Shown here: positions 1 to 64,000 of the stretch, piece by piece
Layout of the letters: the number at the start of each line of letters is the position of its first letter
Position numbering within the stretch: position 1 is the stretch's first letter
IMG/VR virus record: IMGVR_UViG_3300029288_000095
Span: 1-64,000 of that record
Reading direction: 5' to 3' (one strand)
Length of the DNA stretch: 64,000 bases
From: a virus
Lineage: Duplodnaviria > Caudoviricetes
Translations under genes and position numbers: made by a program
The notes under the pieces: generated by a model
Told to the model about the DNA's origin: nothing
Seen by the model: the letters and a program-made list of their open reading frames with translations, nothing else
Databases searched by the model: none

Positions 1-90
1 TTCCGCGAGAAATTGATATGGACGATGAGCCTATAATGATCCGTCTAAGCGGTTTCGGTTGAAAACCTTATAAACATAAGAAGGCATAAC

Positions 91-570
91 ATGGGAAAAA
101 AAAAGAAAACAGTCGCCGTACCGAAAAAGGTGTGCTGTACAAATTGCAAATTTATGGAATTCGGAGAAAAAGAACCAGGATGCTTACATCCAGAATCTAT
201 ATTTGCAGACCAAGAAAATTGTAAAAATTTTTATCATACTTATTCATGTGAAAGATACAAAGAAATAGCAAAAGGTGAAAAAAGCGCTCAACACCCAGTT
301 TTAGCGCATTTCAAAGATGTAGATGATGGAGAGGAATCGCTTGCATATTTGAATGAGCTTGAAGGTAAAGAGGTAGATATTCATTTAAGTTCCGGTGCTA
401 TGTATACTGGGAAAGTGGTTGGATATAATCTCACTAGTATCACATTTTTAAGATCATACGGGAATGAGCGTATGATGTTTCCTATGTCAGAAATAGTATC
501 TCCGTTAGTTGTTTACGATCATCCACCATACGAAGGGGTAATTAAGCATGAAGACGAAGAAAATAATTGA
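91..570 (+). CDS. Protein with N-terminal Cys-rich region and C-terminal Sm/Hfq-like (LSm) domain
   Basis: C-terminal LEGKEVDIHLSSGAMYTGKVVGYN...ITF...MMFPMSEIVS follows the Sm1/Sm2 pattern (V.I.L..G..Y.G.V.G....I; I..I..I). Confidence 0.5.
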   Translation: MGKKKKTVAVPKKVCCTNCKFMEFGEKEPGCLHPESIFADQENCKNFYHTYSCERYKEIAKGEKSAQHPVLAHFKDVDDGEESLAYLNELEGKEVDIHLSSGAMYTGKVVGYNLTSITFLRSYGNERMMFPMSEIVSPLVVYDHPPYEGVIKHEDEENN

Positions 571-738
571 AACGATTTGTACATTACTGTTTAAGATGAT
601 TATTATTCCGCCGATAATAATTATATCCTTATTGGTCGGTACAATATGCTCAATTATTGACTGGAAAACTGGAAGAACAAAAAAGTGAACATAATTTTTG
701 TCGATACAAAAAATGTTGACGGATACAATTTGGATATA

Positions 739-766
739 TTGACTTTTATTTTTTTTGATGTATAAT
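739..766 (+). promoter_or_regulatory. sigma70-like promoter
   Basis: TTGACT-N16-TATAAT. Confidence 0.7.
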
Positions 767-972
767 ACCAGACAATAAAAATTAAAAGGAAGAATAATGC
801 CGAAACAAATAAGCGATGTTGAACGAAAACGTATTATACAAATGGCGGCTTATGGCACAAGTTTGACAACGATATCAAGCAGACTTCAAATAAATAAAAA
901 TATTATCAAAGAAGTTATCGGTAACTCTAAATATAGAAACGAATATGAAATATACGGTAAGGTGACTTTCAA

Positions 973-1260
973 ATGATAAAATCAATAATTATAATATGTC
1001 CGGTATTATTTTTTGTTTCATGTTCAAAAATAATTCCAGAAGAATATATTGTTGAAAACGCATTTACAATAACTATAAAAACAACGCGCGGTGGTATTGA
1101 ATTCGTTCCTATACTTAAATTATACGGTAAAGGTTCAAACGAAATAGTTGTTGTTAATGAAAAAGATTTTCTAAATATTGAAGTCGGTGATACGGTTTTT
1201 GTAAAAAATAAAAATGTCATTAAGGTAGATAAAAAATGCGATACGACTTCAATAAAATAA
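973..1260 (+). CDS. Putative lipoprotein
   Basis: Basic N-terminus, hydrophobic stretch, FFVSC lipobox-like end. Confidence 0.45.
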   Translation: MIKSIIIICPVLFFVSCSKIIPEEYIVENAFTITIKTTRGGIEFVPILKLYGKGSNEIVVVNEKDFLNIEVGDTVFVKNKNVIKVDKKCDTTSIK

Positions 1261-1841
1261 TAAAAACACTTATAAAAAAGAATTACACAGTATTTTATGG
1301 AAGTTCAAGTGATAGTTATGATTTGAATTTAGTTGGGATACGTTCAACAAATGCAAGAGTAGATTATTTTGATGATATACTTGCTGTATTTTTTTATAAT
1401 AATTATTATTGGGATTATCGTGAATATAATGTAACTACACTTCCAGGTCTTCCGTATTTGCAATCGCCCATGAGCGCAAACGGGTGCGCTATCATTAAGG
1501 ATGGTCAATATAAAGGGCTGTGGCAGCTAGGAATGCATTTTTCGCAATTTGCGCTTGTACAGAAAAATCCAATAACGGTGATTCGAGATAATGATAAAGA
1601 TGGTCATTTTGATTTTGACGGACCAACTGAAACGGGTATGTTTGGAATAAATTGCCACAGAAAAGAAATAACGGGTATTAGCGAACGCGTTTCGATCGCC
1701 AGTGCCGGATGCGTTGTACATGCAGACCACGAAAGATTTGATAATGAATTTATGCCACTATGTAAAACGGCTGCGGGGATATGGGGTAATTCATTTACAT
1801 TTACGCTATTGAACGAAGTAGATGTTTTGTCGGCAATCTAA
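1236..1841 (+). CDS. YkuD/L,D-transpeptidase-like peptidoglycan enzyme, probable endolysin
   Basis: GINCHR...SAGC matches the His...SxGC catalytic motif of the YkuD fold; LNLVGIR, TTLPG and GQY blocks typical of this phage family. Confidence 0.55.
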   Translation: MRYDFNKIIKTLIKKNYTVFYGSSSDSYDLNLVGIRSTNARVDYFDDILAVFFYNNYYWDYREYNVTTLPGLPYLQSPMSANGCAIIKDGQYKGLWQLGMHFSQFALVQKNPITVIRDNDKDGHFDFDGPTETGMFGINCHRKEITGISERVSIASAGCVVHADHERFDNEFMPLCKTAAGIWGNSFTFTLLNEVDVLSAI

Positions 1842-2808
1842 AGAAAGGATAATCAGAAATGGTAAACTTTTCAATTGAATTCATTGAAGACGATGAAGAA
1901 AATACAAAAGAAGTCATAACTATACAGCCAGATTTGATCCGCGTAGATATGCTTACGAATTTAACAGCGCAGTCAACAACATACGAATTCGTAGAAATAT
2001 TCAGAAAGATGATGTTAGCTATGGGGCATACGGCTATTGATCAGTTTATCGATTTTGAAGGCGGAGTGTTGGCGGAAGACGATCATAGACATGAAGACGA
2101 ACAAGAATTTTTTAAAAAGGGGGACGGCGATGGGAAGAAATGAAATGCAAGAATATGAATTTGAACCGTGGGACGATGAAAAAATGATTTGTCCTCATTG
2201 CGGAAATAAATTCCAAAAAAAGTTTACGGATATACTTGATCTTGACGATGAATTAGACACTGACAGCGCATATGAAGAAAATGATCTTGAAATAATCGTG
2301 TGCAAATCATGCGGTAAACCTTCTACGCTTTCTGTTAAAACTGTTATTATTAAAGCAAAACAGATTGGTACGTTGCGCGGTATTGAACGAGATGAATGGG
2401 AAAAAAGATTTAAAGGACGGACGGCTACGGCAGAAGCATAAATGGGAATTATAACGGATGAACATGATAGGGTTATATCAAATACAATTCAATATTCACC
2501 GTTACAATCAGACTTTTTAGTATATGAAGAAAATTACGATGAAGATTTAATTAATAAAAGGAAATCGCAATGGAAAAAGACATTAAATCGGTAGCTATTG
2601 ATTTCAAGACAGAAGAAACGCTTCTTACCATGACCGAAGAACAGCTCATGGACGAATATGAATGCTGCCGTAAAGCGATTGAAGCGATTGAAAGTTATAT
2701 TATAGACATAGATCATACCGCATATAAAATGGGATATGACATCGAAGAAGAATTTGAGAACGATGATTTTGAAGATGAAGATATCGATGTGAACGAAGAA
2801 GATTAAGC

Positions 2809-3150
2809 ATGAACTCAAAAATAACTCGCGTAAAAGCAATTAGAAATAAATGTATAGATTGCTCAGAAACAAATTTGGATAGATCAAATTGCAAAGAAAT
2901 ATCATGCCCATTGCATAATTTTAGAATGGGTAAAAGACCTAAAAAGTGTAAACCAGATTTAGCAATTAAGAAATATTGTAAATGGTGCTCTATTACATCG
3001 CAAGAAGTAATAGACTGCCCAGACGATAAGTGCGCATTATACCCATATAGGCATCCAAATGTACCAAATGATGCTAAAAGCGATGATGATACAAAAACAC
3101 AGTCTGTAGTGCCAACTTTGGCGCTTAAAACCGATTCTATTGAGGTATAA
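2809..3150 (+). CDS. Cys-rich zinc-binding phage protein with internal duplication
   Basis: Two copies of AI(R/K)xxCxxC...C....CxLxx(F/Y)R. Confidence 0.55.
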   Translation: MNSKITRVKAIRNKCIDCSETNLDRSNCKEISCPLHNFRMGKRPKKCKPDLAIKKYCKWCSITSQEVIDCPDDKCALYPYRHPNVPNDAKSDDDTKTQSVVPTLALKTDSIEV

Positions 3151-3763
3151 AATGAATAGTTTTAACGGGAAATGCGTACAATGCGGTATAAATACACTGA
3201 CTACCGCAGATGTTGATGGTATTTGTTCTATGTGCAGAATGATAAACAAATCAAATAAAGAATGTCATAATCCGCTATTTGAATATGCTGGATGGTATTG
3301 TCCTAGTTGCGGAAGTGTATATTCTCCATCAACGCGGGAATGTTTACGATGTAATCCGCCGTATGAATATAAAATAACCTGTTCTTGTGGCAAAGAGCAT
3401 AATCATACTGGGATTCCAATGCCAAAAAATAATATTACTGGTCAATGCATCAGCGATAGGAACATAAAACTTTGAGTTTCGTACCAGATTATATCTGTCC
3501 AGAATGCGCAAAGGAATGCGGTGGTGAAGAAGAAATAAAAGATCTTCAGCCAGAACCGTTCACGCGCCTATGCGACGTATGCTTACGTCATAAAAGATGT
3601 ATACAAGCAAGCAAGTTCAATAAATTAGACAACAAACTTTTGATCAAGGCACATGCGCGGATAAGGACTAAAATCAGCATGTCGTTAAAGGATTGCTATT
3701 GATTATGTAGGTTGAAAACCCGCAAATTGTAGACATAAAAACCACAAAGCGAGTTATTTCACC

Positions 3764-6757
3764 ATGGACGAAATCATAAAAGTCTTTGCATCGGTTATTG
3801 ATTACCCACAGCAGAATTTACCTTCAGATGTGTGGAGCTACAATGAAAAATCAAAAGAATACGCGCTTAAACCAGAAGTCAAAGCAGAAATACTTTCTAG
3901 GATTGAACAGTTCTTTAAAGAAAAAGGTTTTAAGAATATTGAAAAGTTTTGGCTGGGTACTGTTATCGGTAGTAGCATTGGTAGCCTATTTTATACTACG
4001 TCCACAGATATAGACGTAAAGTCAATTATAGACGTTGCCGAATTTATGAAAGCCAATGATTATGATGTTGGCGATCAAATGTGGAACATGGTGAAGGAAG
4101 TCCGCAAGAGTGATGTGATGGCGGCAAGCAACCCGCTGAAGACGACCAATAATCGCCCGATAGATATTTATTTTATAAACATCGCGGATTTTTCTGAAGA
4201 CGGAATATCGGGTATCGCCGAAGATCATCTTAAAAAATACGATAGCCTTTACTTCGTAGAAGAGGATGTTTGGCTGAAAGAACCGCAACAGATCGCCGAT
4301 ATAGAAAAATACATAGACGAACGCGATAAAACCCTCCAAGAAGCCTATAAACGCGCCGATAAGATAGCCGAAGGTCTTGATATTGATATTGGTAAGGCTA
4401 ACCGCGTGGCGACCGATATAGAGGCGTTTGGCGACTATATAGCCACCCTTAAACCAGAACAGAAGGCAAAGCTGCGCGATAGGCTTCAAAAGAAGCTTGA
4501 CGAACTAGAAAAGATCATCCAAGATATGATTGACACGAAGAACGAAGTTCTTGAAGATCGCCAAAAGGCGTTTCAAGATTTGGATTTCACGCTTGATTAT
4601 GAACACATGATTACGAGTATAAATTTTCATCCCGATAACGTTAAGATGAAACTACTTGTTAAATGGGCTTATTTCAATATAATTTCAAAATTGCAAGATA
4701 TCGCGGAAGACCCAGTAACGGATGAAGTAGAAGTCAAAGAAGAAGACGTACCGGCTATCAAGGAAGTTGTTGCTAGTGGCGATGTTTATTTTAGGGGTGC
4801 ACCATCGGATGAAATATCGGCGCATGATTTTCCTGGGATGTGGTTAAGTAAAGACGAGGCTATTGCGGAACAATACGGCGACACTTATAAGTATACATTA
4901 GAAAACGCAAATCTTTTGAATACAGAAGAGCCAGAAGCGCGGGATATAGAAATAGAATTTGCGAAAAAGTATCCAGTACTAGAAGAAGAAATGAATCAAA
5001 CCGGAGAATGGACTGAACTATGGATGTTCCCGTGCGACGAATTAGTATCAATATTGAAGCAACGCGGTTATGACGGATATAACAATGGTTCAGATACATT
5101 TGTATTCAATCTTTTCAAAATAAAAAAAGCATCAAATAAAATAAACATAAATAGGTATGCTTCTGAAGTATTAAGTGATACGCCTACAGATGAGATGAAA
5201 GAACATTATGATAAACGAACTAAAAATCATATAGCGCTTGTCAAAAAATATTGCGAAAAACTTGTGCCTATATATGGTGATGAAATCATTCAGCGCGGTA
5301 AAGATCACGATAAAAGTAAATTTGAAGAACCAGAATATACTCCATATGTATTTACTACGTGGAGATATAAATGCAAAGATGATAATAAAGAATTCAAATG
5401 CTCTAAAGAAATGGAACAACGGATGAAAGATGCAACTGAGCATCACATAAAGAACAATCCACATCATCCTGAATTTCATACGGATAAATTAAATAATTTG
5501 ATTAACACGAAAGACCGCGATGCTATTCCAGATGAAATGATTGATTCTACTAAAATGACTGATCTTGATATAGCAGAAATGTGCGCTGATTGGTGTGCTA
5601 TGTCAGAAGAGCGCGGTAATAGCCCGATAGAATGGGCTGATAAAAACGTTAACAAGCGTTGGAAATTTGACGAAAAGCAATCAAAAAAAATATATGATTT
5701 GATAAATAAAATTTGGGAAAGTAAGAAGAAAATAAATATCCGCCGTGTTGCCGAACGGGGTAATCATACCGTGGGCGCAAGCCCAGCACATGATCCTATG
5801 GTCAGTAATGACAAAGTGGTTAATATTGGCGATGGCGGCGGATCAGTTATAGGTGAAACAAAAATTCTAACATTTGATGAAATAGAAAAGTCATCAAAGG
5901 CAATTGACCGAATACAGCCTATGCCGTGTATCTGGTACGAAAACGAAAGCGGCGAAAAGCGGTTCTTGTCAGAAAAGGAACTTGAAAACCCGTATGACAT
6001 AGAAACAAATATCCAAAAAGATTATCCGATCCAAGTGAGTCACTTTCCAGTTGTGACAGAAACGTTCGTGGATACAGATAGCGGCGGACATATGACTTTT
6101 GAAACATCTATAAACTGTATTCAAGATATAGTTTTATATCTTGTTCAAAATCGCGGATGGAAGTTAACTGATGCAATAGTCACGGCTTCTGGGATGTGTG
6201 AAAGATGTTTAAACGTCATTTCGGAACAAGCTGGCGGTGAAAAATATCCGCAAGAACAAAAAGATTCTTCGCACACGCATTGTGATTTATGCGCTGTTGT
6301 AGATCCAGAATACGATATCTGGTGGAATACTACGTGGCAAGAAGAACTTAAAAAGATACCAGAAGCGGAAATGGCAAAGCCTATAACTGCATCAGATAAA
6401 AAAGCCAATAATAGTATATATACACTATTTATAAAAGAAGCGGTTCAGCATTTTAGGAAGAAGCTTGCGGCGGATATTTCTGGGATTCAAGAATTAGAAA
6501 ATTGGGTAACTAATGCGATTGGTATGGAAGAAAAATACAAAAACATACTTTTGAAAATTGTACAACATATGAAAAACGCTACATCAAAAGATGATATGAA
6601 AGATGAAAAAAAATATTTCATGCAAAGATATCGTGAAATAAATTCGTATCCAGCTTCATATCCATTCCCAATTGCGGTTAAAAGAATATTGGATAAAATA
6701 CAATTCATTGATAAACAAGCGTCTAAAAAGATAAACATCCGCCGAATAGAAGGGTAA
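3764..6757 (+). CDS. Multi-domain (polyvalent) protein: Pol-beta nucleotidyltransferase + ADP-ribosyltransferase-like + DUF5662-like HD domain + Cys-rich domain
   Basis: GSS...Y..STDIDV (NTase); YFRG...GMWLS.D..IA.QYG (ART-like, about aa 338-455); H...V..Y...RG..HD.SKF...HH..NNPHHPE...EMCADW (HD/DUF5662, about aa 467-655). Confidence 0.7.
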   Translation: MDEIIKVFASVIDYPQQNLPSDVWSYNEKSKEYALKPEVKAEILSRIEQFFKEKGFKNIEKFWLGTVIGSSIGSLFYTTSTDIDVKSIIDVAEFMKANDYDVGDQMWNMVKEVRKSDVMAASNPLKTTNNRPIDIYFINIADFSEDGISGIAEDHLKKYDSLYFVEEDVWLKEPQQIADIEKYIDERDKTLQEAYKRADKIAEGLDIDIGKANRVATDIEAFGDYIATLKPEQKAKLRDRLQKKLDELEKIIQDMIDTKNEVLEDRQKAFQDLDFTLDYEHMITSINFHPDNVKMKLLVKWAYFNIISKLQDIAEDPVTDEVEVKEEDVPAIKEVVASGDVYFRGAPSDEISAHDFPGMWLSKDEAIAEQYGDTYKYTLENANLLNTEEPEARDIEIEFAKKYPVLEEEMNQTGEWTELWMFPCDELVSILKQRGYDGYNNGSDTFVFNLFKIKKASNKININRYASEVLSDTPTDEMKEHYDKRTKNHIALVKKYCEKLVPIYGDEIIQRGKDHDKSKFEEPEYTPYVFTTWRYKCKDDNKEFKCSKEMEQRMKDATEHHIKNNPHHPEFHTDKLNNLINTKDRDAIPDEMIDSTKMTDLDIAEMCADWCAMSEERGNSPIEWADKNVNKRWKFDEKQSKKIYDLINKIWESKKKINIRRVAERGNHTVGASPAHDPMVSNDKVVNIGDGGGSVIGETKILTFDEIEKSSKAIDRIQPMPCIWYENESGEKRFLSEKELENPYDIETNIQKDYPIQVSHFPVVTETFVDTDSGGHMTFETSINCIQDIVLYLVQNRGWKLTDAIVTASGMCERCLNVISEQAGGEKYPQEQKDSSHTHCDLCAVVDPEYDIWWNTTWQEELKKIPEAEMAKPITASDKKANNSIYTLFIKEAVQHFRKKLAADISGIQELENWVTNAIGMEEKYKNILLKIVQHMKNATSKDDMKDEKKYFMQRYREINSYPASYPFPIAVKRILDKIQFIDKQASKKINIRRIEG

Positions 6758-6762
6758 TACAG

Positions 6763-8178
6763 ATGGGTAAAATAAATGTCCGTTATGCGCATCCAGGAGA
6801 TCATCTTCACAAGCAAGATAGTAGCTTAGAAAAGCTAGAAGATCTTTTTAATAATCAAGGCTATGATAAAGCCATGCTTATAATTGACGGAGAAGAAAAT
6901 CCTTATCGTCAAAAACCGTATGAACGCGGTAGCCAACCGAAAATGGAAGAATGGGAAAACAGAGAAGTAGAACTTGATTGGCTTATAAACGAAGCGCGTA
7001 TGAATCATGACGCGCCGTTATTTGCCGTGTTGGGTCATAACGGAACATATTCAATTATAAAAGTATGGTCTAGCACAGACGTAGAGAAGCCTATTGTATA
7101 TGTCGGTTCGGGTGATCGTATGGCGGCATTAAATGCGCGTACAGTGTTTGCAAAACGGCTAGAACAATTCACGCTACAAGAAATGCCTGATTTAAAACAG
7201 CACATCGGAAATTATATCGCTACGCTGAAAGAATTCACCAAGAAGTTCAAAGAAGACGAAGGCAACAAAGGACGGTTACCTAAAGTAGAAGATTTAGATC
7301 AAATTGAAGAATACGGTATTCAGAATTCTTTAGGATTCAATGGCGCACAATTGCGAGATAAAGTTTCTGAACTTACGGGGATAGGCAAAGAAAAAAATGT
7401 TGGCGATGCTCTATATAAGTTCGAACGCATTCTCAGCAAGGTCAAAGAATACGAACAAGAACTTCTGGATCAGCAAGCGCGGAAAGAAAAAGGTGTCGGC
7501 GAAGATAAAATCAAGAAAGACGAACGTTTTACGCAGACGTTGAAGGAAGATATCGTTGCCCTTAAAAAGCGCAAGGCATATCTGGAATATTTGATCGGAT
7601 CGTTAAAGAAAATAAACGAAGCTGGAATCAGCCAGAAGTATATCAATTCGCTTGCCAAAAGTCTGACTGCGCAGTACAATCTTAAAGTCAATGACGTTAA
7701 GAAAACAGATAACGCGGTCGTGATCGAAGTAGAATCGCCGGCGAAGTTTACGCGGTGGACATTTGATGCGCTTCAAAAAGCGCTTGCCGACAAGGGTATG
7801 GAAGCGAAAGAATGGGGCGAAAACGAAGAAAAGATATCGTCCAAGTTCACCATTGAGATCCCGACAACGCTGACGTATAAAAATCTAAACGCGCAATTCA
7901 AAAACGCGGTTAAGGTTTTCATTGATCCGAATAAAGACATGCCGCTTGAACGGATCATATCAACGCTTGATACCGACTTCTTGAAAGAATACACAAAGGT
8001 TATTAACGAAATTCTGGCAGAAGATATCGAAAACATAAAGAGCGACAAGAAAAAAGGACTTATAGATTCTATCAAGTCGCTGTTCACCAAGACGGACGTG
8101 CAGAAATATATGCAGACTGAAACCGGTGATCAAGAACTTAAAACAGAAGAGCAATTTTACGGGGAGAAGAAAAAATGA
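6763..8178 (+). CDS. Coiled-coil hypothetical protein, possibly virion-associated
   Basis: 471-aa ORF starting MGKINVRYA, the same motif repeated in the upstream protein. Confidence 0.5.
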   Translation: MGKINVRYAHPGDHLHKQDSSLEKLEDLFNNQGYDKAMLIIDGEENPYRQKPYERGSQPKMEEWENREVELDWLINEARMNHDAPLFAVLGHNGTYSIIKVWSSTDVEKPIVYVGSGDRMAALNARTVFAKRLEQFTLQEMPDLKQHIGNYIATLKEFTKKFKEDEGNKGRLPKVEDLDQIEEYGIQNSLGFNGAQLRDKVSELTGIGKEKNVGDALYKFERILSKVKEYEQELLDQQARKEKGVGEDKIKKDERFTQTLKEDIVALKKRKAYLEYLIGSLKKINEAGISQKYINSLAKSLTAQYNLKVNDVKKTDNAVVIEVESPAKFTRWTFDALQKALADKGMEAKEWGENEEKISSKFTIEIPTTLTYKNLNAQFKNAVKVFIDPNKDMPLERIISTLDTDFLKEYTKVINEILAEDIENIKSDKKKGLIDSIKSLFTKTDVQKYMQTETGDQELKTEEQFYGEKKK

Positions 8179-8669
8179 AAAAATGGTTGTTACTGCTTTT
8201 CGTACCCATGTGTCTTTCTGCGCAGAATGTCACAAGTCTGTTTGTAACAAATGTCTATGACGGCGATACTATCCACGGTACAAATGTAACTGGGCAAGTT
8301 TGCTCAGTTAGACTTTACGGGATTGACGCTCCAGAACTTGAACAGCCGTATGGAACAAACGCAAAAATGGTTTTAAGTAATTATGTTATGAACAAAACTG
8401 TAGAAATAATTTTCATGGGAAAAGATCCTTTCGGCAGAATTATCGGCGTCATTAAGTGGAATCAGTCTAACATAAATATGCTGATGATCGTTGAAGGCAT
8501 GGCGTGGTATTATGATATCGGAAATAAAGATTTGAACTTGGCGTATGCATTTAGAACTTTTCAGTACGAAGCTAAAATTGGAAAAGTCGGGCTATGGGCG
8601 GACAAAAATCCTATAAGCCCGTTCCAGTACAGAAGCGGAAATTTTGCAAAGTGGAATAAGAAAAAATGA
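8175..8669 (+). CDS. Secreted thermonuclease (SNase family)
   Basis: Signal peptide; VYDGDTI, VRLYGIDAPE and D.FGR motifs. Confidence 0.9.
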   Translation: MKKWLLLLFVPMCLSAQNVTSLFVTNVYDGDTIHGTNVTGQVCSVRLYGIDAPELEQPYGTNAKMVLSNYVMNKTVEIIFMGKDPFGRIIGVIKWNQSNINMLMIVEGMAWYYDIGNKDLNLAYAFRTFQYEAKIGKVGLWADKNPISPFQYRSGNFAKWNKKK

Positions 8670-8839
8670 CACCACCACCACGAAAAGAAAAAAGATTGGA
8701 AAGTTTTGGCGGTTATTATTGGATCGCTTGCCGCGCTTATTTCTGCGGCAACACCCATCACGCTTAAAATTCTTGACACCGTAGAAAAAGTAAATATGAT
8801 CAAATACGGTTTCATCAAGCCAGCTAAAAAATAGCGCTA

Positions 8840-8868
8840 TTGACATTTGATTGTCTTTCAAGTATATT
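8840..8868 (+). promoter_or_regulatory. sigma70-like promoter of the tRNA/ncRNA cluster
   Basis: TTGACA-N17-TATATT. Confidence 0.75.
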
Positions 8869-8908
8869 GTATGGAATGTCTGTCAATAAGAATTGCGACA
8901 GTCATTTT

Positions 8909-8920
8909 GTTCTTTGAAAA
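8909..8920 (+). promoter_or_regulatory. rrn-type boxA element
   Basis: GTTCTTTGAAAA immediately 5' of the first RNA of the cluster; six similar copies elsewhere in the window. Confidence 0.65.
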
Positions 8921-8921
8921 T

Positions 8922-9010
8922 GGCGGTACTGGAAAAAGGTGGCTCCCGTTTTTGATACACGTCTAAACGGACATTACATCACCACGGCGGTTAAACTCCG
9001 CCTACCGCCG
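8922..9010 (+). ncRNA. tRNA-like RNA lacking a D stem and canonical anticodon arm
   Basis: Acceptor GGCGGTA/TACCGCC; T arm GGCGG-TTAAACT-CCGCC; internal helices GGTG/CACC and CCGTTT/AAACGG. Confidence 0.6.
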
Positions 9011-9020
9011 TCTTTTATAA

Positions 9021-9095
9021 CCGGATGTAGCTCAATTGGCTTAGAGTACTCGCCCTGGGAGCGAGGGGTTGCGCGTTCGAGCCGCGCCTTCCGGA
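9021..9095 (+). tRNA. tRNA-Pro(UGG), no encoded CCA
   Basis: Cloverleaf; anticodon arm CTCGC-CCTGGGA-GCGAG; T arm GCGCG-TTCGAGC-CGCGC. Confidence 0.85.
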
Positions 9096-9103
9096 GGTAT
9101 TAT

Positions 9104-9177
9104 GGGCAGATGGTGAAATTGGCAACACTGCGGGTTTTGGTCCCGCCATTTTGCAGGTTCGAGTCCTGTTCTGCTCA
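9104..9177 (+). tRNA. tRNA-Gln(UUG), no encoded CCA
   Basis: Acceptor GGGCAGA/TCTGCTC; anticodon arm GCGGG-TTTTGGT-CCCGC; TTCGAGT T loop. Confidence 0.85.
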
Positions 9178-9180
9178 CAT

Positions 9181-9301
9181 GGGGCTGTAAAGTTTCGATT
9201 ATGGGATTGACACGGGCGACCGTGATAGCGCCAAGAAATGCCTATGAAAAATAGTGCGCGAATAATTCACATAACACGCGGCTTCGCCGCCGCCAGCTCC
9301 A
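9181..9301 (+). ncRNA. ssrA: Minimal tmRNA (tRNA-like domain + pk1 + very short tag frame)
   Basis: 5' GGGGCTG...TTCGA and 3' ...GCGGCTTCGCCGCCGCCAGCTCCA resemble tmRNA termini; G3.U70 and A73; P2 TTATG/CATAA; H-type pseudoknot CACG/CGTG + GGCG/CGCC; GCC TAT GAA AAA TAG. Confidence 0.75.
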
Positions 9302-9305
9302 CATC

Positions 9306-9378
9306 GCCAACGTAGCTCAGTCGGTAGAGCGTCAGTTTTGTAAACTGAAAGTCGCGGGTTCAATCCCTGTCGTTGGCT
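9306..9378 (+). tRNA. tRNA-Thr(UGU), no encoded CCA
   Basis: GCCAACG/CGTTGGC acceptor; TCAGT-TTTGTAA-ACTGA anticodon arm. Confidence 0.92.
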
Positions 9379-9381
9379 TTT

Positions 9382-9453
9382 GCGGGAATAGATCAATGGT
9401 AGATCTTTTGATTTCCAATCAAAGTGTTATCGGTTCAAGTCCGATTTCCCGCT
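9382..9453 (+). tRNA. tRNA-Gly(UCC), no complete encoded CCA
   Basis: GCGGGAA/TTCCCGC acceptor; TTTGA-TTTCCAA-TCAAA anticodon arm. Confidence 0.92.
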
Positions 9454-9515
9454 CATAAAATAATTAAGGAGCGCACATATGCTGTAGGTAACTTTATTAT
9501 AAAGGAGCCACAACT

Positions 9516-9848
9516 ATGTCACGAAGCTTCAGAAAAGTTCCAGGCTGGAACATGGTTAAACCCAAAAGAAGGAACGGCGGTAATCACGTAAACAAGAAAA
9601 TACGTAGATTATCTATTGACTACGATCTTCCAGATGGGATGTATTTTAAAAAACTTAGCCATGAATTTCATCCATATGATGATGAATGCGTTCGCCTTGG
9701 TATATATTTCAGCCGCCAAGAGTGCGAAAGAAATGAAGAATGGTGCGAAAATGTTCATAACCATACTTGGTGGGGTAGATGGTTTACGATCACCAAGCCG
9801 TACAAGCGCACACCGATTTATAAATATTACATGAAACGAAGCAAATAA
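9516..9848 (+). CDS. Basic hypothetical protein (MSRSxRK N-terminus)
   Basis: Strong SD AAAGGAG; Arg/Lys-rich 110-aa ORF right after the tRNA cluster. Confidence 0.6.
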   Translation: MSRSFRKVPGWNMVKPKRRNGGNHVNKKIRRLSIDYDLPDGMYFKKLSHEFHPYDDECVRLGIYFSRQECERNEEWCENVHNHTWWGRWFTITKPYKRTPIYKYYMKRSK

Positions 9849-9855
9849 AAAGCAC

Positions 9856-9883
9856 TTGACAAAAAACTAATTTGATGTACAAT
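9856..9883 (+). promoter_or_regulatory. sigma70-like promoter
   Basis: TTGACA-N16-TACAAT. Confidence 0.75.
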
Positions 9884-9913
9884 CAAACGAGTAAGTTTCA
9901 ATAGGAGTGTCAT

Positions 9914-11278
9914 ATGGACACGCTTGAAAAAGCCCGTTTGTTATTGCAAGAAATACAAAAGTTCGGCGGTGAATCTTATATAGTCGGCGGTGCTGTAAGG
10001 GATTCCGTTTTAGGTATAACACCACACGATGTAGATATAGCCACGAACGTTCCAATGCATGTTCTTGAAAACAATTTTCCAACCTATGATCTTGGTAAAA
10101 ATAAATCGTTTGGTGTTATAGGAATAAAGTATCTTGATGAGACATTTGAAGTGGCTCAGTTTAGAACAGAATCAGATTATTCCGATGGACGCCATCCGGA
10201 CAAAGTATTATTTACAAATACGTTACAAGAAGACGTGTCTAGGCGCGATTTCACAATCAATGCTCTAGCTGCGGATATGTTTGGAGAAATAATAGATCAT
10301 GTCGGAGGATTGAATGATATAAGAAGCCGTATAATAAGAACAGTAGGAAATCCAAGTCTGCGTTTTAACGAAGACCATTTACGTATGATACGCGCCGTTA
10401 GATTTGCTACGCGATTCAATTTTGTATTAGAATTTGATACAATGCAAGCTATAAGGGCTAATGCAAATAAAATATTGAGCGTATCGCCAGAACGTATATG
10501 GCAAGAAGTATGGAAAGCCGCTTCATATGGGAAATCATTTGCTAATTTTATAACACTACTCGATACCGTAGATTTGCTTCGGTATATATTTCCAGACATA
10601 TATATTATGAAGCATGGACGATTTCCGCATGCGGCAATACATCATCCCGAGGGCGACACATATTCGCATACAATGAAGTGCATAGAATATCGTAACAGTT
10701 TTTCACCGCTTAGAAATATCATACTATTGTTCCATGACGTAGGCAAAATAAAAACGTATGTATACGAAGATGGGAAGCATACTTATCATGGGCATGAATC
10801 CGCTGGGCTTCCAATAATAGACAACGTATGTGATCAATATAGGGTGGATAATGAAACCCGCGAATGTATGAAATTCTGTACACAAGAGCATATGATATTC
10901 AAACAGCTACCAAAGATACGATCTTCAAAAGCTTTTGAATTATATCAAAACAAGTTTTTCAATATATTGAAAGAAATATGCGAAGCTGACGATCTATGCC
11001 GTGGTTTAGAAAATAGCATAGCAGAATGGTATGAACTTGAAAAATTTATAGAAGGGCTTGACGTAAAATACAAATCTCACACTTTCAAAAAAGCGTTTCA
11101 CGAAATAATAAATGGCGGTGTCGTCATGAATATGAGGGGCATACCACCGGGTCCGCAAATAGGTAACGTTATAAACAATACTTTCCAGTGGATACTAGAC
11201 AACAATATACCACTTTCGGATGTAGAAAAAATACTTGGTTATGCCGCATCAGCACCACTTGACAAAAAAATGGTTTAG
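9914..11278 (+). CDS. cca: CCA tRNA nucleotidyltransferase with HD domain
   Basis: VGGAVRD, DVDIAT, RRDFTINA, EDHLRMIRAVRF motifs; HPEG..H...HDVGK HD domain. Confidence 0.92.
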   Translation: MDTLEKARLLLQEIQKFGGESYIVGGAVRDSVLGITPHDVDIATNVPMHVLENNFPTYDLGKNKSFGVIGIKYLDETFEVAQFRTESDYSDGRHPDKVLFTNTLQEDVSRRDFTINALAADMFGEIIDHVGGLNDIRSRIIRTVGNPSLRFNEDHLRMIRAVRFATRFNFVLEFDTMQAIRANANKILSVSPERIWQEVWKAASYGKSFANFITLLDTVDLLRYIFPDIYIMKHGRFPHAAIHHPEGDTYSHTMKCIEYRNSFSPLRNIILLFHDVGKIKTYVYEDGKHTYHGHESAGLPIIDNVCDQYRVDNETRECMKFCTQEHMIFKQLPKIRSSKAFELYQNKFFNILKEICEADDLCRGLENSIAEWYELEKFIEGLDVKYKSHTFKKAFHEIINGGVVMNMRGIPPGPQIGNVINNTFQWILDNNIPLSDVEKILGYAASAPLDKKMV

Positions 11279-11286
11279 TGTATAAT
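11259..11286 (+). promoter_or_regulatory. sigma70-like promoter
   Basis: TTGACA-N16-TATAAT. Confidence 0.75.
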
Positions 11287-11314
11287 ACGATCTGTAATAA
11301 CAAGGAGCGTAAAA

Positions 11315-12271
11315 GTGGACTTTAATAAAATAGCCGAAAAGAATTGCATCCTAAAGGCTACTGTCGGGTCAAAGCTTTACGGAACTAATTCTGAAAATTC
11401 TGATAACGATTATGTCGGCATATTCATGCCAGATGAAAACATGGTATATGGACTATATAAATGCGAACAAGTTGAAATTAAAACGAACGCATCGTCAAGC
11501 GGCGTAAAAAACAACGCCGGCGATACGGACTATACTTGCTATGAATTCCGTAAGTTCATCCATCTTTGCCAGAAGGCAACGCCGAATATCCTTGAAATAC
11601 TTTTTGTGCCAGATCAATTGAAACTAATGGTTGGAAATTTTGGATATTTTGAATGGATTGTTAAACATAGAAATATGTTCATCACCAAAAGAATATTTGA
11701 TACATTCATGGAGTACGCAATCGCGCAAGAGCGGCTTCTGAAAACTAAGACAATCAGATATAAGGCGCTGCTTGAAATGTACGCCTATCTGCAAGACGTT
11801 TATCCGGCAGACGTGGAAAATCCACTTGGAATTGATCGGCAGAAGAAACTTATCGAAATCTATCCAGATTTCAGAAACAAAAAAGGCGATATCAAGCAGT
11901 TCAACGAAACCATGCCGTTCAAGTACGTCTTTGAAAACATCAAGCGCGAAGTGGAAGGCTACGGATATCGTAAAGAAAATATCTTGAAACACAATTTTGA
12001 AATTAAATATGCTAGCCATATGGCGCGACTTCTTATGGAAGGTATAGAACTTACCGAAACTGGGATGATCAGCTATCCATTAGCGAATGCGGAGGTTATA
12101 AAAGCCATAAAGTACGGCGAAGTGAATGAAAGTGATTTCTACGGAATCGTTGAAACTTTGAAAAAACGTTTCCGCGAAGTTGAATCAAAATCAAATCTTC
12201 CCGCGCATCCAGACATGGACGACGTAAATAAGTTTCAGATTGAAATGATAAAAGACTTTTTAGGAGAATAA
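11315..12271 (+). CDS. Nucleotidyltransferase (Pol-beta superfamily, Nuc-transf/RlaP-like)
   Basis: GSKLYGTN..NSDNDYVGIF; PNILE; KYASH..RLL. Confidence 0.85.
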   Translation: MDFNKIAEKNCILKATVGSKLYGTNSENSDNDYVGIFMPDENMVYGLYKCEQVEIKTNASSSGVKNNAGDTDYTCYEFRKFIHLCQKATPNILEILFVPDQLKLMVGNFGYFEWIVKHRNMFITKRIFDTFMEYAIAQERLLKTKTIRYKALLEMYAYLQDVYPADVENPLGIDRQKKLIEIYPDFRNKKGDIKQFNETMPFKYVFENIKREVEGYGYRKENILKHNFEIKYASHMARLLMEGIELTETGMISYPLANAEVIKAIKYGEVNESDFYGIVETLKKRFREVESKSNLPAHPDMDDVNKFQIEMIKDFLGE

Positions 12272-12460
12272 AAATGAAGTTTAATTTTTATGATGACGGA
12301 TCATTATCGAAGAAAAGTATTGAAAACCGCATAGCGCGTGTGTTGAAACGTGATTATCTTGCATTAAGCAAATATGAATTTAAGAATTGTTTTGATGTAT
12401 TTAACAATCTAAAAGCAAAGAAGTTTAAAATAGAAATTATTGTCAAGGAAGCGAAATAGA

Positions 12461-13084
12461 ATGCCGTATCCCATCAGCGTAAAGAAAAACAATTACTTTG
12501 AAAAGCGGAAGAACAGCACGGTTCTTACGCCGAAACTGCTGGCGGATAATATATTTGATATCGTTCAAAGTTCTAATTGGTACGAATCTGAAAATCCAGT
12601 AGTATATGACATCGGTTGTAATTCTGGTGAATTAAGCCTTCCATTTAAAGATACCGCAATAAGTTGTGTCGGAATAGATATAGCAGACGTAAAATATCAT
12701 AGCACTTTCATTAAATGCGATTTTCTTACAATTAACAAAAACAATTTCCCAGAAAACAATTTATCAAGATTATTTTTATGCAATCCGCCGTTTAACTGGG
12801 AATGCCAAGGTCATGGAAGAAAGCTTTTGCCAGAACTTTTTCTTCGGAAGATATTTGAATTGTTTGGCACGAAAGTTCCAGTAGTTTTAATAAGCCCTAT
12901 GGGCATGATGTTAAATCAGAGATTAAAAAGTAAACGTTGGCCGTGGTTACGCGATTGCGGATGCGAAATAACATCGCGGCTTGTTATTCCAATAGACATA
13001 TTCCCAGAAGTGGCTTTCCATGCGGAAGTTTTATTTTTCAATATTCACGGGATCAAGGCAACGTATTTTTTGGAAGGAGTTTGA
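12461..13084 (+). CDS. N6-adenine DNA methyltransferase
   Basis: TP..L, YDIGCNSG (motif I) and NPPF (motif IV); ATG at 12461 preferred over the track start at 12440. Confidence 0.75.
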   Translation: MPYPISVKKNNYFEKRKNSTVLTPKLLADNIFDIVQSSNWYESENPVVYDIGCNSGELSLPFKDTAISCVGIDIADVKYHSTFIKCDFLTINKNNFPENNLSRLFLCNPPFNWECQGHGRKLLPELFLRKIFELFGTKVPVVLISPMGMMLNQRLKSKRWPWLRDCGCEITSRLVIPIDIFPEVAFHAEVLFFNIHGIKATYFLEGV

Positions 13085-16000
13085 TCATGGAATTGCATGA
13101 TTTTGAAATTGTTGAAAAAGATCGCGAAATCGATCAATATATTTGCGTTCAAATATTAGTTAGGATAAGGAAAAACGATACTGGCGAAGTGCGCGAATAT
13201 AAAGACTATGCTATATGGGAAGATGATTTTGCTAATGATGGATTAGGACAGCCATCATTATTCATTTGGCAAGAAGGTAATTATGCTTGTGATTGTAACA
13301 GATATCTGTTCTTCCAACGTTCGGCTAATGAAGAAGAAGATTTGGATAAAAAGAATTGCGGTGATGATAAGTATTCTGTTCAGATATATAATCCGAAAAA
13401 CGGAGAAATACTTTATAACGAATTTGAATAAGGAGCTCTTATGCGTGAAAAGATTATAGCGATTCTTCAACAACATCTATCTGTAACGGATGAATGGGGC
13501 GGATGTAAGGTTGCAGAATCGCAATTCAGCTATGGCTTTGAGGTTGACGGGATTGAAGATGCCGCCGATGAAATTATTGCTATGATTATAAATAATAAAT
13601 GTAAAGAGTGAAAAATATGGAAGAACAAAAAGTAATACTTGACGATAGCCCAGAAGCGGCTGTCTATGAAACAAGACAAGTCACGGGATGGTTTTCAACA
13701 GACGGAAAGTATTTTTACGGGAACGATGAACGACAAGCGAAATATATGGGAAGTACCCATAGAAAATGTGATAAATGTGGTGGGTTAATCAGTAAAAACT
13801 CATTTTGTCGCTCTTGTTGGGATAGAAAACAACAAGAAGACTATCTGGCTATGCCTATCGTGGAATGGGATGGGAAAGCACCTATTTGTTTGACCGGCGG
13901 CGAACACTATTTTTTCAGCGAAGATGATCTATATTGTTATTGTGATAATAATGAAGTTCAGCCGCAAGATTTACAGTTGGTACTATGTAAGCCAATTTAT
14001 GCGCATAAGCTTGAAAGCGAAGATTGGTGCGATGAGCTTCCAGAAGAAGGCGAAGTACCCGATTGGCTTATTACGGCAATTAAAGAATTTAACGAGAAGG
14101 TAAGATCGCAAAATGAACCGCTATCATATCTGCCTGGAGACAAGCGTGTCAATGTTAAGTTTGAAGTATAAAAGGTTATATTAAAAATGGAAGATTACAT
14201 AGATTTAGAAATAGTGATAGAACAGCAAGGCGCTCCGATTGTTAACCATGGATATATAACAAGAAAATATCCAGATGTAGCAACGGCGTATATAGATATG
14301 CGTTCTAAATATTGCGAACATGAATGTACGATTAGCGGCAGTGATGAAACATGCGGGATATGCATCGGAACAAACGAAAGGTCGCTTTATTTGGACGAAA
14401 GCAAATCCAGAGAAGATTCCACGATGATAAAGTTTCCCCAATTTGTTGGGTGGAATATTTTCTCGGTTGATTCTTCGCGGTACACAATAGCAATATGCTT
14501 TGTTAAGGATTAATAAATGGAAAATAATTTTGCTTCAAAAAACGATACGCGATTTTTGTCTGGATATCCGCTGATAGAATCAATTCGTTCAAAATATAAT
14601 CTATCATCAGAAAATTGGGCTAATCCGACACGATATAAATTCGGATGCATTGATACTCCATACTATGCCGAAATATGGATAGATGGAATGGATTATAATA
14701 ACGTATATTGGTTGTTGGAGTCAATAGATTATTCAGAAGCCACAGCGATTCCTATTATTATATTTTCAAATAGCGAAGAAAGAAGTAAATTTAATTCGTA
14801 TGATTTTGGACAACTACTAAAATTCATAATGTGGAACAGGCAACAATATTTTTGGATAAAAAATGGTGATCGCGGGGTATATGGCGATACTGTTGTTCCA
14901 TACATGCATGAAGTTGAACCTGTTGAATCATACGGTAAGAGCGGATTAGTAAAATGCTATTTTGAACATGCGTCGCAAAAGCGTGTTGAATTTTTTCTAA
15001 ATGAAAATGAATGCTTTAAATACAATTCAAAACCAGTTATAAATAATTGTGATTTGACAATTGATTTGAGAGTCGTTGGTCAATCTATCCCTTCATTACA
15101 CATAAGCACCGACGAAGGTGATGGATTTGACTTTATTAGAAATAATGATCTACCTGATTGGCAAGACTATAAAAGCTGGGCAGAACAGCTAAGATATATC
15201 GCTAATCGTGTTGAAAAAATGAATTATGAAGCTGCTAATCAACCAAAAAATAAAATGGATAACCCGAATGGGAAATAAAGAAATCCAATCATTCACGTTA
15301 ACAATTCCGCAGATGATAGGTATAATCGCGGTAGTAGTTATATTTGTATATATTATAACAGCAGGAGATTGCGTATGAAACTTTGGAAAGAAAGAAAAAT
15401 GTTTACTAAGGCGTCACAGGAAATTATTTTACGTCCTGAATTCAAAGATGTCGGCGCTGACATAAATATGGTAATACAAGATGGGCATGATCCGAAAGAA
15501 CATTATATCGTTCCGATTACATCAGAAGAAGCGCGTGAAATTGCGAAAGAACTTATTTCATACGCAGATGTAGTGGACGGTGAATAATATGAATAAACTT
15601 AAAATCGGAGATAAAATAACTATTCCTACTATTGATGTAGGATTAGGTTGGTCGCAGGATTTTAGATTTTATAGAAATAACAATCTTGCTGGAATTGAAT
15701 TTACTGTTAATCATATTCAAGGCGGAGAAAATTGTTTGGTTCCTACATATGAACTTGTTGCTGATGGATATGGGGTAATAGGGAAATATGGTAATGGCGC
15801 TATAATCGTTTCTCATAATGAATTAGAAAAAGGAGAAAAACAAATGGAAAAAGAATGCGAATTTGAAAAAGAAGTAAACTATCGCGGGTATAGAATCGGA
15901 CTTAATAAAAATAAATACCATGGATACAAATGGGAATTTACATTGATTGATCCGAACAATATTAGTATAGATTTCAATGATACTTATTATGAAACTGATG

Positions 16001-16270
16001 GTGACGCTATTGAAGCAGCGATTGAAGATGTAAATTTTTATATTGAACATGTCACTGAAATCAATATTGAAAATGCAAATAATAATGCCGAAGAAGAAGT
16101 CGGAAATAATGAAGTAAAAATCGCCGCCATAAAAGCGCTTCGCGGTGAAATATATGATCTTCAAGAAGAACGTAAAGTTATGCGCGGTAATGCAAATGCT
16201 ATAAATACAATAGATGCAAATATACTTTGCCTAGCTGATCGAATCGTGGCGATAGCGAACGGAGATAAAA

Positions 16271-16729
16271 ATGGATAATACTATAGAAAAAGCAAAAAAG
16301 TTTGCCGAAGAACGGCATAAAGGACAATTCCGCCGTGACGGTGTTACGCCTTATTTTGAACATGTAAGACGTGTGGCTGAATTGGTTAGTGGATCAAAAA
16401 TAATAAAAACAATGCGTTCTGATGGTAATATTGAAGGATCAGATTCTTTTGTAGCTATTGCATATCTGCATGATGTTGTTGAAGATGGTAAAGCAACATA
16501 TGAAGAAATAAAAGAACAATTTGGATTTGATATATATCTTGGAGTAAAAATGTTGACGCATGATAAATATGCAGATTACTTCAATTATATAAAAGATAAT
16601 GTAAAAGGATACAGTATTGATTTTATAAAACACGCTGATCTTTTGGATAATCTTTCCGATTCGCCTACAGAAAAACAAGTTAAGAAATATTCAAAGGCGC
16701 TGAAAATACTTTTGGGGTTTGAAGAATAG
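16271..16729 (+). CDS. HD-domain protein, small alarmone hydrolase/Mesh1-like
   Basis: A...H.GQ.R..G.PY..H...VA; AYLHDVVED; K.AD..DN. Confidence 0.8.
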   Translation: MDNTIEKAKKFAEERHKGQFRRDGVTPYFEHVRRVAELVSGSKIIKTMRSDGNIEGSDSFVAIAYLHDVVEDGKATYEEIKEQFGFDIYLGVKMLTHDKYADYFNYIKDNVKGYSIDFIKHADLLDNLSDSPTEKQVKKYSKALKILLGFEE

Positions 16730-17284
16730 GAGTGAAATATGCCGCGTGAAATAAAAAAATATAATGGTCGTTGGCATCAAATAGGTAAGGAGCAACATAT
16801 TTATATCGGTGCATATAGTGTAGCCGATGCTTGCAGAATATGCACAACATTATCTGGTAATGATCGCGGATGGCGTAGAGAAATAGATGTATACTTTTGT
16901 AAAGGATGTTGGGGAAATTCAATGAAAGATGTTACAGTCGAACGTGGGGCTTGGGTATCAGAGGGTATGTTTGATAAGCCAGTTCGGGTAATTGACGCAA
17001 ATGGAGAAAAAATATGCGAATAAAAACAAAACTAATCTATGATTGCCAGATTGATGGTAAAGATTATGGTGAAGCAACATTTGAATATCGGAATAGATAT
17101 CAAGATTTAATCGTTAGATATAATGGAGGAGAAATATATTTCCAAATTGTTTTTCCTCCAGAAATATATGATTCATACATAAGGTTTTTTGGGCTTATAA
17201 GCAAGGCTAACGGGCGTGACATTTTGACTTCATGTTATTTTACATATATGAAACTTGAAAAAACGAAAATAGAAGATTAACCAC

Positions 17285-17312
17285 TTGACATAAAAATATT
17301 TTAATGTATAAT
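17285..17312 (+). promoter_or_regulatory. sigma70-like promoter
   Basis: TTGACA-N16-TATAAT. Confidence 0.75.
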
Positions 17313-18393
17313 GTGGGTTAATAACAAGGAGATTATTAATGAAAAAACTTGTAAGAACAATCACATCAGTAAAAGAAATAGATGTGGAAGAGTTTAAGCG
17401 TCTATTTAAGAAGCTATTTGAATTTAAGACAAATGGTGCAGTTAAATTCAATAAAAATCCTCAATATGGTTACAGCAAGGGGGATGAAGATGCTCCGTTC
17501 TTTTCCGAATGCTATCTCTATAACCTTTTGGGAAAAGATGATGCGAGATCAGTTCAAGCAATACTTTATTGCATTGCTAAGCAAGTTCTTAGTGATGATG
17601 AAGTAAACAGAATTATGTAATAAGGATTAAAATATGAGAACACTAATCCTATTCCTTCTCTGCACAGCACTTTTATTTTCAGCTACGGTGACTTATGAAT
17701 GGAATGTACTAAGAATCAGTACTGGTCCTTTTAATGATTATAAAAAAGTGGCGGTTGCTTTTTCTAAACTTGAAAAATGGCAAGTTGAACTTATGAAGCC
17801 AGTTCAATTGTATGGATATGCATCATCATTTGTAGTATATGTATACCCAATCCGGGCAATAACAAATAAATAGGAAATAAAAATGGCTAAAAAGAAAAAA
17901 GAACAAAAGAAATACTGGGTATTTGTTTGGTATGGTGAAGAAACCGTACTGATTGCACGAGGTGTTGATCGGAAAGAAGCTGAAAGCGAAATGAAGTCTT
18001 GGATGAAAGATCATAACTGCGATGAATTTGATGAGGATTCATTTATGGTATTTGATGAACCACCACTATCACCAGATTTCCTCAATATCAATATTATATA
18101 TGAAAATACACGGTATGACGCGGGGATAAAAGAATGAAAAAAAAAGAAAAATTATATTGGGTATTCTTTATTTTAGATGCTGAAGATAACCAATTAGATG
18201 TTGTCTGTTTTGGCGTCAATAAAGAAAAGGCTATGGAAGAAATAGAATCTTATTGCTATGATCGGGAAATAAGCCCTTCCGATTTTGATAACTTCGTATC
18301 TTGGACATCTCCGCCTAAAAGCATAGGCTCTTCTATTTCAGTTGTAGACCCAGACCCAGAATATTCTGTGGAAATTAAATAAGGAGTTCTCAT

Positions 18394-18777
18394 ATGCGTA
18401 AGTCAATCATTTTCACGGTTCTTGTTTCAGTGGTAATGCTGCTTGTCCTGTCTTGTAGCGATGCAGAAATAGCATCCATGAATGTTTCAAAAGCCGCCGA
18501 TCAGTTCGAGATTTACAGACGTGTAGTTTTTTACAATGGTATTACCCACCAGTATATCTTGATGGTCGAAGGTTATTGTTCTATTGAAAAAAGTGAAGAC
18601 GGTATTCTGCGTGTAACCGTAAAGACAGAGAAAGGAGAATACCTTAAACATTATCTTGGACTTTCTGATAATGTAACCTTCTTTGCAGAACAGCTTATGG
18701 CATCGAAAGTAAGCGACAGAAGATATCGTGTTATCTTTAAGCCGTCTGCTATACTACCAGATGTTGAGGTTAGGTGA
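18394..18777 (+). CDS. Conserved phage lipoprotein
   Basis: LVLSC lipobox; ADQFEI.RRVVFYNGIT...EG.CS and KHYLGLSDNVT blocks typical of a widespread phage family. Confidence 0.65.
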   Translation: MRKSIIFTVLVSVVMLLVLSCSDAEIASMNVSKAADQFEIYRRVVFYNGITHQYILMVEGYCSIEKSEDGILRVTVKTEKGEYLKHYLGLSDNVTFFAEQLMASKVSDRRYRVIFKPSAILPDVEVR

Positions 18778-18783
18778 TCAAGT

Positions 18784-18972
18784 ATGGAACCGAAACTTAA
18801 ACCATGTCCTTTCTGTGGAAGTAAGCCAAGATTTCGTAAGGACATAAATATGATTCATTGCACTAACAACACAAAATGCGATGCTCACATGGAAGCCCAA
18901 GACTGGGGCGGTCCAAAAAAGGATGCTCTTGCATGGTTAGTTATGGCTTGGAACAGAAGGATAAAAAGATGA
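18784..18972 (+). CDS. Lar-like restriction-alleviation zinc-finger protein
   Basis: LKPCPFCG...C....C...A...WNRR. Confidence 0.7.
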   Translation: MEPKLKPCPFCGSKPRFRKDINMIHCTNNTKCDAHMEAQDWGGPKKDALAWLVMAWNRRIKR

Positions 18973-20671
18973 AACTACTTAACACAATCCGCATATTCCT
19001 TTGGCTGAAGTTGTGCGAAACTTGGAAGTTTTTACTTGCAGGAATATACTTTATTTTAGTTGTTATAGGAACAATATTAGTAACGTATAAAATATATTGG
19101 AAATTTGGGATCATATTTTATATATTTGGTTTAGTCCTAGCTGGGGTATTTGTCATATTTATTAATGAAACAATTCCATGGTTCAAACAAAACTGGAAAG
19201 AAGCAAAGCGGATCGCGGAAGAAGAAAAATCCATTGATCTAATAAAAAAGCACAAAGATCAACTTTCAGAGATAAAAGTAGATGCTTCTGCTTGGAATAA
19301 AGGTATAATTGATTTTGTTGAAGAAAATAAAAAAGTATTGCAACATATAGGAAAAAATAAAAATCTATTTCCACAAATATCAAAAATAACCTTAGATAGA
19401 ATAAAAAAGATGGAAAAACTTCATAAAAAAGCACAGAAAAGTAAACTTGTGTTTAAAGGTGGTAAAAAATGAAACATAAATATTGGTATGCTTTTTATGA
19501 GAAATATGTTATAGAGGAGGGTGATAGTTACACAGAAAGCGCTGTTTTTATGAATCTGCATCCTATTATTTGGGCGTGTAAAAAAAGGAAAGCGTGTACC
19601 ATTGATATAAAGTTTTTTCATGAAATTGATAAAGACACTTTTAATTCATGGATTGGTACACGTTATTACGAGGTTAAAAAATGAAAACAACCGAAGTATT
19701 GAAACTGTTCTTTAAGCTTAAAGGGCGGGAGATTTATCGGGCAAGAAAAAACCTATTGATTGTTTTACTGACCATTATTGGATTACCTATTGTGATATGC
19801 CTATGCGGTACAATTATCAGTTTACCATACTATATAAACCCAAAGTTCTTTGATAGTATCCTTGGGCTTCTTGATATTAGTTTTAGGACAGATATGGAAG
19901 TATGGAGAAAATCTTTATTTTTCGCCGGTTATTTTCTATGCTTGCTGGTAATACTACTTTTTATAGTAACTCCTATTGTTTTGATATCCAAATGGTTCCG
20001 TGCCAACTGGATCAAAGCAAAGAAAATACTTGAACGGGAAGAGGGGAAAAAAGAATCATGGAAGAATAATGATTCTAACTTATTTCTAAGAGGTGGAAAA
20101 TGAAAATAAATACTGTACTACTTTTAATATTTATATTTTTTAGTATATCATCGTGTTCTATTTATTCACCTCCAACAAGTTTGGATGGTATTACTTTGTA
20201 TACTAAGGATGGCAAAGAAATTAAGTTGGAATGGTGCGGGGGTTATAAATGGTTCTTCAAGGAAAAAATTATAGTTATGGATAATACAGGTAAAACAAAT
20301 ATAGAGTGGAGGTACATGGAAAAATGAGATGGATAAGAAAAGAACCGAAAATGCCTGAAATAGGTGATACTCGTATAGTTACACGGTTTTTGTTTTTCCC
20401 TGTGGAATTACTAACATTGTCCAGAAAAGAAATACAGTTTCGTTGGTTAGAAATAGCAAGAATTGAACAAAAATATATAGAAGTATTACATTTTGATGAT
20501 TACGGGGCTGAAAATTCAATGGAATGGATAGACAAAAGGTGGGCAAATTAGTATGACCTGCGCTAATTGCGGCAAAGAAGTTACCGAAATCCGTTTCGGG
20601 TATAAGCACTATGTATTCTGCTGCTTGGAATGTATGTATGACTTTGTTGAAAATGGGAAGGAGAAAACGAA

Positions 20672-21061
20672 ATGAAACAAGTTATAGTTGTTCGTAAAGA
20701 TTTAAACATGCGCAAAGGCAAAATGTGCGCACAAGCAGCTCATGCATCGATGAAGGTAATTACCGATAGATTGATTTGGGACTCGGCTCATCCTGGTTCA
20801 TATGATCCGGAGCTTAGAACCACTCCGGAAATTACCGAATGGCTTACTGGCATTTTCACCAAAGTGGTAGTCAGCGTGGATTCTGAAGATGAACTAGTTG
20901 ACATTTACAATAAAGCGCAAGAAGCTAAAATACTTTCTTGTATTATTGAAGATTGTGGTCTTACTGAGTTTCATGGAATACCAACAAAAACTGTTGTTGC
21001 TGTTGGACCGGCAAAATCAGAAGATATAGATAAAATTACCAGACATTTAAAATTGTTATAA
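20672..21061 (+). CDS. pth2: Peptidyl-tRNA hydrolase type 2
   Basis: KQVIVVRKDL.M.KGK..AQ.AHA; KVVV; D.G.TE...T..AVGP...ID.IT..LKLL. Confidence 0.93.
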   Translation: MKQVIVVRKDLNMRKGKMCAQAAHASMKVITDRLIWDSAHPGSYDPELRTTPEITEWLTGIFTKVVVSVDSEDELVDIYNKAQEAKILSCIIEDCGLTEFHGIPTKTVVAVGPAKSEDIDKITRHLKLL

Positions 21062-21284
21062 AAAAGGAAAAAACAAAATGATAGCTCTAACAATTACTTC
21101 AATAACTTGGGGGATTCTAGGTTTAATCGCCCTTATGCTATACTATTACGGAAAGAATATTATTACATTAGTAATAGGTACAATATTTGTATCTTTATTC
21201 GGAATTGGCGGTATCTCTTTTATGTTTCTTAATGTTCTAAAAGAAATATTGGGGGAATAATAGGTATTATTGCAAGTGGCGTTA

Positions 21285-21312
21285 TTGACAAAAAGCTTGT
21301 TTCATATATAAT
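21285..21312 (+). promoter_or_regulatory. sigma70-like promoter
   Basis: TTGACA-N16-TATAAT. Confidence 0.7.
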
Positions 21313-24300
21313 ACGGCTTCATAATAAAAATATCGAGAGTAAGAAATAATGGACAAAAATAACTACCACCCTCAAAATGGTTGCTGGAATTGCAAGCATG
21401 AGTTTGTGTGGGAAGATTATGATTCCCCTTATGAATTTTTCTGTAATATAGACAATGATAGACCTAAATGTGGAAGCTCTTTAATAGAAGAGACATTTAA
21501 TTTTGAAGTTGAAGAAAATAATATGATTTCAAATCCGTTAATGGGCGGGGATGCAGATTACCCTGATTCAGTCCAATGGGATATTTGGGCAGATAAACAT
21601 AGTGTACGTGAAGCTGGTATATGTGATAAATGGGAGGAAAAGAAATGAAAAAGATAATCATTCTATTTGCGATCTTAACGGTTGCTTTGTTTGCGGGTGT
21701 GAAAAAACAAATAAAGTATAAATATGTAATAACAGTTTTTGAAGGTGGGCTTGGATTGAGAATATATTATACAGATAAATATAATATTTATCAAAATTCA
21801 GGAGGTATACCCGCTTGGGAATTTAATAAAGGTTCAGATAATAAAAAAATAATAGTCCCGGTAGCAAGAACTATAATTGAGGAACAGTAAAATGTCATAC
21901 AAAGATGATGGAATGATTTTTGTAGATGAAGATCATGGTACTATTATTGATGGTAAATACAAAGAATGTATTTTGCCACCATCTGAAGCAGTAAAAGTTA
22001 TGACCGATAAATGGATTGATGATGGGCAATACTGTATTCAGACTGTTAGTGATCTGCGCGATGCACTTATTGATGCACAGCAAAAGCTTAAACAAGCGGC
22101 GGCATGGTTCTATGAGTATGAACTTATCCATCATAACAAAGGTGATGTAGAAAAGGCTAAGAGAAATCGTGGACGTGGGGACTATTGTTTTGGGATAAAA
22201 AAATGAAAATCAAAGTCGGTGAAAATTCTTGTAATATTGATGCACCTATATCAGAAGGTGGATGTGAGATTTATGATGCTGATTTCCCAACAGATGCGGT
22301 TAAGTTTACAATTTCATGCGATTACCGCGATAAAAAATACGCTGCTCACAAATGTAAATATGAAGGAACGTGCGATTTCAAAAGGGAAGTAACTGATCGG
22401 GATCTTAAAGAATATCCGGATTTGTTTGAAGAAGGAGATGAATGATGGATAGAGAAAATGCAAAAATACTGGCACCTATTATAAAAGCATTTGCTGAAGG
22501 GAAGACTATTCAATTTAGGGTTACGCCCACAGATACTTGGAAGGATTTAATAGCGACTAATATTAATTTTAATTATCCACCAAATGATTTTCGCATAAAA
22601 CCAGAAAATACAGATGAAGAAATAGAAGAACTGAAGAAGGCTTATGCTGCTGGGAAGAAGATTCAGTTTTACACAAAACTTTTTGGCGGATGGCGTGATG
22701 CTGGAAGCCCAGCATGGTGTCCATACACAAAATACCGCCTTGCGCCAGGTCAGGAAGAAACACCACTGTGCCAGACATGTGTCCGTGGGGAGAATCATGG
22801 TAAGACGTGCTTCGTGGATAGTCATGTTATTAAGTGCAGTTCACATAAACCGCTTTCCCATGAAGACATTTTGCGCGGGTGGTTTAGATATATAAAAGAT
22901 GGGGATGTAGAAGGTCATTCTTGGGTAAGAGTTTTATCTTATTGTCGGGGAAAGTACACTTTGGAAGGATATGGTAGACATACTTATGATGAACTTTGTT
23001 CTAAATTTGAATGGCGTGAAAGTCCAGAGGAATATACCCTATGAACTATCTTTATACCGCATATTTACTTTTAGTTGCGTCCATTGGAATTTGTATTGTT
23101 TCGGCTGTGATGTCATATAAAAAGAATAGGATAAAAAAATGAAAAAGGATGAAACACTAACAGACAAAATCTTTCAGCTTACTACCCCGTATGATAACCC
23201 ATACCAAGGCAAAACCCCACGATGGTTATTTGTATGTTCGGCGGGGCTGTTACGATCACCCACCGGCGCTGCTGTTGCCATTAAGCCTGGATTACAAAAT
23301 GATTAAACGCGAATTCTATTGGAAATTCTTTGAACAACCAAAACGCCGAATAAGGTATTTTATAGAAAAATATATATTCGGATTGAATACTAATCCCAAA
23401 CATATTCAGTGGTATGTTGACAAACATAGGAATGAAATTCTTCTTGATCCGCCGTATAAGATTGTTAAGCTTCTTGGCTGGACTGATCAGTTTGAAGAAG
23501 ACTACTACTATGTTGTAGAAAGAATCAGTAAAAATGGAAGATTAGAAGTGGTGTATTCTTCTTGTGTATGTGGGTTTATTAGGTTAAAAAATAAATTATC
23601 TAACTATGATTATTACGATTTGGAACATCTGTGGTTCATGAATACACATCACCTTAAGAATTGTAAATACTATAAAGTTTTGAGCAGAATTAAAATTAAA
23701 TAGGATATAACATGGTAAAAGATAGTTTCTTTAGTATAGAAAATATTCCAATTGGAACATTTATAAATTATTCTGGTAAAGATTATTTGGTAACAAATGA
23801 TTATTTCCATAAAAGAATAATAGTATCACAAGAAGGATATTCTGTACCTATCAAAAATATAAATATGAAATTTATAAAAATATATAAAGAGTATGAATAC
23901 AAAGGAAATATGTTTAAAAGAAAATGTAAAGAATATTGGATGCCAGCATGAAAGATTACATCGTAGTATCAATCGAAGTTGATCAATTTTTGGAACTTGA
24001 AACCAAGTATGCCATTGAAGCGGGGATTCAAGATGTTGTTGCTGGCATTTTTCTTGAACAAGGTATCAATAAATATTCACGATCATTCCGCGCTGAAGAT
24101 GTAAAAAGAGATTGCGAATATATTATGTCAGATAAATACCTATCTGAGGATGAATGAAAATGGAATACAAAAAATGCCCAGAAGGGTTAGGACACAATGG
24201 CGATTGCTGCTGTACGTGTGAACACCAATTCGTAATAAAAGGATGGACGAAAGAAGGAAAACCAGAAGTCCAAGGCTGGGCTTGCCTATCATATTACTTC

Positions 24301-25021
24301 GTTGACAAAACAAAAGAAATCCATCATGTCAATACTAAAAGTCCGCATGGTTGTTGCGAAATGCATAAGGAGAAATAAATATGAACCGAAATAAAGTACA
24401 ACAACTGAAGCACGGCGTTTACCGGATCTACTGGAAAGGGTGCAAAAACTATTCAGTAGCAAGCATCGGATCTACATCAGATGGATCAAGATGGCTCGCG
24501 CCGGCGAATTGGATATCTGGACATTCCAGCGAAGAAGATACATGGGATCGTATAGACCATGTTGAACTGATTGAAGAAGCGAAGTACGATCAAGAAGAAA
24601 AGACGAAAAAGAAAAAATCGGTGTGGCAAGTATTTCTGAACATAGGTTTCGTCTGTACCGTCATATCTATGTTCATAGATTTGATTTCAGTCATGCTAAG
24701 TGATAATCTAAATTTGACGGTTAAGATGATATTCTTTTTCGTACTTGGATTATTCGGATTGATTATGATTGGAGCTAAACAAAATGCAGATAAACATTAA
24801 CAGCATTGTCCGCGTTGAACTGACCGAATACGGCAACGAGATACTTAGTAAAAAAATGGTCACGGATTATTATTCCGGTCGTGAAAAATCTTATCCTGGG
24901 ATGAAAGGAAATATGCTGACCACCGAACTTTGGGATATCATGCGGATCTTTGGCGACTGTCTGTGGATGGGGAACACCTACATCCCGTTCAAGAACAACG
25001 AAATAACATTCGTAGAACCTA

Positions 25022-25049
25022 TTGACAAAAATAATATCTGATGTATAAT
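25022..25049 (+). promoter_or_regulatory. sigma70-like promoter
   Basis: TTGACA-N16-TATAAT. Confidence 0.75.
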
Positions 25050-28000
25050 GGGCGCGATAAGAAAAAACAAGGAGATGAACAATGGCTAAAGTTTTATACG
25101 GGAACACAAGTACTACAACGGCATGGTTCAATAATGTAAGAAAAGGCGATCTTGTTATGTTGCATACAGAAGTAAAAACTGCGATATGTATAGTAACTTG
25201 GGACGGGCATTTGTTAGATTTGGAAACGGGTGATATTTATCCAGGGAAAAATATAAGTAAGAATTTTTTTGATAATTTCCAAAACTTGATTACAGGAACT
25301 TTCTTTGTCACAGATATAAAATCTGGAGAAAAAGTTACATTGGAACAGGAATAAAAAAAATGGATATGGGAACAACAAAGCATCGTAAAACAATCATAAG
25401 CCACGGTGACGGTTTTCGGTGGGAGATAGACTGCTACGAAGACGTGACAGAAATAAGCTATTACGAAAAACAAACAATATCAGAAGCTTCAGTTCCAGCC
25501 GTTTACGGTGACGTTCTAGTTCAGCGTTTTTCAATAGGACAAGGGTTTGATCTTGAAGTTTTTCAAGAAGCGATAAAAATGCGTAAGGCATGCGAAGAAG
25601 AACAAGAAAAAGAAAAGCCAATTCCAATCCGTTCAATATGGGATAAAACAAAGGAGCCAAGAAATGGCAAAAATAACTAAAGTGATCTGCGACCATTGCG
25701 GTAAAGAAATGTATAGTTCAGCATACGCAGTAGACAAAGCAATAGGCATAGCGTATATATACGAAAACGTGTCTGAAGAGCCTATTGTTAAATTGAAGGA
25801 TTTTGATATCTGCGCGGGATGCATTACAAAACTTAATTTGGCTATAGAAACAACAATTTACAATTTTAATCCAAATCTCTTGAAGGATGCCGGCGATGGA
25901 AAATAAAAAATACATTTATCTATACTGCTTGGTCAATAAAGACGGGAAATATTCTTGCGAATTCGACAATGAAACTTTTACAGACGACATTTCCAAAGCA
26001 GATTTTTATTTTGATGATTCTTTGTGTGGACCTACAAAGCGGGGTCAAAAAATAAAGCAGTTCAAATTCATATGTGTAGAGGAAAATAAATGTTCCACAA
26101 AGAAAAAGCGGAAATAAAAGAAAAAAAAGCCAAGCGACTACGGCAACTTTGTGAAGAAGAAACGAAGCTGTGGGCTTCTATGCGCAATCGCTACATGGAC
26201 AACCTTATTCCTCTGGATAAGCCAATATTCTACGGGTATAAGAAATTCTTTGTTGTCCGTGAAGACTATGCGCGGCGTAGAGACGCCATGATCTATAGAC
26301 GATTGTGTAAATGTATCCAATCAGTAATAACTTCACGTGATACAGACTTTATGTACAAAGATTGGAAGACGGGAAAGATGAAGCCGATGGAACATAAACC
26401 AAGGTATTACCGCGAAGTTGAATTCGGTAAAGTCCCATTGGATTTGCAGAAGTATTTCAGAAAAGTAATTCGCACCGAAACCATCTGGTTCGGAAAGCAA
26501 GTCATAAACTATCCAATATACGAACTTGAAAAAGACTTCATGTTCGTGCCGGCTATGGATAAGCACTACATAACCCATAAACGGAAGATTTACCCAGAAA
26601 TCGAATCGCGGATTGAAGAAATAAGAAAAGAAATCTGGGACGGCGGTAAGAACGAAGCCATCCTTCGCAAAATGAAAGGCTGGGGCAACGGATACGAAAA
26701 AGGCTACGATGATATCAAACGAAAGATCGAAGAAGATTGGTTAAATAAAATGGCGGAAGCGGAGGTTCAAGGCTATGTCGAAATTTAGAACAGACAAAGA
26801 AATCGAAAAAGAAATTAAATGGCTGGAAGAAAACAAACCGAATATACGTAGGTTCAATGGTTTCGGTGAAAACAATCACGAAAAAGTAGATGCAGAAATA
26901 GATGTTCTAAAAAATCGGCGTACTGAAATGCAGATATATTCTATATACGAATCGTTTGATTCTATACACGAAGACGACGCAGAAGCAGAATCACACGCAG
27001 AACTAGACGCGGCGCTTGACGCATACAGATGGATGTCAGGTGAAGATAATATGCCGCCGTCAGAAGATTGGGAAAATGCGGTGATTAAAAAATGAACAAA
27101 TTACTTCCACACCCTAAACATCCAATGTGCGATGCGTGCGTAAATGAACATTATATTTTTTGCTATAAAGAGAAATGCCGTTTGACGCAAGTATATGACT
27201 TCGATATGAATCAACTCAAAAAAACAACAAAAGCCGACATAAAGAAAATAAAAGAAAACGAAAAGATAATTGATCTTGCGGTAAAAGCGGTTGCGCATTA
27301 TGATAATCATAACCATTTTGAAATAGGAAAGGACATGTTGAGACTTTTTTCCGTGATACGCAAGTTTAACAAATCAAGGATCAAAAAATGAACAAGAAAA
27401 AAATAGAAATTATAAGAAGCTCGACGTTTTTTAGTGATGACATAATTGATATTTCAAGAATACTTGATGAAGCAATAGACGGGTATCTAACGAAAAAGGA
27501 TAAAATAATAAACATACAAGTAAAAGAAACAGACGGTCAATCGCGGTTTTGGATCTACGTAATTATAAACGGAGAAGATGAAAATGAACAACAATAAAAT
27601 CGAAATTGAAAAATCGGAATACATAAGTCTGCTTGTCGCGCAAGAGAGACTTTCACGCCTTGAAATCGGCGGCGTAGATAACTGGGATTGGTACGGAGAA
27701 TCATTAAATCCAGAAGACGAACCAGATATGGATGAATTTAAAGAAAATCTTGAAAAGGAATATGGGATAAAAAAGTGAGCGCATGCAAAAAACAAAGAGG
27801 CGCGTATGAAAAGTCAGACAGAAAAAAATTCATACAAGCCATGAAGGAAATTAAACATTTCCAAAAAGAAACATACGCCGCCAGCAAAGCGCTCCAAGTC
27901 CTTGCACCAAGCAGTTTCATCATAGTTGAACACGGGCAGAAACTACTGTATGAATATACAGTATTGGCCGCCAAAGCCTACTTCCCAGGTAAAGAAAAAG

Positions 28001-28453
28001 CGGCGCACGAATGGATCGAATGGTTCATGTATGAATGCGACATGGGGAAGAAGCCGATGGAAGCGCGGATCAATGACAAGCCGTTTCCGGTAAGGAATTT
28101 CGGCGAACTGTACGATGTGATTATGGCTTAAATAAAAGGAGAATCAAAGATGGCAATGACATTTAAGCAGGCTAGGGAAAAGCTGAATAAAATAGCTTGT
28201 GGGAAAAAGTTAAGATCAATTATATATGAAATAAACGAAACTGAATTTGGCGCATCAGTTTAATGTTATTTGTTTATAGACGGATATAATCTTGCCGAAG
28301 GATCTACGTGGGAAGAAGCATTTAGTGAATTGAATTCAAATGTGCGTTCTGGAAAGAACAAGCCGCTAAACGTGAAGCAAGCACCTTGATTTATTTTATA
28401 CTTAGATGTATAATGTAAAAATAAACGAACAAACAAAAAAGGAGAACTAGACA

Positions 28454-29575
28454 ATGACAATCAGTTTCAACGCGGCGGAAATGAAAAAAATCACGGACGC
28501 CAAAGTATCTTTCAAGGGGCTTCAGCCGGTGATCAATTTCGCGGTGAAGGAAGATAAGATCGCCGTAGGCGTGGACAATACGCTCATGCAGGTGATCGGT
28601 TCTATCAAGATCGACGCGGTGGTTAATCCCGAAGTTACGTTTTCGCTTCACTATACCCAGGTGAATGATATCCTTGCGAAGTTTGGGAAGCGCGATATAT
28701 TTCTGGAATATAAGGAAAAAGAAATTACACTGCGGGACAATAAGTTCAATTTCCGTCTGCGGCCATTGGCGAGCGGATTTAGTTCTATCATCGGAGCGAT
28801 GAAGGCGTTTAAGGGAACGAACGAAATGGTTTTCACGGTGGATGCTTTTAAGGATATTTTTGGGCGCATGACGGATTTCGTTGCTACTACAGATAACCGT
28901 CCGGCGCTTCGCGGGATCAATATGAAGTCAGTTGATGAAAAGCTTCATGTCGCGGCTACTGATACGAAGAAGCTTTCATATCACAAAATTGATGATGCGA
29001 CAGCTTACGGTATGAAAGAGCCGCCGAGTGGTATATCTATAAACCTTGATCAAGCGGCCATCTGCAAGGTAATTAGCGAAGCCGAAGATACCATTATCAT
29101 GAAGTGGAACGAACGTTCGGCGGTTTTTGAATACGGTAATATCGTGCTTATGTCGCAGCTTATCGAAGGCAAATATCCAAAATATGAACAGCTAACATTG
29201 CCGTCATATAAGTACAATACCGTAGTGGATAAGGCCGAACTGCTTGAAGCTATATCAATGGTTTCCACAATGCTTAAAGGCGGCGTTATGCTCGCGAGTA
29301 TTTCCCACCGCATAGGGATGCATTTTGGAAAAGAAGGAATCCGAGTTTATGCAACGGCGGAAGGCGGCGATTCAGATTCCATTCTTGAATATGCAAACGA
29401 CATTGAAGACTATGATATGTTCTTCAACGCGGATTACCTTACGACGATTCTGGATAAGATCGAAACACCCAAGGTTGAGCTTCATTTTGAATCAGATAAA
29501 GCGCCTGTAAAGGTAGTGTCGCACCAGGGCGACAAAAACAATTACTTTATCTTCATGCCGCTGACGAACGAATAA
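28454..29575 (+). CDS. dnaN: DNA polymerase III beta sliding clamp
   Basis: 373 aa; RPALRGI, AATD..KLS, LIEGKYPKY, FFNADYL and MP C-terminal motifs; own promoter (28386-28414) and terminator. Confidence 0.9.
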   Translation: MTISFNAAEMKKITDAKVSFKGLQPVINFAVKEDKIAVGVDNTLMQVIGSIKIDAVVNPEVTFSLHYTQVNDILAKFGKRDIFLEYKEKEITLRDNKFNFRLRPLASGFSSIIGAMKAFKGTNEMVFTVDAFKDIFGRMTDFVATTDNRPALRGINMKSVDEKLHVAATDTKKLSYHKIDDATAYGMKEPPSGISINLDQAAICKVISEAEDTIIMKWNERSAVFEYGNIVLMSQLIEGKYPKYEQLTLPSYKYNTVVDKAELLEAISMVSTMLKGGVMLASISHRIGMHFGKEGIRVYATAEGGDSDSILEYANDIEDYDMFFNADYLTTILDKIETPKVELHFESDKAPVKVVSHQGDKNNYFIFMPLTNE

Positions 29576-29605
29576 GCCATCTCCTTCCACCTCACCTCCT
29601 TGTTA

Positions 29606-29645
29606 GCCCCACGGAAGTTTCACCCCTTCTTCCGTGGGGTTTTTT
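29606..29645 (+). terminator. Rho-independent terminator after dnaN
   Basis: GCCCCACGGAAG/CTTCCGTGGGGT stem followed by T-tract. Confidence 0.85.
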
Positions 29646-29902
29646 ATATGTATATAAACATAATATTTTCATCATATTTTATGCATATATACTGATAAAA
29701 TAAATCTATAACTTAATACCGGCACACAACAATTTTAACCATGTGCCAGTAAGTGTATATATACTCCACTTACTGGCTAATAATGTAAAGCACTGATTAT
29801 TATATGCCATTAAGCGCGGGTACAATTTGTATGATTTGTATTACTAACGTCGTGTTTGTCGGGTTTATGTCTGGTTTAAGCCGATTATTCCATTAAAAAC
29901 AC

Positions 29903-29931
29903 TTGACATTTTATGTATCATAAAGTATATT
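29903..29931 (+). promoter_or_regulatory. sigma70-like promoter opening a small-ORF array
   Basis: TTGACA-N17-TATATT followed by AAGGAG-ATG. Confidence 0.75.
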
Positions 29932-31416
29932 GTAAGTGTAAGAATGAAGCGAAGGAGTTTGAGAATGAAAGTATTCACCGTTGAATTCGCGGATGGCGAA
30001 TGCATTCCAGTCGAAGCTAATAGCGCCGAAGAAGCAAGAATCCTAGCACAAGCGGCAAGGATCAGAAACGGTAAGACGTTCAAGGACGCTATTGTTCATT
30101 GGTAAAATAAATCTAAAGTACTTGTTTAGGGAGATAATCTATGAAAATAATGTATGCGGTTGTTCACAAGGATTATATTGATTCAAGGCATTTCTGCTTG
30201 ATGACATCAAATAAAAAGGCAGCCATATTCGCGTGGGAAAAAAGTAATGAAAAACATTGTCCGAATATAAGCTATAAGAAAAGCAAAAAAAATGGCTGGA
30301 TGGTTCAAGCATATAAAGTCACGCCCGTACCAAAAAAAAGGAGATCGGCATGAACAAGATCATCAATTTCGGTAGCGTGAATCTGGGATACAAGAAAGCC
30401 AATTCTGAAGTGTACTGCCGCATAGAGATCAAAGACGGACGACTTTTGATCACGGGCGTTATTGGACCGCGCAAGGGCGGCAATGCGGACGGCGGTTGTG
30501 GTCAGATTGATACCGAATTTAAGCATCGTGATCAGACGAATAACGGATACCAATTTACCGCCGATAATATAAAATTCGCTTCTGGCTGGGACAAAGAATC
30601 GTTCTTGGACTTTCTTGATATCTGGGATAAATGGCATCAAAACGATATGCGGTCGGCTTGCGAACATCAGCGGAAGCTTGGATGGACGTTCCAGACTCAC
30701 AAAGGACAGAAATGCCCCGAATGCGGATATCTTATCGGTTCTGCATGGCTGAAGGAAGAACTCCCCGCCGAAGTTATCAAGCGCCTGGAATCGTTTCCCG
30801 AAAGCAAGAAAACACCGGCGTGGTGCTAAAGGAGAAATAAAATGGTAACAGCAATATACTACACTGACAGAATTGGTTTTTTGGGATGTAAAGATGAGAA
30901 AACGGCGGATCATTTTATAAAAACGCTTATAGAAGCATATGGAGCTTCCATAAAATGGTCTATGGTTATTGATAATCAGCACGGCAAAGTTCTTTCGCAC
31001 AAATTATATGGATATGTCTAATGAAACAAATAAATAGCATAAGACAAAAAGAAGTTATCTGCCCTTATTGCGGAGCAATTGTGCTAGATAAAAATTGTGA
31101 TGAATACCATGGTGTTTGTCAATGTTGTGATCAAGAATTCAATCTTACCATTGAAACTTTGTTTACAACTGAAGTAATTAAGGAATAAACCATGGAACAT
31201 TACAATTTCAGAAATCTTCCTTGCACAATCCGTGAAGACGGTGATCTCTGGTACGTCAGCGGGGTTTACGACGATGGTATTCTTATGACATCGGGCGTCC
31301 TTGAATGGTGCTACGACGAAGCTGACGCCAAATATCATATGAACAAAATGGAAAATTACGGTTTCTTCTCACGCCTTTGCTACGGAAAATTTAACGAAAT
31401 GGCAAGGAATTAAATC

Positions 31417-31698
31417 ATGATAATCAAAATCAGCAAAAAATATTCGATTGAAATCAATTTCAGGATTATCAATCGCGAAATGATCAAACCCAAAAACAGC
31501 GGTTTGTTCATCCCGAACTTCTGGGATATGCTTGGCATGTACCCGATTATACGGAATTGGAAACAGAGATGCCCTGCAAATCAAGAATCTTGGTGGTGGA
31601 AATTAAACTCCATCAAAGAAGTTCGTGAAAAATATAATATCGGGCTGAAGGAAGCCAAAGACGCGGTTGAATATATCATCATGAAAAGGAAGATGTAA
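31417..31698 (+). CDS. Protein with ribosomal L7/L12 C-terminal-like motif
   Basis: KLNSIKEVRE...IGLKEAKDAVE matches the L7/L12 CTD signature. Confidence 0.7.
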   Translation: MIIKISKKYSIEINFRIINREMIKPKNSGLFIPNFWDMLGMYPIIRNWKQRCPANQESWWWKLNSIKEVREKYNIGLKEAKDAVEYIIMKRKM

Positions 31699-33526
31699 CA
31701 TGGGACAAGCAAAAGCTCGCGGTACATTTGAACAGCGGAAAGAACAAGCGGAAAAGAACTACGAAAAATACGTGGCTGAACGGGCATTGAAGCAAAAAGA
31801 AAGTAAAATGCCTTCTAGTGCAAAAGGAATGATACAATATCTTGCTTCGGTATCGGGTAATTCTTCTTATAGTACGAAAAAGGCTATGAAAAAATTGCAT
31901 AAAGCAGATAAACTTGCGGGGAAATAAAGGAGTTAACCCATGGAAAAGAAAACAATCTATCAGTACAAAGTCGGCGAAACGATCCTTACGCGGACATGCC
32001 GCCGAATCGACGAATCCGTTTCTTTCTACGATTACCTCGTAAAGAAAAACTACGAGATCATTCTGATCGCGTAAAGGGAGAAATTGAATGATACAAGAAA
32101 ATAAAGATTGGCTTAAAGATTATTATAGTAATCTTAAATATATAAACGAAAAAGCATATATTATTTCTACAATGGCATCATCTTTTTATAAGATTGGAAT
32201 GGACTCGACAGGAGATCGATTGGGTTCTATCGCACAAGATTTGCTTGTTATAGAAGAATCCTTACGAGATATAATATCTGAAAAAATAGGCAAAGATTTT
32301 AATCAGTCAATTGAGAATTCTAATAATATTCTTAAAACTGCATTTGCGGTTCTTGAAAAAAAGGTGAAATAGAAAAAATGGTTATAGGATCGTAAACAAA
32401 TGAAAACAGTTTATCTTGTCACATACCAATTGCCGAAAGATCTGGTTGTCGGAGTCTATGAAGACGAAGACCAGGCTCAGAAACATTATGATGAAGTTCC
32501 AGATAAAAGATGCCCGCTGCTTTATCCATGCCCTATTGATATGATAAAAAGGCAATCTGGATATTCAAAGCGGCTCGACAAGATCGTAAATAAATTATTG
32601 AGGGAGAATAAAAAATGAACATTTTCAACAAAGACTTTCAGACGATTGAAGAAGGCGAAAAGCTTCTTGCTAAAGTTAGGGCGACCCGCGATCAGATGGG
32701 CGGTGCTCTTTACTGGAATGTCGTCAACGCCGATATGCTTGAAATCGAACAGAAGCTTAACATGATGAAAATTGATAAGGAAATTAACAAATGAAAATCG
32801 AAGTAGAATCAGAAGAACTTAAAAAGATCGCGAGGAATATTATTGATTGCAGTGGTGAACAGGATAAGATAATATGTCTCGCGGGTGACATAACTTTTAT
32901 GGTATCCGTGGCGGAATCTAATGCTCGGGAAAGTATTGAAAAGGAGAATAAAAAATGACTGAAGTAACACAAAAAAGATACAAGTCTTATGGCGGATGTG
33001 TCTATGATACAAAAGAGGAATGCGCCAGGGCTGATATGGAATATCAAATCCATAAGTTCGTGGAAACTATTTCGGTATATAGATCATGCGATGCCTGCGA
33101 TGTTTCTTCAGCTTTGATAAACAAAAAAGAAATATTATTGAAAATATACAACGGCGAACAGGTATATTGAAAATGAAGTGCGATTTATGCGGATTTGAAT
33201 CAATCTACATCCAGCAGTTCCGCCATCCAGATCATAAGAATGATAACTGGAATTCGGAAGACGGGTCTATGTCGGTGATCCACTGCCCGAAATGCGGGGA
33301 TAAGATACTACTGTATTTTTGTACAGTACCTAACCCGAAGAAGGAGAAGGCGCGAAAACATTTTTATGCGACATCTGATTGGGCTAAACCAACTCCACTG
33401 CCATTCCAATGGGCGATACATACGGATCCCATTGGTGTTCCAATGTCATTATACGCGGCTATGAAATCTATGTTTAAGCGGTGGAAGAAACAAGATGATA
33501 TAGACCTACCGCCGAACAAATAATGC

Positions 33527-35737
33527 TTGACTTTTTCTGGATATATATTATATTATATAAATACGATAGTTAATTAATAACATCATATAGGAAATTACAA
33601 ATGATAAGAATTTTCAAAGAAACTGAAGATTTTAAAGCAAACCATGCCGCCGAGCAATGGTGTTCAGAAAATGGATATTCAGTAGGTATAATGCAAGGTA
33701 ATTTACCACGTGGAATTAAAAATGGAAATTTTAGTATTGCTAAATGGTCCAATCTTGATAATTTTGAAAAAAGACAACTTGATGGTGTAATGACGGGTAA
33801 TTTTCGTAATGGGCCGATAACTATAAAAATCAATATCTTATGCGATCAATGTGACTTTGATGATGCTAGCGAATGCGGTATGGATAAATCTCCGTTGCGC
33901 CAATGCCTCTGAGATATATTGATGTGGAAGGATAAAAAAGTCTATATCTGTTCGCAGAACAAAGCGCTTGACTTTTTCTGGATATGTATTATATTATAAG
34001 TGTGGTAACGAAAACGAAGGAGCTTTAGAATGCAAAAGAACATTTCCATTTCATCAACGGTGATGATCAATGCTGAAGAAAAGCGCGAAGTGATTACGCT
34101 GACGCACAAGGTAGACGGAAAGTATACCTACATAACGGATTCAAACGCGCCGTGTACCAAGGAACATGTGGAAGCGCATACGCCCGAAGAAGCTTTGAAG
34201 AACCATGACGCGATGCTTACCATCGCCGCGATGCACGAATAAAGGGGTGGTTGAAAATGTGCAATATAACTGGGTTGATGTGCGATTGTGGAACTGTTCT
34301 TGAAACACATATCGGTGATTTCAGCGTTGAACCTGAAAAAATAAAAGCATTCTGTCCTAAATGTAAACAAAAAGCATTAAAATATATTCTTAAATTTGAT
34401 AAGCAACTTATTGTTTTTGCAAGCGAAGGATGTTTGTTCATGGTGGAACTTCCAAGAAGTATCGCGCTTAACGGCGGTAAAGAATGTATACAATATAAAA
34501 ATTCGGTACGAAACAAAAGGAGTAAAAAATGATTTGGAGCGTCAAAGATATCGGGATAAACAGCCCCGCGCAGAAAGCGCTGTACCATATGCGCCGAACG
34601 TTCGTCAGATCCATACGGCGCATGAAGCAGACGAAGCGCAGAATGATGGCAAGAAAGAACAAGGCGGTGTGATATGATCGTTGTAATAAAAAACAAAGAA
34701 TGCCATGAAGCATGGCAAAATTATTTCAAAACTTTTCCTGGTCTTTCTACTCCGACAAATCTGTGTGACGCATGGTTCAAGCAATTGAAAAACGAATATC
34801 CGCCATATAAGGATGAATCAAAATGAAATCAGAAAGAAAAAAATACATAGTTTATATCGAAAACGGTAAAGTTGATCATTCACATGAAGCCGAAGAATCA
34901 TACGCCTTTGAAGATAAAGAGATCAGCAGATTCAAACTTTTGTTGGCTATTATAACCGACAACCACTTTGCGCGGTATATGGCGGATGTACTCAGATATG
35001 CTATTCGTCATTATGAATCATATCGCGGAAATGGTGCGGCGGACGTAGTTCTATTCCAAGTATCAAAAAAATATAACAAAATATGGAAAGACAAAAAATG
35101 AAGTCAGAAAACGGAATCGTAATCGGCGACCTGGAATTCATGGACTACGGCGATTATACATATACGTATGACGCCGCGCAAGATGCATACTACAAGCAGC
35201 GTATCGGGTCTGATACGCTGTATGATTCTGATGAAGAAGAATTTGAATACATTGACGAAAAGCTTTCGGAACTTTTCGCGGCGGCAAAGATATCATGAAA
35301 AAGAACTTTGGTATAAAAATCGGCGAAACATATCGGCTGAAATCAAGCCCGACATACAGCTACGTTAAGGTAGTAGCTATCGACGAAAAGAAAACGCCGA
35401 AGCTTGCAAAATGTGAACATACAGTGTATAAAGGTGATCTGGTCGGTTTCATCCGATGGTTCAAACTATCTGATCTAAAGAAGGAGTAAGAAAATGGATG
35501 TTGAAAATTCAGATCAAATTTATCCACTTATTTACGATATCGATGATATGGGCGAAGATATTATGGCCGCTTACGACGAAAAAGAACTTGCAGAAGAACG
35601 GCTTGCCGCCGATAAACGCTTTGAAGAGTTTATCAATACTAAGCCGTGTACATGCACTGGCGATGAAGTATGCCAAAGCTGCCTTGAAAAATACGTGGTA
35701 AAATAAGCTTGACTTTTTATGGATTTATGATTATAAT
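33527..35737 (+). promoter_or_regulatory. Three related promoters CTTGACTTTTT(C/A)TGGAT...TATA(A/T)T at 33527, 33968 and 35709
   Basis: Near-identical -35 and spacer; a fourth copy lies on the minus strand at 55955-55982. Confidence 0.7.
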
Positions 35738-37744
35738 ATAAAAGACCGCATAACAGCGGTGGAGGAGTGGTAACAATGTACGTTCAATGTGGCAAAGACT
35801 ATAAGCTTGTAACTGAAGCGCGGATAGAACCAACACAGAATTGGGATAACTGCAAATATATAATCCGATTTTATTATTTTTCATGGAATGATGGTCAGCT
35901 CGTTCGGCATTCGTATATGTCTGAACTGTTTGATTCTGAATTAAAAGCAGAAGCGGCTTTATCCACTGCGATAAAGAATAATTCTATTTATTACATTCGC
36001 GGAAATTCCTGACGACAAGGAGTAAGAAAATGAAAATCATAACAATCTTTGGACAAAGAAAAGAATCATATCCAGGTGAATACGCACCTGAACTGATCGA
36101 CGCTGTTGATGAATGTGCGGATATCGACAACGGAAAATACATGCAAGATGAAATGGAAAAAGCGCATAAGCTTGTCGCCGATGGGGAATTTTCATTTGTT
36201 CGCAGAATGGAATTTGATATCGACGATAAAGAATTTGATAAAGCATTCTACGGCGAAACGATAAAAGCAAAGGTTATCAAGGAGTAACACAATGAAAGCA
36301 ATGATCGACTATGTAAAAGACGGTCGGGTATTTATCCGCGTACATGCCTTGAACAAGCGGGAAAAATGTCTGCTTACGCTTTTTAGCGAGCAGTGTAACA
36401 ATAGGAAATATCTTCCAGAAGAAATCAGCGGTAACGCCGGATACGTGAACGTAAGATTCAACGGCGAATGCGGAACAGCTTCGGGACTTGATAGGCTAGA
36501 CGCAATGTGTATTGAAGCGCCGTTTGTTCCGCCGGCACCAGCCAAGAAAAGTTTCTTTGAACGTATTTTTGGCAAATAAAAGGAGTAACAAAATGTTTAT
36601 ACCGCTTTCACAAGAATCTAATTCGGAATGGATTGAAACAGACGATATATCTTATATTGGTAAGATTCTTGATACAAACAGCCCACACTGCCATTTCAAG
36701 ATCATCTACAAATCGAAATATTCCGACGATCTTTATTTCAATTCAAAGTTTGCTGCTGAATATGCTCGTGCTGAAATCATAAAAATAAAAACGGGGAGTA
36801 ACAAATGAAATACCAAATCACAGAAGAAGACGCGAAGAAGATGTGCGTGGCGTTATATTCCATGATAGATGCCGTTTACGGTCAAGCAGAACATGATATC
36901 GGAAATGGCGATGGGCTTACGGTCGAAGAATGTAAACTTATAAAAGAAATACTCGCCAAGCATCCGCAAGGAAATATCTGGCAGAATGTCGGGCATCAGC
37001 CGAATATGATTGAAATCGTTAAGGAAAAAAAAGAATATCCATACATGCACCTTGAACCAGGTTCCAATGAAGACAACATTGTCAATTTCTGCAACAAATG
37101 CGAAAACAAAATAAAAAACCAGATTCATAGATGCTTCAGGTGCAAGAAGTTTTATAAGCACGGCGATCAGCATCCAGACCTTGAAATGAATTTCATCCCC
37201 AAGGAACAAGGGATATCCGATCTACGGGATTAAAAAAAATGAAAGACTTAATACCAATAAGAGACGCAGTTCGGGTTTCATTCGCATTCGCAGTAAGGCA
37301 TTACCCGTGCTTTTCTTTGGAATATTCTGATAAGCTACATGATCAGATATTAAACAAAAAGTATATCGGCAGGTATGATATCCATACACCCATCGGCGAT
37401 ATCTTTGCCGTTGTATGCCAAGCGCACGGTATTTTTGACGATCAGTATTACGATCTCGCAAAAGAATATTTCTTTAACGCATAAAGGAGTTAAATCATGA
37501 ACATCGAAAAAATTAAACACGGTTCTTTTTACAAGATGAAAGATGGCGGCGTTGTTTTTATTCGTCCAACGTCAACATCTTGGAAAGATTTCGCCATGGG
37601 TGTTTATATAATAAACGCCGAAAAAACACAAAGCGTCTATGGAAATCCGTTCATACCCACAGAAACGCGCATGGCTGGCGAAGAATACGGGATATCAATC
37701 AATCACATAGAATGCGAAGTAGAAATAGAAACTAAGGAAAAGTA

Positions 37745-38176
37745 ATGCAAACATTTTTACCACATATGAATCTTGTTAAAGCTATCAGTATGCTTGACAA
37801 CAAACGTCTTGGTAAGCAGCGCGTTGAAGCAATCCAGATCGCTTCATGCCTCTTGGAAAAGGAAACAAGATGGAAGAACCATCCGGCGGTTCTTATGTGG
37901 AAAGGATATGAAGAATATTTAGTTGTATGGTATCTCTATACAGCCATAAGAACGTATGAAATGAGGGGATTCAAAAATGAAAAATGCTATGAACATTTTT
38001 ACAGATTAAGTGAAAAAGTAAAGCCGCAAAAATTATTAGGTAATATTATTTTTGGCATGGTGTGTTTTTTAGCATATGCATGGTTATTTGGATGGGTTGG
38101 TTATCGATTAGGATATGATAAAGCGTTAGAAAAACCCAAGCGCAAGCCGCGCAAGCGTAAACCGGTGAAGGGGTGA
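37745..38176 (+). CDS. Pyrimidine-dimer glycosylase-like (MSMEG_6728 family) N-terminus fused to an unrelated TM tail; probably truncated/chimeric
   Basis: MQTFLP...LD.KRLGKQRVEA.QI...W.NHPAV.MW.G, then an abrupt hydrophobic segment. Confidence 0.7.
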   Translation: MQTFLPHMNLVKAISMLDNKRLGKQRVEAIQIASCLLEKETRWKNHPAVLMWKGYEEYLVVWYLYTAIRTYEMRGFKNEKCYEHFYRLSEKVKPQKLLGNIIFGMVCFLAYAWLFGWVGYRLGYDKALEKPKRKPRKRKPVKG

Positions 38177-38840
38177 CACATGTCCATTCTTAATGAAAAA
38201 GATATTAAAAGCATGAGTTTGGAAAGAAAAAAAGAATACTGCGATTGGTGTTCATACCATTTTGGCGGACATTGTAATAAATGTTCACTATATGATTTTA
38301 AGAAATCAAGAATAACTGATTATGAAAAATTCAAAGCACTTGAAGATGCTATTGAAATGTTGGAATCTAAAGAACACAATTTTGATGTTTGCGGAAATTA
38401 CAAAAAAGCACGACATTATTTAGCTGAAGAACTTAGAAAAAAACTTGTAAAAAGTATATATTACACCGCCGCCCAGTCAGCGGTGAAGGTGGAAGAATGA
38501 ATACGAAATACATATGCAATCAATGTGAATCACCATGCTATTCAGATTGTCCAAATGACGAAACGCCGGAGTGTTGTGAAGATACTGCGATATGGGAAAG
38601 ACAATCAGTGTCAGAAAAACCAAAGCGCAATCCGCTTAAACGTAAGTCAGCGATGAAGGGGGATGCAGAATGAAAATGAAATACCACATTGACGATGCAT
38701 TTGGAGTAAGATGGGCGTCTTTCTTAAATAAGGATGAGCGCGATAGTTGCTTAGAACATCTTGTAGAAAACAATGAAGACTGTACTTACGTTCCAATCGA
38801 CGAAAAACCAAAGCGCAAGACGCGCAAGGAGAAGAAATAA
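38131..38840 (+). repeat. Repeated coding junctions at 3' ends of small genes (AAAACCAAAGCGCAAGCCGC / GTCAGCGGTGAAGG family)
   Basis: Copies at 38131, 38464, 38616 and 38804. Confidence 0.8.
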
Positions 38841-39446
38841 CATGGAATGTCCTGAATGCAAACACGAACTTATACACCACGATATATTCGGTAGATTGTT
38901 TCAACATCAAGACGGTAAAGTTTTAGGTGATATATACATATGCGAAAATGAACAATGTACACGATTTGAAGATTTTTTTTATACATATCGAAATAACGAA
39001 AGTGAACTTCATGAAGGATATCCATGTTAAACACGGAATTAGTATAAGGATAAAAAATAATGCAAGAAGTAAAATCAATAAAAGATATTGGTCTTGGCGG
39101 AGAATTATGCGAATATTGTCCTCTTGACAAAAAAGGTGTATATTCTACTCCTAGTGGAATTTCAGCAGGATGTGAAGGATCGCACTGCGATAGGGCTTAT
39201 GATATTTATCTTGAACATTTGATAGAACTAGAAGAAAGTGGATCTGAAAATGGCGAATAACGAAACGGCAATATTAATTTCAATAATTTCGATTGTGATC
39301 ACGGTCGCGAATGTTATATTTACTATAATTAGAAAAATTATCGGGTAATAAAATTATTATTCCCTAAATCGATTATTTAGTTGATAATTATGTAATATGT
39401 GTATCACTGTTTTTTAAGTGGTGCAATATCAACTAAGGAAAAAACT

Positions 39447-40571
39447 ATGATCGGCATAGGGGATTATATACCCACATCAGAAGAAATAAATGCTATTAAA
39501 ACAGTAATTGAAAGCGGTAGAATAAGCGAAGGGAAGTATACACGCGAGTTTGAAAAAAGATGGTCTGAATATATCGGTAAAAAATATACTGTTGCATGCA
39601 ACTCTGGTACCTCGGCGCTCATGCTCGCGCTAACAGCTATGCGTATGAAATACAGAAAAGGTTATGTATTAACTACGGCATTGTCATATGTAGCAACATC
39701 TAATGCAATAATAACTAGCGGTCTTTCAGCTTTGTTTGTTGATATCGATAGCACAACATTTGGAATAACGGCAGAGAATGTAATGGCGGCGCTCAATCGG
39801 TATCATTATAAAGATATAGTCGGTATTTTACCTGTACACCTATTTGGTATAAAATGCGATATAGATAAAATAAAAGAGATCGCAGATAAAAAAGGTTTGT
39901 GGCTAATTGAAGATTGTTCTCAGGCGCATGGTACTGTAGGAACAGCGAAGCATGGTATATGTTCTACATACTCGTTTTATTGTGCACATAATATACAAGC
40001 TGGAGAACTTGGCGCTATTGTTTCTGACAACGAGAGCCTAGTGTCTATTATGCGAAAACTTAAAAGCAACGGGAGATCATGCGCGTGTAATGTTTGTACA
40101 CGTAAAAATGGAACGTGCCCTGATAACAAATCAAGATTCAATCACGAACTTATTGGTTATAATTTTAGGACTAATGAATTTGCCACAGCTATAGCAAATG
40201 AACAATTGAAAAAAGCAAATTATATATTTTCGGAACGTGAAAAAAATGTAAAATATTTTATTTCAATGCTTTCAGATATTAAAAAAATTCAGTTGCCATC
40301 GCATGTTGACGGAACAAGTTATATGGCTTTCCCGATTATCTGCAAGGGTATTGATCGTGACGAAGTTTGTAGAAAAATAGAAAGCATGGGTGTTGAAACT
40401 CGTCCGATATTCGGGTCTATACCTTTGCAACCGGCGTATAATATTTATAACGCCGAAACACCAACAGCCGATAGCATTGCAAAAAATGGTTTTTATGTTG
40501 GATGTCATCAATATCTTACTGATGATGATAAAGTAAAAATAATTAATTCTATAAGGAGCGCTTGTGAATAA
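39447..40571 (+). CDS. DegT-fold PMP-dependent sugar 3-dehydratase (RfbH/ColD-like)
   Basis: NSGTSA, PVHLFG, EDCSQAHG; SFYCAHNI has His at the catalytic Lys position; GRSCAC..C......C Cys cluster; SD-supported ATG at 39447. Confidence 0.75.
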   Translation: MIGIGDYIPTSEEINAIKTVIESGRISEGKYTREFEKRWSEYIGKKYTVACNSGTSALMLALTAMRMKYRKGYVLTTALSYVATSNAIITSGLSALFVDIDSTTFGITAENVMAALNRYHYKDIVGILPVHLFGIKCDIDKIKEIADKKGLWLIEDCSQAHGTVGTAKHGICSTYSFYCAHNIQAGELGAIVSDNESLVSIMRKLKSNGRSCACNVCTRKNGTCPDNKSRFNHELIGYNFRTNEFATAIANEQLKKANYIFSEREKNVKYFISMLSDIKKIQLPSHVDGTSYMAFPIICKGIDRDEVCRKIESMGVETRPIFGSIPLQPAYNIYNAETPTADSIAKNGFYVGCHQYLTDDDKVKIINSIRSACE

Positions 40572-41493
40572 ATATTCGAGGATATTTGTAGCTGGCCATA
40601 ATGGAATGTTAGGAAGTGCAATTGTAAAATCACTAACAGTTTCTAACTATAATAATTTAGTTTTGAAATCAAGAAGTGAAGTTGATCTATTTAATGGCGA
40701 ACAAGTTAACGATTTATTTAGAAAAAATGATATTGAATATGTTTTTATTTCCGCAGCCAAAGTGGGCGGAATAAAGGCCAACATGGCAGATAAATATAAA
40801 TTTCTTGTTGATAATATAAAAATACAAAATAATATTATAGAATCTGCATATAAATATCGAGTAAAAAAAATATGTTTCGTGGGTAGTTCATGCATGTATC
40901 CGGCAAAATGCGAACAGCCAATGAAAGAAGAATATTTGCTATCTGGAAAGTTAGAAATAACGAATGAAGGTTACGCTCTTGCGAAAATAATAGGCATGAA
41001 GCAAATAGAATATCTAAAAAAAGAATATGGTCTTAATGGAATCACTGTCATACCGTGTAACCTATATGGTTCAAATGATTGTTTTGATGAAAACCGTTCG
41101 CACGTGCTCCAAGCACTCGTGAAAAAAATTGTAGATGCTTATTATAACAAGGATGAACATATAATTGCATGGGGCGATGGGTCACCCAAGCGCGAAATGA
41201 TGCATGTTGATGATTGTGCCAACGCAATCGTGAATGCCATGGTAAAATATGAAAGTGATATTCCATTAAATATTGGTACAGGTGTTGAATATTCAATAAA
41301 TGAATTCATTGAAATAATATGCAAGTGTGTTGGATACACTGGTAAAATAATATATGATAAGTCCATGCCTAATGGTATGATGAGAAAATGCATGGACGTG
41401 TCGCGGATGAAGTCACTCGGATATGAACCGAAAATAGATATAAATGAAGGCATAGATAAATTAATAAAAGAATACATTTCTATCCGTAAATAA
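40564..41493 (+). CDS. fcl: GDP-L-fucose synthase/ColC-like NADPH epimerase-reductase
   Basis: GHNGMLGSAI, AAKVGGI.AN, SSCMYP, TNEGYALAK, SHV..AL, WGDG.P.RE..HVDD. Confidence 0.88.
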   Translation: MNKYSRIFVAGHNGMLGSAIVKSLTVSNYNNLVLKSRSEVDLFNGEQVNDLFRKNDIEYVFISAAKVGGIKANMADKYKFLVDNIKIQNNIIESAYKYRVKKICFVGSSCMYPAKCEQPMKEEYLLSGKLEITNEGYALAKIIGMKQIEYLKKEYGLNGITVIPCNLYGSNDCFDENRSHVLQALVKKIVDAYYNKDEHIIAWGDGSPKREMMHVDDCANAIVNAMVKYESDIPLNIGTGVEYSINEFIEIICKCVGYTGKIIYDKSMPNGMMRKCMDVSRMKSLGYEPKIDINEGIDKLIKEYISIRK

Positions 41494-41516
41494 TATTTTT
41501 TAACTCCTGCCGGCTA

Positions 41517-41544
41517 TTGACATTTTATTTTTTAAGTGTATAAT
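41517..41544 (+). promoter_or_regulatory. sigma70-like promoter
   Basis: TTGACA-N16-TATAAT. Confidence 0.75.
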
Positions 41545-41564
41545 GCGGTAAGGAGTTAACAAAT

Positions 41565-41933
41565 ATGAATATTAATGATATCGTAAATGCTGTGTTTGAA
41601 CTTGGCGGAGCTATTGTCGTCTGGATCAACGCGATGAAGCTTTACAAGGACAAGAAGGTGGTCGGCGTATTCTGGCCGGTGTGGATCTTTTACAGCGTCT
41701 GGGGGATTTGGAATCTTTGGTATTATCCTTCACTGGGTCAATGGTTCAGTGTGGCGGCTGGTTCTCTGCTTGTTGTTGGTAATAGCGTTTGGTGCATTAT
41801 GGCTGGATACTATGTTATGTTCAAGAAGAACGCCGGCATTGTAAAAGACTGTGGCAAGTGTTGTCGGGACGATGAAATATGTCACGTTTGTTCAGAAGAT
41901 AAGAATATGTTCAAGCCGTATTCTGGAAAATAA
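41565..41933 (+). CDS. Three-TM membrane protein, PQ-loop/SemiSWEET-like
   Basis: Three hydrophobic helices; KLYKDK.V.GV.W...WG.WN..YYP pattern. Confidence 0.5.
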   Translation: MNINDIVNAVFELGGAIVVWINAMKLYKDKKVVGVFWPVWIFYSVWGIWNLWYYPSLGQWFSVAAGSLLVVGNSVWCIMAGYYVMFKKNAGIVKDCGKCCRDDEICHVCSEDKNMFKPYSGK

Positions 41934-43672
41934 AATGATTATTTCAAAAACTATTGATGGTAATCGCAAACTATATTTTACAATTGATGAAAAGAATAAA
42001 GATCAAATACTTAATATAGCCGCGATGATTATGTCAGGATATGGCAAGCATGAAGGTAGACCTACGGATTTTGGTTTTGAACATCAGTTCGCCGATCATT
42101 GTCTGAATCTCGCAACGCAATTGGTGTCATCTCATGAGTTAAAACTTTTTTATTCATTTGGTCGTGAAGAAGAGGTGTATTAATAATGAAAAATTCAGAA
42201 CTTATGAAGATTGCATTAAAAAATGTAATAAACGATTCCGTATATCAAATGAATATTTTATTAGTTAATTTACCAACAGACGAACAAGAAAAATGTTCTG
42301 CATATGCGCGAGATTGTCTAAATATTGGCGTAGACCTATTCAAGAAAAAGATCATCAACGAAGAAAATAAAGAATCAATACGCAATCTGAAAAAAGGTGG
42401 TATACGCGGATGATTACAATTATAATAGGGCAAGTTATTTTGTTCGTGGGAGTTATAGTTCTTATTCTTGCGGCGATCAGCGGGTTCGTTTCAAATGTAA
42501 ATACAAGTGAATACGAATATGGTATTAAAGAACCGAAGATAACCATTGATGAAGAACTTGGACCGATTCATATTCGGGTTAAGGTTTACGCATTTGATCG
42601 TGCAGATAATGGAAATCATTTTGAACCGCCTTCTGAATTTGTGGTAACTGATTACGAAGTGTTTTTTATAGATCACAAGACGGGCGAAGAAGTTCTTGTC
42701 CCGCCGATTGTAGACGAAATGCTTTCAAATGATAACGACTGGTTTGAAAACATCTGCGACGAATGCCAGTATCGATTTGAAGAAGTTGACAGACTGCTTG
42801 AAAAAGAAATAGATCGCCAGCTTGAAAAGGACGAACTGGAATTCAAGTCGGCGTTGCGCGATGAGCAGGAAGATAAATATGAATATATGCAAAAATGGTA
42901 TCCACGTCAGATATGCGCCGAATGCGCACAAGCCGCTGGCGGTAAGATGGCGGAAGGACATATATGTTCATGGTATTCTGTTAGATGCGATGTATGCGGA
43001 GAAAAAAAGCCGTGTACTGAACCGAGTGATTTTGGATATCCTAGTGTAGTTCTTCTAATAAAACGTAAAGAAGAAATTGAAGAATCGCGGCAGATAGACG
43101 AGCAAGATAAATCTAGTAAGGAATAAAATAAATGCCAATAAACAAATGGAAAATATTAGCGCATATGTTTAGGGATAGATGGATTGAATCTGATCAGAAA
43201 CATATGAATCTTTTGTTAACTGGGATTGACGATGGATTGCGGCATAAAAACGAAAAAGAAAAGATTATTGAAATAGCAAAAAAAGCAGTATGCGAAATGT
43301 GTGTTGTGAGGCAAAGGCAGCATACATGCATTGATACCGTTAATGGATGTGATGCATTTAAATCAATTATTGAATGGAGAAAATTATGAGCGGCGGAAGT
43401 TTAGATTATGTCTATCAGAAAGTCAACGATGCGGTGGATGAAATAGAATGTCGCGCAAAAACTAATCTTCATAAAGCATTCGCAAAGCATCTTAGAAAAG
43501 TATCTGATGCGCTACATGATATCGAATGGGTATTCAACGGTGATTGTGGAACGCCTTCAGAAGAAAAGGCTATCCGCGCTTGTATAACTCCAACCGATGA
43601 ACTTAAATGCGCAACAGAAGAAGCAAGGCGGGTTCTGGCTGAACTACAAGCAGTTCTGAAGCGGATAGAATA

Positions 43673-44245
43673 ATGAGAAGTATAAAAATTGAAAAGCGCA
43701 AGTTTCATTTTAATAAGAACTTTGCACACTTGGATGGTATTCTGGAAAAGAATAAAGTGGTTTTGGCTGGCGGCGCTTTACGAAAAATCATTGACCATAA
43801 AGATGTGACTTGCGATTATGATATTTTCTTTTTGGATCAATCGCGTGTAGATACTACACTGACGGCACTTAACGATCACGGCTACACAAAGGTATTTGAA
43901 TGCCCACGAGGTAAGCTACATACTTACATCCAAGGTTCAAATAAGATACAGATTTGTTCAGAATTTTTTTATCAAGATTATGAAACGCTTCTAAAGTCGT
44001 TTGATTTTTACGCGTGTATGTTTCTTTATGACGGGGATAAGATGTATTTCTACCCGCAGTCAGTGCGCGATGTTACTAGGAAGATTGTCACCATTAACCG
44101 CGTGACATATCCCGTGGCTACAATGAACAGACTGATGAAGTACAACAAGAAGGGCTACTACGTCGGCGATGCAATTAAGACCGTTCTGAAAGCCTATAAA
44201 ACGCAAGAATTCACAGAGGAAGAACACCGGTTCTATATAGATTAA
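43673..44245 (+). CDS. Nucleotidyltransferase (poly(A) polymerase/CCA head-like, minimal)
   Basis: AGGALR...DYDIFF...FDF...R..KY..KGY. Confidence 0.75.
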   Translation: MRSIKIEKRKFHFNKNFAHLDGILEKNKVVLAGGALRKIIDHKDVTCDYDIFFLDQSRVDTTLTALNDHGYTKVFECPRGKLHTYIQGSNKIQICSEFFYQDYETLLKSFDFYACMFLYDGDKMYFYPQSVRDVTRKIVTINRVTYPVATMNRLMKYNKKGYYVGDAIKTVLKAYKTQEFTEEEHRFYID

Positions 44246-44585
44246 CATGAACAAGACAATAGGACAATCTAAACCGTCGCTAAATCAGCATTACAGCCAC
44301 GTTACGCATGATCGCAGTATAAGTGACATGCTAGCCGTAATACAACGTAACTGGGTCTTTCTAAGCAAGCAGGCGGGGTATTATGGCATCCAAGACGCCA
44401 TCGGGCTATATGCGAGGTTCGGCGCGATTGATATCTGTGAGGAATATAAGAAAGCATTGGCGCATGAAGAAGATACCAAGAACCGTTTTAAAGCGTGGCA
44501 GAAGTGTCACAAAAAGACATCATAATATGTGACATAAAAATTTATGTAGATAGATACTTCGTACATAAAAATAGAACGCATAAAC

Positions 44586-44668
44586 TGTAACATCAATGTT
44601 ACAATTTTATAATGTACGATACATATCAATTCATGAGGCGCACAACAAAGTGTAACCTCGAAGTTACA
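44586..44668. promoter_or_regulatory. Two palindromic operator-like sites TGTAAC-N6-GTTACA
   Basis: 44586-44603 and 44651-44668 in an intergenic gap. Confidence 0.65.
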
Positions 44669-44705
44669 GTTTCAACGGTTGAAAAATAAATAAACAGTAG
44701 AAACT

Positions 44706-45269
44706 TTGCAAAGGATTCTGCCGTTGAAGATAAAATGTATTTACTGCGATAAGCCGCTATATATAAAAGCCGGTGACAACCCAGGAAAAAATGACCCACA
44801 AGTGGAGAATCGTGGCTTCTTCGACAATTTCTACAACGGCACAGTATGGGATTCATGCTACGTAGAAAAAAAAGATCGCAGCGAAATGATCGATCAGTAC
44901 CTTAACAAGTACAAAAAAAATTATCCAGGCAAGAAGCGCGTACCAGAATTACTTGAAGACGATGTGGGTATTTCCGATGTTGTGAAAACATCCGGCGTCA
45001 TAAAAAAAACATACGCATTTTATAAGTGTCCGCACTGCCAAAGAACTTTTTTCAAAAGTTTAAATACCGCTAATATGCAGAAGCTAAACCACGAGGACCC
45101 AAGCTCAACTGATTATCAGCACTTGGATAATGAGCGAGAGTTTGGCACTTCCTCGGTAGACCGAACAGGAGCTTCGCCATATAGTAAGCCGAATGATTTC
45201 AATAGAGGCAATGCCGCTGTTGATTCAGATAAGAAACCGTTGAAGAAAAAGTACAAGTTTAAGAGGTAA
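44706..45269 (+). CDS. Zinc-ribbon hypothetical protein
   Basis: CIYC...CPHC. Confidence 0.5.
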   Translation: MQRILPLKIKCIYCDKPLYIKAGDNPGKNDPQVENRGFFDNFYNGTVWDSCYVEKKDRSEMIDQYLNKYKKNYPGKKRVPELLEDDVGISDVVKTSGVIKKTYAFYKCPHCQRTFFKSLNTANMQKLNHEDPSSTDYQHLDNEREFGTSSVDRTGASPYSKPNDFNRGNAAVDSDKKPLKKKYKFKR

Positions 45270-45274
45270 TTACC

Positions 45275-47470
45275 ATGGGTATCAAAAGCAATTTTCTCGG
45301 AACGCATACGATGGGCAAGGCGATGTCGGATGCGCTGCGCCGAATGGCTTGCAAGAAAGAACCGCAGAAGGTAGAAGCGCCACTTGTCGGCGATAAGATC
45401 GCTTATGCCGAAGCCGAAAAGCTTGGCTTTGTAAAATCGGCTCGCGCTCTTGGGCGCAATGCTTTTGAAGCGACTTGTGATCTTGGAAAAGTGATAGATT
45501 CTGGCTCGGTGTGGACCTTGACTACAAATGCCGATGGACAGAAGTTCTTCGTCAAGCAGATTGATGAAGCGGGTAACATTGTCCGCAAACTTAAAGCATC
45601 TAAAACTAAATCGGTTAAAGTCACTTTCGCCGAAAAAACTTTTCATGCGCCAGTGCTTAAAGTTGTTGAAGCCGATTATAAACGTATGTTCGGCGTCACT
45701 CCCGAAGAAGTAGAAAAGAATGGGAAAGAAATCGGCGAAGATACCGAAGACGAAGGTTATATAACCAAGTTCTATGACTTCAATGGTAAATCGTATTTCA
45801 TATCAAAAGCTATTGGAGATAATCTTGTAGCCAGTTTTGGTGAAATTGAAAGCGAAGCTAAACGTGACAAAAATGAATCTGCCGAAGCTCAGCTTGGTGT
45901 AAAAGCCGAATCGCTCATGGAAAAGATTCAGCACGAACTTATATCTGTACTGCAAAATAACGATAAGCGCGATGGTATGCCGTTTGAAGTTAGCGATACG
46001 CTCGGCGGCGAAACATCTGTATATGATTTCAATCTGAAAGAAGATCTTGATGAATTCAAGAAAGATATCGGAGAACTTGGATACGAAGTTGTTTCGGTGA
46101 ATGCCGGTGTTGCTACGGTGCAGAAGAAACGGGTTGAAGAAGCATCATCAAATGAAAAGAAAGTAGAAGCTTCCAAAGAAGTTAAGGCTGAAGTGCTTCC
46201 TTATTCCGCTGATGAAATCGCGGCGCTTGTTAAAGACGTTAACGGTTTTTATGGTGTGATGCTTGATGAAGTTCAGACGAAAGAACTTGCGGATATCCTT
46301 TTCAATAAAGAAAAAGAAACCGTAGACAGCGGAAAGCTTTTTACTGACTTTGACTGGAAAGCAACGGTAGAATCTTTCCTTTCATCGAAAGAAGAAAAGA
46401 AAGAAGTAGAAGCTGCTAAATCAGTAGTCGCCGAAGAAAAGCCCGAAGAACAAGTATTCAATACGCCCGAAGAGGCTACATCCTATATAAACGATAAGCG
46501 GAAGTCCACGGCTATGCCGCCAGATAAGGTCTACGAAACGAAGAAGGACGAGAATGGCAAGTTCCGTCTTGTTCCTAAGACGGCATCGGTAGAAAAGAAA
46601 GCTGAAGAACCCATAGACGAAGTTGCGGCGAATGAACTTTATATCTTCGCCGTAAATGATAGTGATCTTTACCGACAGATGCTTCAGCCGATTCAGAAGA
46701 ATCTCATAAACAAAAAAGCGCAAGGTGTATATAACCCAACGCTCGCGCTTAAAGCGTTTATGAATTTTATGCAGATCGCTGCGCAGAAGTACACGAAGGA
46801 ATATGCTTCTGATCGTGACAAATGGTACGATCTGTTCCCAGTAGAAGTGCGCAAAGCGGCGGCAAATGAAGCGCTGAAGTATTTTGAAACCGAAGCCGAA
46901 CTTGGTAACTATGATAACTATCTGCATAAGAAGTATCAGAAGAAACCCGCCGCGCCTACCCCAGAAGTCACCCCTCCAGTCGAAGCGGATATGAACAAAG
47001 AAGGTTCACATAAAGTCAAAGCCGAAGATGAAGAAACCGGCGAACTTAATATGCGCCTCGAATCTGCGATTAATCGCCTTATAGAAAAAGGCGAAGATAT
47101 TGATTATATTCTTCAATACGTAAATTCTATGAATCGTATGGAAGGCGAATTCGCGCAAGGTGAAAAGTTCAATATTACCAAGGACGAACTGATATCCATA
47201 ATAACCGAACAGATGGGTTATGAGATTGAAGGTGATATGGTAAAGAAAGCGTCCGCCGTAGAAACTGACGAACCAGGAAGCTTAGAATCTATAAAACTTT
47301 CTTTTTATTCTACTGATGAAAGCACGGGTGGAAAATATTATCTTGATGAAAATGATAATGTGTATAAAACCGTTGAAGGTGTTATGTATGAATGTACGGA
47401 TGAAGGAGAACCGCTCGCTGAATTAAAAGCTCCGTATGAAATTATTGAAACGGAAACAGTTGAGGAGTAA
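45275..47470 (+). CDS. Large acidic multi-domain protein, probable virion-internal/polyvalent protein
   Basis: 731 aa; globular segments separated by KLKAS, VEAS, KTAS, KKAE, KVKAE, KKAS linkers. Confidence 0.55.
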   Translation: MGIKSNFLGTHTMGKAMSDALRRMACKKEPQKVEAPLVGDKIAYAEAEKLGFVKSARALGRNAFEATCDLGKVIDSGSVWTLTTNADGQKFFVKQIDEAGNIVRKLKASKTKSVKVTFAEKTFHAPVLKVVEADYKRMFGVTPEEVEKNGKEIGEDTEDEGYITKFYDFNGKSYFISKAIGDNLVASFGEIESEAKRDKNESAEAQLGVKAESLMEKIQHELISVLQNNDKRDGMPFEVSDTLGGETSVYDFNLKEDLDEFKKDIGELGYEVVSVNAGVATVQKKRVEEASSNEKKVEASKEVKAEVLPYSADEIAALVKDVNGFYGVMLDEVQTKELADILFNKEKETVDSGKLFTDFDWKATVESFLSSKEEKKEVEAAKSVVAEEKPEEQVFNTPEEATSYINDKRKSTAMPPDKVYETKKDENGKFRLVPKTASVEKKAEEPIDEVAANELYIFAVNDSDLYRQMLQPIQKNLINKKAQGVYNPTLALKAFMNFMQIAAQKYTKEYASDRDKWYDLFPVEVRKAAANEALKYFETEAELGNYDNYLHKKYQKKPAAPTPEVTPPVEADMNKEGSHKVKAEDEETGELNMRLESAINRLIEKGEDIDYILQYVNSMNRMEGEFAQGEKFNITKDELISIITEQMGYEIEGDMVKKASAVETDEPGSLESIKLSFYSTDESTGGKYYLDENDNVYKTVEGVMYECTDEGEPLAELKAPYEIIETETVEE

Positions 47471-47475
47471 TCAAT

Positions 47476-48276
47476 ATGGAACTTTCAAATTGCAGAATCC
47501 ACAAAGGTAAACTTGTGCGCATGTTTAAGGGAGCTTGCGGTGGGAAGAACGAAATCTTTTGTTCTACGCCGGACTGCATAAATAACTGCGTGGAAGAATC
47601 GAAATGCGGACTGCCGCTGGTGAACGTTGTCGGAGCAAACTGCAATGATTATGTTCCAAAGAAAGAACAGACTGTTACTGTTGCTTCAACCGCTTCGCGG
47701 AAAGTTACTATCAAGCGTACAGCAGCGGAGAAAGAAGATGAAAAAGATATCACTATTGAAGTGCCTGAATCGAATGCGAAAGATATCAAATCACCCGCCG
47801 ATAAAGACAAAGGAAACGCAGAAGAAAAAGAAGTCCAAGAAGTAAAAGATACCGCATCAATTAAAAGCGAACTGTGGACGACTACGCTGAACAAGACTAT
47901 TGAAGAAGCGCTTGATGTAGAATCCGCCGCCGATGCATGGATGAAAAACATGAAGAAATCTCTCGGTGAAAAACTCGCCGACGAAGAAATATCAGAAGCG
48001 GATTATGATTCGCTGCTTGATGAACTTGAAGATATGCACGAAAACGGAATCCTTGAAGACGCGATTAAGGATAAGATAAACGAATCGGCTGGCGACATAG
48101 ATGGAGGGGCAGAAGAACCACCGCTTGAAGAAGCGCCAAAGGATGAAAAGACGAAAGAAGAAGAACCGAAAAAGGAAGAAGAAAAGCCGACTGAAAAGAA
48201 AGAAGAAGCCAAGCCCAAAAAGAAGACCAAGGAAGAACTTCCGGAACTGCCTGGTCTTGATCTTGAAAACGTCTAA
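47476..48276 (+). CDS. Acidic protein with N-terminal Cys-rich domain
   Basis: 266 aa; TASRKVTIKRTAAE linker; Glu/Lys-rich tail. Confidence 0.5.
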   Translation: MELSNCRIHKGKLVRMFKGACGGKNEIFCSTPDCINNCVEESKCGLPLVNVVGANCNDYVPKKEQTVTVASTASRKVTIKRTAAEKEDEKDITIEVPESNAKDIKSPADKDKGNAEEKEVQEVKDTASIKSELWTTTLNKTIEEALDVESAADAWMKNMKKSLGEKLADEEISEADYDSLLDELEDMHENGILEDAIKDKINESAGDIDGGAEEPPLEEAPKDEKTKEEEPKKEEEKPTEKKEEAKPKKKTKEELPELPGLDLENV

Positions 48277-48691
48277 GGAATAACACATGCCAGTATACAG
48301 CAAAAAGATATATCTCCCGATTGAACTTTTCGACAGATTAAGCGTACAAGAGTACAATTCAATGATGGAAGATATTTTTGCGATTTATTTTCGCAATAAG
48401 CCGGAGATATTGAATGATATCGTTGATAAGTCTGAAGGCAATACAGATCTTCTTGAACAGCTCAAAAAAGAAGAAATTGAACGAGCATTCAAAAAAGAAT
48501 ATGCCTATGACACGGATATACTTCGTAGTAGACCAGAGGACGAACTGGCTGAATATCTTGTTGAATTTATTGATGACTATAATAAAAAAGTAGAAATACA
48601 GAATCCCGAAACAGCAAAGATAGAAAAAAATAAAACTGAAGAACCCGCTGAAGAAGCGAAATAAAAAACAAACTAACCAAAGGAACATAGA

Positions 48692-49264
48692 ATGAAAAAC
48701 TACAATGCATCAGTACAAACAATTTCGTATCAAGTATCAGAAGATAACCCCGCGCTTATCAATCAAGCCATAACGAAAACATTTTTTGAATCGCCAATAA
48801 TGAAAGATATAATCAAAGACGATATACATATTGTTGATTTGTTTTCTTCTGGACGGAACATTTATGATGCAATCCCGCGAAATCTTCTTTGCACATATAT
48901 GCCAGTTGACATTTCTATGGACGAACGTTTCAAAACAGATCAACGCGTTCTTCCTATCATTAGTACTGACATAAATAAAATCAAACTTGATGATGCTATC
49001 TGCGATGTTATATTTGCGCCTGCAAGCAAAGTCGGTTACGGAAAATACCATCAAAGTATGTTTGAAATCGAACGCATCATAAAGCCGGGCGGATATCTTA
49101 TCGCAGAAATGTCAAGGTTTTGGTTTACACGCCAGTTCAATCAGATTTTGTTCTGCTCACGCGAATGGGATCTCATTTCTGCTTCAGAAATAAATTATAT
49201 GTATCGTGGACCAGACGGAAGCAACCCAACTGCAAAATATTATTTGGTTTACCGTAAGCGGTAG
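48692..49264 (+). CDS. Class I SAM-dependent methyltransferase-like protein
   Basis: IVDLFSSG...VDI...D..CDVI...EIERIIKPGG. Confidence 0.6.
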   Translation: MKNYNASVQTISYQVSEDNPALINQAITKTFFESPIMKDIIKDDIHIVDLFSSGRNIYDAIPRNLLCTYMPVDISMDERFKTDQRVLPIISTDINKIKLDDAICDVIFAPASKVGYGKYHQSMFEIERIIKPGGYLIAEMSRFWFTRQFNQILFCSREWDLISASEINYMYRGPDGSNPTAKYYLVYRKR

Positions 49265-49316
49265 GTTGAAAAAAGAATAAAAAGAAGGAACGGATCAAAA
49301 ACACGAGGTTAAAGAT

Positions 49317-52300
49317 ATGGCTATTTTTTCACCAGGTTTTCTGAAGAAGGCATTGAAGCATGCTGTTGCCGGAGATTCTATCGGCGAAGGATTTAATATC
49401 AGACATGTAACCGTACCGCATCAAGGGTGGTACAACCCGCTTTATCTAAAAGAAGCCACGTATAAAATTCTACAGAAAAATATTCGCAAGGCTGGTTTTT
49501 CTGTTACGTCAGCCAATTACGAAAAGATAGATTATAAAATGGATAATTCTAATCGAAAGATAACAAGCGGTCATGTCGATTTTATAATGAAAATCATGAC
49601 GCCAGACGGGCAAGACAGGTCAGTGAACGCTTCTGTTGTCATAGAAAATGATATTATATGCGATACCGTTGATCATTTCACAGATAATTGCGGTAACAAA
49701 TATGCATTCACACGCGCCGGTCTTAAATCGTTTTTAATGGGCGTAGAAGAAGAAACCAATAAGCCGCACGAAACTGTTTATCCTTCTGTTGGTGACGGCG
49801 GTAGTCAGTCTGGGCAAGCTGGCGGCGCAGAACCGAATCTTGCTTTCATGCAAAAAGATTTGAAAATTATGAAACTTGGTCATGCAAAAGATAGCCGCAT
49901 AACTGAAGCTATGAATAAAATTGCGGCTACGAATGAACAAGTTATTGAACTTTTTATAAATGATAGTTTTCCCAAGGATAAGATGACTTCATGGGGTACA
50001 CCGAATTTAAAGATAACTAAACAGTCGAATGGTTGGGCGCTGGTAAATTACAGTACACCGTTACTGTATCGTGATGCTGATGGAATGGTTTACTTTAATA
50101 CACAAAAATATTCCGTATCGACATCTCGAATACAGAATCTTATTAGAAGTATTCTCGGTGGAAAAGAACCAGTTGAAGTTGATGAATCTGGTATAAAAGA
50201 AAAAATAGGAGCATCAAAATGAATTTCAAACCAGTAACAGTTTTCACGGATAAGACACCGAGCAAGCCAAGAACGGTAACAGCTTCAACTAGAAAGGCAG
50301 AATATCATTCTGATCAATTGGATGGGTTGAACAAAAACAGCGAATATCCGATTACAGTTCAATTCCACGATGCCGATGGGAATAAAACAAAATGGATGGA
50401 TATTAACCAAGAAAGTATTCCCGTTATCATTTCTTTTTTGGAAAGCATGAAGAAGGGCGAACCGAAAGAAGTATCCGCCGCCGCTGAAGAACCAAAAGAA
50501 GAAAAAAAAGACGAACCGAAAGATACTCCAAAGGAAATGCCAAAAGACGCTCCGAAAGATTCGCCCAAAGCGTTTAACGTTAAGTTCGACGGTAATATCA
50601 CCGTAACTGATGGTAAAGGAGAAGTTGTTCTTACGCTTAATGCGCCAGATCTTTCGCCTGAAGATATTGACAAGCTGAAATCCAGCGACATAAAATCTCT
50701 TGCAGAAAAGTTTACTAAGATAAAAGAACTTGGGCTTACACTTGAAAATACAAATCTTGATTTCGGCGATCTTTCCAAAGAAAGTCTTCCGCCACCAGAG
50801 GCGATAGGAAAAGATGCCGCGCCTTCTGATGATAAGCCGCTTGGAGCTTGGGCTACTAATAAATTGAAAAGCATCGAAGCTAAAGTAGAACAAAAATAAT
50901 TCGGAGTATCCAATGGAATTCTTTAATGGCGAAAAAGTAATAGTTGCGCGAAATATAAAAACCGAATCTGGTGAAATGATAAAATGCGCAGAAGAAGTTA
51001 TCATAACCAAGATACGCCCCGATCTTATTTCTGTTCAGTGGAACAAAGATAAGCGGGAACTGAATGCGCTTACTCCGCCAGATTCTATATTTAAGTATAC
51101 TGAAAGCAATCGGCAGATCGCGGATAACCGCAAAGAGTTTCTTAACCTTCTGGCGATGCAGAAGACGGCCATTGACGTTCAAGGATTTCTTGGTCGTGTA
51201 AAAGAATACTGGGATAAGAACAAGGCTGATGTTAAAGCAGCGCTTGAATTCATAGGTAAGACCATTAAGAACCGCATCGCTGACTTTACTGGAGAATTCG
51301 ATAAGCTTTACAACGGGCTGAAAGGCATAATCGGCGTACAGTATACCGAAACTCTCGCGCAGTATATACCCGACCTTGCCGCCAATAAAGTAGCAAAGAT
51401 GAAAACATCTATGGTTAAAACTTCCGCCAATATGGACCAAGTATTCATCAAAGCGGAAGATTCGTATGTTCCTTCGGATGCCGTGTATGATGTGATACTG
51501 AATAGGCTATCAAATCTGCTCGGCGACAATTACCCGCATGAAGTTGTGGCAAGTGTTGTGCCGACAATCGCGGAGTATACGGATGATCAAAAGAAGCTTA
51601 TACTTAAAATCTCTAAGCTCGCGGAAAATTATCGTGTCGCCCAAAGCGTTCTTCCGCTTGCGTTTCTGGATAAAGAAGACCTTGATATCGTTACTGCGGA
51701 AGAAGATAAAGCATTAGAAATCGCCGATAAATATGATGTCAAAAATAAGAATAAAAAGTTGAAAACAAAGCAAGTTGTGAACGAAGAAAAGCGCCCGTGT
51801 CAGCTTCTGCCGGCGAAAGGCGCACAGCCAGAAATGGCGGAAATAGATCGGATTAACGCTGATCCGAATTCAAACGCGGGACATTTCTTTTAATCGGAGT
51901 TATTTATGCATGAACAGCTTGCACAATATGCCAAGCGCTATTCTGAAACAGACCTTGAAATTCTGTTGAAAGGCGGGCTTGAAGTTACGCATAAAATAGC
52001 TTCCAACATAGCCATCTATGAAGATAAAGTTCCGGTTGAAGAAGCAAAAGCACAGATAGAAAATGCCGATCTTATGTCGGCTGTTTTAGCGTGTATACAG
52101 GAAGAAGGTTTCATAGCTGAAATAAACGGCGAACATCTTGTTGTCGCTCAATCTTCCAAGTTTGAAGAAAAGCTTGCGAATAAGGTTTGGGTTGGCGATC
52201 ACGTTGGACAAGAACTTGTTCGTCAGGCAAAGAAAGCAAAAGAAAAGATGGTCAAGATACAACGTGTGCCGTCTAAGTTCGCAAAGCCGGCAGAAGAACT

Positions 52301-55300
52301 CGGCTGGGGAACACCTGGCTATACCTATTGTTCTGTTTGGAGAATACCAGCAACTCATACGATTGAAATAGGCGGATATGTCGTACCGGCATATATGGTT
52401 GGATATACACAGAAAATCATGCCGCGCTCGACGCAGTGGGGAACGAAGGAAAACGAAAATAAGCAGATCGTTCCTGACCGCGCAAAGATTTCAAAGCTTG
52501 AATCGGTGAACAGAATTCTCACAGCTATGGAAAGCTCGGCGCGTCTTGTTCAGAAAGAAAATCCCAAGACGGGCGAAAAGGAATGGGCGCTTGTTTCTAC
52601 GGATGATTCGGCTAAAACACTTAGGTATTTTGGACCAGATAAACCGTCAAATGAAGCTGTAGAAAAAGAAGAAAAGCGCGTTAATTATTTTAAGCATAAT
52701 GCACATTATCTTGGTTCTGAAAAATCAGTTAAGACATTCATAGAAATTGATGGAAATGAAAAAGACGTAGAAGTTTTTTTTGATTATACGCCAGCGGAAA
52801 AAGAAACTGGAACTGGCGAACAGCTTGTCATAAATCGGGTTATTGATGTTGCCACTGGTGATAAACTTGATCTGAATGAAGCGCAGATTGACGCGCTTAA
52901 AGAAAAGGCATTTGAGTCTCTTGAAAATGGCAAAGAATAAATGGCGAAACACACGGATTATGATTGGCTAACAACACGCGAAAGGAACTTGAAGAAGACG
53001 AAGAAAGATACGCGTCGGGAAATGGACATTGATATCGATGGACTTCCCCAAGAAAGCAACGGCGGTTACGATATGGTCGGGAAGCAAAGCCCGTCCGATA
53101 AGAATATAATAAGCCCAGTGGCGCATAGGACGAACAGGAGTACGACAATGAATATGCCAAAATGGATTGAAAAGGCGGCTAACATCTTCGTTGGCAAGAA
53201 GATAGGCGAAGAAAAGATAGTTACCGCATCCGAAAAGAATCCTAATCTGTCCGCCGTTGATGCATACCTTGACAAGAACAGAATTCATCTTAATGAATTT
53301 ATGTATACAAGCCTTTTGAAAAAGGCGGAAGCGGTTACGGTTAATTTGGCTTCTGACTTTAATACAATCGGCAAAATGGTCAAAGAGGTTTACGATGAAG
53401 CACTTCACCAAGCGCAGACTCCACAGCCAGTTGAAAAAACGGCTGGAAAATATGACTACACGTTTACCGCGAATATTGCGAAAGCGCAGAAATCGCAAGT
53501 CAAACAAACCGCTAGTGGATATACTACACTTGCTGAATGTATCTCTGATATCGCTGCCAAAATGAAAACAGAAGTAACATCTGACGAAATACAGGATGTT
53601 ACTAAACAAGTACAGAATGAAATAAGCAAGCGCCGCCATGCGTCTAATGACGATATAACTTCTCTGGTCGTAAAAGCTGTTGAAGTAATCGCGGCTAAGA
53701 AGACGGGCGTTAAACTTGCGCACAATGGTATCCGCACTACCGTTGATCAGATAAAACTTGAAGCGGCGCAAAAAGTGGCGATAGCCTCTACGCTTGAACA
53801 GAATAAAGTGACAAAAGTCAAGGCTGAAGCACTTTCAGAAGCGGCGAAAAAATCGGTGAAAGAAGCCGCTGAAAGAATGACATTTCCTAAAAATAAAGTA
53901 ACAGTTCAAAAGCAAGTAAATCTCCCCGAAGGTTATCAAAAGAAAGAAATGGATGAAGGAAAGGAAATTTCTACTCCAGCCACAAAACAAGCTGAAAAAC
54001 TTTTCCAAAAGATCGTCGATCAGTTTTCTGTCATTGCTGAAATAGAAGAAAAAGTGAAAATAAAGATAGAAGAAATAAAAAAAGAGGAAGGACTTCAGAA
54101 AGAAGTTGAAAAGATGGAAGCTGCCGTTACGGATCTTGCTACCCTCGCTGGAACAGCTCACAACAATGCAATACAAATTCAAAGCAAAGCTACGGCAGCA
54201 TATAATTATGCAGTTCTTGTTACGCACGAAAAGCAAAAAGAAGAACCTACTGAAGAAGAAATTGTTGCAGAGATGAAAAAGAAGATTCCATTTTTTGATC
54301 TTCAACAGTATAATGAAATGTCGAAAGCGCTTTCTGAATCAATAAAATCTATTAAAGCGGCTAAAGGATTTAAGCTTGTTGAAAAGTCTATGCCGGAACT
54401 GAAAATAGTTACGAAGGGTTCGCTGAATGTTACCGCAGAAGAATATGTTGATCTTGTTTCTGCTATAGAAACACTTTCGGCACAAGTATCTGAATTTAAT
54501 TCAGTTATGGAAAAAGATCTTGCGGAATTTGAATCCGTTGATCTCGGTGAAGAAGTAGCAGAAGAACAGATCGCGGCTTCAGCTAAACCGAAGCTTGAAA
54601 AGAAGGCTGAAGCTGATGATACGTACTATGTTGAAGTATCACTACAACCATCTAGCGGAGGATTTGGTGAATGGGCACGCCACGCAAATTCACATGGCCC
54701 TTACACAGAAAATGAAGTATACGGAGATATTTTTGATATATTAAATATGGCTAAAGAAAATATCGATAGAGAAATATATCAACTGGGAGAAGCTGATGTC
54801 CCAAAAGAAATTGATGATATCCGTGGTAAAATACATAATGAGCCAACTTTTGTTTTCGGTTATTTGGACGAAAACAATGAGCCAAAATATTTTGGCGTAG
54901 ATGAAATTGGAAAAAATGAAATCAAAGGTATGGAAAAAGAATCTTCTTGGAAATCCACTAAACCGCCCAGGCAGTGGTTCAATGAAAAAGCCAACGAAAT
55001 CAGCAAAGGAAATCCAGATTATACCGACGAACAAGTAAATGCTACCGTTGGTAAAATTTGGTCAGACATGAGCGAAAAGGATAAGGCGGCAAAACGCCAC
55101 AGCGAAGGCAAGGAATACGGTACGCCGAAAAAGGCTTCGCTCAACAAGCTTGGCAATGACTTCATGCTGCGCAAAGCTGGGTTCCCAGATCGTTACCCAT
55201 ACATCGACAAATGCCGTAACTGCGCATTCTTCTATAGCGGTCTTGGAACGGTATACGACAAGTGCGTAGACTGTATCCACTTCTACAGTGAACCTGAGTT

Positions 55301-55646
55301 GAAAGATATGGCAAAGGAAGATATCAGCGGATTGGGGGACTATTTTTATGATAAGAGCAACAAGTTCAATGTAGGGACGCCCGTATTCAATACGAAACAC
55401 GCTTCGCTTAAAGTAGACGCCACACAATATAACAAGCTTGATGAAGATTCAAAAAAGCTTGTAAAAGAAACCATTGCTCTTGAAAATGAGATATCTAGTC
55501 TAATGGAAAAACCCGGCAATAGGGATATTGTGAATAAAAAATATCAAGAGTACAAATCCCAAAGAGCATCTTTATCTGGAAAATATGGGTATCAAAACGA
55601 ATCGTTTAATGAAGCGGTTAAACAATATATGAAAAGTAATTCTTAA
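49317..55646 (+). CDS. Operon of five acidic multi-domain hypothetical proteins (49317-50222, 50219-50899, 50913-51893, 51906-52940, 52941-55646), probable head-associated proteins
   Basis: Abutting ORFs, most with recurrent [KTV]-A-[SEAG] linkers; no catalytic motifs recognised. Confidence 0.5.
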
Positions 55647-55990
55647 AACAACGGATTACCATCTTCATCATACGGCAAATCGAAAATAATATTTAGATTT
55701 TCACCGACAAATATTCGCCACGATGATTCCATATCAAACAACGTTTTTGTTGTTTCAAAAGCAAATTTATAATATGGCATTATATTTATAAATTTCGTTG
55801 TGAAACTTATTGCGTTGATAAATATGTGTACAAGCAAGAAACGCATAGGCATAAAGAATATATTGAATAAAACGTCAGTAATCTTATCCCGCGTATGCGC
55901 ATTCGGGATCAGCATCGTTAATATGTTTTTCATACGTTCAACTCCTTCAAGTATAATATAACATATATCCAGAAAAAGTCAAGCGGAATA

Positions 55991-56189
55991 AATACTGCGG
56001 ATCGCTGAAAAACATGTGTGAAATACCTTTCGTGCCACCTATATAATAGGTCACGGAGTTACCACCGTTGCCGGACTTCCACGCATCGCAGATAGGCGTG
56101 GACGGAAAACGGGCAGTAGCTTGCTGCCCGCGCCGAGTTGTTAGATCACACATGTTTGTTTTTTAACATTTTCAGCGATCCGCAGTATT
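55991..56189. ncRNA. Structured element closed by a 21-bp perfect plus 10-bp inverted repeat
   Basis: AATACTGCGGATCGCTGAAAA (55991-56011) pairs with 56169-56189; ACATGTGTGA/TCACACATGT; three internal hairpins. Confidence 0.65.
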
Positions 56190-57828
56190 CACGTCCAAGA
56201 TTATATAGTAAATCACTAAAAGTGCTTCATGAAAAACTTGTCTATTACTGCCTCAAATCGCTTTTCCATTTCTGAATTAATACCAATTCCCTCGCCATTA
56301 TTGATACTTAAATACAGTCTGCATCCATATATGTTTTCATCAGAAATAACATACTTCCCGACACGAATGTTCGTAATTTTTTGGTCTTTTTTAGTGTTCG
56401 ATGTATCCATAAAAACACTCCTTATTTACGTCCAAGATTCTACCGTATTTATGAGATCATCAATCCTATGTATTTGGTACGCGCTATTGAATGACGGGCG
56501 ACCGCCATACATAGGTATTTCAAAAAGGAAAAAACAATCATTCTTTTTCCAGATTTCTGCTTTGCCGTAGTCGCTTTCAGGGATTACGTATACTTCGCCG
56601 TCTTTAAGATTAAGAATTTGTTCTTTATCAGTCATTTTATTTAACCTATCGTACTTTACGCCGATATTCATTGTTGAATTCAGCAACTTTTTTAAATGTA
56701 TTATAGTTAACAACCCATCCAAGCCCAGCAGAATAAACTTGATCTGTTTTATTAACTTTTTCTCCGATATTGAGATATCTGTAACCGTCCATGCTGTCTG
56801 AATATTTTTTGAAATAAATATAATTAGAATTTTGGCATATATTCCTTATCGCATGTGTGCAATCTCGATAACATTTATTACATTTCATTTTTTTTATCTA
56901 CCTTCTTCATTCTAAAATCAGATGTATAACGATGTGTAGGACCGAATAGTTTTTCTTCAAAACCGCAATGTGGGCATTTTCCTTTATAATATCCGCCCAT
57001 CATTGCGGGAAGATCTTCAAATTCGCTCTTATATATCGGATAACCGCATTTCCAACAGATTTGCATGTCATCTTTAACATACATGGTTTTATCTTTATTA
57101 TTGACAAGTTGAATCTTTAAATCATTTTCAAGTATATGTTTTTCAATTCGATTAACAATATCATATTTTTTTTCACAGTCCATGCAAATATCTGCCGTAT
57201 TTGTAAATATAAGACAGCCAGTATTAAACTGATAGCCGCGATAATACAAGGGCTTATCCATATTTTTTTGCCCTTTATAATGACGCCGAGAACTTCGGGA
57301 ATATGTTTCATAATCGTATTTTTTATCACAATAAGAACATGATCTCATTCTATCTATACGGTAATTAAATTGTCCGCTTGTTAATGATTTTGATATAATC
57401 TCATTCATTAAGGGCAATTCAAATCCTATACTTTTTTCATATTTTTTTTTATTTATTATTTCTTGTACTCCATGCGACACCTTCCCATCAAGAAGAAGAA
57501 GCTCTTCGTACTTTAATGAAACATTCGTAGTGTTAATCATTTTTCGGCTCATATTCTTTTACGTAGTTATCTATCCCACCACAAGCGATTACTTTATCAA
57601 TGCGCGTACCGCGATCCTTATAATCAAGTTTATGACCTATTATAATTTCGATCATACCTTTAGCAATTGCCTTATGTCGGATGTATTCATTTTTTGGTTT
57701 GCTTTTTTTCATAGCCATATCTATAAGTGTGGCAAGTTCGCAATCTGTGTAATACAAAAATGCATCATCTACGCTACGGATATTGTGTTCGGTTATTATC
57801 ATTTTACCACTCCTTTTTATTTATAAAC

Positions 57829-57998
57829 AATTTTGCGCTCACTAGGAGCGGCCAATAACAGGGCTGATATCTATCCCTACAATTTGGCAGCATGGCGGCA
57901 ACCACACCCATTGCTAATCCATTCATTCTTGCCAGAGAATTGTAGATATAGCCATTGAAGTCGTTTCAGACTCCGCTACCCCCAGTCAACGCAAAATT
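57829..57998 (-). ncRNA. 6S-like rod-shaped RNA
   Basis: About 170-nt irregular hairpin with terminal stem, central bubble and long apical stem; boxA at 58001-58012. Confidence 0.5.
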
Positions 57999-58027
57999 TT
58001 TTTTCAAAGAACAATAAGAAAAAAGGT

Positions 58028-58248
58028 AGCGCAACTTCCTTCATGACAACGATAGCCTTTATCCCACGATAACGGGAGGCTAAATCATGTTTTATTTGTT
58101 TCTACTTCTTAGGTTCTCAACACCGCTTCATTGCCTCTGGTAACAACGGAGGTCCTAGACGCTCCGTAAAGGTATCTTTCAACCTGAATAATGAACGGGT
58201 AAGTTTCCTTAACCCGCAGGCTCCGCGATGCACCGTAAATAGTGCGCT
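58028..58248 (-). ncRNA. Unassigned multibranched RNA (about 220 nt)
   Basis: Terminal AGCGCA/TGCGCT helix; GAAA-capped hairpins; boxA at 58248-58259. Confidence 0.6.
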
Positions 58249-58271
58249 TTTCAAAGAACAATAATAAAAAA

Positions 58272-58439
58272 TCCTTCCTATCTACGCCTTCAGCCGTAAG
58301 GCACTAATGGATTCCTCTTTCGAGGCTATCCTCACATAGCGGAGAAGTATGCCTAATCCTGTGCCAGGCTTGACACTTTGAAACATCTTTACCATTCAAG
58401 GAATAGTGTTCTGGCTCTAAAGGCTCCTTCTCGGAAGGA
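58272..58439 (-). ncRNA. Unassigned multibranched RNA (about 168 nt)
   Basis: Terminal TCCTTCC/GGAAGGA helix; nested GAGAAG/CTTCTC, GCCAG/CTGGC; CCTC-GAAA-GAGG hairpin; boxA variant at 58440-58451. Confidence 0.6.
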
Positions 58440-58458
58440 CTATCAAAGAACTACGTAT

Positions 58459-58486
58459 AATATACTATAAATCGTAAAAAAGTCAA
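58459..58486 (-). promoter_or_regulatory. sigma70-like promoter of ncRNA operon 1
   Basis: TTGACT-N16-TATATT on the minus strand. Confidence 0.7.
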
Positions 58487-59464
58487 GCGTTATTTATCTT
58501 ATTAAGTTCGTCTATAAGCCTTTGATTTTCTATAGATACGGAATCACATATTTCTTGCATTCTTTCTTTTTCGCGTTTTAGTTCTTCAAACTGCAACAAG
58601 AGTTGGCGATAAGCCGCATCACCATCTTCATTTTTCTTTTTAAGATTATCTATTGCAATGTAAGCGGCAGTAAGTGCAAAAATAGCGTCTAGTCTTGGTT
58701 CTTCTGAATGCTGTATGTCTTGAATGTCTTCTTGAAGGCTCATGTTTCACCATCCTGTAAATAATAAATAATTTTTATCGAAATCGAATGTCTTGTATAT
58801 TCTTACAAGATCAAACACTTGATATTCGTATGCATCTGATTTTACCAGGTGTTCAGATTTTTTATCAAGGTTGTATGGCGTAAAGCCGTAATCACTTTTC
58901 CAATTACACTTCAGACGATTATTTATAAAACCATATAAATTAGATTTGCTTATCGCGTCAAAATCTTTATTTTCCAGACCAGTGATAAGCGCATCAAATA
59001 TTTCTTGTAGATAATCGCCCATTTCTTTGTGGATGAATTCTATTTGCACTTTGACAAATTCATCATCTACCATCCAAAAATCATATTCGCGGGTCATGTA
59101 TTTATGGGTATCCATGTTGAGAAAAAAACATCTTTTATACTCTTTACCGTCACCTCCCCAATATTTTCCAAATTCATATAATTCTTTTGTAGGGATATCA
59201 TGCGGTGAAACATAATATCCTTCACCATCATATTCCCCATATTTCTTTTTCAATTCATCTACGGTAAGAGTTCGTATCTTATCACCTTTTTTCTTTGAAA
59301 TGCACTGAAGATATTGTCTGTAACCCATTTTTATATTCCTTTTTTAATTCTTGCGCGTCTTGTATTATAATCAATAATTTCTGTTATTATGGCAAATATA
59401 ATTTCTAGCATTGGTACAAGAAATATTGATATACAAAAGAAAATAAATAATATGGGTAAAAATT

Positions 59465-60512
59465 TCATTTCTTACCAACCTTGCGCGGCTTGCGCTTTGG
59501 TTTTATAACCATAAGTATCTTATGGCAGTCGCATTCACATAGCCACTGTGCTAAAGGTACTTGATTGATAACTCTGCCCTTTTTATGACCGCACTCTAAA
59601 CATTTTGACATCAGCATTCACCATTTCACCTTAGACTTACGTTTAAGCGGCTTGCGCTTGGGTTTCCAATTTGTACATACAACATAATCATATAGGCATC
59701 TTTCTGGAATACCGTTTTTTGTTTCAGAAATGCACTTTGTGTTCCCAGCATCGCAAGCATCGCATACATACTTTTTATATTTCATTCTGCATCCACCTTC
59801 ACCGCTGACGGTACTGCAGCGCGTTTCAAGTGTTGTTTACAAAATAATTCACCGGTAACAGGTTTTCGTGAACATTGCTTAAATAACAACCCTGACGGTA
59901 TTTCCATCGCGCATTTATTTTCTTGATACGCACGTCCATTCGGCATACCTGGCCATGATCCGTACCTATAAAGTCGCGCTTCATCTTTTGTTTTCGGTAG
60001 ATTTATCATATACATCACTCCTTATCGTTAGCTGACGGGGCGGTAGTGCGCTCAACGCTGTTGTTTGGAAGTTCAAAAAATGGCGTTTTGTCTTTTTTAT
60101 CAGTGAAAGCCTTCCCATTGCAACTACAGCACCCGTAAGTATTACCTGAATATAAATAAACCACATCTCCTTTTTTATAATCCCTTTGTAGCCAAGAGCA
60201 TTCGCTTTTCAATACATCCCGTATCAATATATATTTATTTTCCATACATCACTCATTATCGTTAGCTGACGTGGCGTCAGTGCTCTTCAAGTGTTTTTCT
60301 ATTGCGCGTATACACGCTTTTACTTTTGGTATGTCAGATATTAGCAATTCAATTGTACCGCCATTGCCATGACCTGCATTTGGGTATAAGTACATTTCTG
60401 AATCTGTAGATATATAAACTGATTCCCTGCGTATTTCAGCCGAAAAACTCCCCATAGATTTAGTTTGATTCAAACATAGCCCCATACATCACTCCTTTGC
60501 GGCTTCGGCGTT
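59465..60512 (-). repeat. Repeated coding junctions at 3' ends of small genes (same family as 38131-38840)
   Basis: Copies near 59465, 59618, 59782, 60010, 60243 and 60483. Confidence 0.8.
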
Positions 60513-61983
60513 AATCTTTATCATTGCCTCACATAATTTTGTGCCGATACAAGGCGATTTGTAACCACACATTTTACATATTTCAACAGACGCAACTATA
60601 AGCATGTTAAGCTTAACCTTCCGGAGTGCGGCGGCGTGGTCGGATTTAAGTTTTGCAATTTCTTTCTTCATCTGCTCGTTGTTATACTTTAATTGGCAAG
60701 CGGTTGCATGATATTTATTACGTTCAAGACTTATTTCAGTGATTTTATTTTCAAGTTTTTCAATCATTTTCATTAGTTTTTATCCTCCTGTTCCTGTGCT
60801 ATTTATACACGATTTTTTTAATTCAGTGCTCATAGTGAACCGCTGGAGATACGTACACGTTTCCGCGCATTTATCCACTTTCGTTTTTGAATAAACGCCC
60901 CATCCAGCATCGCAGTATTTACATGGCAATATTCCAAGTTCAAGCGCACCTTCCGGATTCAGAGGTACAATTTTTACATTTTCGCTCATTTGTTTGATCC
61001 CAACAGAACTTCACCGCCAGGTCCAGTTTTTGTTCTCATTTTTAAACTTTCTGTATGATGCAATGGTATAGTCATAAAATTGAATTCTAATTGTTTTTCA
61101 AGCGTGTAGATAGTCTGGTTATCGCATTTCTCTTCGCGGATTATATGACCGTCATGCCGCAATTTTTTTATTATCTGCGACATCTTTTCAGATACTTCGC
61201 CGCAGACATGGATCGGATTATTCTGAAGCGTAAAAAGCACATTCACTTCATCAATTTCAAGCGCATGATCCGTATAAAAATCTTCATCATGCTCAATATA
61301 CTCTTCGCCCATGATCTGCTTACAAAGCTTAACGACTTCGCCAAGTGTATAGTTTTCAAGATTAGCATATTCATCTAGTATATGAATCGCGACTGATTTA
61401 CGTCCAGCGTAATAATTTTCATTCTTTTCCATCAGTCTTAACCTCGGTTTTTATTTTTATTTGATGCGCCTTCTCGAAGCACGGGCGGCATAAAACTCCA
61501 ATAAAAGGTACATCCTTTTTCGTATTGTTACACCACAGCCCGAATTGATGGCATTTTATATTTTTTTCTTTTTTATTTACTTCCATTCAAAGTCCCTTGA
61601 AAGTTCTTCGGCTGTAAAACCAGTTGACGGGTCATTCATATCTATATCCTTACTACTTTGATATTTAAGAAAATAAATTATACCGCGTGTAAGCCAATCT
61701 GAATATGCTTCTACCATTACCCATGTAACTGCTCCACGCTTCTTAAACCATTTTTTAAGAATTTCTCCGTGTGACAATATTTTATAATCTGGTGCAACCC
61801 TATATTCATAGTCGTTTCTCAAACATAGTTTAACTACATCAATCCACTTATCATCAGACCCTTTTCTACGGCTTTGTATCCTTGTACCTTCACCAAATTT
61901 TTTTGCAATATATGATGCTGCTAATGCCATATCCCTTGACATACAATATAGTTCCATAATTAACCACCTATTAGAAATAATAA

Positions 61984-62158
61984 CCCCAGATTTTCATACT
62001 GAGGCGCTATGCGCGGTGGAATTCGTAGCCGCGACGACTTAGGCGATTTCATCCTAGGATTAGCCTAATCTTTTGGTCCGCAGGATTGTATCAAGCAGAC
62101 CGTGCGCCACCCAAGGGGTTGAGCCTTGCGAACACTTTGTTCGGAACCGTCGGTGGCA
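61984..62158 (-). ncRNA. Unassigned GC-rich structured RNA
   Basis: GCCACC/GGTGGC, CGAAC/GTTCG, CAAGG/CCTTG, TTAGGC/GCCTAA, CGCGG/CCGCG helices in an ORF-free gap. Confidence 0.5.
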
Positions 62159-62166
62159 ATATAAAC

Positions 62167-62381
62167 TCTGGCTATGCGGGTAATCCCGCTATTCTTTCGC
62201 GCTTGTTTCGTGATTGAGGTCCGTAAGCAATAATTTGCAAACTTAATACATCTATGCCATTATTAATTATTTATATATGGATTAAAATGTACTTACCACT
62301 AACTCCCGCCATAGACTACGGCAGACGGCTGACCAACCGAACCTTTATTGCCTGTGTTTCAAAACAACACCGATAGCCAGA
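62167..62381 (-). ncRNA. Unassigned RNA (about 215 nt) with 9-bp terminal helix
   Basis: TCTGGCTAT/ATAGCCAGA; GCGGG-ATTA-CCCGC next to the 3' strand; boxA variant at 62384-62395. Confidence 0.6.
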
Positions 62382-62405
62382 TTTTTTCAAAGATCAAAAA
62401 GAAAA

Positions 62406-62581
62406 TCTTGTGGGTAGGTCGTTAATCCTACTATGCGCACATGCCACCACATTTCTGTGATAATACCTGTTATTATCGCCCAGTACCTTTACGGCATATG
62501 ATACTACTTAGCTGGAACGAATCTGCGCATGATACAGTTTACTTTCAAATCTGCGTGTCTACTTTCCACGCCGCCACAAGA
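62406..62581 (-). ncRNA. tRNA-shaped RNA, copy 2 (176 nt)
   Basis: 8-bp terminal helix; GCGTG-GAAAGTAGA-CACGC arm; GTAGG-ATTAACGA-CCTAC arm; boxA at 62582-62593. Confidence 0.7.
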
Positions 62582-62600
62582 CTTTCAAAGAACATAAAAA

Positions 62601-62735
62601 AGCTGTACGGCAAATCGTTACTTTTGCTAGGCTGTTTCCACCTTCTACGGATACTATGTATCAGCCGGTTCGGGGTGTGCAAGCCAAGTCCGATCCCATC
62701 TTTGCGTGTCTACGTTTTCCACGCCGCGTACAGCT
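62601..62735 (-). ncRNA. tRNA-shaped RNA, copy 1 (135 nt)
   Basis: 9-bp terminal helix; GCGTG-GAAAACGTAGA-CACGC arm; GCAAA-AGTAACGA-TTTGC arm; boxA at 62734-62745. Confidence 0.7.
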
Positions 62736-62753
62736 TTCAAAGAACTGTTATAC

Positions 62754-62781
62754 ATTGTACATCAAAATATAAAAATGTCAA
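62754..62781 (-). promoter_or_regulatory. sigma70-like promoter of ncRNA operon 2
   Basis: TTGACA-N16-TACAAT on the minus strand. Confidence 0.75.
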
Positions 62782-62849
62782 GACCGAAAATGCATAAAAA
62801 AAGTTGATATTTCGGCAAAGAATAGAACATCAAACAGGGCAATAGAACC

Positions 62850-63692
62850 ATGCTTTTATCCTTTCGAGATGAGATTAATATGCAAAAAAAAGCCGACACT
62901 TCGCCGACTATATATAAAGTAAAAACGCCGTCTGGCAAATGGAAGATTCTTGACAACGCCGAAATGATGTTTAACGGCGTTGGGAAAGTTACCGACCCCG
63001 ATACGAATAAGATCTTTGATCCGAAGGAATATGTTCCGATCAGCTCGCGGGATTTTGCTATTCAGCCGCCAAAGCGCCAGAAAAAAGCCGAAGAAATGTC
63101 CACTGTAGAAATTGATCAGATCGGTTTCCGCGATACGGACGAACGCCCAGCGGGTAAACGCCGGCGAAAGAAAACGCGCAATATGTACACCCAGGAAGAA
63201 GGCGTGGATGACGTGACCTATGAAGGCACTGGCGGCAAGCGCAATCAGTTCAAAAACGTATTGAATAAAGATGATATTTCGGAAGTGTCTATTAACGGTT
63301 TGCCGCTTGTGAACTTTCCGACTTCGGATATCGTTCTTTCCATGCTTGATAGAAAGGCATTTCCGCGGTTTGAGGTTAAAGGAACAACAATAGATATAGA
63401 ACTTGAAAAAGTTCCAGAAGAAAATCGGCGGCAGTTTCTTAAAGATTTTATCGACAATAAAATATCAATCGGCGGTGTTCAGTATAAAGATATGGATGTC
63501 TTGGATAAGAAATCGATCCATGATCTTTATATGAAGTTCAAAATGCGCCCCGTGAAAAAGGTAAGCAAGATAAAAACGAAGCGGAAGACTTCGATGCTTC
63601 CAGAAGAAAAGCCTGACGAGCAGAAGGACAAAGAAGAACAATACGACTACCCGATGCTGCACGATCAGATGAATATGATGCAAGAACGCTAA
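62850..63692 (+). CDS. Hypothetical protein (KKAD/KKAE linkers)
   Basis: 280-aa ORF; start may be the ATG at 62880. Confidence 0.5.
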   Translation: MLLSFRDEINMQKKADTSPTIYKVKTPSGKWKILDNAEMMFNGVGKVTDPDTNKIFDPKEYVPISSRDFAIQPPKRQKKAEEMSTVEIDQIGFRDTDERPAGKRRRKKTRNMYTQEEGVDDVTYEGTGGKRNQFKNVLNKDDISEVSINGLPLVNFPTSDIVLSMLDRKAFPRFEVKGTTIDIELEKVPEENRRQFLKDFIDNKISIGGVQYKDMDVLDKKSIHDLYMKFKMRPVKKVSKIKTKRKTSMLPEEKPDEQKDKEEQYDYPMLHDQMNMMQER

Positions 63693-64000
63693 AAAGTTGA
63701 TATTAAGGAAGTAATACATGGAACAAGACAAAGAGCAAATCATTTATAATAAAGGCATTCTTACATCGACGCTCGGCGCGGTTGTAGCAAATATTGAAAA
63801 AATTAAAAGCGAAATCTTTTTCCTTTATGACGAAACGCTTCCGGATGATGAAACTAAGAATGACCTTGATATGGTTTTGATAAAGCTCGCTGAAGCGCAA
63901 GAGGAAATTCTTACTATTGTAAAAAAGAATAGCGCGGATTCTGATTCATACATGTCATACATGTGAGTTAAAAACAAATGAAAAACGAACAACCAACACT

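Follow-up and report, generated by a model that had tools for sequence, protein, structure and literature searches.

The 121-nt element at positions 9181-9301 (+ strand) of the DNA studied here is probably a divergent miniature form of tmRNA, the ribosome-rescue RNA of bacteria, i.e., a tRNA-like domain (TLD) with an 11-bp P2 helix, closed by ~50 nt folded into two hairpins, which would act without a tag as an alanyl, SmpB-binding competitor of the host tmRNA. This reading starts from the layout of the element, its non-randomness, its position in a tRNA array and its likeness to the class of phage RNAs that contains the RNA of mycobacteriophage DS6A. Judging from its bases and predicted folds, the element is real and gene-like, and it is most likely a divergent form of that known, under-described class of TLD-only phage RNAs. 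The DNA analysed (the window) covers the first 64 kb of an IMG/VR virus record of 115.7 kb, whose completeness was estimated by CheckV at 62%. A preliminary description had taken the element for a strongly reduced, phage-borne relative of tmRNA with an alanine-type TLD, and its layout, the rarity of this layout among shuffled sequences and the existence of the DS6A-type class bear this out. The high novelty claimed at that time has to be withdrawn, because TLD-only phage tmRNAs have been published and dozens more are present in IMG/VR.

Location in a phage tRNA array

The element fills a 127-nt gap between tRNA-Gln and tRNA-Thr, leaving spacers of 2 and 4 nt. The array reads Pro-Gln-X-Thr-Gly on the + strand, where X is the 121-nt element and the four tRNAs were identified by both ARAGORN and Rfam. 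The features of this region are as follows.

8773-8800, + strand: putative sigma-70-like promoter TTGACA-16-TATGAT, 11/12 consensus matches, upstream of the RNA cluster
8840-8868, + strand: putative sigma-70-like promoter TTGACA-17-TATATT, 11/12 consensus matches, upstream of the RNA cluster
8922-9010, + strand: non-canonical tRNA-like RNA, first in the cluster, fold z-score -3.34
9021-9095, + strand: tRNA-Pro(UGG) (ARAGORN, Rfam)
9104-9178, + strand: tRNA-Gln(UUG) (ARAGORN, Rfam)
9181-9301, + strand: mini-tmRNA-like gene, 121 nt, ending at discriminator A73
9306-9378, + strand: tRNA-Thr(UGU) (ARAGORN, Rfam)
9382-9454, + strand: tRNA-Gly(UCC) (ARAGORN, Rfam)
9914-11278, + strand: phage CCA-adding enzyme (PolyA_pol head and RNA-binding domain), downstream of the array
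11315-12271, + strand: RlaP-family nucleotidyltransferase (RNA repair pathway family), downstream of the CCA-adding enzyme

An encoded CCA end is absent from every RNA of the cluster, the 121-nt element included, and no SmpB gene was found in the 115.7-kb record. The first RNA of the cluster (8922-9010) has C3:G70 in its 7-bp acceptor, and G is its discriminator base. Its T arm is canonical, with the loop TTAAACT, and it also forms a long hairpin that is interrupted. It matched no Rfam family, the tRNA family included, and was not called by ARAGORN at default settings; at reduced stringency ARAGORN reported it as tRNA-Ile(GAT) with a 6-nt "intron".

DUF5662 was found in a 997-aa protein encoded upstream of the array (window positions 3764-6757). 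In P0025 (778 aa), a relative of the CCA-adding enzyme of the window, a CCA enzyme and DUF5662 are fused, and a DUF5662 gene is also present nearby in the metagenome contig L078, which is described below. These hints are consistent with a functional link that DUF5662 may have to tRNA 3'-end metabolism.

Structure of the 121-nt element

The element can be divided into the following parts.

9181-9187, + strand: acceptor 5' strand GGGGCTG, pairing with 9294-9300; G3:U70 is 9183:9298
9188-9198, + strand: D-loop analogue TAAAGTTTCGA, unpaired, with the tmRNA-TLD motif (aligned to the TLD consensus)
9199-9209, + strand: P2 5' strand, pairing with 9263-9274 (11 bp, A9269 bulged)
9211-9224, + strand: hairpin of 5 bp with a GCGA (GNRA) tetraloop (MFE and centroid folds)
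9240-9257, + strand: hairpin GCCTAT / ATAG-T-GC with loop GAAAA, enclosing the whole putative frame 9240-9254
9263-9277, + strand: P2 3' strand (9263-9274), then CAC linker (9275-9277)
9278-9293, + strand: T arm with a 5-bp stem GCGGC/GCCGC (9278-9282/9289-9293) and a 6-nt loop TTCGCC
9294-9301, + strand: acceptor 3' strand CAGCTCC (9294-9300) and discriminator A (9301)

Every base quoted in the preliminary description was found at its position. The alanine acceptor proposed there can be read directly (GGGGCTG/CAGCTCC with G3:U70, all 7 bp paired, and A at 9301), the D stem is indeed missing, and the T loop is the atypical one of 6 nt, closed by GCGGC/GCCGC. The P2 helix had been drawn as TTATG/CATAA; these bases do pair (9199-9203/9270-9274), but the helix extends to 11 bp with a bulged A and is not one of 5 bp.

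The linker motif GUUUCGA is unpaired and is directly followed by P2. The resulting linker-P2-NAC layout, AAAGTTTCGA-T...A-CAC in the element, corresponds to the family form (G)GNUUCGA(C/U). This TLD core, defined as TTCGA correctly spaced from the acceptor, with P2 following in register and ending 3 nt before the T stem, arose in 3 of 20,000 dinucleotide shuffles. Forcing the acceptor, P2 and T arm to form gave -37.8 kcal/mol versus -38.3 kcal/mol for the unconstrained MFE, a cost of 0.5 kcal/mol, and the MFE z-score of the element is only -1.29. Because the G+C content of the element (52%) and of its interior (51%) exceeds that of the window (37.5%), the composition suggests that the element keeps a maintained structure rather than drifting. 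The T loop departs from the 7-nt consensus UUCGANU: TTCGCC is one base short and has C at the position of A58. A loop of this length without A58 may be unable to adopt the canonical T-loop fold.

Miniature tmRNAs in uncultivated phages

IMG/VR was scanned for TLD ends placed close together. After removal of artefacts, ~45 distinct RNAs of 79-137 nt were obtained from phage contigs (L016, L017, L028-L071, L082, and L087-L092, less the exclusions given here). Matches spanning adjacent tRNAs (L011, L049, L061, L062, L083-L086, and L093) and matches that were the 3'-terminal part of a full tmRNA call (L027, L032, L063, and L081) were excluded. The members have in common an acceptor with G3:U70 and A73, the linker GA(A/U)GGNUUCGA(C/U), a self-closed P2, a GAC/CAC linker and a T arm. 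The search patterns themselves imposed several of these features, among them G3:U70 and the canonical 7-nt T loop. In an alignment of 46 distinct sequences, which was fitted to the model and in which the G3:U70 pair was likewise imposed by the patterns, 96% of the cells were paired and 17 of 22 pairs showed changes on both sides; neither shuffles nor slid registers came near this pairing support.

RF00023 scored above its gathering cut-off in seven of the 10 mini loci tested, while ARAGORN made no stand-alone tmRNA call among the class loci. The overlapping ARAGORN calls were three tmRNAs of 343 nt (L027, L032, and L063), one of 367 nt (L081) and one tRNA-Pyl (L065). In the three 343-nt cases an 82-nt mini match (L027, 3234-3315; L032, 4103-4184; L063, 5751-5832) is the 3' end of the ARAGORN tmRNA, so that a single T arm and acceptor 3' strand can pair with either of two 5' halves, which might reflect a duplication or the scar of an integration.

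Some of the mini-tmRNAs lie inside tRNA arrays (e.g., L058, L065, and L035), as the 121-nt element does. In the group of 80 nt, to which the DS6A RNA belongs, an inner hairpin CCSC-AYG-NSGG is conserved after a GAAA-type internal loop. The closest single sequence to the element is L040 (105 nt), which has in common with it the 5' portion GTAAAG(G)TTTCGATTATG, the 3' portion CATAA-NAC and the P2 base TTATG/CATAA. The single-G linker of the element is also present in the phage RNA L028. Every other member has a T loop of 7 nt, as required by the search patterns, versus 6 nt in the element.

ARAGORN and RF00023 had been proposed as checks in the preliminary description, and neither of them calls a tmRNA at 9181-9301. 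ARAGORN gave no tmRNA call on the element at default settings or at -ps80, and RF00023 (gathering cut-off, 47 bits) had no match at E<=10 at the element or across the 115.7-kb record. The mitochondrial tmRNA family RF02544 did not match the element either. A tRNA identity was equally absent: RF00005 had no match at E<=10 on 9179-9304, and no tRNA was called by ARAGORN.

A covariance model (R1) built from 18 DS6A-type mini-tmRNA sequences aligned the element from end to end with 40.4 bits (E = 7e-9 for 801 nt, and 1e-6 for the whole record). This is the lowest R1 score among the genuine mini-tmRNA members, and in a control, genuine tRNA-Ala genes reached 29-44 bits with R1; most of the score is therefore owed to the alanine acceptor and the T arm. 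What separates the element from tRNA-Ala is the lack of a cloverleaf, the presence of the TLD core and the AC of the NAC linker. A truncated alignment of 9181-9233 (11 bits), obtained by cmsearch with filters off, was discarded as a technical artefact, as the default pipeline aligns the full length. A core-only model (R2), consisting of the linker, P2 and the inner hairpin of the 80-nt family, missed the element and most of the genuine mid-size members alike; because of the latter its result is uninformative.

Close relatives of the element itself were sought in several ways. Exact-pattern scans of viral contigs (two) and metagenome contigs (two) matched only the contig of L040, blastn against 50,697 phage records gave matches limited to the flanking tRNAs, and blastn-short detected no likeness of the interior to any mini-tmRNA fetched. 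In a search guided by the CCA-adding enzyme, the best relative was 47% identical, and the neighbouring DNA of five related contigs contained no mini-tmRNA.

The 175-kb NCBI metagenome contig L078 encodes a CCA enzyme 41% identical to that of the window, in the order DUF5662 ... CCA enzyme ... RlaP. At ~9740-9975 of this contig, an AU-rich RNA of ~190 nt lies behind a consensus promoter (TTGACA, TATATT) and immediately before the CCA-adding enzyme. The ends of this RNA form a 7-bp acceptor (GGCTAGG / TCTAGCC) with a discriminator G and a canonical T arm, and its hairpin CTATAT-GAAAA-TATAG is reminiscent of CTAT-GAAAA-ATAG in the window element.

Alternative explanations

Two alternatives keep real weight because of the broken T loop. 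The first is that the element is a stable tRNA-like RNA with another role, like species 1 and 2 of phage T4, which would serve jointly with RNA 8922-9010 as a decoy or substrate of tRNA-directed enzymes. Host anticodon nucleases and other tRNA-targeting defences, RNase P, the adjacent CCA-adding and repair enzymes, and AlaRS are the candidates. Two non-canonical tRNA-like RNAs do occur in one array here, with the CCA-adding enzyme and RlaP encoded downstream, and in a distant syntenic relative (L078) the CCA enzyme is immediately preceded by the RNA of ~190 nt with tRNA-like ends; the stable RNAs kept in the tRNA cluster of T4 are the classic precedent. The TLD-specific UUCGA, P2 and NAC layout nevertheless points to tmRNA ancestry, the sequence does not resemble T4 rnaC or rnaD, and no defence target was identified. 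We regard this role as unlikely.

The second is that the element is a decaying relic, i.e., a former mini-tmRNA or a tmRNA fragment that no longer works, which we consider unlikely to a slightly greater degree. The 6-nt T loop without A58, the lowest R1 score among the members, the lack of an RF00023 match, the weak fold z-score and the orphan status of the element would all fit decay. They have to be set against an acceptor in which all 7 bp are sound, with G3:U70 and A73 kept, an intact P2 of 11 bp, an interior of 51% G+C in a genome of 37.5%, and the exact spacing between the flanking tRNAs.

The preliminary description had gone further and proposed a complete minimal tmRNA, with the architecture TLD plus pk1 plus a four-codon tag AYEK. 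In the form considered here, translation would resume at GCC 9240, or at the in-frame GCG 9228, and stop at UAG 9252-9254, adding the non-degron tag (A)AYEK or (A)APRNAYEK and freeing the ribosome without marking the protein for proteolysis. The frame GCC TAT GAA AAA TAG is indeed present at 9240-9254, with its stop in the CTAT/ATAG hairpin and an A-rich stretch ahead of the Ala codon, but as a tag signal it is no better than chance. A GCN-started frame of 2-10 codons occurred in 82% of dinucleotide shuffles of the 53-nt interior, and one preceded by an A-rich stretch in 25%; the real interior itself contains four such alternative frames. The sequence AUAGC-GCC (9225-9232) bears a loose likeness to AUAGUC-GCA, the resume context of E. 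coli, which may speak in favour of a minimal tmRNA. A motif census of the mid-size mini-tmRNAs found nothing consistent that resembles this context. Tags of two residues have been reported in some bacteria (PMC11915505), which makes a short tag conceivable. The whole putative frame, resume codon included, nevertheless folds within a hairpin and its peptide ends in Glu-Lys, so the element has neither a degron-type end nor a single-stranded resume codon. The string "AYEK*" was returned by ARAGORN at -ps60 only in nonsensical permuted-tmRNA calls spanning the neighbouring tRNAs, and these were rejected.

The pk1 pseudoknot fared no better, its bases being occupied by the 5-bp GCGA-capped hairpin in both the MFE and centroid folds. 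In H-type pseudoknots, zero nucleotides between the two 5' strands is unfavourable by the usual geometry, and the first loop of the proposed pk1 would have 0 nt, with the GNRA hairpin competing. A ring of PK2-PK4 is excluded, because 121 nt leaves no room for it. With such poor pseudoknot sterics and a chance-level frame inside a hairpin, the proposed architecture was not upheld.

No homologue with a conserved frame emerged from the searches described above. In the 103-nt mini-tmRNAs L039, L046, and L047, an apparent stop UAG is replaced by UGG, and its pairing partner has changed in compensation; the apparent frame GCU AAA UAG of L039 thus reads GCU AAA UGG GAG UAG in L046 (UAGGA/UCCUA versus UGGGA/UUCCA). 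Because the change is compensated in the pairing strand, this interior evolves as a helix and not as a message, which argues against coding. We therefore find a complete minimal tmRNA improbable. A broader form of it, in which the element would be the smallest complete tmRNA with a short non-degron tag and RNA 8922-9010, with its C3:G70, a second, non-alanine member of the toolkit, is a shade more improbable again. As a separate observation, open frames of 19-23 codons are present in L088/L094 (136 nt) and L089 (137 nt), one of them ending UAA UAA, and these could be real templates for short tags.

That the element is a tRNA-Ala gene split by an intron or insertion is very hard to credit: it has a T arm and an alanine-type acceptor, which U8 A9 follow, but a D stem and an anticodon arm cannot be drawn, RF00005 did not match at E<=10, ARAGORN made no call with introns allowed and at reduced stringency, and an insert of ~45 nt is far below the size of a group I intron.

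Proposed mode of action and significance

As a miniature tmRNA, the element would be transcribed from the promoters at ~8773-8868 as one unit with the phage tRNAs and excised by tRNA-processing enzymes, and CCA would be added by the phage or host CCA-adding enzyme. Host AlaRS could then charge it through G3:U70 and A73. The charged RNA would compete with host tmRNA for host SmpB, perhaps also for stalled ribosomes, and host trans-translation and tagging would thus be damped during infection. All of these biochemical steps are inferred by analogy with published work on tmRNA and on DS6A-like TLD RNA. Engagement of SmpB and the ribosome is less certain than alanylation, because the T loop is broken.

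The literature has very little on phage mini-tmRNAs, namely the DS6A RNA and nine sequences listed as "Standard, no CDS" in the 2025 tmRNA database (PMC11915505). They are common in uncultivated phages and are overlooked by standard annotation, and their frequency suggests that phages often interfere with ribosome rescue in their hosts. What the 121-nt element adds is a divergent mid-size form and a place in a tRNA array near a CCA-adding enzyme. Since its tag and pseudoknot are unsupported and relatives are absent, the element opens no new question by itself; its broken T-loop consensus would help to define the minimal RNA needs of AlaRS, SmpB, and the ribosome.

Comparison with known systems

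The T4 RNAs rnaC and rnaD (species 1 and 2; NC_000866, 70908-71171) are stable RNAs of 119-139 nt that are not tRNAs yet lie, like the element, inside the tRNA array of a phage; rnaC has a tRNA-like T arm. They lack the alanine acceptor, the TLD motif and any detectable sequence likeness, and the resemblance to the 121-nt element is one of placement only.

Mitochondrial tmRNAs without a tag frame have been described in jakobids and oomycetes (Jacob et al., 2004; Hafez et al., 2013; both cited in PMC11915505). The mitochondrial tmRNAs of RF02544 resemble the 121-nt element in being reduced, in keeping the alanyl TLD and in having lost the message. Unlike the element, they are organellar and mostly permuted, and a dedicated SmpB co-occurs with them.

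With canonical SsrA (RF00023) the element has the TLD in common, namely the acceptor GGGGCUG...CAGCUCCA with G3:U70 and A73, the UUCGA linker and the outgoing P2. It differs in being one third as long, in lacking PK1-PK4 and in having no supported resume site, tag or degron.

The mid-size phage mini-tmRNAs of 111-137 nt (e.g., L082 and L087-L092) and L040 are built on the same plan as the element, in which a TLD and P2 carry a structured insert that varies. The interior of the element bears no relation to theirs, and its T loop differs from the canonical 7-nt loop found in all of them, which the search patterns required.

The DS6A RNA is the best-described counterpart. It is presented as a "TLD only" tmRNA in two reports (PMC4131195, Hudson et al., 2014; PMC11915505), and we located its gene at JN698994 28478-28560, where it aligns within the 80-nt family. 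The element differs from it in size (121 nt versus ~80 nt for the DS6A type), in the replacement of the inner hairpin of the 80-nt family by ~50 nt with two other hairpins, in its 6-nt T loop without A58 and in its location inside a tRNA array; RF00023 gives the DS6A RNA 43 bits versus nothing for the element. Both are phage-borne and have G3:U70 and A73, a UUCGA-type linker, a self-closed P2, NAC and the T arm. Neither has a pseudoknot ring or a demonstrable tag, and for both the expected action, by analogy, would be competition for SmpB. According to these reports (PMC4131195; PMC11915505; citing Mao et al., 2009), a DS6A-like molecule has a strong inhibitory effect on tmRNA in E. coli, which may come from titration of SmpB. 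The SmpB decoy that the preliminary description had offered as its alternative agrees with this published behaviour of TLD-only RNA of the DS6A type, and it may well apply to the 121-nt element.
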